64,000 nucleotides of DNA, from the NCBI GenBank assembly GCA_052327205.1, contig CM126226.1, forward strand, positions 37,510,001 to 37,574,000. Reading direction: 5' to 3'. Source of the DNA: Somniosus microcephalus. Lineage: Eukaryota. A program made the position numbers and the translations under genes. Below, piece after piece: positions 1 through 64,000 of this stretch. Positions within the stretch are counted from its first letter, which is position 1. The number at the start of each line of letters is the position of its first letter. Under the pieces are notes generated by a model. It ran no database searches. It was not told where the DNA came from and saw only the letters and a list, made by a program, of their open reading frames with translations.

Positions 1-527
1 TGAAGCACAATTACTGGACTCTGGCGCTCCTGGATTGTACCCAGCATCAATGAGAAAATTGGAGGAGAAAAATCAAATATTGCACTGGTAGTGCTTCTAG
101 TAAACTATGCAAATAACCCAGTGAATGGTGAGACAACTGTTCTTTACCTATCTGAAGTTTAATTGCAGGTTGCTGCTCAGACAGTAACAGTCACTGCTGC
201 ACTGAATCAACAGAACACTTGGATAAGCAGGCCCCTCTCCACACAGCAGCTGTGGAGTCAAATTCACAGCTTTAGTTCTTCATTGGCTTTTGTACTGAAG
301 TTAAATACACACAGGTTGTAGCTGACATTGATGTTGTTCAGACACAATACGTTCCATGTATCTTGTTCTTATTCTCTGTATATCCGTTCAGCATAATTAA
401 TACAAACACAAAAAAACACTCCATATGGTTACCTGGTTCTTTGCAACTCAGTGCAGCATTGTTTAGGGCCTCCCATGTTGACAGTGTGGCGGTACCACTG
501 GTTGTCCCTTACATTGAGACACATAAT

Positions 528-900
528 TCCCTTTAACTTACCTTTTGGGGCCGTTGCCCTTTTAACTTACCTGTTGGGGCCATTGCCCCTTTAAGGCGCG
601 CCCTAGCGTGCTGACGTCACGTCACATACGACGTGATGTGTGTGCGCCGGCACAGCCCGGCCTAGCGTCTTCGGCCTCAACGGCCAGCCGACGGGAGCAA
701 CGCAATCTTCCGCTCCCGCGGCAAGCACCGGCACAGCCCGACATCCCGACTTCGGCCTCAACGGCCAGCGACGCAACGACGCGCATCACGTGACGCCCTA
801 AGCGCGGGAAACGCGAGCAACGTGATGACGTCATCACGCTCCCCACAGGACTGCGAACTCAGTCCTCGTGGCGTCCCCGCTGGGACAAGACCTACACCAC
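528..900. promoter_or_regulatory. CpG-rich promoter-like module with CRE sites, probably part of a young transposon or LTR
   Basis: Dense CpG in an otherwise CpG-poor window. TGACGTCA at 612-619 and 826-833. Perfect 18-bp palindrome CGTGATGACGTCATCACG at 821-838. Direct repeat of ~42 bp (ccggcacagcccg...ttcggcctcaacggccagc) at ~647-688 and ~728-769. Tandem ~30-bp repeat at 528-595. Confidence 0.5.
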
Positions 901-1038
901 GGTGCTCCTACAGTCAGCCATCTTACCTGCTATCTTACCTGATGTAATTAGCCTGTTCCTGTAAATAAACAACTTGTTTATAGTTCGTCGAAGTCAAACT
1001 CTCTTATTTAGTGGCGATCTACACGAACCGCTACAACA
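900..1038 (+). mobile_element. Possible 3' end of an LTR; the start would lie upstream of the window
   Basis: AATAAA at 964-969, then a ...CTACAACA end at 1031-1038, typical of TG...CA LTR ends. No PBS follows. Confidence 0.3.
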
Positions 1039-1114
1039 GTACTGTTCTTTATTTCAGACTCCTCTTTCTTCCCCATCCCTTCGCCCCACAGCCACTGCTA
1101 TTCCTTTCAGCTAC

Positions 1115-1290
1115 TCTTCCTTTCTCCTGAGAGTGAAGACTTATGCAGGGTGCCTTGCTCAAGTGACCTCATGTCTGAGTTTAGATGCTGAGACCAATCC
1201 AGGGTCCACCATTGAGAGGCTCCACAGCCAAGTTCGATCTTGTTCTTCACCCAATGTTCTCGCACATCAACTTGCTCGTGGAGGTAAAAC
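1115..1290 (-). mobile_element. LF-SINE-like fragment (degenerate)
   Basis: Matches the reverse complement of the LF-SINE 3' half (ctcctga...caagtgacc...cacagccaagttcgatcttgttcttcaccc). Confidence 0.5.
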
Positions 1291-1399
1291 CATAAGCCAC
1301 GGTCATAGAGCATCCCACACATCTCCTATACCAAGAACATAAATCTGTACCTGGGAAAGGAAAAGTCTGATCTTAGACTTATTCACATGCAAGGTGTTT

Positions 1400-1800
1400 T
1401 AAAATTTAAAATTCTCATCCATGTTTTCAAATCCCTCCATGCCCTCGCCCCCTCCCTATCTCTGTAACCTCCTCTAACCCTACAACCCTCCGAAATCTCT
1501 GCGCTCGTCCAATACTGGCCTCTTGCGCATCCCCAATTCTAATCACTCCACCATTGGTAGCTGTGCTTTCAGCTGCCGAGGCCCTAAGCTCTAGAATTCT
1601 CTCCCTAAACCTCTCCGCCTCTCTACCTCTCTCTCCTTTAAGATGCTCCTTAAAACTTACCTCTTTGACCAAGCTTTTGGTCACTTGTCCTAATATCGCT
1701 TTATGTGGCTCAGTGTTAAATTTTGTTTGATAATCGCTCCTGTGAAGCTTCTTGGGACGTTTTACTACATTAAGGGCGCTATATAAATGCAAGTTGTTGG
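1400..1800 (+). mobile_element. L2 LINE 3' end fragment
   Basis: ttttaaaattctcatcc...ttcaaatccctccatg...ggcgctatataaatgcaagttgttg. Near-identical to the copies at 54.5-55.0 kb and 61.8-62.4 kb. Confidence 0.85.
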
Positions 1801-1879
1801 TATTCTAGGTAGCTGGAGAGAGAATCTTTACAGTCCTTTAAGGCAGTAGATCCTTAGGCTGTAGCACTTCTAAAACTAC

Positions 1880-1990
1880 CCAGGCTGAGAACAGCTACTT
1901 TAGTAAAAAAAAAGAGATTGAACCTGGGGCCTTCCATGGTGCTTGTGGCTCAGTATCAGATCATGAAGCACATTTACCCACTGAGGTATT
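1880..1990 (-). mobile_element. LF-SINE-like 5' head fragment
   Basis: gattgaacctgggg...tggctcagta...catttacccactgag is the reverse complement of the tRNA-derived LF-SINE head. Confidence 0.5.
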
Positions 1991-4904
1991 TGCAGAATCC
2001 TTAAGGTTACTTCACCTACTCAATATAATTGTGTAAAAATTAAATCATGTTTATATACTTTCCTTTACAAAACGTGGGTACTTAAAAAGAAAAAGCTACA
2101 CCAAGTTTCCACAGTTAAAAGAGACAAGTTATTATTATGACAGAAGATCAGGCAACACCTATTAAACAAGAACTATGGGCAGCTTCTAACTTCATTGCTC
2201 TATGCGGTAAAAATGGATATCTGCCTGTGTTGAATTTTTTACTTCTATTTTATGTTGCTAGAAACAGCATATAAGGGGTTAACACCCAACATTGTCTAGA
2301 AAGGTGCAAGTTTTTATGGCCCACACAATGGTTGTCTGAAGTGTTAATTGGCCAATCAACCTGAAGGAATTACTTGCAACCACAGACATATTTGCCATTG
2401 TTAAAGGTTGGCCGTGTGTTCATTACTGACGAATGGCTGTTTGACCTAATGTATTGAGGGGAAGGTCAGGAACTTGTTGGGAACGGTCTTCAGGAACTTG
2501 GGGCGGGGGGGGAGCGCGGGCGAGCGGAGGAGAAGGTCCTAACCTGCAAGGGTGAGCCCTGTATGTTCTCTGAAAGCAGTACTGTGAGCTCTGGAGCCTG
2601 ACAGTCAGAATGAATGGATCAAATTACACATTGCAAAGTACTTGATTACTGAGGCAGGCAGGATCTAATTACACATTCCAGACAAACTGCTGGGTGTGTC
2701 TTATCCTCCAAGGGGACCAATCAGAAATCTGGTGTTGCAAATACATACTGTCATTTATGAGCGATGCAACCATTTACTGATTTTGTTTCAGGACAGTAGC
2801 AAGAGGGGGATGGTCCCAGGCCACATGACATAGATAAACGGATAGGCCCTAACCTGGGGTAGTGGGTTTAATTAACAGCTCTGCGTGAGACCTTTGAGAA
2901 GCGCACAGGACCACTGGTTGTAGTCCTCTTTGATGAGCAGGTCAGTGGCGAGCCTACTACAGAATTAATTTGCATGTCGGGGAGAGTCTACAGCCAGTTG
3001 CAATCTGCAATCAGAGTCTGAATCGTGCAACCAAGTGCTGCAGCACTGTGTGTTTCAAGGTTTTGTGCCATGCTAGCCAGGGAGTTAGGGTAGATTGAGG
3101 TCACAGTAAGCAAACTTCTGTTCAAAGTTAATGTTTAAAGAGAAAGCAAGTGATGTCTTTGTTATTTTACAAATGGAGGGCATGGTTAGAGGAATATATG
3201 TCTCACTGTCCAGACTTTCAAATCCTTCAAAGTTTCCTGGCCAGGAATACAGCTCTGTGCATGTGTGTAAGTGCCCAGGGTCACAGTGTGACGCAGTTGG
3301 CAGTGCAACGTAGGCATTGCTGGTTTTGAATTGTGTTCTGCATCTGCCAGTCTCAGACCAGCACAGAGTATAACCGTAGCCCAACAGTCTCTGTCCAGGA
3401 CCTCTCAGTATGGCATGTTGGTGCACTAACGCAAAGTGCCACCAAGGCTGCTGGGTTAATCAATGATGTGAAATCAATAGAACATGCTGTATTCAGCATA
3501 ACATGCAGTTCCCATTGATTGCAAAAGTGATAGAACTTAATCAATTGTAGCTGGCATCATTTAACCTGTAGTGTGTGTTTCTGGCCCTTTTGAATGGCAC
3601 CACGAGACATTGGGTAGCCTCTGAAGGACAGTATTTCCTTCTAGGACTTGATGTGTGGTTCTCAAAATTATTTGCTCCAAATTTCTTGCGATAGATTCCA
3701 GGGGACAAGAGTTTAAAAAGTAGGAAGAGGATGGAGGTCAGGTGGAATGATTTCACCCCAAGGGACATGGAGCTGTGCATTAAGTTACTGGGGAAAGGCC
3801 ATTGAAGCATACAGTGTAAATGGGTTCAAGAAACATTTGCATTCTTTCCTAGAGAAGGGCTTGAGGGATGTGGTAAGAAGGTGTGTAGGCAGGACTGATC
3901 TCTGAGAAAAGGATGGGCCATTAGGGCCGAGCGGCCTTTACCTGTTCCTAAATAATTCTTATGTTCTCACAAAACATGCGCTTGTGTTTCCATTGTTGTT
4001 TGATATGTTTGTACATGCTCAGAGCAAATGTTCTTTTTCTCGCAGTTCTGTGTCTGCAGAGGTCACTACCAGTGGATCGAAGTGTCTGATGTGCAAGAGG
4101 TTTTCTGCAGTGACCTGTAAATCTCTTTACCCTGAAGACTGCCTTATTTTTAACAGGATTAAACACCTTCCAGACCTAAGCTTTCTGCCATGGGCAGGAG
4201 GAAACAGTATAGTAAACATCGTCCTCTGATCTTTAGCTGACAGTTGAAGCAAAGGACTCAACCTTTAAAAGCAAATTCAACAGCAAGTGATTTGCTAAAC
4301 ACAGAATTGCCTAAATTTATTGAGGCATTAATACTCAAAAAAAATCCCATTTAAAATAACCCCATAATCTCAAAAATACACATAATGGTCAAGGTTTTGC
4401 AAAGCTAATACTAAATAAGGCTCCTGAATGATTTCTCTTAATTTCTTGGTTCTGTGATCCTCAGAGGAATACCACTGGCAGATTCCTGAAATGTCTCAAT
4501 ATCTGTACTTCATATTTCTAACATCAAAAACCCATTTAATGCAAAGTGATTGTGAAGTATTTAAATGAAACCGTGTGCTGCGGTGTGTTGGTGCTTCATC
4601 ATCCTGCACCATTTTGGTTTTACCTTTTTTTTAATTGAGGTCGAGTTCTTCTTAGAACCTTGTGTTGGGAGAGATGTTTCTGTTGTTGCGCAGCAGACTT
4701 TTCAGACCAACCATAGTGCTGCAGAGAGGGGCTCAGCAAAGGGAATGTGGTGCCCCTGGGAATGCTTGCATGCGTAGCAGAATGCATAATGTGTTATTGG
4801 CAGAGTCGTAGGAGAAGGGTGCTAAACTTGACTACTGTCACCTCACAGATTGAGGAGAAAATGAAAGATTTAATACCCTTAAAAAGAATGAGTTGAGCGT
4901 GCTA

Positions 4905-5660
4905 AGATCATAAGAAATAGGAGCAGTAGGCCATTCGGCCCTTCGCCCATTCAATAAGATCATGGCTGATCTTCTACCTCAACTCCACTTCCCCGCCATG
5001 TCCCCATATCCCTTGATTCTCTTGGTGTCAATAGATTCACAACCCTCTGAGTGAAGAAATTTCTCCTCACCTCAGTCCTAAATGGTTGGTGCCTTATCCT
5101 AAGACAATGACCCCTAGTTCTAGACTCTCCAGCCGGGGGAAATGGCCTCCCAGCGTCGACCCTATCAAGCCCTCTAAGAATTTTATACGTTTTATACTTC
5201 CCATTCTTCTCAACTCCAGAGAATATAGGCCCATTCTACGCAATCTCTTCTCATAGGACAACCTTCTCATCCCAGGAATCAATCTAGTGAACCTTCATTG
5301 CACCACCTCCAAGGCAAGTATATCCTTCCTTAGGTAAGGAGACCAAAACTTTATTCGTACTCCAGGTCTGGTCTCGCCAAAGCCGTATATAATTGCAGCA
5401 AGACTACGTTACTATTATACTCCCTTAGAAGCTAACATATTATATGCCTTCCTAATTGCTTGCTGTACCTGCATGTTAACCTTCAGAGGGATTTGTGTAC
5501 GAGAACACACAAATCCCTCTGAATCCCAACATTTACAAGTCTCTCATTTTGTAAAAAATATTCTGCTTTTCTATTCTTCCAACCAAAGTGGACAATTTCG
5601 CATTTCCCCACATTATAAGCTACCTGCTACCTTCTTGTCCATTCACTCAACCTGTGATAA
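4905..5660 (-). mobile_element. CR1 LINE 3' fragment
   Basis: ORF 5094-5282 (MIPGMRRLSYEKRLRRMGLYSLELRR) is the CR1 ORF2 C-terminus. Typical cataagaaataggagcag...ggccattcggccc tail. Confidence 0.85.
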
Positions 5661-5744
5661 GGGACCATTGATTGTAATTGGTCAGTCCAGTGTCCTTTCA
5701 CCCACAGAACCTTGGTTTGAGTTCAGCCCAGACATAAAGAATGA

Positions 5745-6050
5745 ATGCAAAAGCAAATTACTGCGGATGCTGGAAATACTCAGCAGGTCAGGCAGCATCT
5801 GTGGAGAGAGAAACAGAGTTAACGTTTCAAGTCGATGACCCTTCGTCAGAACTGGAAAAAGCTGGAGATGTAACCGATTTTAAACACGTGTAGGGGCAGG
5901 GAAAGGGGGGAGGGGAGGAAAGAACAAAAGGGAAGGTCTGTGATAGGATGGAAGGCAGGAGAGATTAAGCGAGATTAAGAGATGGTGCAAGGCAAAAGGT
6001 AATGGGACAAGTTAAGAAACAAAAGATGGCTCTCGATGAAGTGTAAATGG
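5745..6050 (-). mobile_element. Penelope-like element terminal repeat / 3' region
   Basis: gatgctggaaatactcagcaggtcaggcagcatctgtggagagagaaacagagttaacgtttc block, also present at 17.0-17.3 kb and 49.35-49.46 kb. Contains a hammerhead core. Confidence 0.65.
5817..5853 (-). ncRNA. Minimal type-I hammerhead ribozyme motif (intact core)
   Basis: Minus strand reads AGUU-CUGACGA-A-GGGUC-AUC-GACUU-GAAA-CGUU-AACU: stem I AGUU/AACU, CUGANGA core, stem II, GAAA, palindromic ACGU in place of stem III, GUU cleavage triplet. Confidence 0.7.
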
Positions 6051-6184
6051 CGCTTACACCAGTGCCACGTTCCCCTCCAAATCACATCCTGACTGAGACG
6101 AAATTCCCAACCTAACGTCATCATAGGAGCACCATCACCACACAACCTGCTGTGGTTCAAGAAGGAGGCACACCACCACATTAC

Positions 6185-6380
6185 AGAAGAATACAAGAAA
6201 TAGAAGCCGGAGTAGGCCATATGGCTCCTCGAGCCTGCTTCGCCATTTCAATACGATCATGGTTGATCTTCTATCTCAACACTTTCCCGTCCTATCCCCA
6301 TATCCCTTGATTCCCTTAGTCTCCAAAAATCTATTGATCTCCGTCTTGAATATACTCAATGACTTAGCATCCACAGTCCA
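6185..6380 (-). mobile_element. CR1 3' tail, inserted into the tail of another LINE/SINE
   Basis: agaaatagaagccggagtaggccat...cccatatcccttgattccc. The flanks at 6050-6180 and 6385-6450 join into the tail family seen at 21.9-22.1 kb. Confidence 0.7.
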
Positions 6381-8032
6381 CAACCTTCTCGAAGAAAATA
6401 GAGAGGGGCAATAAATACAGCCTTGCCAGCGTCATTATGAGAACAAATAATAAAAATACATTGTCGTGATTGGTTGGTACTAAGTTGGGTCTTGTAGCTT
6501 GTCAGAGGAAAGCTTGTCTGAGGGAAGTAAGGGCTAGCACCTTTAACATAGAACATTTCAAGGCACCTCACAGTTGGGGATCAGGTGGAAATGGTGCAAC
6601 AAGTCTGGATTTCAATGCCGTGAAGGTGCAGGGAGGAGGAGTAACCTGTAGGACAGTGTATTTGTAGTTTGAGAAACTAGAAAAGAAGGTTCAGAGGACC
6701 TTGAACGTGTGAACTATAGGCAAATAGTGGCCTAAAAATGAAGAAACATCTGCCACAATGGACAATAATCATTTCCAGGGCATTCTGCAGCACAGTCAGA
6801 TTCCTATAAATATTTATGCCAGAAATTGTGCTTGGACCTACATTCTAAAACCTGTGGATAAAAATAGGAAATTTGTAAACTGTTGTTCCAGTACAACCAG
6901 AACAAGAACCAGAAATCTCTCAGAAAATACATTTTACACAAGAGGGATGAGATTTTTTAAAGCTGCTGTGTCTTAGTAACATTTGGCAGTGCTTTGATTA
7001 GTGCTGAGCATCAAGAATAGATCATCGGGTGATGTTTTACACCAGGATCACAATTTTCTATTTAAAGTGCTGTACATGGATGAAATATTTCACACAAGAG
7101 GAGTGAATGCAAAGTGGTTCAGTGCAACACCATGTTAAGGGTGAGGTCAGGTCGAGTCAATTTATGATTGGCCGTAACATTTTCTTTGGCAGTGTCCACA
7201 CTGTCAGCCTCGGACAGTTCCTGGAAGTGTGAAGTTCTTAATGGCAAGCCACATACCTGATGTGTCTGCTTTACTCAAAAAACATGGAACAGCTAAAAGC
7301 AGCAAGTTGCGTCCATCACGGGGCGGCTAAGGTATTAAATGTCTCCTTCTCGCATCTCATCCTGTTTTTCCCCCTGGTCTGTCTTCTCTTTCTGCGAGAT
7401 AAACAGTTAACATTTACAAAGCCACGAAGCTCCCTTGGTGGAATTGAATCCTGCCTGTGTGCCGTTTATTTTTTTTAACCGGGCAGCCAGCACAAATGTG
7501 ACACGTCTCCTGGTAATTAGGTGGGCTAAGCACAAACACATCGGAAGCTGCTTTCGTTTCTTTTTTTAATCTGCTCCTTTTCAGCAAGCCGTTTTTGTCC
7601 AGGTCCCGGAGAAATTGAAATCTTGCCCAGACAGTGGAAAAATCAAAAGACAGACCATTGGCCCAGTGTGCCAGTGTAAGCAACCAGAGACGGATTAGAG
7701 TTTAGAAGGAGGAGAAGCAAAGTGTCTGTGACAAAGATTTGGAAGGAAGTATTGATTAAAATGTCTAAGGTATTAGTATAACAGCATACTTTAGCACTGG
7801 GTGTTGGGGCCCTTGTATGTGGCTTTTTGTTTTGGTGATGAGAGTTACTGGCTTGAAATTCCTCCTTGGCTATCTAGGAGCAGATGTTTTGAGTGGTATT
7901 CATGGCATAATGTGATTTTGGAATAAAATAATTTTGGGAGCTTGAAAGCTGAAACCTTTTAATGATTTAACAATTGTGCTGCACTGTGCAATTGAGGGTG
8001 GTTGAGCAACAAAAATTGAAAGATCTGATGGG

Positions 8033-8039
<7 letters not shown>

Positions 8040-8065
<26 letters not shown>
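8040..8065 (+). repeat. Poly(A) run, 26 nt
   Basis: Directly visible in the sequence. Confidence 0.95.
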
Positions 8066-8066
<1 letters not shown>

Positions 8067-8084
8067 TCAATTCCAGTTGTCTTC

Positions 8085-8440
8085 CCTTCTTTCCTGAAGG
8101 CACTGATTCTCGGAGGTACGATTTCACCAGTTAAACATTATTCACATGTGAGCCCAGACAGAGAGATTCAGTCATGTAGGGAAGCACAGCATGAGCAAAA
8201 TCCCATCCTCATCCCCATATCCATATATGCTCTTCCCAGCAGGGGTTACTGCACAGAAAATGAGCCCTGGTTGATATTTTCTCCCTGCCCCCACTCCCCA
8301 GCCCAGGGCTTTGATTTAGCACCTCTGTTCAGATCAGCTAACAGTGCAGCCAGGGACCTTTTGCTGCCTAAGAAGAAGGTCTCTTTGGCTCAGTAACACA
8401 CTAGGCAATGCCTTTTAAGCGCTGTGCTGCTGGCAGAACC
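8085..8440 (-). mobile_element. LF-SINE-like, near full length
   Basis: cctgaaggcactga...catgtgagcccagaca...ccagcaggggttactg...agatcagctaac...ggctcagtaacacactaggca matches the LF-SINE reverse complement in the expected order. Confidence 0.7.
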
Positions 8441-9314
8441 CTAGGTGTTATGCCTTCGCTTTCTTCACACTTTCTTTTCCTTGTCTGCTGTATCCCTCAA
8501 TGTGGATTCTTCTAAGTTTCTTCTTCTCAAGGTAGTAAGGTGATGAAATATTTCTCTGAGCAATCTATCAACAAAAAAATTGTGTTTCACACAGTCCCTT
8601 ATGCACGTACTCTGTGAATGTAATTTATTAGATACAGTTAACATATGGAAGTGTGTAATTTGTACAGTGATTGTTGAATTACAGATCCATTGGTGTGTGA
8701 AGGTCTGCACTGTCGTGGTCCTGTCGGGTTTTGTAGGGACTAAGTGGGGCCGAGGACCTCCGGACTCTCTCAGCCATGACTGCTTGAAAGTTAATGTTGC
8801 CGTTCATACAGAGTTGTTATAAGACACCACAGCAGATTTGTCAGAACTGTTCAGTGTTATTGCCAAGACTATTCATATTGCTTATCGCCAGAGGTGAAAT
8901 GTGGCTTACAACATTTATCCGAGCACTGTGGACAGATGAGTTACCTCAGCATTTAATAAATGCTTATTATAGGGTCATTCACTTAGCAAGATAAAAAGAT
9001 TCTTTCATATTGCCTGTAAAAATGATTATATTTAAAAAAATCATTGCTGTCCCATGTCATAAGTTAAAAGTAATTGAAAGTATTTAATCTGAGGTTCAAC
9101 AGGATCTGACAGAATGATACCTCACTTGCATTTATGTGCAATTTTTCACTATTTTCTTGGCAACTATCCTTTTGACAGTGCAGATCCCAGATCTGACTGC
9201 TCTGAAACTACAGATCAAGGTCAGTTAATTTTTGAGGAGGGCTATAATGGTCGGCAGTGTCTTGCCTGAGGACCACTCTCTGTAATTGGGGTTGCTTCAT
9301 GTCCATCTTTGGAC

Positions 9315-9465
9315 TGATGAATATTAATCCCTCAACCAGCATCATTAAAACAGATTATCTGGTCATTATCACATTGTGTTTGTGGGAGATTGCTGTTAAC
9401 AAATTTGCTGCCTTGTTTCTTATGTTACAGCAGTGACTGTACTTTAAAAGTACTTCATTGGCATT
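9315..9465 (+). mobile_element. DeuSINE fragment
   Basis: ccctcaaccagcatcattaaaacagattatctggtcattatcacattg...tgtgggag is the Deu-domain core. Confidence 0.75.
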
Positions 9466-9574
9466 TAAAAAATTCATTCATTGGATATTCTTTCTTACTC
9501 GGTTTGGTTTTGGACATGGCAAAAAGTTGGGAACCGTATCAGTGATGTTACATCATGGTGTGAGGACACTTGAG

Positions 9575-11025
9575 ATTAGCCATTCACCGCCAGATCTGAC
9601 TGGACCACATAAAGCATGATCGGGTCCTGCTCTCGTCTGCCGAAATTGCTCACTATTCCAGAATCATTCTGGAATGCAGAGATAAATCCCGGCTTCTATT
9701 CTCCACTGCTAACCATCTTCTTTAACCGCTCTCCCCTGTCTCCTCCACCCTCATTTCCGACAAGTGCGAGGAGCTCATGGACTTCTTTGTCTCCAAGATT
9801 GAGACCATCTGTTCAGCTGTCTTTGCCACTTCCCTTCATTCCCCTAGCCCACCGGGCCAAACTTCCTCTGAGGTTCCCCCCTGCCCTAGCCCTGATCTCA
9901 CATCTTTCTCCAGTTTCTCTCCGATCTCCCCTCATGACCTCTCCACGCTCATCTTGTCCATGAGTCTCGCTTCCTGCTCCCTCGGCCCTATTCCCACGAT
10001 ACTGCTGACCACCCAACTTCCTTTTCTGGCTCCCATGTTAGCTGACATTGTTAACAGTTCTCTCTCCTCAGGTACTGCCCCCTCTCCCTCAAATCTGCCG
10101 TCGTCACCCCTCTCCTCAAAAAAACAACCCTTGACCCCCTCCGTCCTTGCAAATTACTGCCCAATCTCCAACCTCCCTTTCCTCTCAAGTCCTTGAACGT
10201 GTTGTCGCCTCCCAAATCCGTGCCCATCTTTCCCGCAATTCCATGTTTGAATCCCTCCAATCAGGTTTCCGCTCCTGCCATAGTTCCGAAACTGCTCTCA
10301 TCAAAATCACAAATGACATCCTTTGTGACTGTGACGAAGGTAAACTATTCTTCCTCGTCCTTCTTGACTTGTCTGCAGCCTTTCACACGGTTGACCACTC
10401 CACCCTTCTCCAACGCCTCTCCACCGTCGTCCAGCTGGGTGGAACTTCACTCGCCTGGTTCCATTCTTATCTATCCAATCGTAGCCAGAGAATCACCTGC
10501 AACGGCTTCTCTTCCCACTCCCGCATTGTTACCTCTGGTGTCCCCCAAGGATCTATCCTTGGCCCCCTCCTATTTCTCATCTACATGTTGTCCCTTGGCG
10601 ACATCATCTGAAAACACAGCGTCAGTTTCCACATGTACGCTGACGACACCCAGCTCTACCTCACTACCACTTCTCTCGACCCCGCCACAGTCTCTAAATT
10701 GCCAGACTGCTTGTCCGACATCCAGTTCTGGATGAGCAGAAATTTTCTCCAATTAAATATTGGGAAGACCGAAGCCATTGCTTTTGGTCCCCGCCACAAA
10801 CTCCGTTCCCTAGCCACTGACTCCATTCCTCCTCTTAACATCTGTCTGAGGCTGAACCACACTGTTTGCAAACTTGGTGTCATATTTGACCCTAAAATGA
10901 GCTTCCGACCACATATCCGGAGCATAACGAAGACCACCTATTTCCACCTCCAGAACATCGCCCGCCTCCGCCCTTGCCTCAGCTCATCTGCTGCTGAAAC
11001 CCTCATCCATGCCTTTGTTACCTTC
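9575..11025 (+). mobile_element. L2 LINE internal fragment with a decayed reverse transcriptase ORF
   Basis: ORFs 9777-10196, 10147-10611 and 10633-11091 carry QSGFR..HSSETAL, LLDLSAAF, GVPQGSILGPLLF and YADD (10636-10647). One in-frame TGA at 10609-10611 and frameshifts upstream. Confidence 0.95.
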
Positions 11026-11619
11026 ATACTTCCCCCCCTTCCCCCCCATTTCCTTCCCTTTCTCCATATCCACTTATTTCCCATGACCTGAGACATTAGG
11101 CTTGTACATGAGTAGAACTGTATGTTCCTGTCGTTTCCCTTGTTGCCTTTGTAAATTAATTGTATTAACGGGGGAGTGTGCCTAGCTGAAGTGCTCTTGC
11201 AGAGAGCCGGCACGGGCTCAACAGGCCGAATGGCGACCTTCTGTGCTGTAACCATTCTATGATTCTATGAACAGCAATGATGTCTTTGTACCAGGAACTG
11301 TACAGATGCATTATTAGGACTGAAAGAGTGATGCGCATGCCTGATGGTTCCATCTGGAATGGTCAAGGTTCATCTTCCTGTTCAGCTTTGTTGAGCTAAA
11401 TTTCCCTTGGAAACAACTTTCCTAAGTGTCTCAGGGATATGTGCAAACCAATTTGTTATAATTTTTAGAAACTCAAGTTAGCATCCTCAGTAGCTCTGAT
11501 GGTTGGAACTGCAGTGGAGCAAGGAGGAGGCTCACCACCATCTTAGGGCAACTGGGGATGTGCAGCAAATGCAGCCTTGCCTATCTCACCCATGTTCTGA
11601 GAGCAAACGCAACAAACTA

Positions 11620-11955
11620 GTATGGCAGTGTAGTGGTTATGGTTCTGGATTAGCAACTCCGAGGCTGTGCGTTCAAACTCCACCGTGGCAAGCTGTAAGA
11701 CTGAATTAAATAAATCTGGCAATTTGTGGACCAGCACTAGAAAAAATGACCATGAAAACTGCTAGATTGTGTAATAAAAACCAACGGGTTCACGAATGTC
11801 CTTCGGAGAAATGGACCTGCCACTCCTACCCTGTTTGACAACACGTGACTCCAGTCCCACTCTACGTGGTTGACTTTTAAATGCTCTCTGGAGGGCAATT
11901 AGCATTAAATGCACCCTTGCTCGTGTTGCCCACATCCCAAGAACAAATAAGAAAA
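11620..11955 (+). mobile_element. tRNA-derived SINE with a CR1-like LINE tail (third SINE family)
   Basis: Head tagtggttatg...gttcaaactccacc, and tail ...gcccacatcccaagaacaaataa. Same family as 41510-41950. Confidence 0.7.
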
Positions 11956-11957
11956 AG

Positions 11958-12340
11958 AAAATGCACTGCTTGATGGTACTAGCCGCATAGACCAGCAGGG
12001 TCCCAAGTGTGATCCCAGGTCTGTGTTGAGCTAACTGACATCAGCCAGGCAGAGGTAGTAGTGCTACAACTAACCTCAGTAACTTTGGGCTAACAGAAAA
12101 ATTCAGCCAGGGTTTCCGCAGTCAGTGACCCCCCTGGCAAAAAACGGTGTGTAAAGGATGTTGGATCAGGGTGAGTTCTGTCTAATTGTGATGGCATACG
12201 TGGTTAAGTAGGATATTGGCTCGCACTGTTTATGCTAGCATGTGAAGAATAACCACTTGGGCAAGGTGTTGGGGGCCAATGTAATTGTACACCAACATGA
12301 GTTAGGGTCTTCAGGTGAAGAGGGAAGAAAATTGAAGGAG
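11958..12340 (+). mobile_element. LF-SINE-like, near full length
   Basis: ggtact..gcc...agaccag..ggtccca...ggtctgtgttgagctaactga...cagccagggtttcc...tgtgaagaataaccacttgggcaagg...ttcagg. Confidence 0.75.
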
Positions 12341-14259
12341 TGGGAAAGGGTCACTAAAACAGCAAAATGTGTGTCAGACAAGTGTCTGCGCGTGGAATAT
12401 TTACCCACAGGATCCAACCACAGCCACCTTTTTCTGGGTATCTCCTATTGAAAGGTTTGTTGTAGCATGTATCTCAAAAAAGCCCGTGCAGATCTATTAC
12501 TTTATTTTAGTGTGTTTATGAAGTCCATCCCGTGTGACAAATACAGTGGTAAGTGCATTGCACGTAAGTACCAACCGACACTAATACTTCTCTTAAAAGC
12601 ATGTGGTTTAGAAGCAATTTATCTCTAAATATCAGTTCAGAGATCAGTTATTAACAGAGTGAACATGGGCTCCTAATATCAGCAGGCAGCCTTTTTCTTG
12701 GTAAATTGAAAGTTGTGTTTACAGAAATTTACTGTCCTCTTATTTAGTTGGTAAGAACCATTGAAATTTCCATATTTTAGTAATAGTGACAGCACAGTTC
12801 ATAAAGTGTAGTTCTTGACATGTTACATAGTACTGTTCATTTCACAGCTACTAGCACGGGTCTTTACTCTTGTTCTTTAACCATGTACAGTATTGTGTTT
12901 TTATATAAGTATTATTACTCATCTGTCTACCTATCTGTCTATATCTAACTATTGAGATAGAAACCTAGATAGAAATCTTGCGTAGGCCATGCACTTCCTG
13001 TCCACAAACCTTACTTCCTGCTGTTAGGATTTTTGGTCACGCATTTCTGTCGACCATTGCCGATGTAAATTATTGTCAACATTTCCCATTCAATTTTGCT
13101 ATGTCAGCTGTCACAGTTTAATTGCAGGGCCTGGCTACTAGGTGGCTTTGTGGCACGAGTTTTGGAAGTCTCTCTTCCCAGCTCTGTTGTGATCTTTTGA
13201 ATAAAGAAGACTTGTATTCATCCACTGCACATGGGCAATACCACTGGCACTTTGTGTGTGCCTGTCTTTATCCAGTGATCCCTCACATGATGTAAACAAT
13301 GCCAAGGGATGCCAGCTGAACAATATTCAAAAAATATATACAAAAAGAGACAACCATTTGTTATTTTTTTCTGAACTTGTGGTAACCTAACCTTTCCCCA
13401 AAAAGACGAACCAAGTGGTTGCTCAATGCAGAGAAGGTTTGAAGAGCAAGAGCAGTTGTCCTCAGGATGTGTCTATTTGAATCATTTCCTCACAGCGAGT
13501 AGCTAATCAGCGACATTAAAGTGACAGGCCAGGTTAAAGAGAGTTCCACTCTGGTAGCGAACCATCACAACCATTCTCCAGGCCTTGCACGAGCATTGCC
13601 ACAGAAGATCAGCTAGTAATACATAAATACTTCTTCAAGACTGGCGTTTACACCTCAGAATAATTTCTCCTGTTATGGTCGTTACATATTCTGTATTTAT
13701 TTTTGGTTGGAGAACTAATATAACAGTATTAGTAGTACTCTATTATATGGAGTGGCCAAGGCTACAAACTTTCCCACATTCAGCAGGAGACTTGCACATT
13801 AGATCACCTTCTGCCACCTCACTGCCTCAGGATTGCAATCTAATGCATGTAGGGACTGTAAGAATTTGCTGCCATGTAGCTTACTTTCTGTTCCTAGAGA
13901 GTGAGCGAAAGCAATAGAAGGCCTTGGAGGCAAAACTATCCCAGCATTCATCATGGTAGTGAAAGTTCTCGATTAAAACAATAGGCCTTGTATCCCTTCC
14001 TGGGATAACCCCGCAGCTGCAAGGAAAAACATTCACAAATCCCACAGCTAGGTGAGCCGAGAAGGGATTAAGTTAAACATAGGAAGGGGAATGATCGAAA
14101 GAGAAACGAAGAGAATTGCAGGGAAAAGAACTTGACGCAATGCCATGAGACCGCAATGTGACTCGGGTGCACTTCTCGGTATTTTAGCCTTGTTTATGTT
14201 TTTCGCTGCTGTCTCAGATAATGGCTCCCACCTGAAACTCCCACACCCAGGATCTCTCC

Positions 14260-14600
14260 CATACTGTTGGAGGTGCCATCTTTCAGATGAAACGTAAAAC
14301 CGAGGCCCTGTCTGCTCTCTCAGATGGAAGTACAAGATCCCATGGCTCTATTTGAAGAAGAGCAGGGGAGTTATTCCTGGTGTCCTGGCCAATATTTATC
14401 CCTCAAGCAACATCACCAAAACAGATTATCTGGTCATTATCACATTGCTGTTTGTGGGAGCTTGCTCTGCGCAAATTGGCTGCCAAGTTTCCTACATCAC
14501 AATAATGATTACACTTCAAAAAGTACTTCATTGGCTGTAAAGCGCTTTGGGACGTCCGGTGGTCGTGAAAGGCGTTATATAACATGCAAGTCTTTCTTTT
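14260..14600 (+). mobile_element. DeuSINE (SacSINE1/AmnSINE1-like), 5' truncated
   Basis: ggaggtgccatctttcagatgaaacgtaaaaccgaggccc...gaagaagagcagggg...cagattatctggtcattatcac...gcaagtctttcttt. Confidence 0.85.
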
Positions 14601-16229
14601 ATACTAATGCTCTGGGAATGTGCAAGGGTAAGGGCTCATTACTAGCCATCACCACATGTTGAGTATGTGACGTTGGTGTGACCACTTTATCCCCAATGTT
14701 AAACCAGATAGGGGGTGGAACATTCTTAAATTAAGGCTGTGAGCACATGCAAAGCAAGACCCAGTCACGATGTGCACAAGCAGTCCTTTCAGAGATGTGT
14801 ACAGCATTAGAAAACTGGACCTTTTTCTGTCCAATTTTCACTTTGTTTTGAGATACCTTGGTTACCACTGAAAGCACTGGGCTGTTAAAAAAATAATAAT
14901 AAAGCAGCGGTGTTCCTAGGAACAGTGTGTAATGATGCTCACCTTATAACTAAAATCACAGGGCGAGTCATCCAGAGTTACTGCTGCACATCTCCTTGCA
15001 ACCAACTCGAGCAGAGTTAGAATTTAAACAGCTATGCTTATTTGCTGCAATGGCATATTGCCAGCATACACCTTGTCTACAATCGGCAAGAAGGTCAGAT
15101 ATTAAAAGCAGTAGATATTAAAAGCAGTTGATATTAAAAAGTTTGTCTCCTAATATTACACAAGCATGTGCATGTAAGGCACATAAATCCATGCAGTTTT
15201 AAAAATCCGTTAAGTGCATTTGTGTGCACAGCCTCCTGGCTCTAAGGAATCTGTATTCCCATCAGTTGGGAATGGAATCAATACACTGCATAAATAAAGA
15301 TCCAAATTTGCTTATTTCTGTACAGCAAGCAATACTGCTGTTATTTCCCTTCGAACTGGGCAAAAGAAGGAAAATGTATCTTCATTTTTTGTGTCTGTGC
15401 TCAAACTCCTCCCACTTTCTTGTTGGCTCTGATTATGGTGTTTCCTTGCAAGCTTATCTGCCACACAACAATGACATCATCTCTTAATCTGACATTATGC
15501 ATCGGTTTGAATAAAGCTTACAGTGAACTCCTTCACAGCAATCACTCCAGATTAGTTTGCTGAGTGCTTTCCCTTTTCAATCATCATGCTTTGTCATAAG
15601 CAGGGTTTTATATTGTAGCTGGAGTTTAGCAGGGTAAATGTGATTTCAGTGCCCCCTGCCCATTTTAGGTGAGATTGGGTAAATTGCAGAGGCAGCTGTA
15701 GGTGCTTCTCCGGTTCTCTGAAAGGAATGACTCAATGTGCACAAGCACAAAGCGTACCGTAAGGGTTTTTCTTGTTAAGTTTTTTAAATTATTATGACTC
15801 ATTGAAAGTGCTCAGAGAATGCCTCTTGAATAGAGCCTGTACATACAAAACAGGCTTCTGCCTTTCACTCGTGAAGCTTCTAACCCGCAATAATAGAGCA
15901 CAGGCTTGCGTGGGTGTCTTCAATTAACAGCTTTCAGAGCTCTACGTGAAAATATTTCTGAAGCACCTGGTGGAAGCTGGGCTTTACTGAGGGATTCTGC
16001 TGCCAAAACGCCAGAAATTTTTTTCACCTTCCTTTATTGTAAATATTGCATTAGTGAACTTTCTACCTTGGAGAAGAATACTATTATTATGGGTAACCTG
16101 CAGATTAGAGGTGACTTAATATTTATGTCAAGTAGTTTGTGGATATTCTTTCCTTGGTTCCACCCCTCTACAGTGGATGCCTGCTCTTTGTTTCATTTAA
16201 TCCTAAATTATTTCTCTCAAAATAGAGTG

Positions 16230-16625
16230 GAAAGCTCCCCGGATTGATCTGTGGGTAAATGCAGTGCATGGTTAGTGCTCAGCCATACTGACCAGGTGAT
16301 TTCATGTTCCATTCCTGGCCTGTATTGAGTTACTCCACTAGGGCAGCAGTTGGGGTGTTACAGTTGGCCTCGGTGGCCCTACTTTAAAGGGTAAAAGTTA
16401 GCTGGGGGTTCCAGCTGCTGATTTCTGCCCATTCCCTGCTGAAAAGTGCATGTGTATGGGGATCAGGTAAAGACTGGATCAAGCTCCGCTGTTGAATAAT
16501 CCTCCGACACACATGAAGAGTAGCCACTTGGGAGAGTTAGTGAAGGGCTGCAGGCCTTCCTGTGGAACTGCACCCCAGCAAGGACCAGTGTTTTCTGAAG
16601 AGGCACTAATTAGGATGAGGGAGAA
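16230..16625 (+). mobile_element. LF-SINE-like, full length
   Basis: gtgggtaaatgca...gaccagg...cctgctgaaaagtg...cacatgaagagtagccacttggg...gtggaactgcaccccagcaagg. Confidence 0.75.
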
Positions 16626-16724
16626 AAGCCAAAACATGGCCACTTGATAACATGCCATAAAGCTGCAGATTTGGTGCTTTGGAATGGTGCGGTGATTTCA
16701 GGTGTTATCCACAGGCAGGGTAGA

Positions 16725-16943
16725 AAAAAAAAGGACTTGCATTTATATCACAACCTTAGGACGTCCCAAAGCGTTTCACAACCAATGAATTACTGAATTG
16801 TAATCACTGTTGTACTGTAAGAAATGCAGCAGCCAATCCGTGCACAGCAAGGTCCGACAAACAGCAATGTGATAAATGATTAGATAATCTTGTTTTGGTG
16901 ATGTTGGTTGAGGGTCAAATTTTGGCCAGTACACCAGGAGAGC
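16725..16943 (-). mobile_element. DeuSINE 3' half
   Basis: gacttgcatttata...ggacgtcccaaagcg...gatgttggttgaggg. Confidence 0.8.
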
Positions 16944-17003
16944 CGAGTGGCTTGTCGAGGCCATTTCAGAGGGTAGTTAAGAGCCAACCACATTTGCTGT
17001 CAG

Positions 17004-17288
17004 AAGATGCTGGAAAAACTCAGCAGGCCAGGCAACATCCGTGGAGAGAAATAGAGTCAACGTTTCGGGTCAAACCCTTTGTCGAGACTGAAAAAGCACA
17101 GGAAATGAAATAGATTAAAATCTATTTTAATCTATTTCATTTCCTGTGCTTTTTCAGTCTTGACAAAGGGTTTGACCCGAAACGTTGACTCTATTTCTCT
17201 CTCCACGGATGTTGCCTGGCCTGCTGAGTTTTTCCAGCATTTTCTGTTGTTATTTTGGATTTCCAACATCTGCAGTATTTTGCTATCG
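17004..17288. mobile_element. Non-autonomous Penelope-like fold-back insertion with a 15-bp TSD
   Basis: Inverted arms at 17001-17121 and 17124-17246 differ by two substitutions and a 2-nt indel. CACATTTGCTGTCAG is duplicated at 16989-17003 and 17289-17303. Confidence 0.8.
17156..17190 (+). ncRNA. Minimal hammerhead ribozyme motif, U3-A8 core variant
   Basis: AGUC-UUGACAA-A-GGGU-UUG-ACCC-GAAA-CGUU-GACU. Confidence 0.55.
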
Positions 17289-17624
17289 CACATTTGCTGT
17301 CAGTCTGGAGTATAGGCCAGACTGGTTATGGATGGCAGATTTCCTTCCCTAAAGGACATTAGTGAACCAGATGGGTTTTTACGACAATCCGATAGTTTCA
17401 TGGTCACCATTACTGATACGAGCTTTATTTATCCAGAATTATTTAATTAATTGAATTTAAATTCCCCAGCTGCCGTGGTGGGATTTGAACTCACATCTCC
17501 GGATCATAACATAACCACTATGCTTCCGTTCTCCTAATTTCTGACTTAGAAGGAACAAGAGAGGAGCAATGACCACAGTGGTACCAACAAAATAGATGAA
17601 AAACTTCGAGAGGTGAGAGAGGTT

Positions 17625-18130
17625 CCACATCGGAACAGGAGTAGGCTATTTAGCCCCTCAAGCCTATTCCGCCATTGAAATCATGGCTGATCTGTGACTT
17701 AACTCCATATACCTGCCTTTGCCCCTTATCCCTCAGTACCTTTGGTTAACAAAAATCCATCAATCTCAAATTTAAAATTAACAATTGACCTAGCATCAGC
17801 TGCCATTTGCGGAAGAGAGTTCCAAACTTCTACCACCCTGTGTGTGTAGAAGTGTTTCCGAACTTCACTCCTGAAAGGTCTGGCTCTAATTTTAAGGTTA
17901 TGCCCCCTAGTCCTAGACTCCCCAACCAGCGGAAATAGTTTCTCTCTATCTACCCTATCAGTTCCCCTTAATATCTTGAAAACTTCAATCAGACCTCCCC
18001 TTAACCTTCTAAATTCTAGGGAATACAGCCCTAGTTTGTGTAATCTCTCCTTGTAATTTAACCCTTGGAGTCCATGTATCATTCTGGTAAACCTACGCTG
18101 CACTCCCTCAAAGTCCAATATATCCTTCAC
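17625..18130 (-). mobile_element. CR1 LINE 3' fragment
   Basis: ORF 17726-18130: EGVQRRFTRMI...LYSLEFRRLRGGLIEVFKIL...TRGHNLKI...RVVEVWNSLP. Confidence 0.95.
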
Positions 18131-18799
18131 CCATCAGATAGCGCATGTTTCTGTATCCTGTTCAAAAGAATGAGATAGAAGTGTTCGAAGAGCCGAGAAT
18201 ACAGAGACAGTATTCAAGCCTTGGATGGACTTAGGTTTTATAGAGTTATGGCTTACTGTAGAATATGTGTAATACAAAACCAAATAATGGCTCTGTAGCG
18301 TTGTTTGAAAGTGTCAGCCTTTCCCTTTAGTGATGAAAGGACAGGCAGCAATAGAAACAAATTTGAAAACTTGTTTTCTCTTGGACACATTTATCAAAAT
18401 GAAGTCCTGCAGTCCCATGATTCAGCACGCAGAGATCATTTCACAATTGCTGCCTATTCGAGTCACGGCCCTACCAGGCCTTGTCACCGCACTGGTGGTT
18501 TTATGATCTGAAATTGAATAATCACAACCCCTGGCACCCTGATTCTATTCTTGATGCAGGCCAGGTAAAGAATGCATCTCATTAATTCTATTGCTGCAGA
18601 TAGTTTCTGTGGCGGGTCCTGTTTAGTGATTCAGGTCACTGATTCTTCCAGAGGGAGTGCTGTGGATCTGTACAGAGTGTCTCAGCTTTGCACTAGCAAT
18701 CCAGGTGCAACTGTTGCAGTCCTCCGTTGAAGAGACCCTGCTCTCCATAGTCAGGATGCATAATGGAGTATAGTATTTTGAATTTTTAGCAATAGGAAA

Positions 18800-19085
18800 A
18801 GGCCAAAGAAGCCCGTCCCTTCTTGATAGACCTGAACTCCACCCACCCACCTTTTCACCATATCCCTCAAATGCTTCTCTCTTTAAAACACATCTAATTG
18901 CCTCTTGATTGCATTTCTACTGACTACTCCTGTGCTAATTTATTCCATAATTCTATTACCCTTAGGGTGAAAAAATTCCCCCTGATTTCCCTTTACTGCT
19001 CCTAACTTTCAGGTTGTATCCCATGGCAGTTGAACCCCTGACCACAGTGAAGAATTTGCCTGCCCAATTCTGTTAATTATTTCCC
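18800..19085 (-). mobile_element. Degenerate CR1 3' fragment
   Basis: ttattccataattctattacccttagggtgaaaaaattcc... resembles the CR1 'RVV..WN' region in reverse complement. Confidence 0.5.
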
Positions 19086-19182
19086 TTATTTTGCTAAGAC
19101 AGAAACCTTGCTGTAAATATTATTAAAAATCTTCCATCTGCGCACATTTCCTGTCAACAAGTCATGCTGTAATTACAGCCTT

Positions 19183-20303
19183 TCTTAGGCAGTCTCTCTT
19201 AAGCAGTCCCTCGGAACTGAGGATGACTTGCTTCCACATTAAAAATGAGTTCGCAGGTGACTGATGAGTCCAGTGCGGGACCTACAGTCTCTGTCACAGG
19301 TGGGGCAGACAGTGGTTGAAGGGGCGGGTGGGTGGGGTGCTTGGATTGACGTGCGCTCCTTGCGCTTCGCTTCCGCTTGCTCCCGGCAAAGAGACTCGAG
19401 GTGTTCGGCGCCTTCCCGGATGCTTCTCCTCCACTTTGTGCGGCCTTGTGCCAGGGTTTCCCAGGTGTCAGTGGGGATGTTACACTTTTTCAAGGAGGCT
19501 TTGAGGGTGTCCTTGAAGCGTTTCCTCTGCTCCCCTGGGGCTCTCTTGCCGTGCTGGAGCTCTGAGTAGAGCGCTTGTTTTGGGAGTCTCGCATCGGGCA
19601 TGCAGACAATGTGACCCGTCCATCGGAGCTGATTGAGCATGGTCAAAGCCTTGATGCTGGGGATGTTGGCCTGAGCAAGAACACTGACGTTGGTGTGCCT
19701 ATCCTGCCAATGGATTTGCAGGATCTTGCGGAGGCAGCGTTGGTGGTACCTCTCCAGTGCTTTGAGGTGCCTGCTGTACATGGTCCATGTCTCTGAGGCA
19801 TACAGCAGGGCGGGTATCACTGCTGCTCTGTAGACCATGAGCTTAGTGCCGGGTTTGAGGTCCTGGTCTTCAAACACTCTCTTCCTCAGGTGACCGAAGG
19901 CTGCACTGGCACACTGAAGGCGGTGTTGGACTTCGTCGTTGAAGTCTGCCCTTGTTGACAGTAGGCTCCCGAGGTATGGAAAGTGGTCCACGTTGTCCAA
20001 GGCCTTGTAGTGGATTTTGATGATTGGGGGGCAGTACTGTGTGGTGGGGGCAGGCTGGTAGGGGACCTTTGTCTTACGGATGTTTAGTGTAAGGCCCATG
20101 CTCTCGTACGCTTCGGTGAAAGTGTTGACGATGGTTTGGAGTTCGACCTCTGAGTGAGCGTTGTCTGCATACTGTAATTCGACGACAGAGGATGGGACGA
20201 CCTTGGATCTGAGCTGGAGGCGACGGAGGTTGAACAGTTTCCCGTTTGTTCTGTAAATTAGCTCCACTCCAGTGGGGAGCTCACTGAGGGTGAGATGGAG
20301 CAG
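19183..20303 (-). mobile_element. RTE-clade LINE, 5' truncated, with an open 357-aa ORF2 C-terminus
   Basis: ORF 19239-20312: YRTNGKLFNLRRL, ELQYADN (YADD-derived), GLTLNIRKTKV, FPYLGS, LLYASETW, QLRWTGHIVCMPDARLPKQALYSEL, and a C-terminal C2H2 finger CPTC...HLRTH. Confidence 0.95.
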
Positions 20304-20809
20304 CAGAGACACTACAGCACCTCAGTTTGTAATTTCCAACTCCTCAGCCTCTGCCATAGAGAAACTCCCGTCTACTTTTCTGCTTCCCAAATTGCCGTAA
20401 GTTTATCTATTCAACTATAAATAATTAAAAATGGAAGTGTTCTATAAAAATAAGGGCAAAATGTTTGACTTCAAAGTGAGGACAGAACTACACTTGAGAG
20501 CCCAATTATCCCTCACTTCACCTGAAGGCTACACTTGGTCTCGACGACCTGTGTGCTATGGCACAGCGTTCAACCAGTAGGTGTGGATTCTGCTACATGT
20601 ATAAAAAGGCAAACTGCTGTCAATGTGCCTGAAAATATTGCACCAACAAATAACTCTGTAGTATGTGGCTCAAAATCAGCTCACGTTGAGGATTATTCTC
20701 ATCAAACTGTATTATCTGTTGGTCAGGACCATGTGTTGCCACTGTAGGCAGGAGATTATAAACACAAGTTCAACCGAACAGTCTAGCCATCTATATTAAC
20801 GACATCAAT

Positions 20810-20912
20810 TAGGCGAAAACCCCGGGTAGACGTGCAAACGGAGTTTCCACCGATCTTCTGCCAAAGTTATGACGGAAACCCCCCAACCCCACCCCGAGGA
20901 AATTCCTGGCAT
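20810..20912. mobile_element. Possible MITE / DNA-transposon terminal remnant
   Basis: Short CpG-containing segment ending ggaaattcctggc, which looks like a TIR. No partner end is visible. Confidence 0.25.
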
Positions 20913-21289
20913 GAAGTTCTGAAAATGGTGCATCTGCTGTGTCACGCCTGAGTGTTAGACTATTCTGCAGAAAATGTGTGTTGCACAAAACAAAGTATTA
21001 TTAAAAACGCAAATATTTGCAATCTGAGAAACTCGGCAAAGGAAATTGCCAACTGACTCGAGTCAGAATGTTTGTATCCTCTGACTGATCTTAGTAGTTA
21101 CACTTCAAAAAAAAAAAAATTCATTTTGACCTCTGACTTGAGCATTGATTTCAAGCAATTCTACCTTGCGGCCTTTAAGGGACACAGTCCTACACCTTAG
21201 GAACAGAATAATGCTTTTTTTGGTTGCGGCGGGTGGGGTGGGGGGGGCGGTGCTGGTTTAGCATATCTTGATTAGAGAACATAATGCCA

Positions 21290-21530
21290 CTACCAGCTTT
21301 CACACTGGTAGTTTCTGTTACCAGAATTATATCAGCTAATTGGGATCCCATAACCCATCAGTGACGGGGGCCCACCCACATCCACCAGAGGCAAACCCCA
21401 CTGGACGTCACCCCAGAATTTGGAGCTGGAGTGGCAGTCTCCACTCACTGGGGCGGAGTAAAGCAGGGCTTGAACACTACATCTACTGACTCCGAGGCAA
21501 GGTAAGTAATCACTAAAACCAGGGGCTAGT
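21290..21530 (-). mobile_element. Unclassified tRNA-derived SINE-like element
   Basis: Minus strand has ...cttgcctcggagtcagtagatgtagtgttcaagccc (B-box-like) followed by a body unlike the other SINE families here. Confidence 0.3.
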
Positions 21531-21564
21531 CTACTGTATATGTAGACCAGCCACACACATACTC

Positions 21565-22140
21565 TGGCTAGAAAAGCAGGTCAGAGGTTCTGTATTCTGC
21601 GGCGAGTGACTCACCTCCTGATTCCCCAAAGTCCACAAGGCACAAGTCAGGAGTGTGATGGAATACTCGCCACTTGCCTGGATGAGTGCAGCTCAAACAA
21701 TACTCAAGAAGCTTGACACCATCCAGGACAAAGCAGCCCGCTTGATTGGTACCCCATCTTAAACCTTAAACATTCATTTCCTCCACCACTGGAGCAATGT
21801 GGCTGCAGTGTGTACCATCTATGAGATGCACTGCAGTAACTCGCCAAGGCTAATTCGACAGCATCTCCAAAACCCGCGACCTCCACTACCTAGAGGGACA
21901 AGGGCAGCAGGTGCATGTGAACACCATCACTTCCAAGTTCCCCTCCAAGTCAAACACCATCCTGACTTAGAAATATATCGCCGTTCCTTCAATGTCGCTG
22001 GGTCAAAGTCCTGGAACTCCCTATCCTTCACCACACGAACTGCAGCAGTTCAAGAAGATGGCTCAATACCATTAGGGATGGGCAATAAATGCCAGCATTG
22101 CCAGTGACGCCCACATCCCATGAATGAATAAATTAAAACA
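21565..22140 (+). mobile_element. CR1/L2-group LINE 3' fragment (partner of the third SINE family)
   Basis: Encodes KAQVRSVMEYSPLAWMSAA...LKKLDTIQDKAARLIG. Tail gggcaataaatgcc...gacgcccacatcccatgaatgaataa. Confidence 0.85.
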
Positions 22141-22784
22141 AAACACCCTGTAAAAAAAAAAAAAAGTACCATCTCTGAGCGTGAGCACCATATCGTTTTT
22201 AAAAAAATGAATAACTGGGACAGAGAATTGGAATACTGTAGAATGTAAAAGTAATTGAGGCAGCGTGTCTCACTTTTGCTCCCGTGCCAACTAGATGTCA
22301 GTGGTCACAGATTGAACTTGTTGAATTTGGATGCATTTGGGACATTGTGACGTGACACAGGCTTGGCTGAGCCTGCTGTAAGCAAACCCATAAGTGACTC
22401 TAAATGTTGTCATTTTATTCCACTTGAATCAGGCACAAGCCTGCAGCAGGCAAGTGACTTAATGGCTAAATCTAGCCTCAAGAAAGGTCAGATACTGGTG
22501 ATTAATTTGATGTAAGCCTCAGAAGGACTTATAATCAGTGGCATCTGATCATTTTTATAATAGAATATTTTAGTGATAATTGACACGATGAATCAAATTT
22601 ACCAAAACCATTACAGAAATGTATATCAAGTGATTTTTCTTCTTCTGGTTCCGCCCCAGCTTTTCTCTTCCAAAGTAATTTTTTTTCTCCCTTCATGTGC
22701 CTAACCCAGTCGGCAGAGCAGCCAAGACCAGTTCCAAATTATCGTCCCTCAAATTAGCTTTTTGACCTGGTTCCATTTACAGTA

Positions 22785-23000
22785 TCTTCCTTTCCTCTCC
22801 TAAAAGTATTGTCTCTTGCTGGGTCACCTTCCAATACCATCCCTTCGTGGTTAACTCTTGTGTGCGATCAGATAAAGATCGACAAGACAACTCGCCCATA
22901 GAGGGCATCGCAACTGAGTCCAATCCTGCCCTCACCCAACTTTCACACAGTACTTTGGAGTAGGGTCTTCTATTTAAGCAGCAGAGTGCTCCAGCTGGGT
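22785..23000 (-). mobile_element. LF-SINE-like fragment
   Basis: gagggcatcgcaactgagtccaatcctgccctcacccaac. Confidence 0.6.
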
Positions 23001-23824
23001 GTGTTTTTTTTTCAGGAGTGGGGGTTATTGTTAGGATGTGGCTCATCCTGTGCAGTACAGCTCATGCAGGCAGGAGATGGAACAATGGCATTATCAGCAC
23101 AGTGACGGAGGAGTCTCCATTCTGCTTTCTCAGCTTATGTACAATTTGGAGGTGGGAAAATGAAGGATGAGAAGATACAGAAAGCTGAAGAATTGAATCA
23201 TATCTTGTCAGCAAGCCAGGCTCTGAAACACAATGTACCCTGAGTACTGAACACATATTTGATGTCACCTTTCAGATCTGTTTTGCAGAAGATAACCTGT
23301 ATGTGAATTTTTTTGGCACTTAGTTGCTTAGCCTCCTGCTTGACGGTGTGTATTGTATTGTCTGGAGTGTATGATCTGAACAATCTTTGGGTTGGTTGCG
23401 CAGGAGGTGAGAACCTGCAACGCAGGATGCTCAATGTGTGATTAACCAGAGTTTCTTTCATGGTTAATGTTTCTGAATATTAGGTCAGTGTTTTCAGTGA
23501 TCTTTCATTACAGTAAAGGTCTTGATAAGACAGGACTCACATTCTCTTGTTTTCTGTCCTTTTCTAGATGAAGATCCTGTTACTGAGGAGAGTTCCAAAA
23601 ATATGTCAAACTGGGAATTTTAAAAGCTGTCGTGATGTGACCCATTTCGGCAATTTTAAAAAAATGGAAACGAAGGTACTCGATAAATGTTGCATTGCTG
23701 TCAAGACAAATAATTCCAGTTCACTCTGTGGTTACTCAGGTTTTCCCAAGTCCAAAACCAACAGGGCATAGGATAGATGAGGCAGGGAGGTAGGATCATG
23801 GCTTGATCAGGGTTTTGTTTCACC

Positions 23825-24060
23825 AGTTTTCTCCCCTGAAGGCATCGGCTGTTTGCTGGGATCTCCTAAGTGACCATTTTGCACCTATGAACCTAGATAC
23901 TGTAGTGAGTGCCAGCAAGCTATTCAATCTTAAGGGGCACCACAACCACACCCAATCTGTCCTCACTCTACATGCACATGCAAAAACGTCCAGCAGCTCA
24001 GGAGCTGGGAAACCTGCCTGGTTTATTTTTGTAACCCTGACCCGGGACACCAAGGTGAAT
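23825..24060 (-). mobile_element. LF-SINE-like fragment
   Basis: cctgaaggca...aagtgaccatt...gaacctaga...gtgagtgccagcaagctattcaa...tgtcctcac. Confidence 0.65.
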
Positions 24061-25179
24061 TGTGCTCTTACTGCCTCCGGAGAGGAGCGAACCTTTGAAC
24101 ATTCCTGCTTTGTGTAACTCAATATAAGAATTTAAAAAAAAATAATATTTTCAATTTATCGTCAAGTGTTGAGTTCAGGTTGACTTTGTTAATTGGAGTC
24201 AAGTGAAATAACTCTAATTCAGTCTGTGTAAAGTTCCTGAACTTACGAGCGTACAGTGCAGAAGGGAATTACCAATCTCCTGCTCTCCATCAGCATTGCC
24301 GTGTTAAAGAAAGCCCTGTTAGTGTTTGGTGACAGGTACTAATGGCTTCTGCAATGAAGAGGCGCTGAGTGACAAAATGGCTGAATAGTGGTTACAAACA
24401 GGTTGTTTTCCCTGACCTTGTCTCTGAGCGACTAGTGCAGCATCCTTTCACTATCAGTTGATTTTTTTAAAATGCCTGCCTGTGTGGTTGTTTTCCCTCC
24501 CCACCGTGCCTGTCTGGAGCCCCAGCTGGGAATTAAATTCAATTTTTATAGCAGTTTACATTTGCTATCCGTGAGTCATGACCTTTCATAGTGTAATACA
24601 TAACTGAAATGTTGCACAAACTGGTCTATCCTCCCAGTCCCAACCTATCTTTATTATGTGAAATAAAGCTTCTCTGTTAAGGTTGGGGCGCCTCATTGGG
24701 ATAACAGTCTGCGAGCAACTTTCTGTTCCCCTACTTGCCATAGCTGAGACCAATCATCCTTCAAAGGCTCGGTTCTCATTCGATTACAGATGACCTTCAT
24801 CGTGTCCCATACGCTGGATGGTAATCTATATTTAATATCACCTCCTGCCTTGTCACAGACTGCATTAAGGAATATTTGCTCAGTTTGATGAGGTACCTGT
24901 TTTGTGTTTTGCTCTGCTTATTAAGCTGAGGGACAAGAATGGATTTTTTAAAAATTATATTTGGCATTGAGTCCTGGCTCAGTGCAGGTCATAGCACTGC
25001 TACACTCCGTTTCTATTACTCTGCCAATATGACTTACTGCAAATCCCAGTCTCACCCGAGTGCTTCCAGGTGACATTTGCGTCCTTTGCCGCCTGTGTCC
25101 CAACCTACGGAGCTGGAGCTGCTGAGTTCACTACTGCGGTCGGGGCAGCTTGTGGAAGTGGCTCCCGTATTCGCCCGGT

Positions 25180-25283
25180 GTCTCGCTCACTCAGTCGCTC
25201 GCTTATTCATGCACTCACTCAGTCGCTTGCTCTCTCACACTTGCTCAATTACGCACTCGCTCCCTTGCTCGCTCACTCACTCG
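25180..25283. repeat. Degenerate (CTCG/CTCA)n microsatellite
   Basis: Directly visible 4-bp periodicity. Confidence 0.7.
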
Positions 25284-25354
25284 GTGCAGAATGTGAAGGA
25301 GATTCCTTTATCCTTGGGCTTGATTTCTCTGCATTGTTAGAGCTAAGATTGTAA

Positions 25355-25807
25355 AACTAGAATCATGGAATGTTGCCCCACAGAAACAGGCCCTTCGGCC
25401 CATCAAATCTGTGCTGTTCTTTTTCTCCACATGAACAACTAAATCTGATCCCACTTTCCCTGCTTGCTCCCCATACCATTTGATATTGTTCTTTATTGTG
25501 CAAATAGCTAGTTTATGATCTCTCGCTCAACAAAGGCAGAGAATTCAACATGTTAACCACCCTCTGTGCAAAGAATTATTTTTTCTAGCCTCCCCTTTAA
25601 TTCGCCTCATGATTATCTTAAATTTGGGCCCCCTCGTTTTTGTTTTCCCTACAAGAAGAAACAGCTTATTTTATTTTAACCCTTCATTATCCTGACAACC
25701 TTTCTCAGGTCACCCCTTAACCTTCTGAACTCTGGTGTAAAGCAACTCTAATTTTGCAAGTCTCTTTGCCACTTGTAATCCCTCATCTCTGGTAACATTC
25801 TAGCGAA
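25355..25807 (-). mobile_element. CR1 3' fragment (older)
   Basis: tagaatcatggaatg...cacagaaacaggcccttcggccc...tcaccccttaaccttct. Confidence 0.75.
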
Positions 25808-26130
25808 TAGAGTAGATAGAGAGAAACTATTTTCACTGGCAGGAGGAACCAGAGGACATAGATTTAAGATAATTGGCAAAAGAACCAGAGGGGATATGAG
25901 GGGAATTTTTTTTACACAGCAAGTAGTTGTGGTCTAGAATGGACTGCCTGAAAGGATAATGGAAGCAGATTCAGTAGTACCTTTCAAAAGGGAGTTGGGT
26001 AAATATTTGAAAAGGAACGATTTACAGGGCTATGGGGAAAGAACATGGGGTTGGGACTAATTGGAGAGCTTATTTGAAGAGCCAGCATGGGCACGATGGG
26101 CTGAATGGCCTCCTTCTGTGCTGTATGTTT
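25808..26130 (+). mobile_element. CR1 3' fragment
   Basis: agagtagatagagagaaactatt...accagaggacatagatttaag...gaatggcctccttctgtgctgta. Confidence 0.85.
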
Positions 26131-26182
26131 GTTGAATTGAAGCTATGCTGCATTTTATATTTTTCCTATAACAGTCTCTAAA

Positions 26183-26365
26183 ACCCACTATCCTGTGACA
26201 CCTGGATAGTGTGCAGACGTCGGGTGAGGATATGACCAGGCTCCTACATTCCACAGTCGACCAGCTCGCACAGGAAGAATAGCCACTTTGGTGAGGTACT
26301 GACTGGCTGCCTGGACCTGTGGAAATGAACCCCAGTAAGAGTTAGTGCCTTAAGGAAAAGAGGCT
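26183..26365 (+). mobile_element. LF-SINE-like 3' half
   Basis: gacgtcgggtgagga...gaagaatagccactttggtgaggtactg...cccagtaagagttagtgcctt. Confidence 0.7.
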
Positions 26366-26769
26366 AGGTTTTGTGTTTTTAAAAAAAGTAATTAGTGTCA
26401 CTATAGTGTGGGTCACGTGATGCTGCCTCACCAGCCTGACTTGCATATTACGAGTGTGCGTGGGCACATCTGGCAATGTTACCACTCAGCTGATTTGCTT
26501 GATTGAGTAAATTATGCAGACTGCAAAGAATAATAAATAGGAATGCGTTGTAAGTCCATAATGGTGTTTAATTTCTCTAGTTTTTTCCTCTCGTGTTGCT
26601 AGGATGCAGTTCCCTGGGCACTGGCTCCCCTTCAGTACCTCACCCAAATGGCCACACTTCCTCTGTGAGCTCAGACTCATTACCATCCAGTACAGCTCAT
26701 TCTAACGATCTGCATTAGTCCCAAACGAGGCACATTGCCAGTCTCCACTGCAGAGGGAAAGTTAAGGAA

Positions 26770-27212
26770 TAAAAGACTTGTATTTATACAGCGCCTTATC
26801 CCATCTCGGAAACCTCTGAACATGCTTTACACAAATTACTTTTCAAGTGCAGTCGCTGCTATGTAGGCAAATGAAACAGCCAATTTGTGGACAGCAAGAT
26901 CCCACAAACAGAAAGAAGATGGAACAGTGAGTTAATCTGTTTTATTTATTGGTGTTGGTTGAGGGATGAAAGTTGGTGAGGACGCCAAGAGATCCCTTCT
27001 TTTGTTCAGATAGTACAATGAGATTTTAAACTGAGATTCAATCTGATGGATGTTAACATCTCATCCAAAAGATGGCATCTCCAATAATATAGCTCCCTCA
27101 CTACTGCACTGGAGGGTCAGCCTAGATTTTGTGCTCCAGTCTCTAGAGTGAGGCTTGAACCCACAACCTTCTGACTCAGAGGTGAGAGTGCTACCCACTG
27201 AGCTACACTGAA
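26770..27212 (-). mobile_element. DeuSINE, full length (diverged)
   Basis: Runs from the tail aaagacttgtattta to the head ccttctgactcagaggtgagagtgctacccactgagc. Confidence 0.8.
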
Positions 27213-27254
27213 ATTTAAAAATAAACTTCAAAGCTCAAATGTATCCTCTGTAGT

Positions 27255-27960
27255 TGGGCCATTAGAATTGTCCTCTGTCAGCTGCACTGTATGCTATCCA
27301 GTGAGGCCCTCCTGGAAAGAGTGGATGCTCAGTGAAGGCAGGATCAGACTCGGCTGTGATGCGGTCCACAATTGTCTGCTCTGTTGACACTCTGTCTAAG
27401 CCCACAAAGAAAGGGCGGTCACTTGAAAGAAAAAAAGACTTGCATTTATACTATGCCTTTCACAACCTCAGGACGTCCCAAAGCGCTTTACAGCCAATGA
27501 AGTACTTTTGAAGTCTAATCACTGTTGTAATGTAGGAAAAGCGGCAAACCAATTTGCGCACAGCAAGCTCCCACAAACGGCAATGTGATAACCAGATAAT
27601 TTTTTTTGTAATGTTGATTGAGGGATAAGTCTTGGCCAGGACACCAGGGAGAACTCCCCTGCTTTTCTTCAAAATAGCGCTGTGGGATCTTTTATGTTCA
27701 CCTGAGAGCAGCTGGGGCGTCGGTTTAACGTCTCAGCTGAAAGACGGCACCTCCGACAGTGCAGCACTCCCTGGAGTGTCAGCCTGGATTTTTGTCTCGA
27801 GTCTCTGGTGTGGGATTTGAACCCACAACTTTCTGATTCAGATGTGAGAGTGCAGCCACAGCTGACACTACTTGGGTGAATCAGCAGAGGTCCGTGCTCA
27901 TGGAACTGTCCCAACATCAGACAGCACCTTGGGGTGGGGTGGTAGAGGAGAGAGAGAGGA
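27255..27960 (+). mobile_element. LF-SINE-like copy split by a DeuSINE
   Basis: The 5' part ends ...ggtcacttg (27425). The 3' part resumes acttgggtga...tggaactgtccc (27870). Confidence 0.65.
27426..27868 (-). mobile_element. DeuSINE, full length (young)
   Basis: Complete tail, Deu core and tRNA head (gggatttgaacccacaactttctgattcag...gccacagctgacac). Confidence 0.9.
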
Positions 27961-28119
27961 GACATGGAATGTCTCCCAGAGGCATGAATTTTTTCCCCAT
28001 CTTTTAGGTCACCTGAATGGAGGAGTGTTTTATACCAAAGCACTTCCTTTAAATGTGCAAATACTCTTAAACTATGTGCACCATACACACTGAGGATAAC
28101 CATCCAAGTACAATTAACT

Positions 28120-28500
28120 TGGTTGAGAGGAGATTTGATAGTGGTCTACAAAAATCATGAGGGTGTAGACAGAGTAGATCGAGATTAAACTGTTCCCATT
28201 GGCAGAATGGTTGAGAACCAGAGGACACAGATTTAAGGTGATTGGCAGAAGAACCAAAAGGAAAAAACTATTTTATACAGCGAGTGGTTAGGATCTGGAA
28301 TGCACTGCCTGAAAGGGTGGTGGAGGCAGATTCAATCGTGGCTTTCAAAAGGGAATTGGACAAGTACCTGAAGGAAAATAAGTTGCAAGGCTACAGGGAA
28401 AGAGCGGGGGAGTGGGACTAGCTGAAGTGCTCTTGCAGAGAGCCGGTACGGGCTCGACTGGCCGAATGGCCTTCTGTGCTGTAACTATTCTACGATTCTA
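28120..28500 (+). mobile_element. CR1 3' fragment
   Basis: ggttgagaggagatttgatag...ggatctggaatgcactgcctgaaaggg...ctattctacgattcta. Confidence 0.9.
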
Positions 28501-29389
28501 ACTTTTTCACTGCCAACAGATGTACAAAAAACTGGATAAAAAGTTAGTTGTCCTACCTAGCCCAGCCTCTCATTGACCAGCACTGCACACAACCCAGAAC
28601 CCTTGGGGAATTCCTTACTGTCAGTAAATCAGGAGAGAGAAACACAACCTTTTTGCTGGTGGTAAGGATGGGCGACTTGCCACCAAGTACAAGATTGAGT
28701 TATTGATGTTGATTGTGTCTCAGCCTGTAACTACAGACAGGAGAACCATGCTCTGAATCAGCAGAACCCACCAGACAGTCATTACATGAGGACAACTGCT
28801 GACTGCTGAGTTAGAAAACTGAAACTAAGCTACATCTCCTACTGCACCTGATTTCAAATAAAATCTACAATATACTTTTATTATTTTTCAATATCACTTT
28901 GAAGTTTCTTGTATAAAAAAATGCACTGCTCAGGTTGAGAAATGCCCAGTGATCTGAAGAAAAAAAAGGAGACTGACTGATAATTACATTGCTTTTCAAG
29001 TTACCTTCTGTGTCTGCAATGTTGGAAATGTCAAAAACTGTAGGTGACATTTCAGGGAAGACTGAAGTTTTATTGACAATTTCTGACACTTCTGGTACCA
29101 TCAAGAAAAACATTAAAAACAGGTAAAGGCCAGCAGCACTGAAGCAACTGGAGATATATTTCAGAAGGAGCAATAGGCTCAGCAGCCTCCATATGGAGGA
29201 ACCTCAAGCTCGTACACAAAATGGGCTTCTCAGTGGAGTGTTCAGGGGCATGACAAGCCTGGTTAAAATGATTAGTAACTGTGAATTTGGCAGTGTTGTT
29301 TGGTCGCACAATGACCGCTTTGCTATATACCAGTCCTGAAATGAAAAACGCCCTGCTTATTAAAAGGTTGGACGTGCTTCCTTGCTGAA

Positions 29390-29815
29390 GGCTCAGTTCA
29401 GTAAATACTTCTCAGTTTGGACTGAGCCACACAAGAACGTCCCAGTTTGGCTCCCTGGTCTCTGCTGAGTTCGCAATTCTCAGCCAAGAAGGCAGTAGGA
29501 ATGCTGCAATTATAGAATCAGAGAATGATACAGCACAGAAGGCGGCCGTTCGGCCCATCATGCCTGTGTCTCCGCAACTCAAGGGCCAGAGAGCGGAAAA
29601 CTCAGCTGAGGTCCCCACTTGTGAACATTCCCCAGTGACTCGTGGATGGGATAGCGTGTGACAACAGGAGGAGGTTTGACTGTGCTGCCCACACTGCTGA
29701 TACTCGCTGTCTAGGCTCACACATGGAGAAGGGAGACGCGGACGAGGCACTGGAGGATGGGGTACGCTGGTGGAACTGTGCACCAGCGAGAGCCAGCTCC
29801 GTCAGGGGAATGGAA
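29390..29815 (+). mobile_element. LF-SINE-like, full length, containing a short antisense CR1 tail (~29512-29572)
   Basis: actgagccacaca...ccctggtctctgctgagtt...ctgctgatactcgctgtctaggctcacacatggagaa...gtggaactgt. Confidence 0.75.
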
Positions 29816-30779
29816 ATCCATTCCTTCACAAACTGGCAGGATCAGACTGCTGGGTGTTACAATCTCTGGGCTTGTGAATTCTGGGTGAAGAGTTGGTGCG
29901 CATGAACAATGGGAGGGTACAGGGAGGGGGAGCATGGTGAAAGAGGACTCAAAGGGGGAATAAAATGTAAACATAAATATATATTTTAAAACTCTGTCTC
30001 TGGTTCTCTGCAGCAGCACAGCTTTTCCACACATATACCCTGTACACATGCAATTAGGGCTCAGAGCACGCACATCTCGATATAATCATGGGCTGTGACT
30101 AGCTGTGTATCTTAATCATATTATGCAGGTCTTTACGGACTCGAGGACAGGAGTTTGGTGGCTGGCTGCATAAAAAGGGTAATTATGGTAAGTAGATAAG
30201 ACCGGATGATCGCACACATCTCCTTCATCCTTATGCAGGGCTGAAGACCGGCATTTGCTGTCGCGTTTTGATTCCGGAGATGTCAAGCTCTCAATCAGCC
30301 CGAGGAATAACTGAAAATACCAAGCCGTCCTCTGAGACATCACAGCTACATCTGTCAGACGCTACAAACCCCTGCCCAGTATATTAGAAGGGGAAAGAGG
30401 TCAATGTTAATTGGTCTTCTGGGAACTGACTGCCATTTTCAGACCATCACAGCTGCCTTGTTTACATTTGTGAACGACAATTTGTATTTAATTATAATTA
30501 CGTTATATTCTTAGTCGTGTCACGGTTATTTATTTATTCTTTAACAATTTAATTTTCTCCAGTGATTTCACGCCCACTCCCCAGTTTTGTTTCTGATTAT
30601 TACTGTCCCACCCACTCATTCCTACACCTCGAGAGAGTGAAGGAAGGAGAGATTGGAAAACCTTCCCCAGGCTGGGGGAGTCTGCTGATCTGGATCCAAC
30701 CTCACCCCCTGCTGGCTTGGTTTGTTTGTCTATCTATGCATCTATTTTATTAATTAGTTTTCTGATTTCCTCTTCTGAC

Positions 30780-31120
30780 ATCTGGTTGCCCTCCAGTACC
30801 TTGCCCAAGTGGCCATTCTTTGTGAGTGAGCCTAGACTGCGAGTGTCATCGGGGAGGCATGTGAGGTATCACAGACAAGCCCGTCTCATCCAACATCCAC
30901 ACACACACGGATTTTACAACAGGAGTTGTTGGATAGTCATCAAGACCAGGGATTTCTATCTTCCCCCACCCCGCCCCCCTTTCCATCTTAGACCAGGGGT
31001 TCTAAGGCTACTTATACTAACCTTCCTCTGCCAAACTGAGATCAGATATACCAGCATAAACCGGGGTAATCACACAATCACACCTGGGACCTTCTGGTCT
31101 ATATGGCTTAGTGCAGTAGT
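30780..31120 (-). mobile_element. LF-SINE-like, near full length
   Basis: ctccagtaccttgcccaagtggccattcttt...gagcctagac...ctgagatcag...cctgggaccttctggtctatatggctta. Confidence 0.8.
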
Positions 31121-31924
31121 CAGCTCATCATGTGTCATCCTCAGTGCATCAGACATGTATGTATATCAGACAGGTGGATATATTTTTAGCTTGTAACCGA
31201 ATTATAGCTGAACTGTTCAGTCCTCCCGGTAATCGATTGTCTCAGTTTCAGCAGTTTAGGAACTAAACTGATTTCAAAAGTGATTCTGATGAGTCGGATG
31301 CAGTTTGTGTCTTTTAAACCAGGTGGCGAGTTTTGTGTAATGCGTGGGGTCGGGGCGGAGACAGGATTAATTACTGACAGATCTACCTATTCTGGCCTTC
31401 CATCTGAAGGTAGGTTTCCTGCTTCCATTCAGTCATGAGAACATATATCAAAACAGATATTTTTTTAAATTACTGACAGTAAAATATTTTTACTTTAAGG
31501 TTTCTTGCCCTCCTTCCATCCGCCACCAAGTAGGGTAACCATTCATTACACTGGCTTACAATACTGAATTGTCACCTCGGGCACTGCCCACTTTGGTCTC
31601 AGGTTACATACATAGCGTTTAAAGCACAAACAGGCCATTCGACCCAACTGGTCCATGCCGGAGTTTATGCTCCACAGCAGCCTCCTCCCACCCCTCCTTA
31701 TCTCACCCTAACAGCATATCCTTCCAGGTGCTAAAGATGAAAATCGCCCTATCCTTGTGTAAACAGACTTCTTGCCAATAAGGTGCTGACTGATTGGAAA
31801 TCTTCCACTGTCGATGTGAATACCAGGAACTATACACCATATGATAATTGGGTGTGGTTTACAGAGGAGTGCAATACTTTGGGCTGAAGACAAGAAGACA
31901 ACCTTCGATAGACTTGCTGCAACA

Positions 31925-32775
31925 GAAAGACTTGCCTTTTATGTAGCGCTTCATCACAGCACTCAGAAATATCTCAGATGCTTCACAAATAACGAGATAC
32001 TTTGCAGTGCAATGACAGTTTTTATGTTAGGCAAAATCACTAGTTAGGCCTCAGCTGGTGTACTGTGTCCAATTCTGTGCACCGCACTTTAGGAAGGATG
32101 TTAAGGCCTTAGATTTAGAGAGGGTGCAGAGGAGATTTACTAGAATGGTATCAGGGATGAGGGACTTCAGTTACGTGGAGAAGCTGGGGTTATTCTCCTT
32201 AGAGCAGAGAAGGTTAAGAGGAGATTTGATAGAAGTGTTCAAAATCATGAGGGGTTTTGATAGAGTATATAATGAGAAACTGTTTCCAGTGGCAGGAGGG
32301 TCGGTAACCAGAGAACACAGATTTAAGGTGATTGGCAAAAGAACCAGAGGCAACATGAGAATTTTTTTTATGCAGCAACTTCCTATGATCTGGAACTCGC
32401 TGCCTGAAAGGGCGGTGGAAGCAGATTCAATAGTAACTTTTATAAGAAAATTGAAAGGAAAAAATTGCAGGGCTACAGGGAAAGAGCAGGGGGAGTGAGA
32501 CGAATTGGATAGCTTTTTCAAAGAGCCAGCACAAACACGATGAGCCGAAAGGCCTCTTGTGCTCTATGATTCTATAAAAAGCGACAGCCCATTTGTGCAC
32601 AGTGAGATCCCACAAACAGCAATGAGAAAAATGATCAGTTCATCTATTTTTGGCGCTATTGGTAGAGGGAGGAATGTTGACACACTGCTATTGTTCGAAC
32701 AGTGCCGTGGGACCTTTAACACTGACAAACAGAATCTTGGTCTAAAGTCTTCTCTGAAGGATGTACTGGAACTTT
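31925..32775 (-). mobile_element. DeuSINE split by a CR1 insertion
   Basis: The tail at 31925-32036 continues at ~32577 (gcgacagcccatttgtgcacagtgagatcccacaaacagcaatg). Confidence 0.65.
32037..32576 (+). mobile_element. CR1 3' fragment
   Basis: ORF 32058-32498: YCVQFCAPHFRKDV...ERVQRRFTRM...RRLRGDLIEVFKIM...WNSLPE. Confidence 0.95.
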
Positions 32776-33749
32776 GAAAAAATCCAACTAAACACAGAAT
32801 GATAAAATGGGGGTTGGGTTTCCCCACTCAAGTCGAGTGCTGGATTTCACCTGGGTTAGGCTAGTTGTTGGAAGGCCACTGCCCCAGAAGGAACATCTGG
32901 ATGGGCTTGAGCTGCTATCTAGCCATCTGCTAAGAGATGTGGAAGAACCAGTTTGTTAGAGATTATGGGGTAGTGGAGGTGGGGTGGGGGTGGTGGAGGG
33001 GAGATTGGCTCTCTCTCCTCCCAGCCATTGGAAATGGGCTGAGAAGAGTTTGGGAAATCAGAAAATGGGAGAAAAATTTGGAGAATAAAAACCAAAAAAT
33101 CCAAGATGAGACCATTAGAAGCCAACTTCAAGTATTGCCACAAGACACTGAAATACAGTCTACAGTTTGGAAGTGGAGGAATGGCTGCTGCGGGATTTTT
33201 GTTTTAAAATCTAATGACTGCGAGTTGGATATACATTTGTCAAGGGGATAGTTTATTGTAAATTTACTACAACATGGAAGTCAGCAGGGGCTGGTGAGAT
33301 TTAAAAAAATCCAATCACCAAGTTGATTTAATCCCAGGAAAAATTCTGGCCAGCAATGTAATGTCTTGGTTACAGTTTATTGGCCACAAAAACTGTTTTT
33401 ACAACACTCCAGTTGTCTGAGAAAAATATTTATTTTTAATACCGATTGATGAGGAATCTGACAGTCTGCGGCCTTTGTTCAGTGAGCAACGCCGGAGCTC
33501 ATCGAGCATCTTCTCTGAAGCAGAAAATAATCGATACTGGAGTAGAATCCCCAGCAATCAAGAACTTATTTTGGTCTTTGGCTGGTCCAGTGGGTATTCA
33601 TGCTGAGGTAGATGTTGAGGTGTTCTTTGTTCTGAACTAGGAGAAGAAAAATGGGATTCTATGGCACTGAAACTACAAATTAAATGTATCAATTTTTTCT
33701 GCAAGCTTCTCATCTGACGGGGAACTCTTTGTTCAATTCCAGCCTAGCA

Positions 33750-34005
33750 TCTCTCTACCTCGATCCATCTCAGCCTTCATTTTTCTCGATTCTATCACTG
33801 CTGTTACGATCATTACTCCTTTGAACGTTCCCTCTTGTTCCTCCCAAAGTCTGTGTATGCTATTTTATACACTCTTCATTCTCCCTGCAACAAGACTCAT
33901 TGCACCATTTCCTACTCTGACTTCTTATTTCCCAGCATCTCAAAACTGTGGAACCCCTCCCCGCCCTCAGTCTTTCTACAATCTAGAAACTTGGTGCCAC
34001 TGAGG
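33750..34005 (+). mobile_element. Degenerate LINE 3' end (Jockey/CR1-like), same family as 46150-46400
   Basis: Encodes ..FLFPSISKLWNP.. The block aagactcat(t/c)gcaccatttcctactc is shared with the 46.2-kb copy. Confidence 0.55.
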
Positions 34006-34204
34006 AGATGGACAAAGGGTTAAGATCGTACCAACGTTATTGGGATGGAGAGCTCTGAGTGGAGCTTTAATGGCCAGATCTCTCTCTCCATCATCAATAA
34101 ATGAATCCTCAGCGTCCTTCTTGCATGCATTGAAACTCATGCTTCAAAAGCTGAAGCCTTTCAGATTTGAACGTCCTTGGCGGTGTTGTAAGTTTACAAA
34201 TTGC

Positions 34205-34472
34205 ATTTTTAAATTCATTCTTGGGATATGGGTGTCGCTGGCAGGACCAGCATTTACTCTCCATCCCTAGCTGCCCTTGAGAAGGTTGTGGTGAGCCTTT
34301 TTCTTGAACCACTGCAGTCCGCGTGGAGCCAGGGCTCCCACAGTGCCATTAGGTCAGGAGTTCCTGGATTTTGACCCAGCGACAATGAAGGAACGGCGAA
34401 ATACGTCCAAGTCAGGATGGTGTGTGACTTGGAGGTGATGGTGTTCCCATGCACCTGCTGCTCTTGTCCTTC
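34205..34472 (-). mobile_element. LINE 3' end (21.6-kb family)
   Basis: ttcttgggatatgggtgtcgctggc...gacccagcgacaatgaaggaacggcga. Confidence 0.8.
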
Positions 34473-36829
34473 TTATTAACAAAGAGTCTGTTTTCCTCCT
34501 TACCATTCTGACTTCAAAAAGCACAACTAAACTAAACATATGGATGGTCCTCTTTAAAGGTGGGGGTGATGTCCATGTAGCAGACCTGTCGACATTGGAC
34601 AAATTCCAGGTGGGAGATTATCAGTCATGGGTCATAAACCTGAGGCATCGTCAAACCAAAACCAAACATGGCTGAAAGCAGCAAGCTGCGGCCATCCCAT
34701 GAGTCATGGGGAAAATTAATATACTATTCTCTCATCGTTTTTCTCTCTCTCTCTCTCTGTCTCCCTTTTCCTTTATTTCACTTTCTGTCTTTCACAGCCC
34801 AATTGGCTGTGAGATTTGCAAGTTTTTTCTTCTTGCTTTCCTTCACTGGAGGGTGAAAGACTGCAAGGGAGGGAAGCCTATCCAGCATCCATAGCTATGG
34901 TGAAAACCCCATAGTTTTGATAGGGGGCTTTCATTATTACTAGGAATGTTGGGACAGATACATCTTCATAGGGATTACCAGCACAATCCATAATACAGGA
35001 GGGGGTGGGAGATAGTGATTCCCATGTGAGACTCCCCATGAATGTGGCAGAGTTACTAGGCTTGCTATATATATGTGTTGGAATGTCTCTCGCCCGGGCA
35101 GATACATAGACAAGCATTAGCAACTCTGCTCCGCTTGAGTTTATTGCATGTTATTGTAAGTTTTATTTGTACAGTAATATATTTTCCTGGTCACGTCTTG
35201 TCAGCAAGGCTGCAAAGCTATTTCTAGCTCGCGCTACGAAAGGACAACTTAAAAAGTCAAAGAAATAAAATCCGTAAAATTAATAAAGAACAAAGCTTCA
35301 GTAGTCAGTGTTGGGCTAGTAGGTTTTTTTTTGCAATTTGAAACATTTGTAATCTTTTCTTTGCATATTTCAACCACGTTTAGCTGTTTTTCCAAACTTG
35401 CCTCAATCAATACATCTCTGTGTTTGTTTTGGGGAGGGGCTGTGGTTGTGACTATTATATCCTGTGTGACAGTGAAGACTTATTGCTGTGACTGGCTGGT
35501 CAGATCCTGGTAGGGATGGGAACACAGACATTGGAGCCTGGGCCCTTTCTCTGACACCTGTCCAGTTTGTCCGCAAAATAAATCTGAATTATGTGTTGAT
35601 TTCTGTCCTTGGAATCCCTCTCTGCAGACTGACCACAAGCATAAAATGGACATGATTATGGGCGGCTATTTATTTTGATAAAGTAGAATTTTCCATCCCT
35701 GATTCCGTTTTGTGCCTTTGCCACTCCCCCACCCCCCCACCATCTGTTTTTCTTCTCTCTCCTCCTCCTTCTCGCCCTCCTCTATTTTATCTCCTCTCCT
35801 TCCTCTATTGGGGTTCAATGAAGTAAGGTGGGAGCATAAACACCAGCATGGACCTGTTGGACCGAATGGTCTGTTTCCATGCTGCAGATATTTTGTAATA
35901 CTTAGTATTTATCCTCCCTCTCTTGCCTCGCGTATCTCTCATAATACTCTAAATCCCTTCTCTCTCTCCCTGTTTCCCTTGCCCTAACTCTGCCCCTCCC
36001 CTCTTTGTCTGACTCTTCCCTCCCCATCTTTCTCTTCTCTCTCCATCACTGGATTCAAATATTTAATAATATAGGTACTAATAAAAGATTTGAAAGCCCC
36101 ACCCCCAGCAAGGCCTAGTTGCCCCATTGCCCCTCACCCCCTCCTCTTCATGGCATCCCGATTTTTATTGTTCTCTTCCCCCCCACCCCCACAATTACTT
36201 CCCCTCAGTTTATCCAGTCTGTCCACGGATTGACTTCACACATATATTACAGAAATATAATACTGCTGGAAGTGGATTTCCCCATGTACACCGGGATTTG
36301 CCCATTGTTACTTTAAATGCATTATTCTGCTGCCTTTAGCAGTTTACATGTTTTAAGGTAAATGTCACATTGTGATGATGCGTTAGATTCTGGGAACTTC
36401 AAAGCAAATAACGACTTAATAAATGTTTCTCTGATGCAAGGGAATAATAAGTGTATAAATAATTTAGACCTTGCAGGATAAACTTGATTATATCCACCAT
36501 GTATCAGAATTGCAGCCTACACATGAAATCGGGCAAATACCTGGCAACCTGTGGCCTCTTCCTAGACCTCTCCCAGGAACTCGTAAGAGGAAGGCCAATT
36601 AGTGCAGCTAGAATAATGAAAGAGGAGCAGCCATCTCAATCTGTAGGGGCATGGGTAAGTGGGGGTGGGGGAGCAAGGGGAGGGGGTTAAACCAGCTCAG
36701 GACCATTCTACCCAAGAACATGCAGCCTAGCTGACATGTTTGGTGCACGTGGGTAAGATATCAATGTATGAAGTACTGTGCATGAATTTTCTTTTTTTTC
36801 CCCCTGTTGCTAAAAGTTCCTCTAATCAA

Positions 36830-37510
36830 TGGAAACTGAGCAACACGAGCCGGCAATGTTCCCGGTTTAAGCCGGTCTGTGCTGAGTAAGCTGATCTCGA
36901 CCAAGACAGCAGTTGGGATGGAGAATGGAAATTGAGCCAGTGTTCCTGCCCCTGATTGCTACCCAGGCTCCTCTGCTGGAAAGCGTGTGAGATGTATTTT
37001 GGACGAAGGTAAAAAGAAAGAAAGACTTGCATTTGTATAGCACCTTTCAAAACCTTGGGACATCCCAAACGTCTTACAGCCAATGAAGTACTTTTTGAAG
37101 TGTAGTCACTGTTGTAATGTAGGAAACGCGGCAACCAATTTGAACACAGCAAACTGCCACAAACAGTAATGTGATTATGACTAGATAATCTGTTTTAATG
37201 ATGTTGGTTGAGGGATAAATATTGGTCCTAGGACACCGGGGGGAGAACTCCCCTGCTCTTCTTCAAAATAGTACAGTAGGATCTTTTACGTCCACCTGAA
37301 AGAGCAGACGGGGCGTCAGTTTAACGTCTCAACCGAAAGATTGCAGGATTTGTTTCTGCTGTGATGCGCCTCTCTGTGGGATCACAAGTTAACACCTACT
37401 GCCTAGGCTCAGCCCTGGAGGAAGAACTGGAAAACTGCCTGACATCTGTGGGACCCGAACCCCGGCAAGAACTAATGCTTTCAAGGGAAGAGGCGAGAGA
37501 ATTGAAAAGA
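36830..37510 (+). mobile_element. LF-SINE-like copy split by a DeuSINE (37010-37342, minus strand)
   Basis: 5' part ggtctgtgctgagtaagctgatctc...ctgctggaaag. 3' part caggatt...gctgtgatgc...ctaggctca. Confidence 0.7.
37010..37342 (-). mobile_element. DeuSINE, 5' truncated
   Basis: aaagaaagacttgcatt...gagaactcccctgctcttcttc...tttaacgtctc. Confidence 0.85.
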
Positions 37511-37957
37511 GAAAAGATATTGGAAAAAAATATATGTAGGCACTTATGGCCCACTGTAGTGTTACCAACAGGAATGAATGGCATTGAGTGTTTGTGTACT
37601 GGTGCGCTGACCTGTGGACTATTGTTCGAATTCACCTCCACCATTCCCCACATGCTGATTTCTTGGCACAATCTGTGACCTGCACTCCGATGCAGCATAT
37701 TGGAGCAATGGCAGCCTGCAGAGACACCTACTCTGTTCTTTTTGTAGAAAGGTACACTGAGAGGATTTCATTCCTGACAGTTGCAGTGTGATATCACAGC
37801 ATGGTGGCACTTAAAATAGAAACTAGTTTACTTTCCTTTTTAATTTGTTTTGTTAATTTTTGTGTTGGAGGAATGAGAGGTTTCTCCATTTCTGGCAGCC
37901 ACTGTGTGACGCACACTCCCAGTTATGTGCCAAATGGGTTAGGTGCAGATTGAAGGT

Positions 37958-38298
37958 CCATGGCTCAAGTGAGATTACATCGAGACTAACAGACCAGGAT
38001 GGTCCCAAACTCGATCTCCAGTCTATGCTGAGTTATCTGATCTGCAATTGGACTCAGTGCCCATGGGTTGGGAATGTGGAATTTAAGCTCGAGTCCAGAT
38101 TGTTATCCAGTGACTCTTGCTGGAAATGCGGGTGTGTGGGGTGAGGATAGGATTGGGAATGGCTGTGATGTCCCCCCGGACACTCGTTGTCAAGGCTCAC
38201 ATGTGAAGTGTCACACACTTGGATGAGGTGCCAGAGACCCAGAACCTGATCCCAGCAAGAAATCGGCACCTTTGAGGGTGGGGAGCAAGAAAATTGGC
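37958..38298 (+). mobile_element. LF-SINE-like, near full length
   Basis: cagaccaggatggtccca...tatccagtgactcttgctggaaa...ggtgaggatagg...aggctcacatgtgaag. Confidence 0.75.
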
Positions 38299-38864
38299 AG
38301 TTCCACATCAAACACTCTGCACTGCCCAGCAATTGGGCCTCGGGCTGTACCTCAGAAAATCACTGCCTGTTTTTCACCAGTGTGGCATTTTTCCATTTCT
38401 CATACCTGCAGCCTCTGTGAGGGACACTGCTGGACTTGCCAGATAATACACTGGTGCTATGACCTGCTGCCCTTCCAGCCAGCAGAGAGCCATTGGTCTG
38501 GCCTGGCCTCATGCCAAGATACCAGAGATGAAAGGACAGTTTCTGACCTGTTGCACCACCTGGCTCCCTGGAAAATTACTTCTTTGAGAAATTCTCACTT
38601 AATATCCGTTTTCTCCTGTCCAGTTTCCTACGTACTAGAGTTGGGATTAAATCTGGTAAAGGAAAGGTGAAATTTTTCTAAACAAACATTTACCTCAACA
38701 CCATTCGTTGGAGCAAAATCCTCTTTTCTCATAGGACCGCGTGTCTCTCATTGAAAATAATTTGGGAATAGGAAAGGAAGAGAAAGTCAACAAGTTTTGC
38801 ATATTTCTTGGTGCCATTGCATGACGAACGCCCCCATTCAAAAATGAAAACTCTATAAGGCAGA

Positions 38865-39272
38865 GAAGGAAAGAGTTTGCATTTATTTATATTACATCAG
38901 TGACTGCACTTCAAAAGTACTTCATTGGTTGTAAAGCACTTTGGGATATCCTGAGGTCGTGAAAGGTGCTATATAAATGCAAGACTTTTTTTTCCCTTTA
39001 TATACCATCTTACACAGCCTCAGGATGTCCCAAAACACTCACTGGTGCCAACACCGCAGCCAATGGGCAGTTAATCAGTTTTGACGTTGAAGGATGAATG
39101 TTGTCTAGGATACCCAGAGAGCTCCCCCACTCTGAAAATGGGATCTTGGATATCCACCTGAACAGGTACAGAGGTCTCATTCAAAACATAGCATCTCTGA
39201 CAATGCAGTACTTCCTCAGTATTATACTGAAATATCAGCCTAGATTACGTGATTAACTTTTAGTGGGGCTTG
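38865..39272. mobile_element. Minus-strand DeuSINE with a plus-strand DeuSINE tail (~38890-38995) inserted in its tail
   Basis: Two oppositely oriented ...tataaatgcaag tails are adjacent. Confidence 0.65.
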
Positions 39273-39530
39273 AAAGTGTTCAAACTGTAGCCTCCAGAGT
39301 TCTGGCAATCCGGCCTTCGAAATCCAGGCAGCTCAGTCCTTCTTGTGCAGGTATTGCTTATTCGCTGGTTACCACATTGGTGGCTTAATCCTACATCAGA
39401 GCACCAGGATCTGTTAGTATCAGCAGCTTGACATGTATGTGAATGAATGGGAACTGGGATTTAAACATTACAATGCTTCATGGTGCTTACCTGTGTGGCC
39501 CACAAAGACAACAAATTTTGACACACCTGC
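39273..39530. mobile_element. Possible hAT-type non-autonomous DNA transposon remnant
   Basis: Starts gtgttcaaact...atccggcc and ends gtggccc...ttttgacacacctg, resembling CAGGGGTGTC(C/A)AA TIRs. Confidence 0.35.
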
Positions 39531-40149
39531 TTCAAAGTTATTCACTGTAACTTTCCTTCCGTCTGGCTACCTCTACAGATAAAACTGTTGTTTATCTTTT
39601 CCAAACACGTCTTGTTAGTTATTTATTTATTTATATGTACAGAGCATACTTGATATAAAACAAGTCGTAAAAATGTAACTGCATCGTATAGTGTTTTGGG
39701 ACTTGGGTAAATCATTTGGAGGACATTATTGTGCTTGAATACTGAAGTCCGCAATCTGGCTTCTGTTCTGAAACACTACACAATATTTCCCCCCAAAAAA
39801 CCCACTCTGGATATTGTGCAGCCTCACGAGCACTAGATTCATACAGCGTAACAAGACTAAAGTACTGAAATCTGCAGATCTGTAGGCTTTGCTTTAGGTT
39901 GTGCAATGGGCTGGGTTGGAAATGTTGGTTCTGTTTCAATGAATTTGTTAAATTGGGCTAAGATCTTAGTCCCTGTAGCTGGTGTTTGGTTGACCTGTTT
40001 TATGTTATCAGGGTTCTGGAAACAAAGGCAGCCTGGGACACCAAGACACAACACCATGGAGTGATGGGGCAGGGCACAGGACTTCAACCCCTGCACCCCA
40101 CTAAACCACCAGGGGAAGCTTGAAGGGAAATCATCAGGTTCATTTAGTT

Positions 40150-40560
40150 TCATTTGGTAGCACTGAACCTCTGAGTCAGAAGGTCTTGAGTTCATAGAAG
40201 CTTACATAGAATCATGGAAACTTACAGCACAGAAGATGGCCATTCGGCCCGTGGTGCGTGCACTGGCCCATTCAAACCCCATTCCAGCCTGGCACTTCAG
40301 TGCAGTACTGAGGAGGTGTTCCATTGGATGTAAGAGCTCCCATGGCACTAATGAAGAAGAACAGGATGTTCTGGCCAACATTTCTCCCTCAACTAGTACC
40401 ACCAAAAAAACCCATCTGATCATTCTTTTGCTGTTTGCAAGACCTTGCTGTGCGCAGATTGGCTGCTCCGCTTTTCTACATAACAACAGTGACTGCACTT
40501 CAAAAAGTAATTCATCGGCTGTGAAGCGCTTTGGGACGTCCCAAGGACGTAGTAAGGTCC
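40150..40560 (+). mobile_element. DeuSINE with a short antisense CR1 tail inserted (~40200-40260)
   Basis: Head ggtagcactgaacctctgagtcagaagg, Deu core, and tail gcgctttgggacgtcc. Confidence 0.7.
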
Positions 40561-41149
40561 TATATTAATCCAGGTTTGTCCTATATTAATCCAGGTTCGT
40601 CCTGTCCCTCGTATCTGTTCACTTGGCAAATAAATTCACCTTCACAACATGATTGAAAATCTTCATCCCCTGTGGCCGCCCCCCGCTCCCCCATTGATTG
40701 TGTGTGTATATGTGGAGGGTCAGGAGAGGAGGGGGAAGGGTGAGAGGATCCATTAGCCATGTCCATGCACCTGAGCCTGCACTAGAAACTGTAAGCCTTG
40801 ATGAAATGAAGTGATTTTTTTAGACTGGAGCGGAAGACATTTGCCAGTGGAGTGCCAGCATTCCCTCAGCATTAAAGTGTGCTCCTTATTTATTCTGAGC
40901 ACCAGTCTGACTAACAGCGATTTAGATTAATAACATTCAGCCTAAGGAAGTAATTTCCTTTTGAGAAAATGATTTACATTCACCCTGCCAAAATCACAGC
41001 CACCATTCACTTGTCTTGTCAGCTCAAATAATCAAGTTTAAGAGAACACAGAAGGTTAATGGGTGCATCTTATCTCACCGAAACGGCAAAGGAAGATCTA
41101 CATCGCAAAACCGTTTTGTGCTTTCCTGATCAGAAATGTTGTCGATCGT

Positions 41150-41400
41150 TTCCTACCCCCTCCTGTTATGAAGGTGTTGCCTCTTTGCTGGGCACAGTTA
41201 CGCAAATGCTGGTCACCTGATACCTCACCCCAAAATAGCTATTCTTCACGTTTGAACCGTGACATTGAGCGTTGCTTGACGGACAGCCCAGATGATTCCG
41301 ATGCTGCCCTCCCCCGATGCCCACCTATGCACAGTTTCCAGCAGAAGTCACTGGATAGCGATTGGGAGCGGGCAGCCAGGCCAAATGAGTTCATGCAGTC
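41150..41400 (-). mobile_element. LF-SINE-like fragment
   Basis: tttccagcagaagtcactggatagcgattgggagcggg. Accounts for ORF 41063-41518. Confidence 0.65.
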
Positions 41401-41509
41401 TCAACAAGCATCCGTCTCACAGCACAAAACTGCCCAAAAGAGCATTAAATGTCGGCCTCGCTCAGCGAAGCCACAGGATGGAAGGTGCGACAAATGGAAC
41501 AATATCACG

Positions 41510-41950
41510 GTCATGTAGTGGTTATGTCACTGGACTAGTAATCCAGAGGCCTGGATTAATGATGCGGAGACATGAGTTAAAATCCCACCACGGCAGCTGG
41601 GGAATTTAAATTCAGTTAATTAAATAAATCTGGAATTAAAAAGCTAGTATCAGTAATGGTGACCATGACACTACCGATTGTCGTAAAAACCCATTTGGTT
41701 CACTAAATCTACTGTCCTTACCTGGTCTGGCCTATGTGATTCCAGACCCACAGCAATGTGGTTGACTCTTAACTGCCCTCTGAAATGGCCTCGCAAGACA
41801 CTCAGTTGCACCAAACCACTATGAAAAAGACCTTCACCACATGGTTTAAGAAGGTGGCTCACCACCATTTTCTCAAGGGCATTTAGGGATGGGCAATAAA
41901 TGCTGGCTTTGCCAGCGACGCCCACATCCCGTGAATGAATAAAATAAATC
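41510..41950 (+). mobile_element. Third-family tRNA SINE, full length
   Basis: A-box tagtggttatgtcactgg, B-box-like gagttaaaatccc, and tail gggcaataaatgctggctttgccagcgacgcccacatcccgtgaatgaataaaa. Confidence 0.85.
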
Positions 41951-42854
41951 ACACTGGTGCAATAGGTAATGCTCCTCTGACATTTGGGCTAAGCAACATT
42001 GTAGGAGCAAAGTGAAAGGAGCTTTACTTTGTATTTAATTTTGCTATACTTGAGCTGTGACTGGATCACTGAAATGGAGAGTATTCCATTCCCAGCAGTA
42101 TCATCTCTGGTCTTGAAGAGCAGAAAATTCACAAAAAAGGAACAAAGCCTTATGATGCTGTTGTTACAATTCAGGCTTCTTCCCAATCCTTTGTAATTGT
42201 TCTCACTGGAAAAGGCACCTTCAACAGGTGAGCCGACACTCCTTATAATCTGAAACTTAACATTATACATTTGGTATATGGGATATAGCCTGCCGCAGGG
42301 CAAACAGTCCTCTCGTTCATTTTAAATCTGATGCCGCATAGTGCGTAGGACTCCACTGTGTCTCCTATCACTTCAGAAGATGGATAATATAAGCCACACC
42401 AGCCACTTTTCATAACCGGCTAACCTATTAAAACGCTTTATTCCCACAGAGGATTATTTACAGAAGCTGGCAATATAGATGAGATATTGAGCAATCCAAC
42501 ACAGCACCAGAGGTTTGGAAACCGTTCGCAAGGGGTTAATTGAACAAAGCAGTCAGGCAAGACCTTTTGAATTCTCCTCACAGTACTTGAGATCAGGAAG
42601 ACATAAAAGGTCTCATTGCTCAGTAAAAACAGAATACAGTCTTTGTACAAAATATATAACTGCAAGTTTACGGAGTTTAATCCATTCCATGCACCAGGAC
42701 ACCACAAACCAAACTGAATCATAGGTGGCGGTGTGTATATTTCTGGCCAAGTTTCCACTCTGATCTGAAAGCAGTTTACTTCAGACCATCCTGAGGTGAT
42801 TACAGGGCAAGTACATTATTTTCAAACCAATTCAACAAGTTAACGATGCTCTGT

Positions 42855-43150
42855 CTGGCCTCCCAAACCCGCGGCCTCTAACACCTAGAAGGCCATGGGC
42901 AGCAGGCTCATGGAAACACCATCACCTCCAAGTCACACACCATCCTGACTTGGAATTATATCGCCATTCCTTCATCATCGCTGGGTCAAAATCCTGGAAC
43001 TCCCTACCTAACAGCACTGTTGGAGTACCTTCACCTCACGGACTGCAGCGGTTCAAGAAGGCGGCTTCCCACCACCTTCTCAAGGGCAATTAGGGGTCGG
43101 CAATAAATGCTGGCATTGCCAGCGATGCCCACATCCTAGGAACGAATTTT
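42855..43150 (+). mobile_element. LINE 3' end (21.6-kb family)
   Basis: cctcccaaacccgcg...gggtcaaaatcctggaactccctacctaacagc...gcccacatcc. Confidence 0.85.
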
Positions 43151-43794
43151 AACAATTAAATTGACGGCTGGCCCCTACAAATACTTAACGGGAAATGTTG
43201 CAGCGGTACATCAACTCTCAACTTTGCGATCAAGACACTAGCATGCCTAGATACTTAATTCTATCAAAGAGAGACTGTTGCACTAAAGTGGGCCGCTTGC
43301 CTCCGAGCACACTTTTAATGACAACGTGCCCTCCATTTTGAATGTAGTTTAAAATTGCTATTTCAATCCAATTGAAAACCAGAGAAACTCTGGGCAAATT
43401 TCAATTTCTTTGCCACAGTCATAATCCCTTAACCCCGTGGAAACCTGACTGAACTCCTCTTCCTCCATCGCCAGCTGAGCCCAGGCAATCCCATCTCCTG
43501 GGAAATGAACTCTTCCACCTTGTAGCAGTCAAACATGCCACATTAGATTCTTGCTATATTCTTTCTTTAATTTGTATTGCTTAAAGCTAAAGAAGCCCAA
43601 CTAGAGGTTCAAGACAGCGACTTGCTGCCTGGGTCAGTAAATCCAGAGGCAAGTCAACAAAGATATACCTTACAAATCTCCTGATCTAACGGTGAGATCC
43701 AAGATCCTCTATTCTGGCTGTTGTCAATTGAGTTACAGTATCAGGCCTCGTCACTACTGTATTTTGTAATGTTATAGATTACCGTATCGCAAGG

Positions 43795-44042
43795 ATGGCA
43801 GGAGGGTCGGTAACCAGAAGACACGGATTAAAGGTAATTGGCAAAAGCGCCAGAGGGGAGATGAGAATTTTTTTTAGGCAGCGAGTTATGATCTGGAATG
43901 CGCTGCCTGAAAGGGTGGTGGAAGCAGATTCAATAGTAATTTTCAAAAGGGAATTGAATAAATACTTGAAGGGAAGATTTGCAGGGCTATGGGGAAGAGC
44001 AGGGGAGTGTGACTAATTGGACAGCTCTTTCAAAGAGCTGGA
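43795..44042 (+). mobile_element. CR1 3' fragment
   Basis: ORF 43795-44016: GSVTRRHGLKVIGK...IWNALPERVVEADS. Confidence 0.9.
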
Positions 44043-44139
44043 TGATCCTATGTGCAAGTGTCTGTAAAAGTCTGCATCTAAACATTTTATCCTTTTTGTA
44101 TAAAGGATTTGAAAGATTTTAACACTTCAACATAAACAT

Positions 44140-44372
44140 CAATGCAGTACTGAGGGAATACTGCAATATTGGAGGTGCTGTCTTTTGGATAAGACATTAA
44201 ACCGAGGCCCCGACTGCCCCCTCAGGTGGACGTAAAAGATTCCATTGGCTGCTGCATTTCCTACATTACAAACGTGACTATGCTTCAAGAAGTATTTAAT
44301 TGGCCTTAAAGCGCTTTGGGATGCCGTGATATTGTGGAAGGCGCTATATGAATGCAAGTTTTTTCTTTCTTT
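44140..44372 (+). mobile_element. DeuSINE with an internal deletion of the core
   Basis: Jumps from ggacgtaaaagattcca directly to ttggctgctgcatttcctacattac. Confidence 0.75.
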
Positions 44373-44489
44373 AATATTTTTCTAATGTTCAGGTGAGTTG
44401 CAGTGTTGGAGCAGTCGTCTCTTAGCTTAACCATTGCTAACTCGATTAACCACCTCTGCTACTGAATGACGGGAGATGCCAAAGGAATA

Positions 44490-44850
44490 TGCTAGTGCTT
44501 GAATGTACTACGAATGGTCCTGGCTTTGAGCTCATCTGGGCTGCCATTGGCCATACCAGCTGTGGACTAGGGAAAATAAAAAGTGAGGCAGATTCTCTGC
44601 TCCTGATCGCTATTTGGTGACCCAAGCTGGAGCATGCACTCGCCATGGTTGTGCAGATAAGACACAGAAATGAAATATTTTGAGAGGGAAATTGGAGCCT
44701 GGTGGTTAGAGATGGATCTCTCATCAGACACTGAGCTGTTTCTTGTATCATGTGCAGGAATGCGAGCTGAAAGAGCCTCATGAGATATGGGAGGAGTACT
44801 GTAGCCTTGGCCAAGATCAGCCAGCACAGCACAGACCCAAGATCTTCCTC
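44490..44850. mobile_element. Degenerate LF-SINE-like fragments (plus, then minus)
   Basis: ctgctcctgatcgctatttggtgaccc on plus; gccaagatcagccagcacagcacagacc matches the head on minus. Confidence 0.45.
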
Positions 44851-45404
44851 ATCTGTAAGGTTCCCTCTCCTCACCCTGGGTGGTAAATTTAGCCACTATA
44901 AGTTGTCAGAACCTTTTCAGTAGAAAAACTGTTGTTTATTCCACAACCTCATCAGCCTTTTGGCAAGAGGGCAGCAGCCTGTCTGTTTCTGTGCCGCCAG
45001 CATTCTGTAGTCTGACCCAGAAAGGAGTGCGAGGGAAATGTTCCGCCTTACATCCGACTTCCTAATATTTAACCCGTCTCCCCTGGGATTTGAACCCTTC
45101 ACGATGGTGAACAATTGGCCCTGATCAGTTTTGGTAATCCCTTTCCCTTTAACAATTTTGAAATCTTTAATTTGTATTAATCTAAGTTAAAGCTTGATGG
45201 AAAAGCTGCATTGTGCTTCAGAATGGTGTAAAGCAGCAGCAAGCATGACGTGCCACAGAGTTGGGGGGCATGGCTTTTGGGCTCGTGGTTCCCGCTGGAC
45301 AGTGAGACTCTGATCCACCTCTTCTCTCAAGGAGCTCACGTAGGCTTAAAATAAAATCAGAGATGCGGTCTTTTCTGCTCACTCGTCGCACCCACTTCAT
45401 ACAT

Positions 45405-45846
45405 TAGTCAAGAAACTCGACACCATCCAGAACAAAGCAGCCCACTTGATTGGCACCCCATCCAGCACCTTAAACTTCCACTCCCTCCACCAGCGGCACA
45501 GTGTGTACCATCTACAAGATGAAATGCGGCAACTCACCAAGGCTTCTTCGACAGCACCTCAAGCCTGCATCCGCCACCACCTAGAAGGACAAGGGCAGCA
45601 GGCGCATGGGAACACACCACCTCCAAGTCACACATCATCCTGATTTGGAAATATATCACTGTTCCTTCATCGTCACTCGGTCAAAATTCCGGAACTCCCT
45701 CCCTAACAGCACTGTGGGAGCACTTTCACCACATGGACTGCAGCGGTTCAAGAAGGGGGCTCACCACAACCTTCTCAAGGGCATCTAGGAATGAGCAGTA
45801 AATGCTTGCCAGCGATGTCCACATTCTAAGAATGAATAAATAAAAA
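45405..45846 (+). mobile_element. LINE 3' fragment (21.6-kb family)
   Basis: caagaaactcgacaccatccagaacaaagcagcc...gaatgaataaa. Confidence 0.85.
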
Positions 45847-46149
45847 TGGCTGGATAAGAGAGCTAGCTCGTGCCCTTGGAACTGATAGGCTGCCAACCTT
45901 GCCTGTGGTGCCGTGCGGTGTGAGGAGATCTAGGAAGAGAGAAGGGGTGAAAATATATATCAAACTGTTAGCGGTAGTATAACTGCTTCGTGCAGTTCTC
46001 AGAATCTAATAGTCACATTTTAATGGACCGCACACACGGCAAGTTATTAAAAACGTAACTGTGTAGGAGGATTTTTGTTGTTGAGAAATCAGAATCTTTT
46101 AGTGTGGGATGGTAACAAGGCTGAAAAGAGGAAGACTAGAAGGTGAGAT

Positions 46150-46400
46150 AGATCAGGAAGTGGTGATTAGGCGACACCAAGTTTGGTTTAAAAAAATCTT
46201 TTATTTGTAGGGGAAGGGAAACCTGAGGGAGTTGGGGAGTTCCATCGTTTTGAGGTCCTAGGAAAGAATGAGTTTGAGTAGGAAATGGTGCGATGAGTCT
46301 TGCTTTCAACAGTGAGGATGGAGAGAGGGGAAGAATGTGTAAGGTGGGATATTTGCAACTTCGATAGAACAAAAATAGAAAGCTCAGAGAAATAATGACC
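46150..46400 (-). mobile_element. Degenerate LINE 3' end (Jockey/CR1-like)
   Basis: ORF 46188-46502 contains NSFFPRTSKRWNS, a typical non-LTR ORF2 C-terminal motif. Confidence 0.6.
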
Positions 46401-46744
46401 ATAATTTTTCTTTAAAACATCTGAGTGTGATGCAAGTTGAATAAAATGCACAATGTCTGGAATAGTTCTGAACTGGAAACTAAACCAAACTACCCTTTCC
46501 ATTGCTGGCCATCGTTGGGTATGAATTCGACAGTAGGCCTTAAGTAGGCCTTAAAGGGTTGTGGATTCACTCGGCTGTGCAAATTGTGCATAATGGAGTT
46601 GCATTCTGTAAATCCCTGGGCCCCTCGGCAATATGAACTCGCTTTGCCCTCGGCTGTCCTTTCAGAACTTGGCAATGACACAGCAGAGCACAATGATACG
46701 TCCACGAAGGGTGGTACAAAAATGCCTCAATGCTCTCACTGTAC

Positions 46745-47155
46745 AACTACACACATACACACAGATAGACATTCTCTTACTCACACACACTCTGTGTGTC
46801 TGTCTCGGTCTCTCACACACACACACACACACTATGTATCCGTCTCTCTCACAACAAACACTGTATCTGTCTCTCACACAACACACACACACTGTATCTG
46901 TCTCTCACACAACACACACACACTGTATCTGTCTCTCACATAACACACACACACTGTATCTGTCTCTCACACAACACACACACACTGTATCTGTCTCACA
47001 CACACTCTCACTCTTTCCAGCTGCTTCACTCATTCAGTTGACTATCCCTCCATATCTTTCGGTCTCTGTCTCATCTGTTTCTCACTCACTCTTTCTCATA
47101 CTCACTCTCATGCTCTCTTTCACTCTCTCTTTCACTTTCGGTCTCTCTCGCTCTG
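46745..47155. repeat. (CA)n-derived ~31-bp minisatellite plus a CT-rich tract
   Basis: Unit acactgtatctgtctctcacacaacacac repeated about 5-6 times. Confidence 0.9.
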
Positions 47156-47864
47156 ACCTGGAATAGCTACCTATTCTCCCTTGGTCCCAGGGAAGGTCTG
47201 TCTAGAACACCTGAATGTTTGAGAATTGCTGTGAGCTTTTTGTTGGATGTTACTCAAACAGCAAGCATTCCTCGTCCCTCAGCCTTCTCAGTCAGATGTT
47301 TATTTATCGGACCTGTCCCACTTCAAAAAAGCCAATATTATTCTTGCTTTGCAGCAGTGAAAAGTGATATTTTAACAGGATTGTGACAGCTGAATCTTTC
47401 TGTAATTGAATGGTTTATTGACCGCTGATAGGATTAATTAAAAATTCAGATATATTAAACTTCAGGAAAAACCTCCTGGTCCCATGTGCCTTCAGTGTGT
47501 TTCACAAGGACATGACGACACGGGGCTTTGATTGGTGGGACCAGCAGGACCACCATGTAAATCCAATAGGTCCAACAAATCCTGTTTTTAAAAAAAAAGA
47601 TACTTTTGCTCCTTTGTGTCTCTTTCCCACATACCATCTGTGGCTCGAAAGGTTGGACGGGTGACCTGCTCACAGGCCTCTGCCACTGGTGCTCTTGAGG
47701 CAGCTGCCCAGGTGCGTGGTGATAGCCACACCTGGCCTCCACTCACTGCTCTCTCTCCATGCCTGTTCCGAGTCCCGGTGCCAACTTACGTGTTCTCTAC
47801 CTGACTCGGTCACATGAGAAGTCTAGCTGCCTCTGCTGTCTTACTCGCTTTCTTCTTTTAATTT

Positions 47865-48165
47865 TTTTCCCCTCCTAACTCCCCATCTCTCCTGAAGGCA
47901 TTGACTCTCCAGTTGCATGGGTGAGCATAGAGAATGAGTGTCAGCAGGCTATTCGACCACCAAGGGCATCACAATTGAGCTGTTGCTTTCCTCACCCACT
48001 GTTCACACAGGCTCACTTTCAGGCAGGAGTCACTGGATAGGGACAATCCTGCTTGACTTTACCCTCCCTAGCCCAGGGTCATTGGGACAACCAGTACCCC
48101 AACTGGAACTCCAGACCAGGGATCAAACCTGGCACTTTCTGGTCTGTGTGGCTCAAGTACACTAA
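47865..48165 (-). mobile_element. LF-SINE-like, near full length
   Basis: ctcctgaaggcattgactc...gagtgtcagcaggctattcgacc...gtcactggatag...ccagggatcaaacctgg...ggtctgtgtggctca. Confidence 0.8.
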
Positions 48166-48309
48166 CATTAATATATTCTATGTAAAAACATCTATAATCC
48201 TCGATTAGATTGCAGCCTGTAACTCACTCCCGGGTATCTGTTATTCTCTCTCTATTGTGGATGAGTGATTAAATGTTGTTACCCATCCATATTACTGACC
48301 TGTTTCAAT

Positions 48310-48668
48310 GAGACCTGTACCCATTTGACGGGCGCGGTAGGACGCCAGGCCCTCGTCCAAGGGACTATTGTTATTTGAGCTCAGATAGTCAGCGAGAGCA
48401 GTTTGGGGATCACAGCTGAGCCAGATCCTGTTCTCACACCCAGGTTTTTTCCAGGATTCTGATCAGGATATGGAACCCTGGCTGGCTGATTTCACCCCTC
48501 CCCACCCCCGCTCTTTCCTAACCTGGGGTGCCGAAGCCAATTCTAGTACTAGTCCTACTGCTGCCCTGGCTAAGATCAGCTAACTCAGCACAGATTGCTC
48601 ATTGAACCCGAGACCTGGTCTCTGTAACTCGACTACAGGCTGCTTTAACCGGCTGAGCCATCAGGGAC
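48310..48668 (-). mobile_element. LF-SINE-like, near full length
   Basis: atcacagctgagccagatcctgttctcac...cctactgctgccctggctaagatcagctaactcagcacaga. Confidence 0.8.
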
Positions 48669-48869
48669 CTGCTAACAGCTTGAAATAATAGAAATAAATC
48701 TTCGGTGCTAATACTGCCTGTCTACATCTAACTGTAATGCCTGAAGTAGGTTATCCTTTTCAAATGGATTTATGTTTTTAAGTTTTACAAATGAAAGTTC
48801 AGCATATTAATGCCTTCTTTATTCAGTGAGGATTTTTTTTCTCCCCTCCATTTAAAAGTAAGGACAGTT

Positions 48870-49075
48870 ATTCTGACCCGATGATCACACGTACTGACAT
48901 CGAACACCACCAACTAGTTAGTGATCAGCTGCAGCAACCCTGGTGATTTCCCCCTCACTAACCTGGGGGCACTGAGCCCAATTGTAACTTCCCCAGCTGA
49001 GACCAGTCGACTCTCTACAGCCCAGGGTTCGAACGTGGACCCTGCTGGTCCGTGTACGTGCTGGATTCCATTGAC
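48870..49075 (-). mobile_element. LF-SINE-like 5' half
   Basis: ccctcactaacctgggggcactgagcccaattgta...cagggttcgaacgtggacc. Confidence 0.65.
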
Positions 49076-49137
49076 ACCATCCGACCCGACCACAAACATT
49101 AGTATTATTTGTGGGGGAAATTACCAGGGCTGCTGGA

Positions 49138-49350
49138 TCATAGAATGATGCAGCACAGAAGGAGGCTATTCGGCCCATCATGCCTGTGTCAGCTCTTTGG
49201 TAGAGCTATCCAATTAATCCCATCGCCCTGTAATTTTTTTCCCTTCGTGTATTTATCCATTTCGCTTTTGAAAGTTATTATTGAATCTGCTTCCACCGCC
49301 CTTTCAGGCAGCGCATTCCAGATCACAACAACCCGCTGTATAAAAAAAAT
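49138..49350 (-). mobile_element. CR1 3' fragment
   Basis: ORF 49189-49374: QRVVVIWNALPERAVEADS. Confidence 0.9.
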
Positions 49351-49465
49351 CTTCCAGTTCTGACGAAAGGTCATCGACCTGAAGCGTTAATGCCGTTCCT
49401 CTCTCCACAGATGTTGCCTGACTTGCTGAGTGTTTTCCTAGCATTTACTATTTTTATTTTAGTTT
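49351..49465 (+). mobile_element. Penelope-like terminal repeat fragment with a mutated hammerhead (49356-49392)
   Basis: AGUU-CUGACGA-A-AGGUC-AUC-GACCU-GAAG-CGUU-AAUG, followed by ctctccacagatgttgcctgacttgctgag. Confidence 0.65.
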
Positions 49466-49804
49466 TATTTCACGTGGGTTAATATGTTATGCATATTTAT
49501 GCAATGCAGAATAATGTTGCATCGTGCTGTTATGAAAGCAGCTTTGTTTTTTTATAATTCAAAGACAGGTGACCCACTGTAAAGGTGAGGTTGTCCCATC
49601 GTGCTGTAGTTCTTGTAATGAGGCCTCGGCTCTGCTGAATCACTGCAGAGTGTGCACTTTAGGTCATGAGCCGATGTAGGCAAGCCTTAAATTACTCTAA
49701 ATCAGTTGTTTCTGAAACAAGTCACAGAAATATACAAGGGAGTGATTACACTTCAATGGTAGAGGAAACAATGAAAAATTGGAAGCCTGAAATCAAAACA
49801 GGAG

Positions 49805-50030
49805 ATCATAGAATTTTACAGCACAGGAGACCATTCAGCCCATCATGCCTGCTCCTGCACTTTGAAAGAGCTGTCCTGTCAGTCCCACTCTCCTTGCTCT
49901 GCTAATTTCTCCTTTTCAAGTATATAGCCAATTCCATTTTGAAAGTTACTATTGAATCTGCTTCCAGTACCCTTTCAAGGCAGCACATTCCAGATCATCA
50001 TAACTCGCTGCGTAAAAAGATTTCTCTTCA
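49805..50030 (-). mobile_element. CR1 3' fragment
   Basis: atcatagaattttacagcacagg...ttgaatctgcttcc...cacattccagatcatcataactcgctgcg. Confidence 0.85.
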
Positions 50031-50504
50031 TGATGTTGGAAATACATAGCGGGTCTCTCTTGGGCCCTTCTATAGATTGCTGTTCACCGGCTCGACATTT
50101 ATTTTTAACTTGGGAAATCTTTCTGATTGTGAAAGGGACACTTGTCCCTTTTTTTTAAATAAAACAAAAGTTGTAACGATTCATAGTTTGCTCCCGGATT
50201 CCTGCTGCTGACCCTGAGCTGCAGCATTGCGGAGGAATGAAACTCGGAATATTTGCATTTTTCTTGTCAGTACGGGGTGTCACAGTGTGTCCTGTCTTCT
50301 GTGATATATGCAGCAGCAGTTCCCTCAGGGCTTTGCTTCAAAAGAATCAGTCTCCCGTCGGGAGTGTGCGGAACACGCTAACAGTATCACAGCAACAGAG
50401 GCAGGCAGCTGGTGGTGACGACGCAGTGCAGGAAGAAGGGATGTGCATCTAACAGCACGGGTTTTGGCTTTTGTGATGGCTGTATTGGTAAATTATCTGT
50501 CCAA

Positions 50505-50790
50505 TGTGTAGCTCAGTCATACTCACCAGAAAGGTTGTACTTCCGACCCCTGCAGAGTTGGACCATTGTAGTAAGGGCACCAGCAGGGGGCGCTGCCATT
50601 GGTCTCAACACCCTTGGGTTAGAGTTGGGAAGAGTAAAGGCAGAGTTCCTGTTCCTGATCACCATTCGGTGAGCCCTCCTGGAAAAGGGGCAAATGTGCA
50701 CTTTGGGGAAACAACAGGATCCGACTCTGCTGCAGTGCTCCCCCACCCAGCGACCTGCTGACACTCGGATATCTGGCTCAGATACTTGTG
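50505..50790 (+). mobile_element. LF-SINE-like copy (diverged)
   Basis: ggggcgctgccattggtctca...gagttcctgttcctgatc...cctgctgacactc. Confidence 0.65.
50580..50594 (+). promoter_or_regulatory. Consensus CTCF core motif
   Basis: CCAGCAGGGGGCGCT matches the vertebrate CTCF core. Confidence 0.5.
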
Positions 50791-51154
50791 TAAGATAGGA
50801 ATATAGGAACAGGTGGAGGCCATTTAGCCCCCCCCTCTTCTGCCATTCAGTGAGATCATGGCTGACCTGTGACCTAACTCCAGGTACAATACTAGCAGTC
50901 ACCTGGCTCCTGTGGAACTCTTTCTCCAGCACCAGTCAGCCCTTCAGAAGACTTAGGAGCAAAATTGATGGTGGGGGAAGGAAAATAAATTCAAACTGCA
51001 GTCCAGTAATTGATGGTCGAGAGCACTGGACTGATGATTGTGGCTTGGAGTAAACTGTGTGACAGTGAAATAGCGGTGAGGCTGTTCCAGGCATTGAGTC
51101 CGCCCGACAGGATGGACATGGCTGTTCCTGCTGATCCTGTATTTTATGTGTACT

Positions 51155-51600
51155 GGTGTCAGCAGTGGCTCAGTGGGTAGCACTTGCGCTTCTGAGTCAG
51201 AACATCACGAGTTCAAGTCCCACTCCAGAGACTTGAGGACAAAAATCTAAGCTGACACTCCAGTGCAGTACTGAGGGAGTGCTGCATTGTCCGAGGTGCC
51301 GTCTTTCGGATGAGACATTATCTCAGGTGGACGTAAAAGAACCTTCGGTACTATTTTGATGAAGAGCAGGGGAGTTCTCCCCGGTGTCCTGGCCAATATT
51401 TATCCCTCAACCAACATCACTGAAACAGATTATCTGGTCATTATCACATTGCTGTTTGTGGGAGCTTGCTGTGCACAAGTTAGCTTCCGCGTTTCCTACA
51501 TTACAACAGTGACTACACTTCAAAATTACTTGATTGGCTGTAAAGAGCCTTGGGATGTCCTGAGGTCATGGAAGGCGCTATATAAATGCAATTAAAAAAA
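51155..51600 (+). mobile_element. DeuSINE, full length (best-preserved copy)
   Basis: A-box tggctcagtggg, B-box gagttcaagtcc, Deu core, and L2-type tail ggcgctatataaatgcaa. Confidence 0.9.
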
Positions 51601-52402
51601 ATTAGAGCTGTCCACTCCCTAATCCATACATACCCACCCTATGCCATCATTTAAAAGCCTTGTTGATTATAGATTGGAGGAGGAAGGAAAGACTGACTGA
51701 GATAAGCAGCTTTAAGGTGCTGGGAAAGAATGAATTAGGAGTCGTTTTAAAACAGTGAGAAAGGAGGAAGAAGAGGATGGAGGAACAAAGGTATCAATAA
51801 AATGAAGAAAGCTGAGAGAAGTTGTGACAGGTACAGCCGAGATTAGAAAATTCCCAAATGTGGAATCATGCCTCAGCTCACAGCACAGAGTGAGGTCAAA
51901 ACAATTGGAAAATTTCTCAGCTATGTGAAGCATAAATTGAAAGTTAAGTAGTAGCTGAGGTCACAATATCTAGGTTACAAGAAGATTAATATTGCACGCT
52001 GAGCATCGATTGCTGTTATTGCAGAACTGTTAATTTATTTGAATGAAATCCCTGGTGATGGTTAGTTTCCCCCAACCCATCCCCCGGAGTTAAAAATAGT
52101 TTCTACCTCTCCATCTCGCTGTCAATTATCGGATGAAAAAAGGGCTGTTTTTTCTTAATTAAAACGTTAGGTGAAGGGCCGAGGCCCATTGTGGAGAACA
52201 CCATCAAAGGATTAGGAGAGGAGCCGGTGGGACTGAATTGAAGCCTAACTGCCTCTGATACTGAGGGCGATGCTGTCTTGGCTGAAAGTACAGTTATAAT
52301 GAGGAACAATTATTGTTACACGTTCTCGCATGTGAAATGGAGTGGATGAAATGCGTACTTCAAAGCGACTGATGACATGAGTTATTGCCATAGTAACTGC
52401 TC

Positions 52403-52585
52403 TAGAATCATAAAATAGTACTGCACAGAAGGAGGCCATTCAGCCCATCGAGTCTGCGCCAGCTCTTCCGAAGAGCAATCCAGTTAGTCCCATTCCCCCG
52501 CTCTTTCCCCATATCTCCTTCAAGCATATGTCCAATTCCCTTTTGAAGGCTACTGTTGAATTTGTATCCACCATCCTATCAATCC
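52403..52585 (-). mobile_element. CR1 3' fragment
   Basis: tagaatcata...gcacagaaggaggccattcagccc...tccaattcccttttgaag. Confidence 0.85.
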
Positions 52586-52649
52586 TTACAGCTGAGAAGT
52601 CACACAATCCTGGATCCCTGGCACAAATGAGATTGGACTGGCCGAGAAA

Positions 52650-53037
52650 CATTAAGGGGTGATCTGATCAAAGTTTTCAAGATATTAAGGGGAACAGAAT
52701 GGGTAGATAGAGAGAAACTATTTCTGCTGGTTGGGGAGTCTAGGACTAAGGGGCATAGTCTAAGAATTAGAGCCAGACCTTTCAGGAGTGAAATTAGGAA
52801 ACACTTCTACACACAAAAAGGGTGGTAGAAGTTTGGAACTCTCTTCCGCAAACACCAGTTGATGATAGATCAATTGTTCATTTCAAATCGTAGATTGATA
52901 GCTTTTTGTTAACTAAAGCTATTAAAGGATATGGGTCAAAGGCGGGTATATGGAGTTAGGTTGCAGATCAGCCATGATCTCAGTAAATGGCGGATCAGGC
53001 TCGAGGGGCTCAATGGCCTACTCCTGTTCCTATGTTC
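52650..53037 (+). mobile_element. CR1 3' fragment (same subfamily as 17.6-18.1 kb)
   Basis: ttaaggggtgatctgatcaaagttttcaag...ggggagtctaggactaaggggcata...cctactcctgttcctatgttc. Confidence 0.9.
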
Positions 53038-53124
53038 AATTCTGCATCCTGGATCAAGATTAATCCGGTGACCAAGCCAATGTAAGTCTCTTGTCGCGTG
53101 AGAAAAGTCAGTTGTGTTGAAACC

Positions 53125-53385
53125 TTCTCTCCTCTGCCTTTCCCTCAACCTCTCCTTCCCAGGGTATGGTTTCAAGTAGCCAGTCATCATCCGGTACTTT
53201 GGCCAAGTGACAATCTTTCATATATCAGCCTAAATGGGGAGCACTGGCGGGTATTCAATTGCTGAAGGCATCACAGCTGCGTCCCAACCTGTCCTCACCT
53301 CATGTCCATGGGCATGAACTTTCCAGCAGAGCTCACTCGATGGTGATCAGAAGTGGGGGAACCCGAGTTGACTTTTCCCCTTTCT
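53125..53385 (-). mobile_element. LF-SINE-like 3' two-thirds
   Basis: ccggtactttggccaagtg...ggcatcacagc...cctgtcctcacc...actttccagcag. Confidence 0.7.
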
Positions 53386-54459
53386 CACCCCACTTCATAT
53401 GAATTACACTTGGTCAGAACTTGTGTACAACGCCACTTGAGATTGACTGATACATAAATTCGCAAATGGAAGTGGTGGCACCTTGTGTATTCTCCCATTT
53501 TTACTGTAAAAAATATATAAAATAACATTAACATGTCTTGTTTGGTAAATGTGCTGAGACTTTGCTCAGCAGGTTTATAATAGCGACACATTGCAGTACA
53601 AATAACAGAAGACAGGGAGAACACATGAAAAGAAGAGAGAAAGATGGGAAATGACAAAGAATATATTGTGAAAAGGAAAGAGGGTAAAATAGATGAGGAA
53701 CTGTGATCAAGCATACAAAAAAAACCAGGCAACTCCAGTCAAGACATGGGCTGATGTGGGCTGTGGAACGCTAGAGCAGTCAGTAGTGGGACACTCCTCC
53801 GAGTCAGGGGTTAAAGCTACAGCGGCCTACACTTAGACCGTAATTAAATGTTTGCCTTGTAGGAATTTCAATTTAGCCAACGTTACTAAAAAAAAATACA
53901 CATGGGGGATAAAACTGTGTTGTGTGGTATTACTAATGAATGCATTAACATCGCTTCTAGAATTCCTCTCTCCACCATCTTAAAGGCTTTCACCCAATGG
54001 GTTAAAATGGTGGACAGAGAAATGTGACAGAGCTGTGAGCGTGTTCATTAGTCCTGTTGCGGAGTCCTTTTTGCTGTTTTCAGTTTTTGTGGCAGAGGAA
54101 CTTCAGGAGCACATGGTTTCTGCAACCCTGCTGACCAGTGTTTCTCAGCATATATGCATTTTATTATAAGATATTAATAAGGCGACACAGTTTTGTGGTT
54201 TGCAGCTGTTGGGACTGACTTAGTTTCACTTTCCCTTCACAACCACGCATGCCTGAACCAGACGAGTCCTGAACATTCCTAAATCGTCGGCAATGAGACG
54301 CTTAACATTACATTAATCATTCCCATTTGTTCACCCTTTTACACTGATTCTCATTTTGACCCCCCTTCTCCGACTTTACGTTTGGATGTCTCAAACTATC
54401 TGAATTCAAATGTTAATCAAATCCTAACAATATTCTGACTTGCTAGGATCACGTCCTGT

Positions 54460-55045
54460 ACCGTCTCGGCCCCTGCCTCAGCTCATCCGCTGCTGAAACC
54501 CTCATCCATGCCTTTGTTACCTCTAGACCTGACTATTCCAACACACTCCTGGCCAGTCTCCTGCCTTGCACCCTTCATAAACTTGAGCTCATTCAAAACT
54601 CTGCTGCCCGTATTCCAACTCGCACCAAGTCCTGTTCACCCATCACTCATGCTCACTGACCTACATTGGCTCCCGGTCCAGCCACGTCTTGATTTTAAAA
54701 TTCTCATCCTTGTTTTCAAATCCCTCCATGGCCTCTCCCCTCCCTATCTCTGTAATCTCCTCCAGCCCTCCGAGATCTCTGCGCTCTTCCAGTTCTGGTC
54801 TCATGTGCATCCCCGATTTTAATCGCTCCACTGTTTTTTCAACTTGCTTTCAACTGTCAAGGTCCTGAGTTCTGGAATTCCCTCCCTAAACCTCTCCGCC
54901 TCTCCTCCTTTAAGACGCTCCTTAAAACCTACCTTTGACCAAGCTTTTGGTCACCGATCCTAATATCTCTGTTACTGGGTGTCAGTTTTTTTCTGATAAT
55001 GCTCCTGTGAAGTGCCTAGGAGCATTTTAGTATGCTAAAGGTGCT
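54460..55045 (+). mobile_element. L2 LINE 3' fragment
   Basis: ORF 54508-54822: LTDLHWLPVQPRLDFKILILVFKSLHGLSPPYL. Confidence 0.9.
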
Positions 55046-55734
55046 ATATAAATGCAAGTTGTCATTGTACCTGATGTTCCTAACACCACAACCCCCAACT
55101 TAATGACTATAGCATTTTATGAACTAAATTTAGGAAGGAAAAATGGAAACTTCCAAACTAAAAAATCCAACGTAAATATATCTTTTGAAATGAAGAGTGC
55201 TGGTACTTTCTGTGTTGTTTCTGGCTCTGATGGATAAGAGTGGAGATTGGGCTCTAGGTACTGAAGCAAATGCAGAGAAGCTGATAATGGTATCGTAGAG
55301 TGTAAATCCAGCCAGCAGTGACACCAAGAACTAACTGATTGTGGGATACTCCGCAGAGTACAGGCGACCTGGCTGTTTACTTAAAGGGAGTTTGCAGAGT
55401 TAGATGGGTGTTAAAGGTGCAGGAAATGATGTGGGACCCTGACATGAATCTTGTCATTCATGTGGAAATGACTTATGAAATAATACTGGGCAGCCTGCTG
55501 GTGGCGCTGTCCAGGGAGAGTATAAATACTCGGGCATGGGCCCAGCTTGCTCAGGACATTCTTTAACAGGAACTAGTGAAAGACACAACTAGACCACCAT
55601 GTTGTAAAACAGTTGATTAAATTGACGTAAGAAAACTACTAGGCACTTGGTCTAAGCTTTGTTTAATGCTTAGAACAAGTGCCTCGTAGTTTTCCTACGT
55701 CAGACCCTAATTCACATCCTCTGAAACTGCTGCA

Positions 55735-57130
55735 TGACAGCTTTGCTCCGTTAGTAACACTACTGGCTCTGAGTTAGAAGGTTAGGTCCAAGCCTCACTG
55801 TGGATTTAAGCACATAATCTAAGCTGAGACTTCAGGGCAGGTGGAACATAGAAATTGCTGGATGAAAAAACGCCAAGGCACATCTGGTTCACCACCTACC
55901 CTCCTGGTAGTCGCATGATAGATTGATAAGAGTTGCTGACTAATCATAGCAATCAATCGGCATCAATTCGCCTACAACAAACCCAGACATAACTTGTCCA
56001 CCACTGGTGGAGACCTTTGGGAACCGTAAGTCCAAAGTCGCCTATTCCTCCCAAGCATGCTACACTCAACACGTTATGTCTCAAATCACTCATATACTGT
56101 ATCCCAAAATTTTATTTTCTGAAAGCTATCTAATTTGCATCTGAATGAATCAATACTAACTGCATCCACTGCCTCCTAGGCAGTCTGTTCCATAGATTGA
56201 CCACTCGCTGACTGAAATAATGTTTCTGCGGATTAGTTTTGAATTTGCCCCCCTTCAAGCGCAGGTCGTGTCCTCTGGTTCCACTGTTCGGGACAAGGTG
56301 AAACAGCTCGTCGTGGTCTATATTATGTAGCAACTTTTAGAATCCTAACAACAGCAATCGTATCAACTCTCAACCTTCTCTTTTCCAGTGAGAACATATC
56401 TAATTTACATAATCACTTCTCAGAAGTCAATCCCTCGATCCCCTCAATCGTTCTGGTTGCTCTCTCCTGTACCCTTTCAATAGCTGTAATATCCTTTCTG
56501 TACTGTGGCGACCAGAACTGTACACCATATTCTAAGTGTAGTCACACCAATGATTTCTAAAGTGGCAGGATTACCTCACTATTTCCGCTCAATATTGACT
56601 TTTTAATAGGTCCCAACATCTGATTTGCTTTACTCACTGCCAGCGAGCATTGTTACAACAGCTTCAATTTATTGTCAGTCAGGGCACCCAGATCACTTTC
56701 ATTTTTCCACACACATTATTTTCTTTCCATTTAAGGAATGCTGAAGGATTCCTGCATTGCCAGATTTTTCGGATGAGATGTTAAACCGAAGCCCCAATTA
56801 CCTGCTCAGGTGTACGCTGCTACGGCAATGTTTGAAGAGCAGGGAGTTGTCCAGGTGCCTTGGCCAGCACACCACCAAAACAGATTCATTCATTTGATGT
56901 TTGTGAAAGAAAGACTTGCATTTATATAGCGCCTTTCACGACCATCGGACGTCTCAAAGCGCTTTACAGTCAATTAAGTACTTTGTGAAGTGTCGTCACT
57001 GTTGTAGGAAAATTGTGGGATCTTGCTGTGCATACATTGGTTGCTGTGTTTGCCTATAGAACAACTTTAAAAGTAATCCATCTGAGCAAAGCACTTGTGG
57101 GAAAATCCAGTTGCGTTGAATGAATGTAGG
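55735..57130. mobile_element. DeuSINE (plus) split by a CR1 (55846-56740, minus) and a second DeuSINE tail (56906-57010, minus)
   Basis: The head at 55735-55845 continues at ~56740 (ttttcggatgagatgttaaaccga). The CR1 ORF 56130-56333 reads TRGHDLRL...FSQRVVNLWNRLP. Confidence 0.7.
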
Positions 57131-57149
57131 GTTTTTTTTGTTGCTAATC

Positions 57150-57480
57150 TCGCCCCTGCACGCTTGAAGGTACTGACCCTGTCTGATGATTGGTTCCACA
57201 GTGGCTCGCTGCTACTTTGTCCAAGGGCTCACTTGCATCTGTTAGCCCCGACAGTGAGTGTTAACAAGCTTTTCAACCATGGGCTATCGCAGCCAAGCTT
57301 GACTTTCCCCTCACCCAATGTACACAAGCCCGCTATTTCCATTGGCCGCCACAAGATAGTGATCAGTACACAGGAGCCCTGCCTGATGTTTTTACCTCTC
57401 TATCCCAAGAGCAGCGAGTACAGATGTGACAGCCTGGCTACGATCAGCTCAGAGCATGTAAGGAACCCGGACCTACTCAC
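57150..57480 (-). mobile_element. LF-SINE-like (diverged)
   Basis: tgaaggtactgac...gacagtgagtgttaacaagct...cagccaagc...cctcacccaatg...gatagtgatcag. Confidence 0.6.
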
Positions 57481-57589
57481 TGCCCTAACTAGACGGAGAT
57501 CAGTAGACAAACGTCCCAAGGCATTTGTGTATCGCAGGAGTCTCCAGGTTTAAACGCCCCGGGTCTATTCAGTAAAATACACCCCAACA

Positions 57590-57828
57590 CCCCGGGTCTG
57601 TTCCAGAGTTTGAGCGGCCCCGGGTCTGTTCCAGAGTTTGAGCGGCCCCGGGTCTGTTCCAGAGTTTGAACGGCCCCGGGTCTGTTCCAGAGTTTGAGCG
57701 GCCCCGGGTCTGTTCCAGAGTTTGAGCGGCCCCGGGTCTGTTCCAGAGTTTGAGCGGCCCCGGGTCTGTTCCAGAGTTTGAACGGCCCCAGGTCTGTTCC
57801 AGAGTTTGAATGGCCCCGGGTCTGTTCC
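57590..57828. repeat. 28-bp minisatellite, about 8.5 copies
   Basis: Unit CCCCGGGTCTGTTCCAGAGTTTGA(G/A)CGG; period 28 (ttccagag at 57601, 57629, ...). Confidence 0.95.
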
Positions 57829-58444
57829 TCCCTTGCTCAGATCAGCGTATAACCGAGCCATAGTGTGCTGTGTCATTGCTCAGTTCTAAAGGTTAATTCT
57901 CCAGGATGGGGATCTCAACGCGGATTAATGCTTGGGACTGTACATCTGCATATTAAAGAAAGTATTTAATATCAGCAGCACTTTTTACAGTTCAGAGGTC
58001 CTCATATACCCAGACTGGAGCTGTTCACTAATAATATTTGACAATGTCAGCATTTAATTGGTTTCCCTGTGGGTTACTGTTCATTTGATTATGATGAAAT
58101 GATCTTGGGTTAAAATATATCACGTTCAGTCTTTTTAAGCAGTATTAAATTATATGTCAGGGCGAGGGCTTTGCGTTCCTCATGAGAGAAGTGGAACCTA
58201 GTTTAATTCATGCAGAAGCGGTTAGTTTGGGCACTGTAAAACTGAATAACTTTGCACTAAAATAATGACAGGAGTAAGTAATGGAACTGGATTCAGGCTG
58301 TCCGAAAATACGCAGGGAAAGTCTCAAATCTACTTATTCTGTGTCTGCATTTAATTTTGAGCATCTTCAGTGAAGGGCCATGACCCACAGTGGATGACAT
58401 CAGGAAAGGTGAGGAGAGTAGGAGAAATGATGAGGTAAGTCAGG

Positions 58445-58878
58445 AAATAAAGAATTGCATTTATAAAGCAGCTTATTGTGACTTTCAGAAACCTCAGAGT
58501 GCTTCCCATTGCAATGAAGTGCAGGGACTGTTGTTATGTGAGCAAATGTGACAGCCATTTTGCACACTGCACGATTCCCCCCCCCCCCCTCCCCAACAGA
58601 AATGGGTTGAATGAACAGTTAACCTGTTTTTGGTGGCTTTGGTTGAGAGAGGAATGTTTGCCAGGACACCGCGAGAACTCCCTGCTCTTCTTTAAAAGGT
58701 GCCAGGGGATCTTTAACATTTGCCTGAACCTGGGGAATGGAAAGTCAGAGTTAGTACCTCTGGCATTGCAGCTCTCCCTCAGCACTGCACTGGAGTGGGT
58801 GCCTAGATTATAAACTCACACCCTGGTGCAGGGCTCAAACCCTGATCCAAGGATAAGAGCGCGATCAACTGAGCCAAG
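58445..58878 (-). mobile_element. DeuSINE, full length (diverged)
   Basis: aattgcatttata...gccaggacaccgcgagaactccctgctctt...ctccctcagcactgcactggagtg...aactgagccaagg. Confidence 0.75.
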
Positions 58879-60104
58879 GTGATGATTTATTCCCATCTCC
58901 ATTTCCGTTCCTTTTTTAATAGTATTGATTATTTTCCTCCGCATACCTCGAAAGATTCCCACTTTTAAAAATAAACAAAACTCCAAATGGCATTGGTGTG
59001 TGTCAATATGCTCATCAGAAATGATCTGACAGTTTAGTAACAGTGTCGGCCAGTGTAGAACAATACCGATTCTGGAAAGGCTTGCATTAGGATGCAAATG
59101 GGTTTGACCCTTCTTGACTGCATTGCCTGTCTGTTGTTTAGACCCTGTTTGTACCTTCGTCACAACAAATGAATTCAAAACAATTATCTGTGTCTCAGTT
59201 TTTTTTCTTTAAAAGTAGCGAGAAACCATCCCTCATTATTTCCAGGCAGCAAATCCTGTTAAACAACAAATTAATTTTTATTGCCCTTATTTATAACGTC
59301 TTGGTCTGTTTAAACCTGCCTTTTGAAGGCCATTATAGTAATCATTAATGAAACTTCAGTACTGTCAGGTTGATTTAAAAAATTGATCATTTCCTATTAA
59401 GGGCAAACTTTGAGCAATTGTCAATAATTTAAAGGGGCACGGTGCCTTGATTGGTGTTAGTAGAACTGTAAATATTGTGATCCTAGCACCACTAACCTGA
59501 ACAAAGTTTTTCTCTCAGATTAATTTCATGAGGTGTCACACTCTTATCAAAGCCAACATTTGAAACATATCGTGACTGAACAGGTTTTCTCCTCACAATC
59601 CCGCCTGATTTCCTGTTTTCCAAACAGTGTGTGGGACAGTCAGAGATGTGAGAAAACTCACTGTTGCAATTGTCAACCAAGCTGATTAGAAAGGGAGGCA
59701 CGAACCTCTGCATTGGGGAATCAATTCCCTAATTATTTTGGAATTTAAATCATTTTGTGAAAAAGCTGTTTAAATTAAAATGTACCGTCAGGAGGAACGA
59801 GAAGACATTAAAAAATCTGCAGAGCTACTTTTGATTTTTTTTTAATTCGACGGAATTGTGCACAAGTATTCAAATTTCTTGATCACCATGGGACCTTCAT
59901 GTTGCTGGAACTCTAGAGAGGACAAGAGTGTAAGAAAGCATGGGGCAAGGAAAAGCTATTTGGCCCATCTAGTCCACTTCTTCCGACAGAATCATGGAGT
60001 CTGCAATGTCCCAGACTTTCCCCAACTCTGCTTCACCCAGCAATTCATTTGATCACTTGAGGACGGTGGTTCCAAGAAGAAAGGTTTTCCCCTGGCTCCT
60101 GCAC

Positions 60105-60265
60105 TCAGTGTCGCTTTCTGGGATCTTACCGTGCGCATATTGGTTGCCACGTTTCTCTACATTACAGCAGTGATGACACTTTAAAAACAATTCAGTGGCT
60201 GTGAAGCCATTTACGCCTTCCTGAGGACATGAAAGGAGCTATATAAATGCAAGTGTTTTCTTTCC
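60105..60265 (+). mobile_element. DeuSINE 3' fragment
   Basis: gggatcttaccgtgcgcatattggttgcc...gctatataaatgcaagtg. Confidence 0.75.
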
Positions 60266-61814
60266 TGAAGGTAATGGAGTGAAAGCTTCAGAATTTAATA
60301 TTCTGGCCAGTTGCATTTCATCGATGGCATTCCCACAAACAAGAGCGAAACCAATGTGCTCCGTAGAAACTTGACCATTTCTATCCTTGCTCATCTCCAT
60401 CCTCTTCAGTTCCTTCTGGCCAGTCTGACATCCAGACTTGAATTAGGTTTGACCAGTGATTAAGACTCCTCGATTATTTTGCCACTCTCTCTGTTGTCTT
60501 CACTTGGGCTCAGTGCTCCTGCACCTGTGCTGCCTCATCAGCTCTGCTTGTCATGACCAGCTTTAGCAGCAAAGAGGGTGCAAATTTTTAAGCAGCGCAA
60601 CTGGAGGCTACAAGCAGCGTGAAGCTGTGTGAATGTCTGTCCAGTAGTTCAATTTATAGTCAGTAATGACTGCAGCTAATAGTATAATGCATCTGCTCTT
60701 CTTGATCATTGTATGTATCCATAACATTAATGTTACAGCAATAGAGCTATCACAGAATAACCCTTTACATTCATGGGGTAGTTACTTGAATTGAGGAGAG
60801 GGCTATAGGACCAGGATAAGAGATTAGAGTCTCAATGTTAGAACAGATGAATTTTACAGATGCTGGACTTAGACCAACAACAAATAAGACTCTGGGAAAC
60901 TGATAGAGCTAAGATGCTGTGAATTGGAGTGTAATGATTCGGGGGAATAAAAAGTGAATTGGACTGTTGAGGGAATGGATGCATTTTGGTGGAAGTTGGA
61001 TTGTCATTGAACGCAAAAAATAAAAAATGTGTGTGGTTGTCAACAGTTTGGAAAAGGAATTAGGTTTGTGAAGGATGAAGCTCTGGGTATTTTGGTGATG
61101 GAGATTGAACACGATGTCCATCCTTCCAAGATGTATCGAAAGCTATGGAGACACACTGATGTAACAATGCTCCTATTGAGTCGCCAACATCACACTTCCC
61201 ACTCCATGTGTCTGCTTTGCAACAATTTGTGAGAAATAATGTGTCTGATCACCAATACCATGGGAAAGGAACAGACTGGGTTCAGGAACTTTACAGATAC
61301 CGAAAATATATAGGAAAAATCCAGCCCCGCATTCCCAGGAGAGAGCTCCACTACAGCATTGTAATCCTGTCTCCAACCCGCTCGCCCATCAAGCACAGCT
61401 CCCACTGGAAGCACAAGGTTGTTAGATTTAGCCTTCTATTTCTATTTAAAAACAACCTAAGCTGTTTCAAACGATGCAAATAGTTTAAAGCTGAACTTCC
61501 AGCTGGATGCATTAGAAATGACTTCTACATCAGGCAGACGTTACATACAATGAAAGTAAAAGCCTGGGTAAGTATCTGACCTGTCGCTAGACTTCACTAA
61601 CACAGTACATTATTGTATCACATGAGACTTAGAAACCATGCTAATGACATCTAGAGGGAGAAGATCAGAATTATACTGACTTCCAATTTCCTTCATTAAC
61701 TTAAGTCTGGACTGGACTTAGGAAAATTGGACAAATGAGTCAGAATGAAATTCCTGAGATTGGGAACTGAATATGTTGGTAATTGCTTATGTGAACCCAC
61801 ATCCTGTCCCTCCC

Positions 61815-62411
61815 TGCCTGATTCTGCCCCTACCTCAGCTCCTCTGCTGCTGAGACCCTCATCCATGCCTGTGTTACCTCCAGACTTGGCTATTCCAATG
61901 CTCTCTTGGCCGGCTTCCCAACTTCCACCCTCCATAAACTTGAGCTCATCCAAAACTCAGCTGCCTGTATCCGAATTCACCCCTGTGCTCGCTGACCTAC
62001 CTTGGCTCCCGGTCCGTCAATGCCTCAATTTAAAAATTCTCATCCTTGTTTTCAAATCCCTCCATGGCTTCGCCCCGCCCTATTTCTGTAACTGCCTCCA
62101 GCCCTACAACCCTCCGAGATCTCTCCACTTCTGGCCTCTTGCACATCCCCGATTTTAATTGCTCCACCATTGGCGGTCATGCCTTCAGCAGCCGAAGCCC
62201 TAAGCTCTGGAATTCCCTCCCTAAGCCTCTCTGCCTCTCTACCTCTCTTTCCTCCTTTAAGACGCTCCTTTAAACCTACCTCTTTGACCAAACTTTTGGT
62301 CACCTGTTCTAATATTTCCTTATGTGGCTCAGTGTCAAATTTTGTTTGATAATACTCCTGTGACATGCCTTGGGACGTTTAACTATAGGCGCTATATAAA
62401 TGCAAGTTGTT
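61815..62411 (+). mobile_element. L2 LINE 3' fragment
   Basis: ORF 61745-62158: TPVLADLPWLPVRQCLNLKILILVFKSLHGFAPPY. Ends ggcgctatataaatgcaagttgtt. Confidence 0.9.
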
Positions 62412-62939
62412 CATGGGACAACATGTTATCACCTCCAAGGGAAGCTTCTGACGAGCCTCAGTTCCTACTCGACTCTGATGGGGTTGTAGTTTTGCACTGG
62501 CGGGAAGTCGCACTGCAGCAGGTGATCCATGTTTTACAATGTGATTTCCAGGTTATTGATATATTTTCTCAGCAACAGACACTGATTGAGTCAATGTGCC
62601 TCTTCTATTTAGTAACCCAGTAACTTTTCGTGCAAGTCAATTCAACAGAAGAGACTTTCCCGTTAAAAAATGTCTGTCTGTTGGACTGGGTGTGTCAGGG
62701 TATCTTCTCAACTGGAGTATTCTGCTCTTTCTGAATTAAAGAAAACAATTAGAATTTCTATTTTGCTCTTAACCCTCCCTGAGATTTTACAAACTCCAAA
62801 TCTCATACGCAGCTGAGAGAAGTTGCATTCGTGCAGTTGTAGTGTGGGAGTGGGGGGTGGGGGCTGGTTGCTGTGAGGTATGTGATCTGACTTATAAAGC
62901 TGTACAATGTGTTTTGCAGACAAGGTAGTGCCAATTGTT

Positions 62940-63808
62940 GGAGGGGTCGGTGGCTGGAAGATCTTCGGAAGCATCGGGGGCTGGAGGATCTTCGGCGGGG
63001 TCAGGGGGTGGAGGATCTTCGGCGGGGTCGGGGGGGTGGAGGATCCTCAGAGGGGTCAGGGGGTGGAGGATCCTCGGAGGGGTCAGGGGGTGGAGGATCC
63101 TCGGAGGGGTCAGGGAGTGGAGGATCCTCGGAGATGTCAGGGGGTGGAGGATCCTCGGAGGGGTCGGGGTGGAGGATCCTCGGAGGGGTCAGGGGGTGGA
63201 GGATCCTCGGAGGGGTCAGGGGGTGGAGGATCCTCGGAGGGGTCGGGGTGGAGGATCCTCGGAGGGGTCAGGGGGTGGAGGATCTTCGGAGGGGTCAGGG
63301 GTGGAGGATCCTCGGCGGGGTCAGGGGGTGGAGGATCCTCGGAGTGGTCGGGGTGGAGGATCCTCGGAGGGATCACGGGGTGGAGGATCTTCGGCGGGAT
63401 CAGGAGGTGGAGGATCTTCGGCAGGGTCAGGGGGTGGAGGATCCTCGGGGGGGTGGAGGATCCTCGGAGGGGTCACGGGGTGGAGGATCTTCGGCGGGGT
63501 CGGGGGGTGGAGGATCCTCGGAGGGGTTGGGGGGGTGGAGGATTTTCGGCGGGATCAGGGGGTGGAGGATCCTCGGAGGGGTTGGGGGGGTGGTTGGGGG
63601 GGGTGGAGGATCCTCGGAGGGGTCACGGGGTGGAGGATCTTCGGCGGGATCAAGGGGTGGAGGATCTTCGGCGGGGTCAGGGGGTGGAGAATCCTCGGAG
63701 CGGTCAGGGGGGTGGAGGATCTTCGGCGAGGTCAGGGGGTGGAGGATCCTCGGAGGGGTCAGGGAGTGGAGGATCTTCGGAGGGGTCGGGGGGTGGCGGA
63801 TTCTCGGA
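62940..63808. repeat. G-rich ~27-bp minisatellite (about 30 units, 25-28-bp variants)
   Basis: Unit GGGGGTGGAGGATC(C/T)TCGG(A/C)GGGGTCA; tggagga recurs at 63064, 63091 and 63118. Confidence 0.95.
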
Positions 63809-63811
63809 GAG

Positions 63812-64000
63812 AGAGTGAGTGCAACACTGTTGTGATGCTCTGGATGCACTTGTCGACACTGCTCCCCAGAGCCAAGATGGCAGCAGAAGCTATCAGCAGA
63901 AGCCCCTTCAAAGTCGTGCTCATGGAGTTGTCTACTCTCTCCATGTTTGACAGAATGGTATCCGTGCTCTGCATGAAGCCCCAACTTAAGTTGGAACTGG
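63812..64000 (-). mobile_element. Possible coding remnant of a DNA transposon (Harbinger-associated accessory ORF), running off the window
   Basis: Open frame SSNLSWGFMQSTDTILSNMERVDNSMSTT...AAILALGSSVDKCIQSITTV resembles helical C-terminal segments I recall from shark Harbinger-type repeats. From memory only. Confidence 0.3.

What the first reader, a model, noticed from the sequence alone, without database searches (positions are those of the whole stretch)
16989..17303. 285-bp fold-back Penelope-like retroelement with two opposed hammerhead motifs and a 15-bp TSD
Seen: arms 17001-17121 and 17124-17246 are near-perfect inverted copies (two substitutions that give G-U pairs on the plus strand, plus a 2-nt indel). 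CACATTTGCTGTCAG flanks both ends, and the insertion splits a SINE. Each arm carries a hammerhead motif, one per strand. The apex has a mini-hairpin (TAGATT-AA-AATCTA). Known: Penelope-like elements carry minimal hammerheads in their terminal repeats and often insert with inverted partial repeats. Inference: either a single fold-back/self-primed insertion event, or a member of a tiny non-autonomous ribozyme-bearing family (retrozyme-like). Read-through transcription would give ~120 bp of dsRNA, a possible Dicer/ADAR substrate, and this pairing would compete with ribozyme folding.
Basis: partly seen in the sequence, partly recalled or inferred. Interest (0 to 1): 0.75.

Follow-up and report, generated by a model that had tools for sequence, protein, structure and literature searches.

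The report
Truncated Penelope retroelement, inverted-end insertion
This 285-base hairpin is real and is likely an ordinary stump of a Penelope-like retrotransposon, two copies of its ribozyme-bearing end set head to head in a pattern already described for this class, with a ribozyme predicted not to fold here.

Summary
In detail: inverted arms, a 2-nt spacer, a 15-bp target duplication and a split SINE. An inverted 5' copy, a one-sided tail, a palindrome at the junction and a target duplication are the published anatomy of Penelope-like element (PLE) insertions (PMC3846280, PMC8557442). Hammerhead pairs on opposite strands and the U3-A8 core seen here are also published (PMC4209133). Only the right arm has a complete minimal hammerhead; the left has a U4C core change. 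In the full hairpin the ribozyme helices are predicted not to form. The repeat is very abundant, and two older relatives in the window are single arms. One RNA run showed no reads on the unique upstream flank and no editing bias. No genome was held, so a shared apex, an empty allele and a link to a PLE protein remain untested. Most likely this is one insertion in which both nicked strands primed short cDNAs that joined at a small palindrome. Low interest.

The parts
16989..17003 (+). left copy of the 15-bp target-site duplication; part of the host repeat; its last 3 nt are microhomologous to the element at the left junction
17004..17121 (-). inverted copy of the element end, without tail; carries the three differences from the right arm
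   Evidence: reads of alike copies carry the right arm's base at 17084
17055..17089 (-). minimal hammerhead-like motif with U3-A8 core plus U4C change; predicted impaired
   Evidence: found only with U4 relaxed
17108..17137 (.). apex: 9-bp mini-palindrome with 2-nt loop (17108-17127), 2-nt spacer between the long arms (17122-17123), repeat of the 9-mer (17129-17137)
17124..17243 (+). direct (hammerhead-sense) copy of the element end, pLTR-like
   Evidence: 84% and 77% identical to relatives at 5767-5862 and 49352-49466
17156..17190 (+). minimal type I hammerhead: helix I 17156-59/17187-90, core 17160-66 (U3-A8), extra nt 17167, helix II 17168-71/17175-78, GAAA 17179-82, 2-nt palindromic insert, predicted cut after 17186
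   Evidence: features as in PMC4209133
17244..17288 (+). one-sided 42-45 nt extension, matching the PLE 'tail'
   Evidence: PMC8557442 Fig. 2 legend, PMC11167929
17289..17303 (+). right copy of the 15-bp target-site duplication
16945..17000 (+). left half of the interrupted host repeat (SINE-like; label recalled)
17304..17507 (+). right half of the interrupted host repeat
5752..5862 (-). older relative, single arm, canonical C3-G8 hammerhead core at 5817-5853
49352..49466 (+). older decayed relative, single arm

Best explanation
The 285-bp insert is likely a heavily 5'-truncated insertion of a Penelope-like retrotransposon: two copies of its hammerhead-bearing end lie head to head between 15-bp target duplications, and the mirror half was likely built during this one insertion. 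Inferred mechanism: (1) the element's protein, made elsewhere, nicked the two strands of a SINE 15 nt apart. (2) Each free 3' end primed reverse transcription, one at the outer start site (right arm with tail) and one at the inner start site about 45 nt further in (left arm, no tail, 3-nt microhomology). (3) Both cDNAs stopped after 120-165 nt. Being the same sequence, their 3' ends could pair only at a self-complementary patch, which gives the palindromic apex and tiny spacer. (4) Repair filled in the duplication. The copy encodes no protein and is predicted to be an inactive ribozyme: the motifs lie on opposite strands, so they cannot form the dimer that minimal hammerheads need, and in either direction of transcription the antisense arm is made first. 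Shown: anatomy, motif, abundance of the repeat. Computed: folding. Inferred: steps 1-4 and PLE identity. Odds: about 0.85 that it is an ordinary stump built at this site, about 0.55 for the two-primer route.
For: Anatomy matches Pen2a_Av: inverted pLTR next to a direct one, a TSD, a 31-bp tail on one side, a 15-bp overlap, and palindromes at head-to-head junctions (PMC3846280). It also matches the general PLE scheme (PMC8557442). A PLE protein cleaves and extends both strands in vitro, starts at two RNA sites that define the tail, is predicted to be a dimer, and does not need ribozyme cleavage (PMC11167929). The motif has the extra nucleotide before helix II, G10.1-C11.1, a palindromic 15.2-16.2 insert and the U3-A8 core described for PLE minimal hammerheads, and that paper also reports pairs 100-700 bp apart on opposite strands (PMC4209133). 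My descriptor gave 2 strict and 3 relaxed hits in the window, all in this repeat family, and 0 in 30 of 30 random 64-kb sequences. Helix pair probabilities are 0.59-0.84 in the right arm alone and below 1e-14 in the whole insert; forcing the fold costs 60 kcal/mol. 2 of 3 family copies in the window are single arms. Tens of thousands of alike contigs were laid per DNA run.
Against: No PLE reverse transcriptase or GIY-YIG gene could be tied to this repeat: searches found nothing, and one search found one 71-aa unnamed protein. PLE identity therefore rests on anatomy and motif. The tail (42-45 nt) and TSD (15 bp) are longer than the published 30-40 nt and 8-10 bp. Two independent cDNAs ending at the same place is explained more simply by fold-back. 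That 17243-17246 is a recurrent start site of this family is not shown. The single-arm relatives are an older subfamily (77-84% identical), so they say little about this one. Depth of alike contigs stays high up to the apex bins, and none of the 24 loose ends shown (of 2304) lies at the apex; this leaves a shared apex open.
Confidence: 0.55

Rival explanations
1. Same element and same single event, but the mirror arm arose by self-priming: one cDNA (or an antisense RNA template) folded back at the mini-palindrome, copied itself, then jumped to the other target end at the 3-nt microhomology.
For: A 2-nt spacer and a 9-bp mini-palindrome at the apex. Arkhipova et al. propose self-priming on an antisense template for head-to-head palindromic junctions. 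Family reads in the RNA run are 2-4:1 strand-biased, which in most stranded libraries means mostly antisense to the hammerhead (library type not confirmed).
Against: It gives no reason for the copy to stop 42-45 nt short, at a tail-like boundary. A plain snap-back would not give the extra 9-10 nt repeat at the apex. All 3 arm differences sit in one arm, but that has a 25% chance anyway.
Confidence: 0.27
2. A non-autonomous fold-back mini-element with a fixed apex that is transcribed as a hairpin and mobilised as a unit by PLE proteins.
For: The TSD encloses the whole hairpin. Both substitutions are A>G on the plus strand, as editing fixed by reverse transcription would give. The depth table does not exclude apex-spanning contigs. 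pLTRs can mobilise other sequence in trans.
Against: Two such substitutions occur 1 time in 4 by chance. One contig from a related species joins the right arm at 17128 after 334 unlike letters (record 18, one copy only). In the RNA run mean depth falls from about 790 to 300 to 38 across the bins approaching and crossing the apex, although hairpins drop out of libraries. The ends are asymmetric.
Confidence: 0.1
3. A longer inverted PLE insertion later lost its centre by palindrome-driven deletion or repair, leaving a near-perfect hairpin.
For: The 9-mer repeat at the apex looks like a repair scar (inference). Microhomology-mediated deletions are common in Penelope copies.
Against: A deletion that leaves exactly symmetric arms is not expected; central deletions usually widen the spacer (recalled knowledge).
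Confidence: 0.05
4. Assembly or library artefact (fold-back chimera).
For: No contig listed spans the insert, and long-read support was not seen.
Against: The arms differ at 3 places, only one has the tail, the mirror stops at the TSD without copying flank, and an exact TSD encloses it.
Confidence: 0.03

Closest known systems
Inverted-pLTR insertions of endonuclease-containing Penelope-like elements (Pen2a_Av and relatives, Arkhipova et al. 2013, PMC3846280; scheme in Craig et al. 2021, PMC8557442)
   Same: Inverted 5' copy head to head with a direct copy, tail on one side only, palindrome at the junction, TSD around the whole unit.
   Different: No ORF between the repeats; only 285 bp; TSD 15 bp against 8-10; tail 42-45 nt against 30-40.
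Minimal hammerheads of metazoan PLEs, including the U3-A8 variant of Schistosoma Cercyon (Cervera and de la Pena 2014, PMC4209133)
   Same: 4-bp helix I, extra nucleotide before helix II, G10.1-C11.1, palindromic 2-nt helix III remnant, U3-A8 core, a pair of motifs about 100 bp apart on opposite strands.
   Different: Helix II is only 4 bp with a 3-nt loop; the second motif has U4C; the variant is here in a vertebrate repeat, which I did not find described.
Poseidon element of Anolis carolinensis (Frangieh et al. 2024, PMC11167929)
   Same: Hammerhead in the terminal repeat; two reverse-transcription start sites would explain the one-sided tail; both strands are cut and extended.
   Different: No protein is available here; neither inferred nick lies at the ATT motif preferred in vitro; the clade of this family is unknown.
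Non-LTR retrozymes (Li et al. 2026, bioRxiv 10.64898/2026.07.22.740005)
   Same: Non-coding, hammerhead-bearing, derived from PLE terminal repeats; reported in one chondrichthyan.
   Different: Retrozymes are head-to-tail tandem arrays with at least two same-strand hammerheads; this is one head-to-head pair.

Membership tests
Penelope-like element (EN+) insertion | PLE-type reverse transcriptase with GIY-YIG endonuclease in full-length copies | tested here: inconclusive
   No ORF in the insert. Searches with its open frames found none or one unnamed 71-aa protein. No genome was held.
Penelope-like element (EN+) insertion | Terminal repeat carrying a minimal hammerhead | tested here: met
   conserved in the older relative at 5817-5853 with covarying helix I and core.
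Penelope-like element (EN+) insertion | Inverted 5'-truncated copy adjacent at the 5' end, head to head | tested here: met
Penelope-like element (EN+) insertion | 30-40 bp tail on one end only | tested here: met
   42-45 nt, slightly longer than published; its recurrence in other copies is not shown.
Penelope-like element (EN+) insertion | Target-site duplication around the unit | tested here: met
   15 bp exact; present once in the paralogous repeat. An empty allele at this locus was not seen.
Penelope-like element (EN+) insertion | Partial-tandem pLTR-ORF-pLTR arrangement in the family | not testable with these tools
   No genome; three collection scans and one protein-based scan found no other copy.
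Minimal type I hammerhead ribozyme | Core with a Watson-Crick 3-8 pair, U4, GAAA, UH and helices I and II | tested here: met
   Right arm (U3-A8). The left arm fails at U4.
Minimal type I hammerhead ribozyme | Self-cleavage, as a dimer or with protein help | not testable with these tools
   Predicted not to fold in the whole insert.
Non-LTR retrozyme | At least two consecutive tandem units with same-strand hammerheads | tested here: not met
   Motifs lie on opposite strands; no tandem array at the locus; definition.
Mobile fold-back family / MITE-like unit | Many loci with the same internal junction and different TSDs | tested here: inconclusive
   1 of 3 copies in the window is a fold-back; could not separate apex-spanning contigs.
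Mobile fold-back family / MITE-like unit | Inverted repeats at both termini | tested here: not met
   The right end carries 42-45 unpaired nt.
microRNA precursor | Sequence match to a known family | tested here: not met
   9 miRNA models scored on the hairpin and mir-16 passed its cut-off (39.1 against 36.5 bits), but the whole-window gathering search gave 0. Unrelated plant and animal families score alike, as any perfect stem does.

The most novel reading that the evidence does not exclude
A very abundant PLE subfamily with a U3-A8 hammerhead has spawned a fixed fold-back mini-element that is transcribed as a 120-bp hairpin and retrotransposed whole, carrying its own antisense lock on the ribozyme, with the two A>G changes as editing marks fixed by reverse transcription.
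Probability: 0.08. Interest if true: 0.6.

Novelty: new member of a known kind. Interest (0 to 1): 0.2.

Why it matters
As a single locus it matters little: it is a dead stump in a published pattern. Its value is as a data point. How PLEs make head-to-head inversions is still open, and short inserts with both junctions, the apex and the TSD in 300 bp are easy to score by the thousand. If arms often come from different source copies, two-primer insertion is shown; if never, self-priming is favoured. The U3-A8 core with a covarying helix I suggests that selection kept the ribozyme in this subfamily, which gives a ready substrate for a cleavage assay.

Tried and rejected
No whole genome was held, so the copy census could not be run. 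A 22-nt family pattern found 0 matches in viral, metagenome and prokaryotic genome collections. A scan with the one related protein gave 596 pattern matches and 0 confirmed. Protein searches for a PLE ORF: nothing; one 71-aa unnamed hit, a cluster of 1, probably a spurious call on the same repeat. No RNA holder was listed for the stretch, which is no evidence either way. Laying 4 of the 24 listed runs at 90% likeness was flooded by repeat copies: 15 of 414 joints, 24 of 2304 loose ends and 40 of 112 variant rows were shown. No 300-nt skip is among those shown, so empty versus filled allele is unresolved. RNA begin/end piles at 17001-17007 and 17081 were rejected as likely effects of read assignment between the arms. 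Editing: places by kind in the RNA run (A>G 24, T>C 19, C>T 21, G>A 16) resemble the DNA runs (16-17, 15-16, 14-17, 11-15), and reads come from the family, not the locus. Host gene: Pfam on 45 of 54 frames of 110 aa or more and 131 of 174 frames of 68-109 aa gave one RVT_1 hit and one weak Ion_trans hit below cut-off inside a repeat; shorter exons were not tested. No TSD of 7 nt or more was found around the two older copies in the ranges searched. Rfam miRNA hits were rejected as generic hairpin matches.

Full report
Observation. The sequence at 16989-17303 is as described. The arms 17001-17121 and 17124-17246 are inverted copies with two substitutions and a 2-nt gap. They are the best of 22 inverted pairs within 1.5 kb in the window, and the region folds at -234.4 kcal/mol against -74.8 +/- 5 for 100 shuffles. 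The 15-bp direct repeat is exact. Of 51 runs of exact 15-mers 50-400 nt apart, 45 lie in one minisatellite, 4 in two other tandem arrays and 1 near a short array; the remaining one is this pair. The flanks match one continuous paralogous repeat at 41559-41803 that has the target once, and three joints show other copies of that repeat running across the site. So the repeat is a target duplication and the insert is 17004-17288. The labels SINE and shark are recalled, not given by any search.

The right arm continues for 42-45 nt with no mirror image (17244/17247-17288; the range reflects a 3-nt microhomology with the left duplication). In all three arm differences the right arm has the family state: the older relatives share it at 17006 and at the gap, and they and most alike RNA reads share it at 17084. 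The apex holds a 9-bp mini-palindrome whose right arm is repeated once more. I could not tell whether that repeat is native to the family.

The hammerheads. No Rfam hammerhead family was listed, at E<=1 over 15000-19500 or at gathering score over the window. My own descriptor found a minimal type I motif at 17156-17190 (+) with a U3-A8 core, and one at 5817-5853 (-) with the canonical C3-G8 core. The left-arm motif at 17055-17089 (-) appeared only when U4 was relaxed. There were 0 hits in 30 of 30 random 64-kb sequences; the descriptor was written after seeing the motif, so that control is lenient. Against the older copy, helix I changes a pair on both sides and the core changes C3-G8 to U3-A8. 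U3 is a subfamily trait: C at 17160 makes up 12% and 10% of contig depth in runs X1 and X3 and 81 of 462 RNA reads, but 68% in X4, a more distant organism. The 90% likeness filter favours copies like this one, and position 8 was not among the 40 of 112 rows shown. The right arm alone is predicted to form helices I and II (pair probabilities 0.59-0.84). In the whole insert they fall below 1e-14, and forcing them costs 60 kcal/mol on the plus strand and 56 on the minus. Because the arms are head to head, either direction of transcription makes the antisense arm first, and the two motifs cannot form a same-strand dimer (inference from the anatomy).

Other copies and expression. No genome was held. 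The window has two older relatives, 84% and 77% identical, neither with an inverted partner. Four of 24 listed runs were laid. X1 and X3 match the unique flank without difference (185 and 173 nt); X4 has 9 differences in 186. Each DNA run laid 52,000-70,000 contigs on the 1.1 kb, host repeat included. T-bearing depth at 17160 is roughly 20,000-36,000 times the flank depth in X1 and X3 and about 235 times in X4; the tool warns that this is no copy number, so I read it only as 'very abundant'. No listed piece spans the insert, and no 300-nt skip is among the 15 of 414 joints shown, so the allele state is open. A shared apex is open too: depth stays high to the apex and no loose end is shown there, while one X4 contig meets the right arm at 17128 after 334 unlike letters. 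In RNA run X21 (24% read, same species label as X1) depth is 0 over 16600-16710 and 0.43 per strand over 17562-17598, and A>G is not enriched. That is one tissue of unknown kind. No host exon was found in 176 of 228 frames scanned.

Mechanism. The best reading is one insertion by a PLE protein made elsewhere. Nicks 15 nt apart each prime a short cDNA, one from the outer start site (with tail) and one from the inner site (without), and the two identical 3' ends anneal at a self-complementary patch. This draws on the in vitro finding that a PLE protein cuts and extends both strands and starts at two sites that bound the tail (PMC11167929); its use here is inference. Self-priming, proposed for such junctions in PMC3846280, explains the tiny spacer as well but not the tail-length offset. 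I give 0.55 and 0.27. A mobile fold-back unit gets 0.10, later central deletion 0.05 and artefact 0.03.

Comparison with what is known. PMC3846280 describes an inverted pLTR beside a direct one, a 31-bp tail on one side, 8-10 bp TSDs, palindromes at head-to-head junctions and solo pLTRs (passages; sections 8 and 11). PMC8557442 gives the same scheme for PLEs in general (passages). PMC4209133 describes minimal hammerheads in PLE repeats, pairs 100-700 bp apart on opposite strands, a U3-A8 variant with about 1,300 hits in Schistosoma, and no cleavage by a monomer (parts 1-2 of 4). PMC11167929 was read in parts 1-2 of 4; a search of its 3 supplements for three terms found nothing. The retrozyme preprint 10.64898/2026.07.22.740005 was read in part 1 of 5 and in passages; it defines retrozymes as tandem units, which this is not. 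Its supplements are closed and may list this family. The insert meets four of the PLE features I could test; the protein link is unproven. I found no paper on this subfamily in searches, but the library is partial and repeat databases were not available.

Earlier scan notes. Two follow-up notes on other genomes report several similar fold-back PLE ends per window, one saying that their centres differ. They agree with my reading. They are unchecked AI notes, I could not test them, and I do not count them as support. Look-ups by sequence and place found nothing.

Verdict. Real, ordinary for its class, a new member of a known kind. Interest 0.2. The boldest reading not excluded, a hairpin mini-element that moves whole, has a probability of about 0.08.

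Noticed in passing
window 17156-17190 (+) against 5817-5853 (-): The subfamily's hammerhead differs from the older relative by covarying changes in helix I and in the 3-8 core pair; U3 is the majority state among alike contigs in two runs but not in a third, more distant one.
   Followed up: partly
window 17118-17302, RNA run X21: Family reads are strand-biased 2-4:1; in most stranded libraries this means mostly antisense to the hammerhead strand. It could reflect intronic orientation bias or antisense transcription.
   Followed up: no
window 19239-20321 (-): A 360-codon open frame that reads like the 3' end of an RTE-type LINE ORF (label recalled); no Pfam hit.
   Followed up: partly
window 10135-10608 (+): Reverse transcriptase fragment, Pfam RVT_1, E 3.5e-16.
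   Followed up: no
window 55623-55702, 38940-39034, 5473-5532: Three smaller near-palindromes with arms of 38, 43 and 26 nt and spacers of 4-9 nt.
   Followed up: no
window 57590-57828 and 62940-63809: Minisatellites: a 28-mer at 97% matches and a G-rich 27-mer array.
   Followed up: no
window 49352-49466: The decayed relative begins at an A run directly after another dispersed repeat (49136-49350), with no TSD found.
   Followed up: partly
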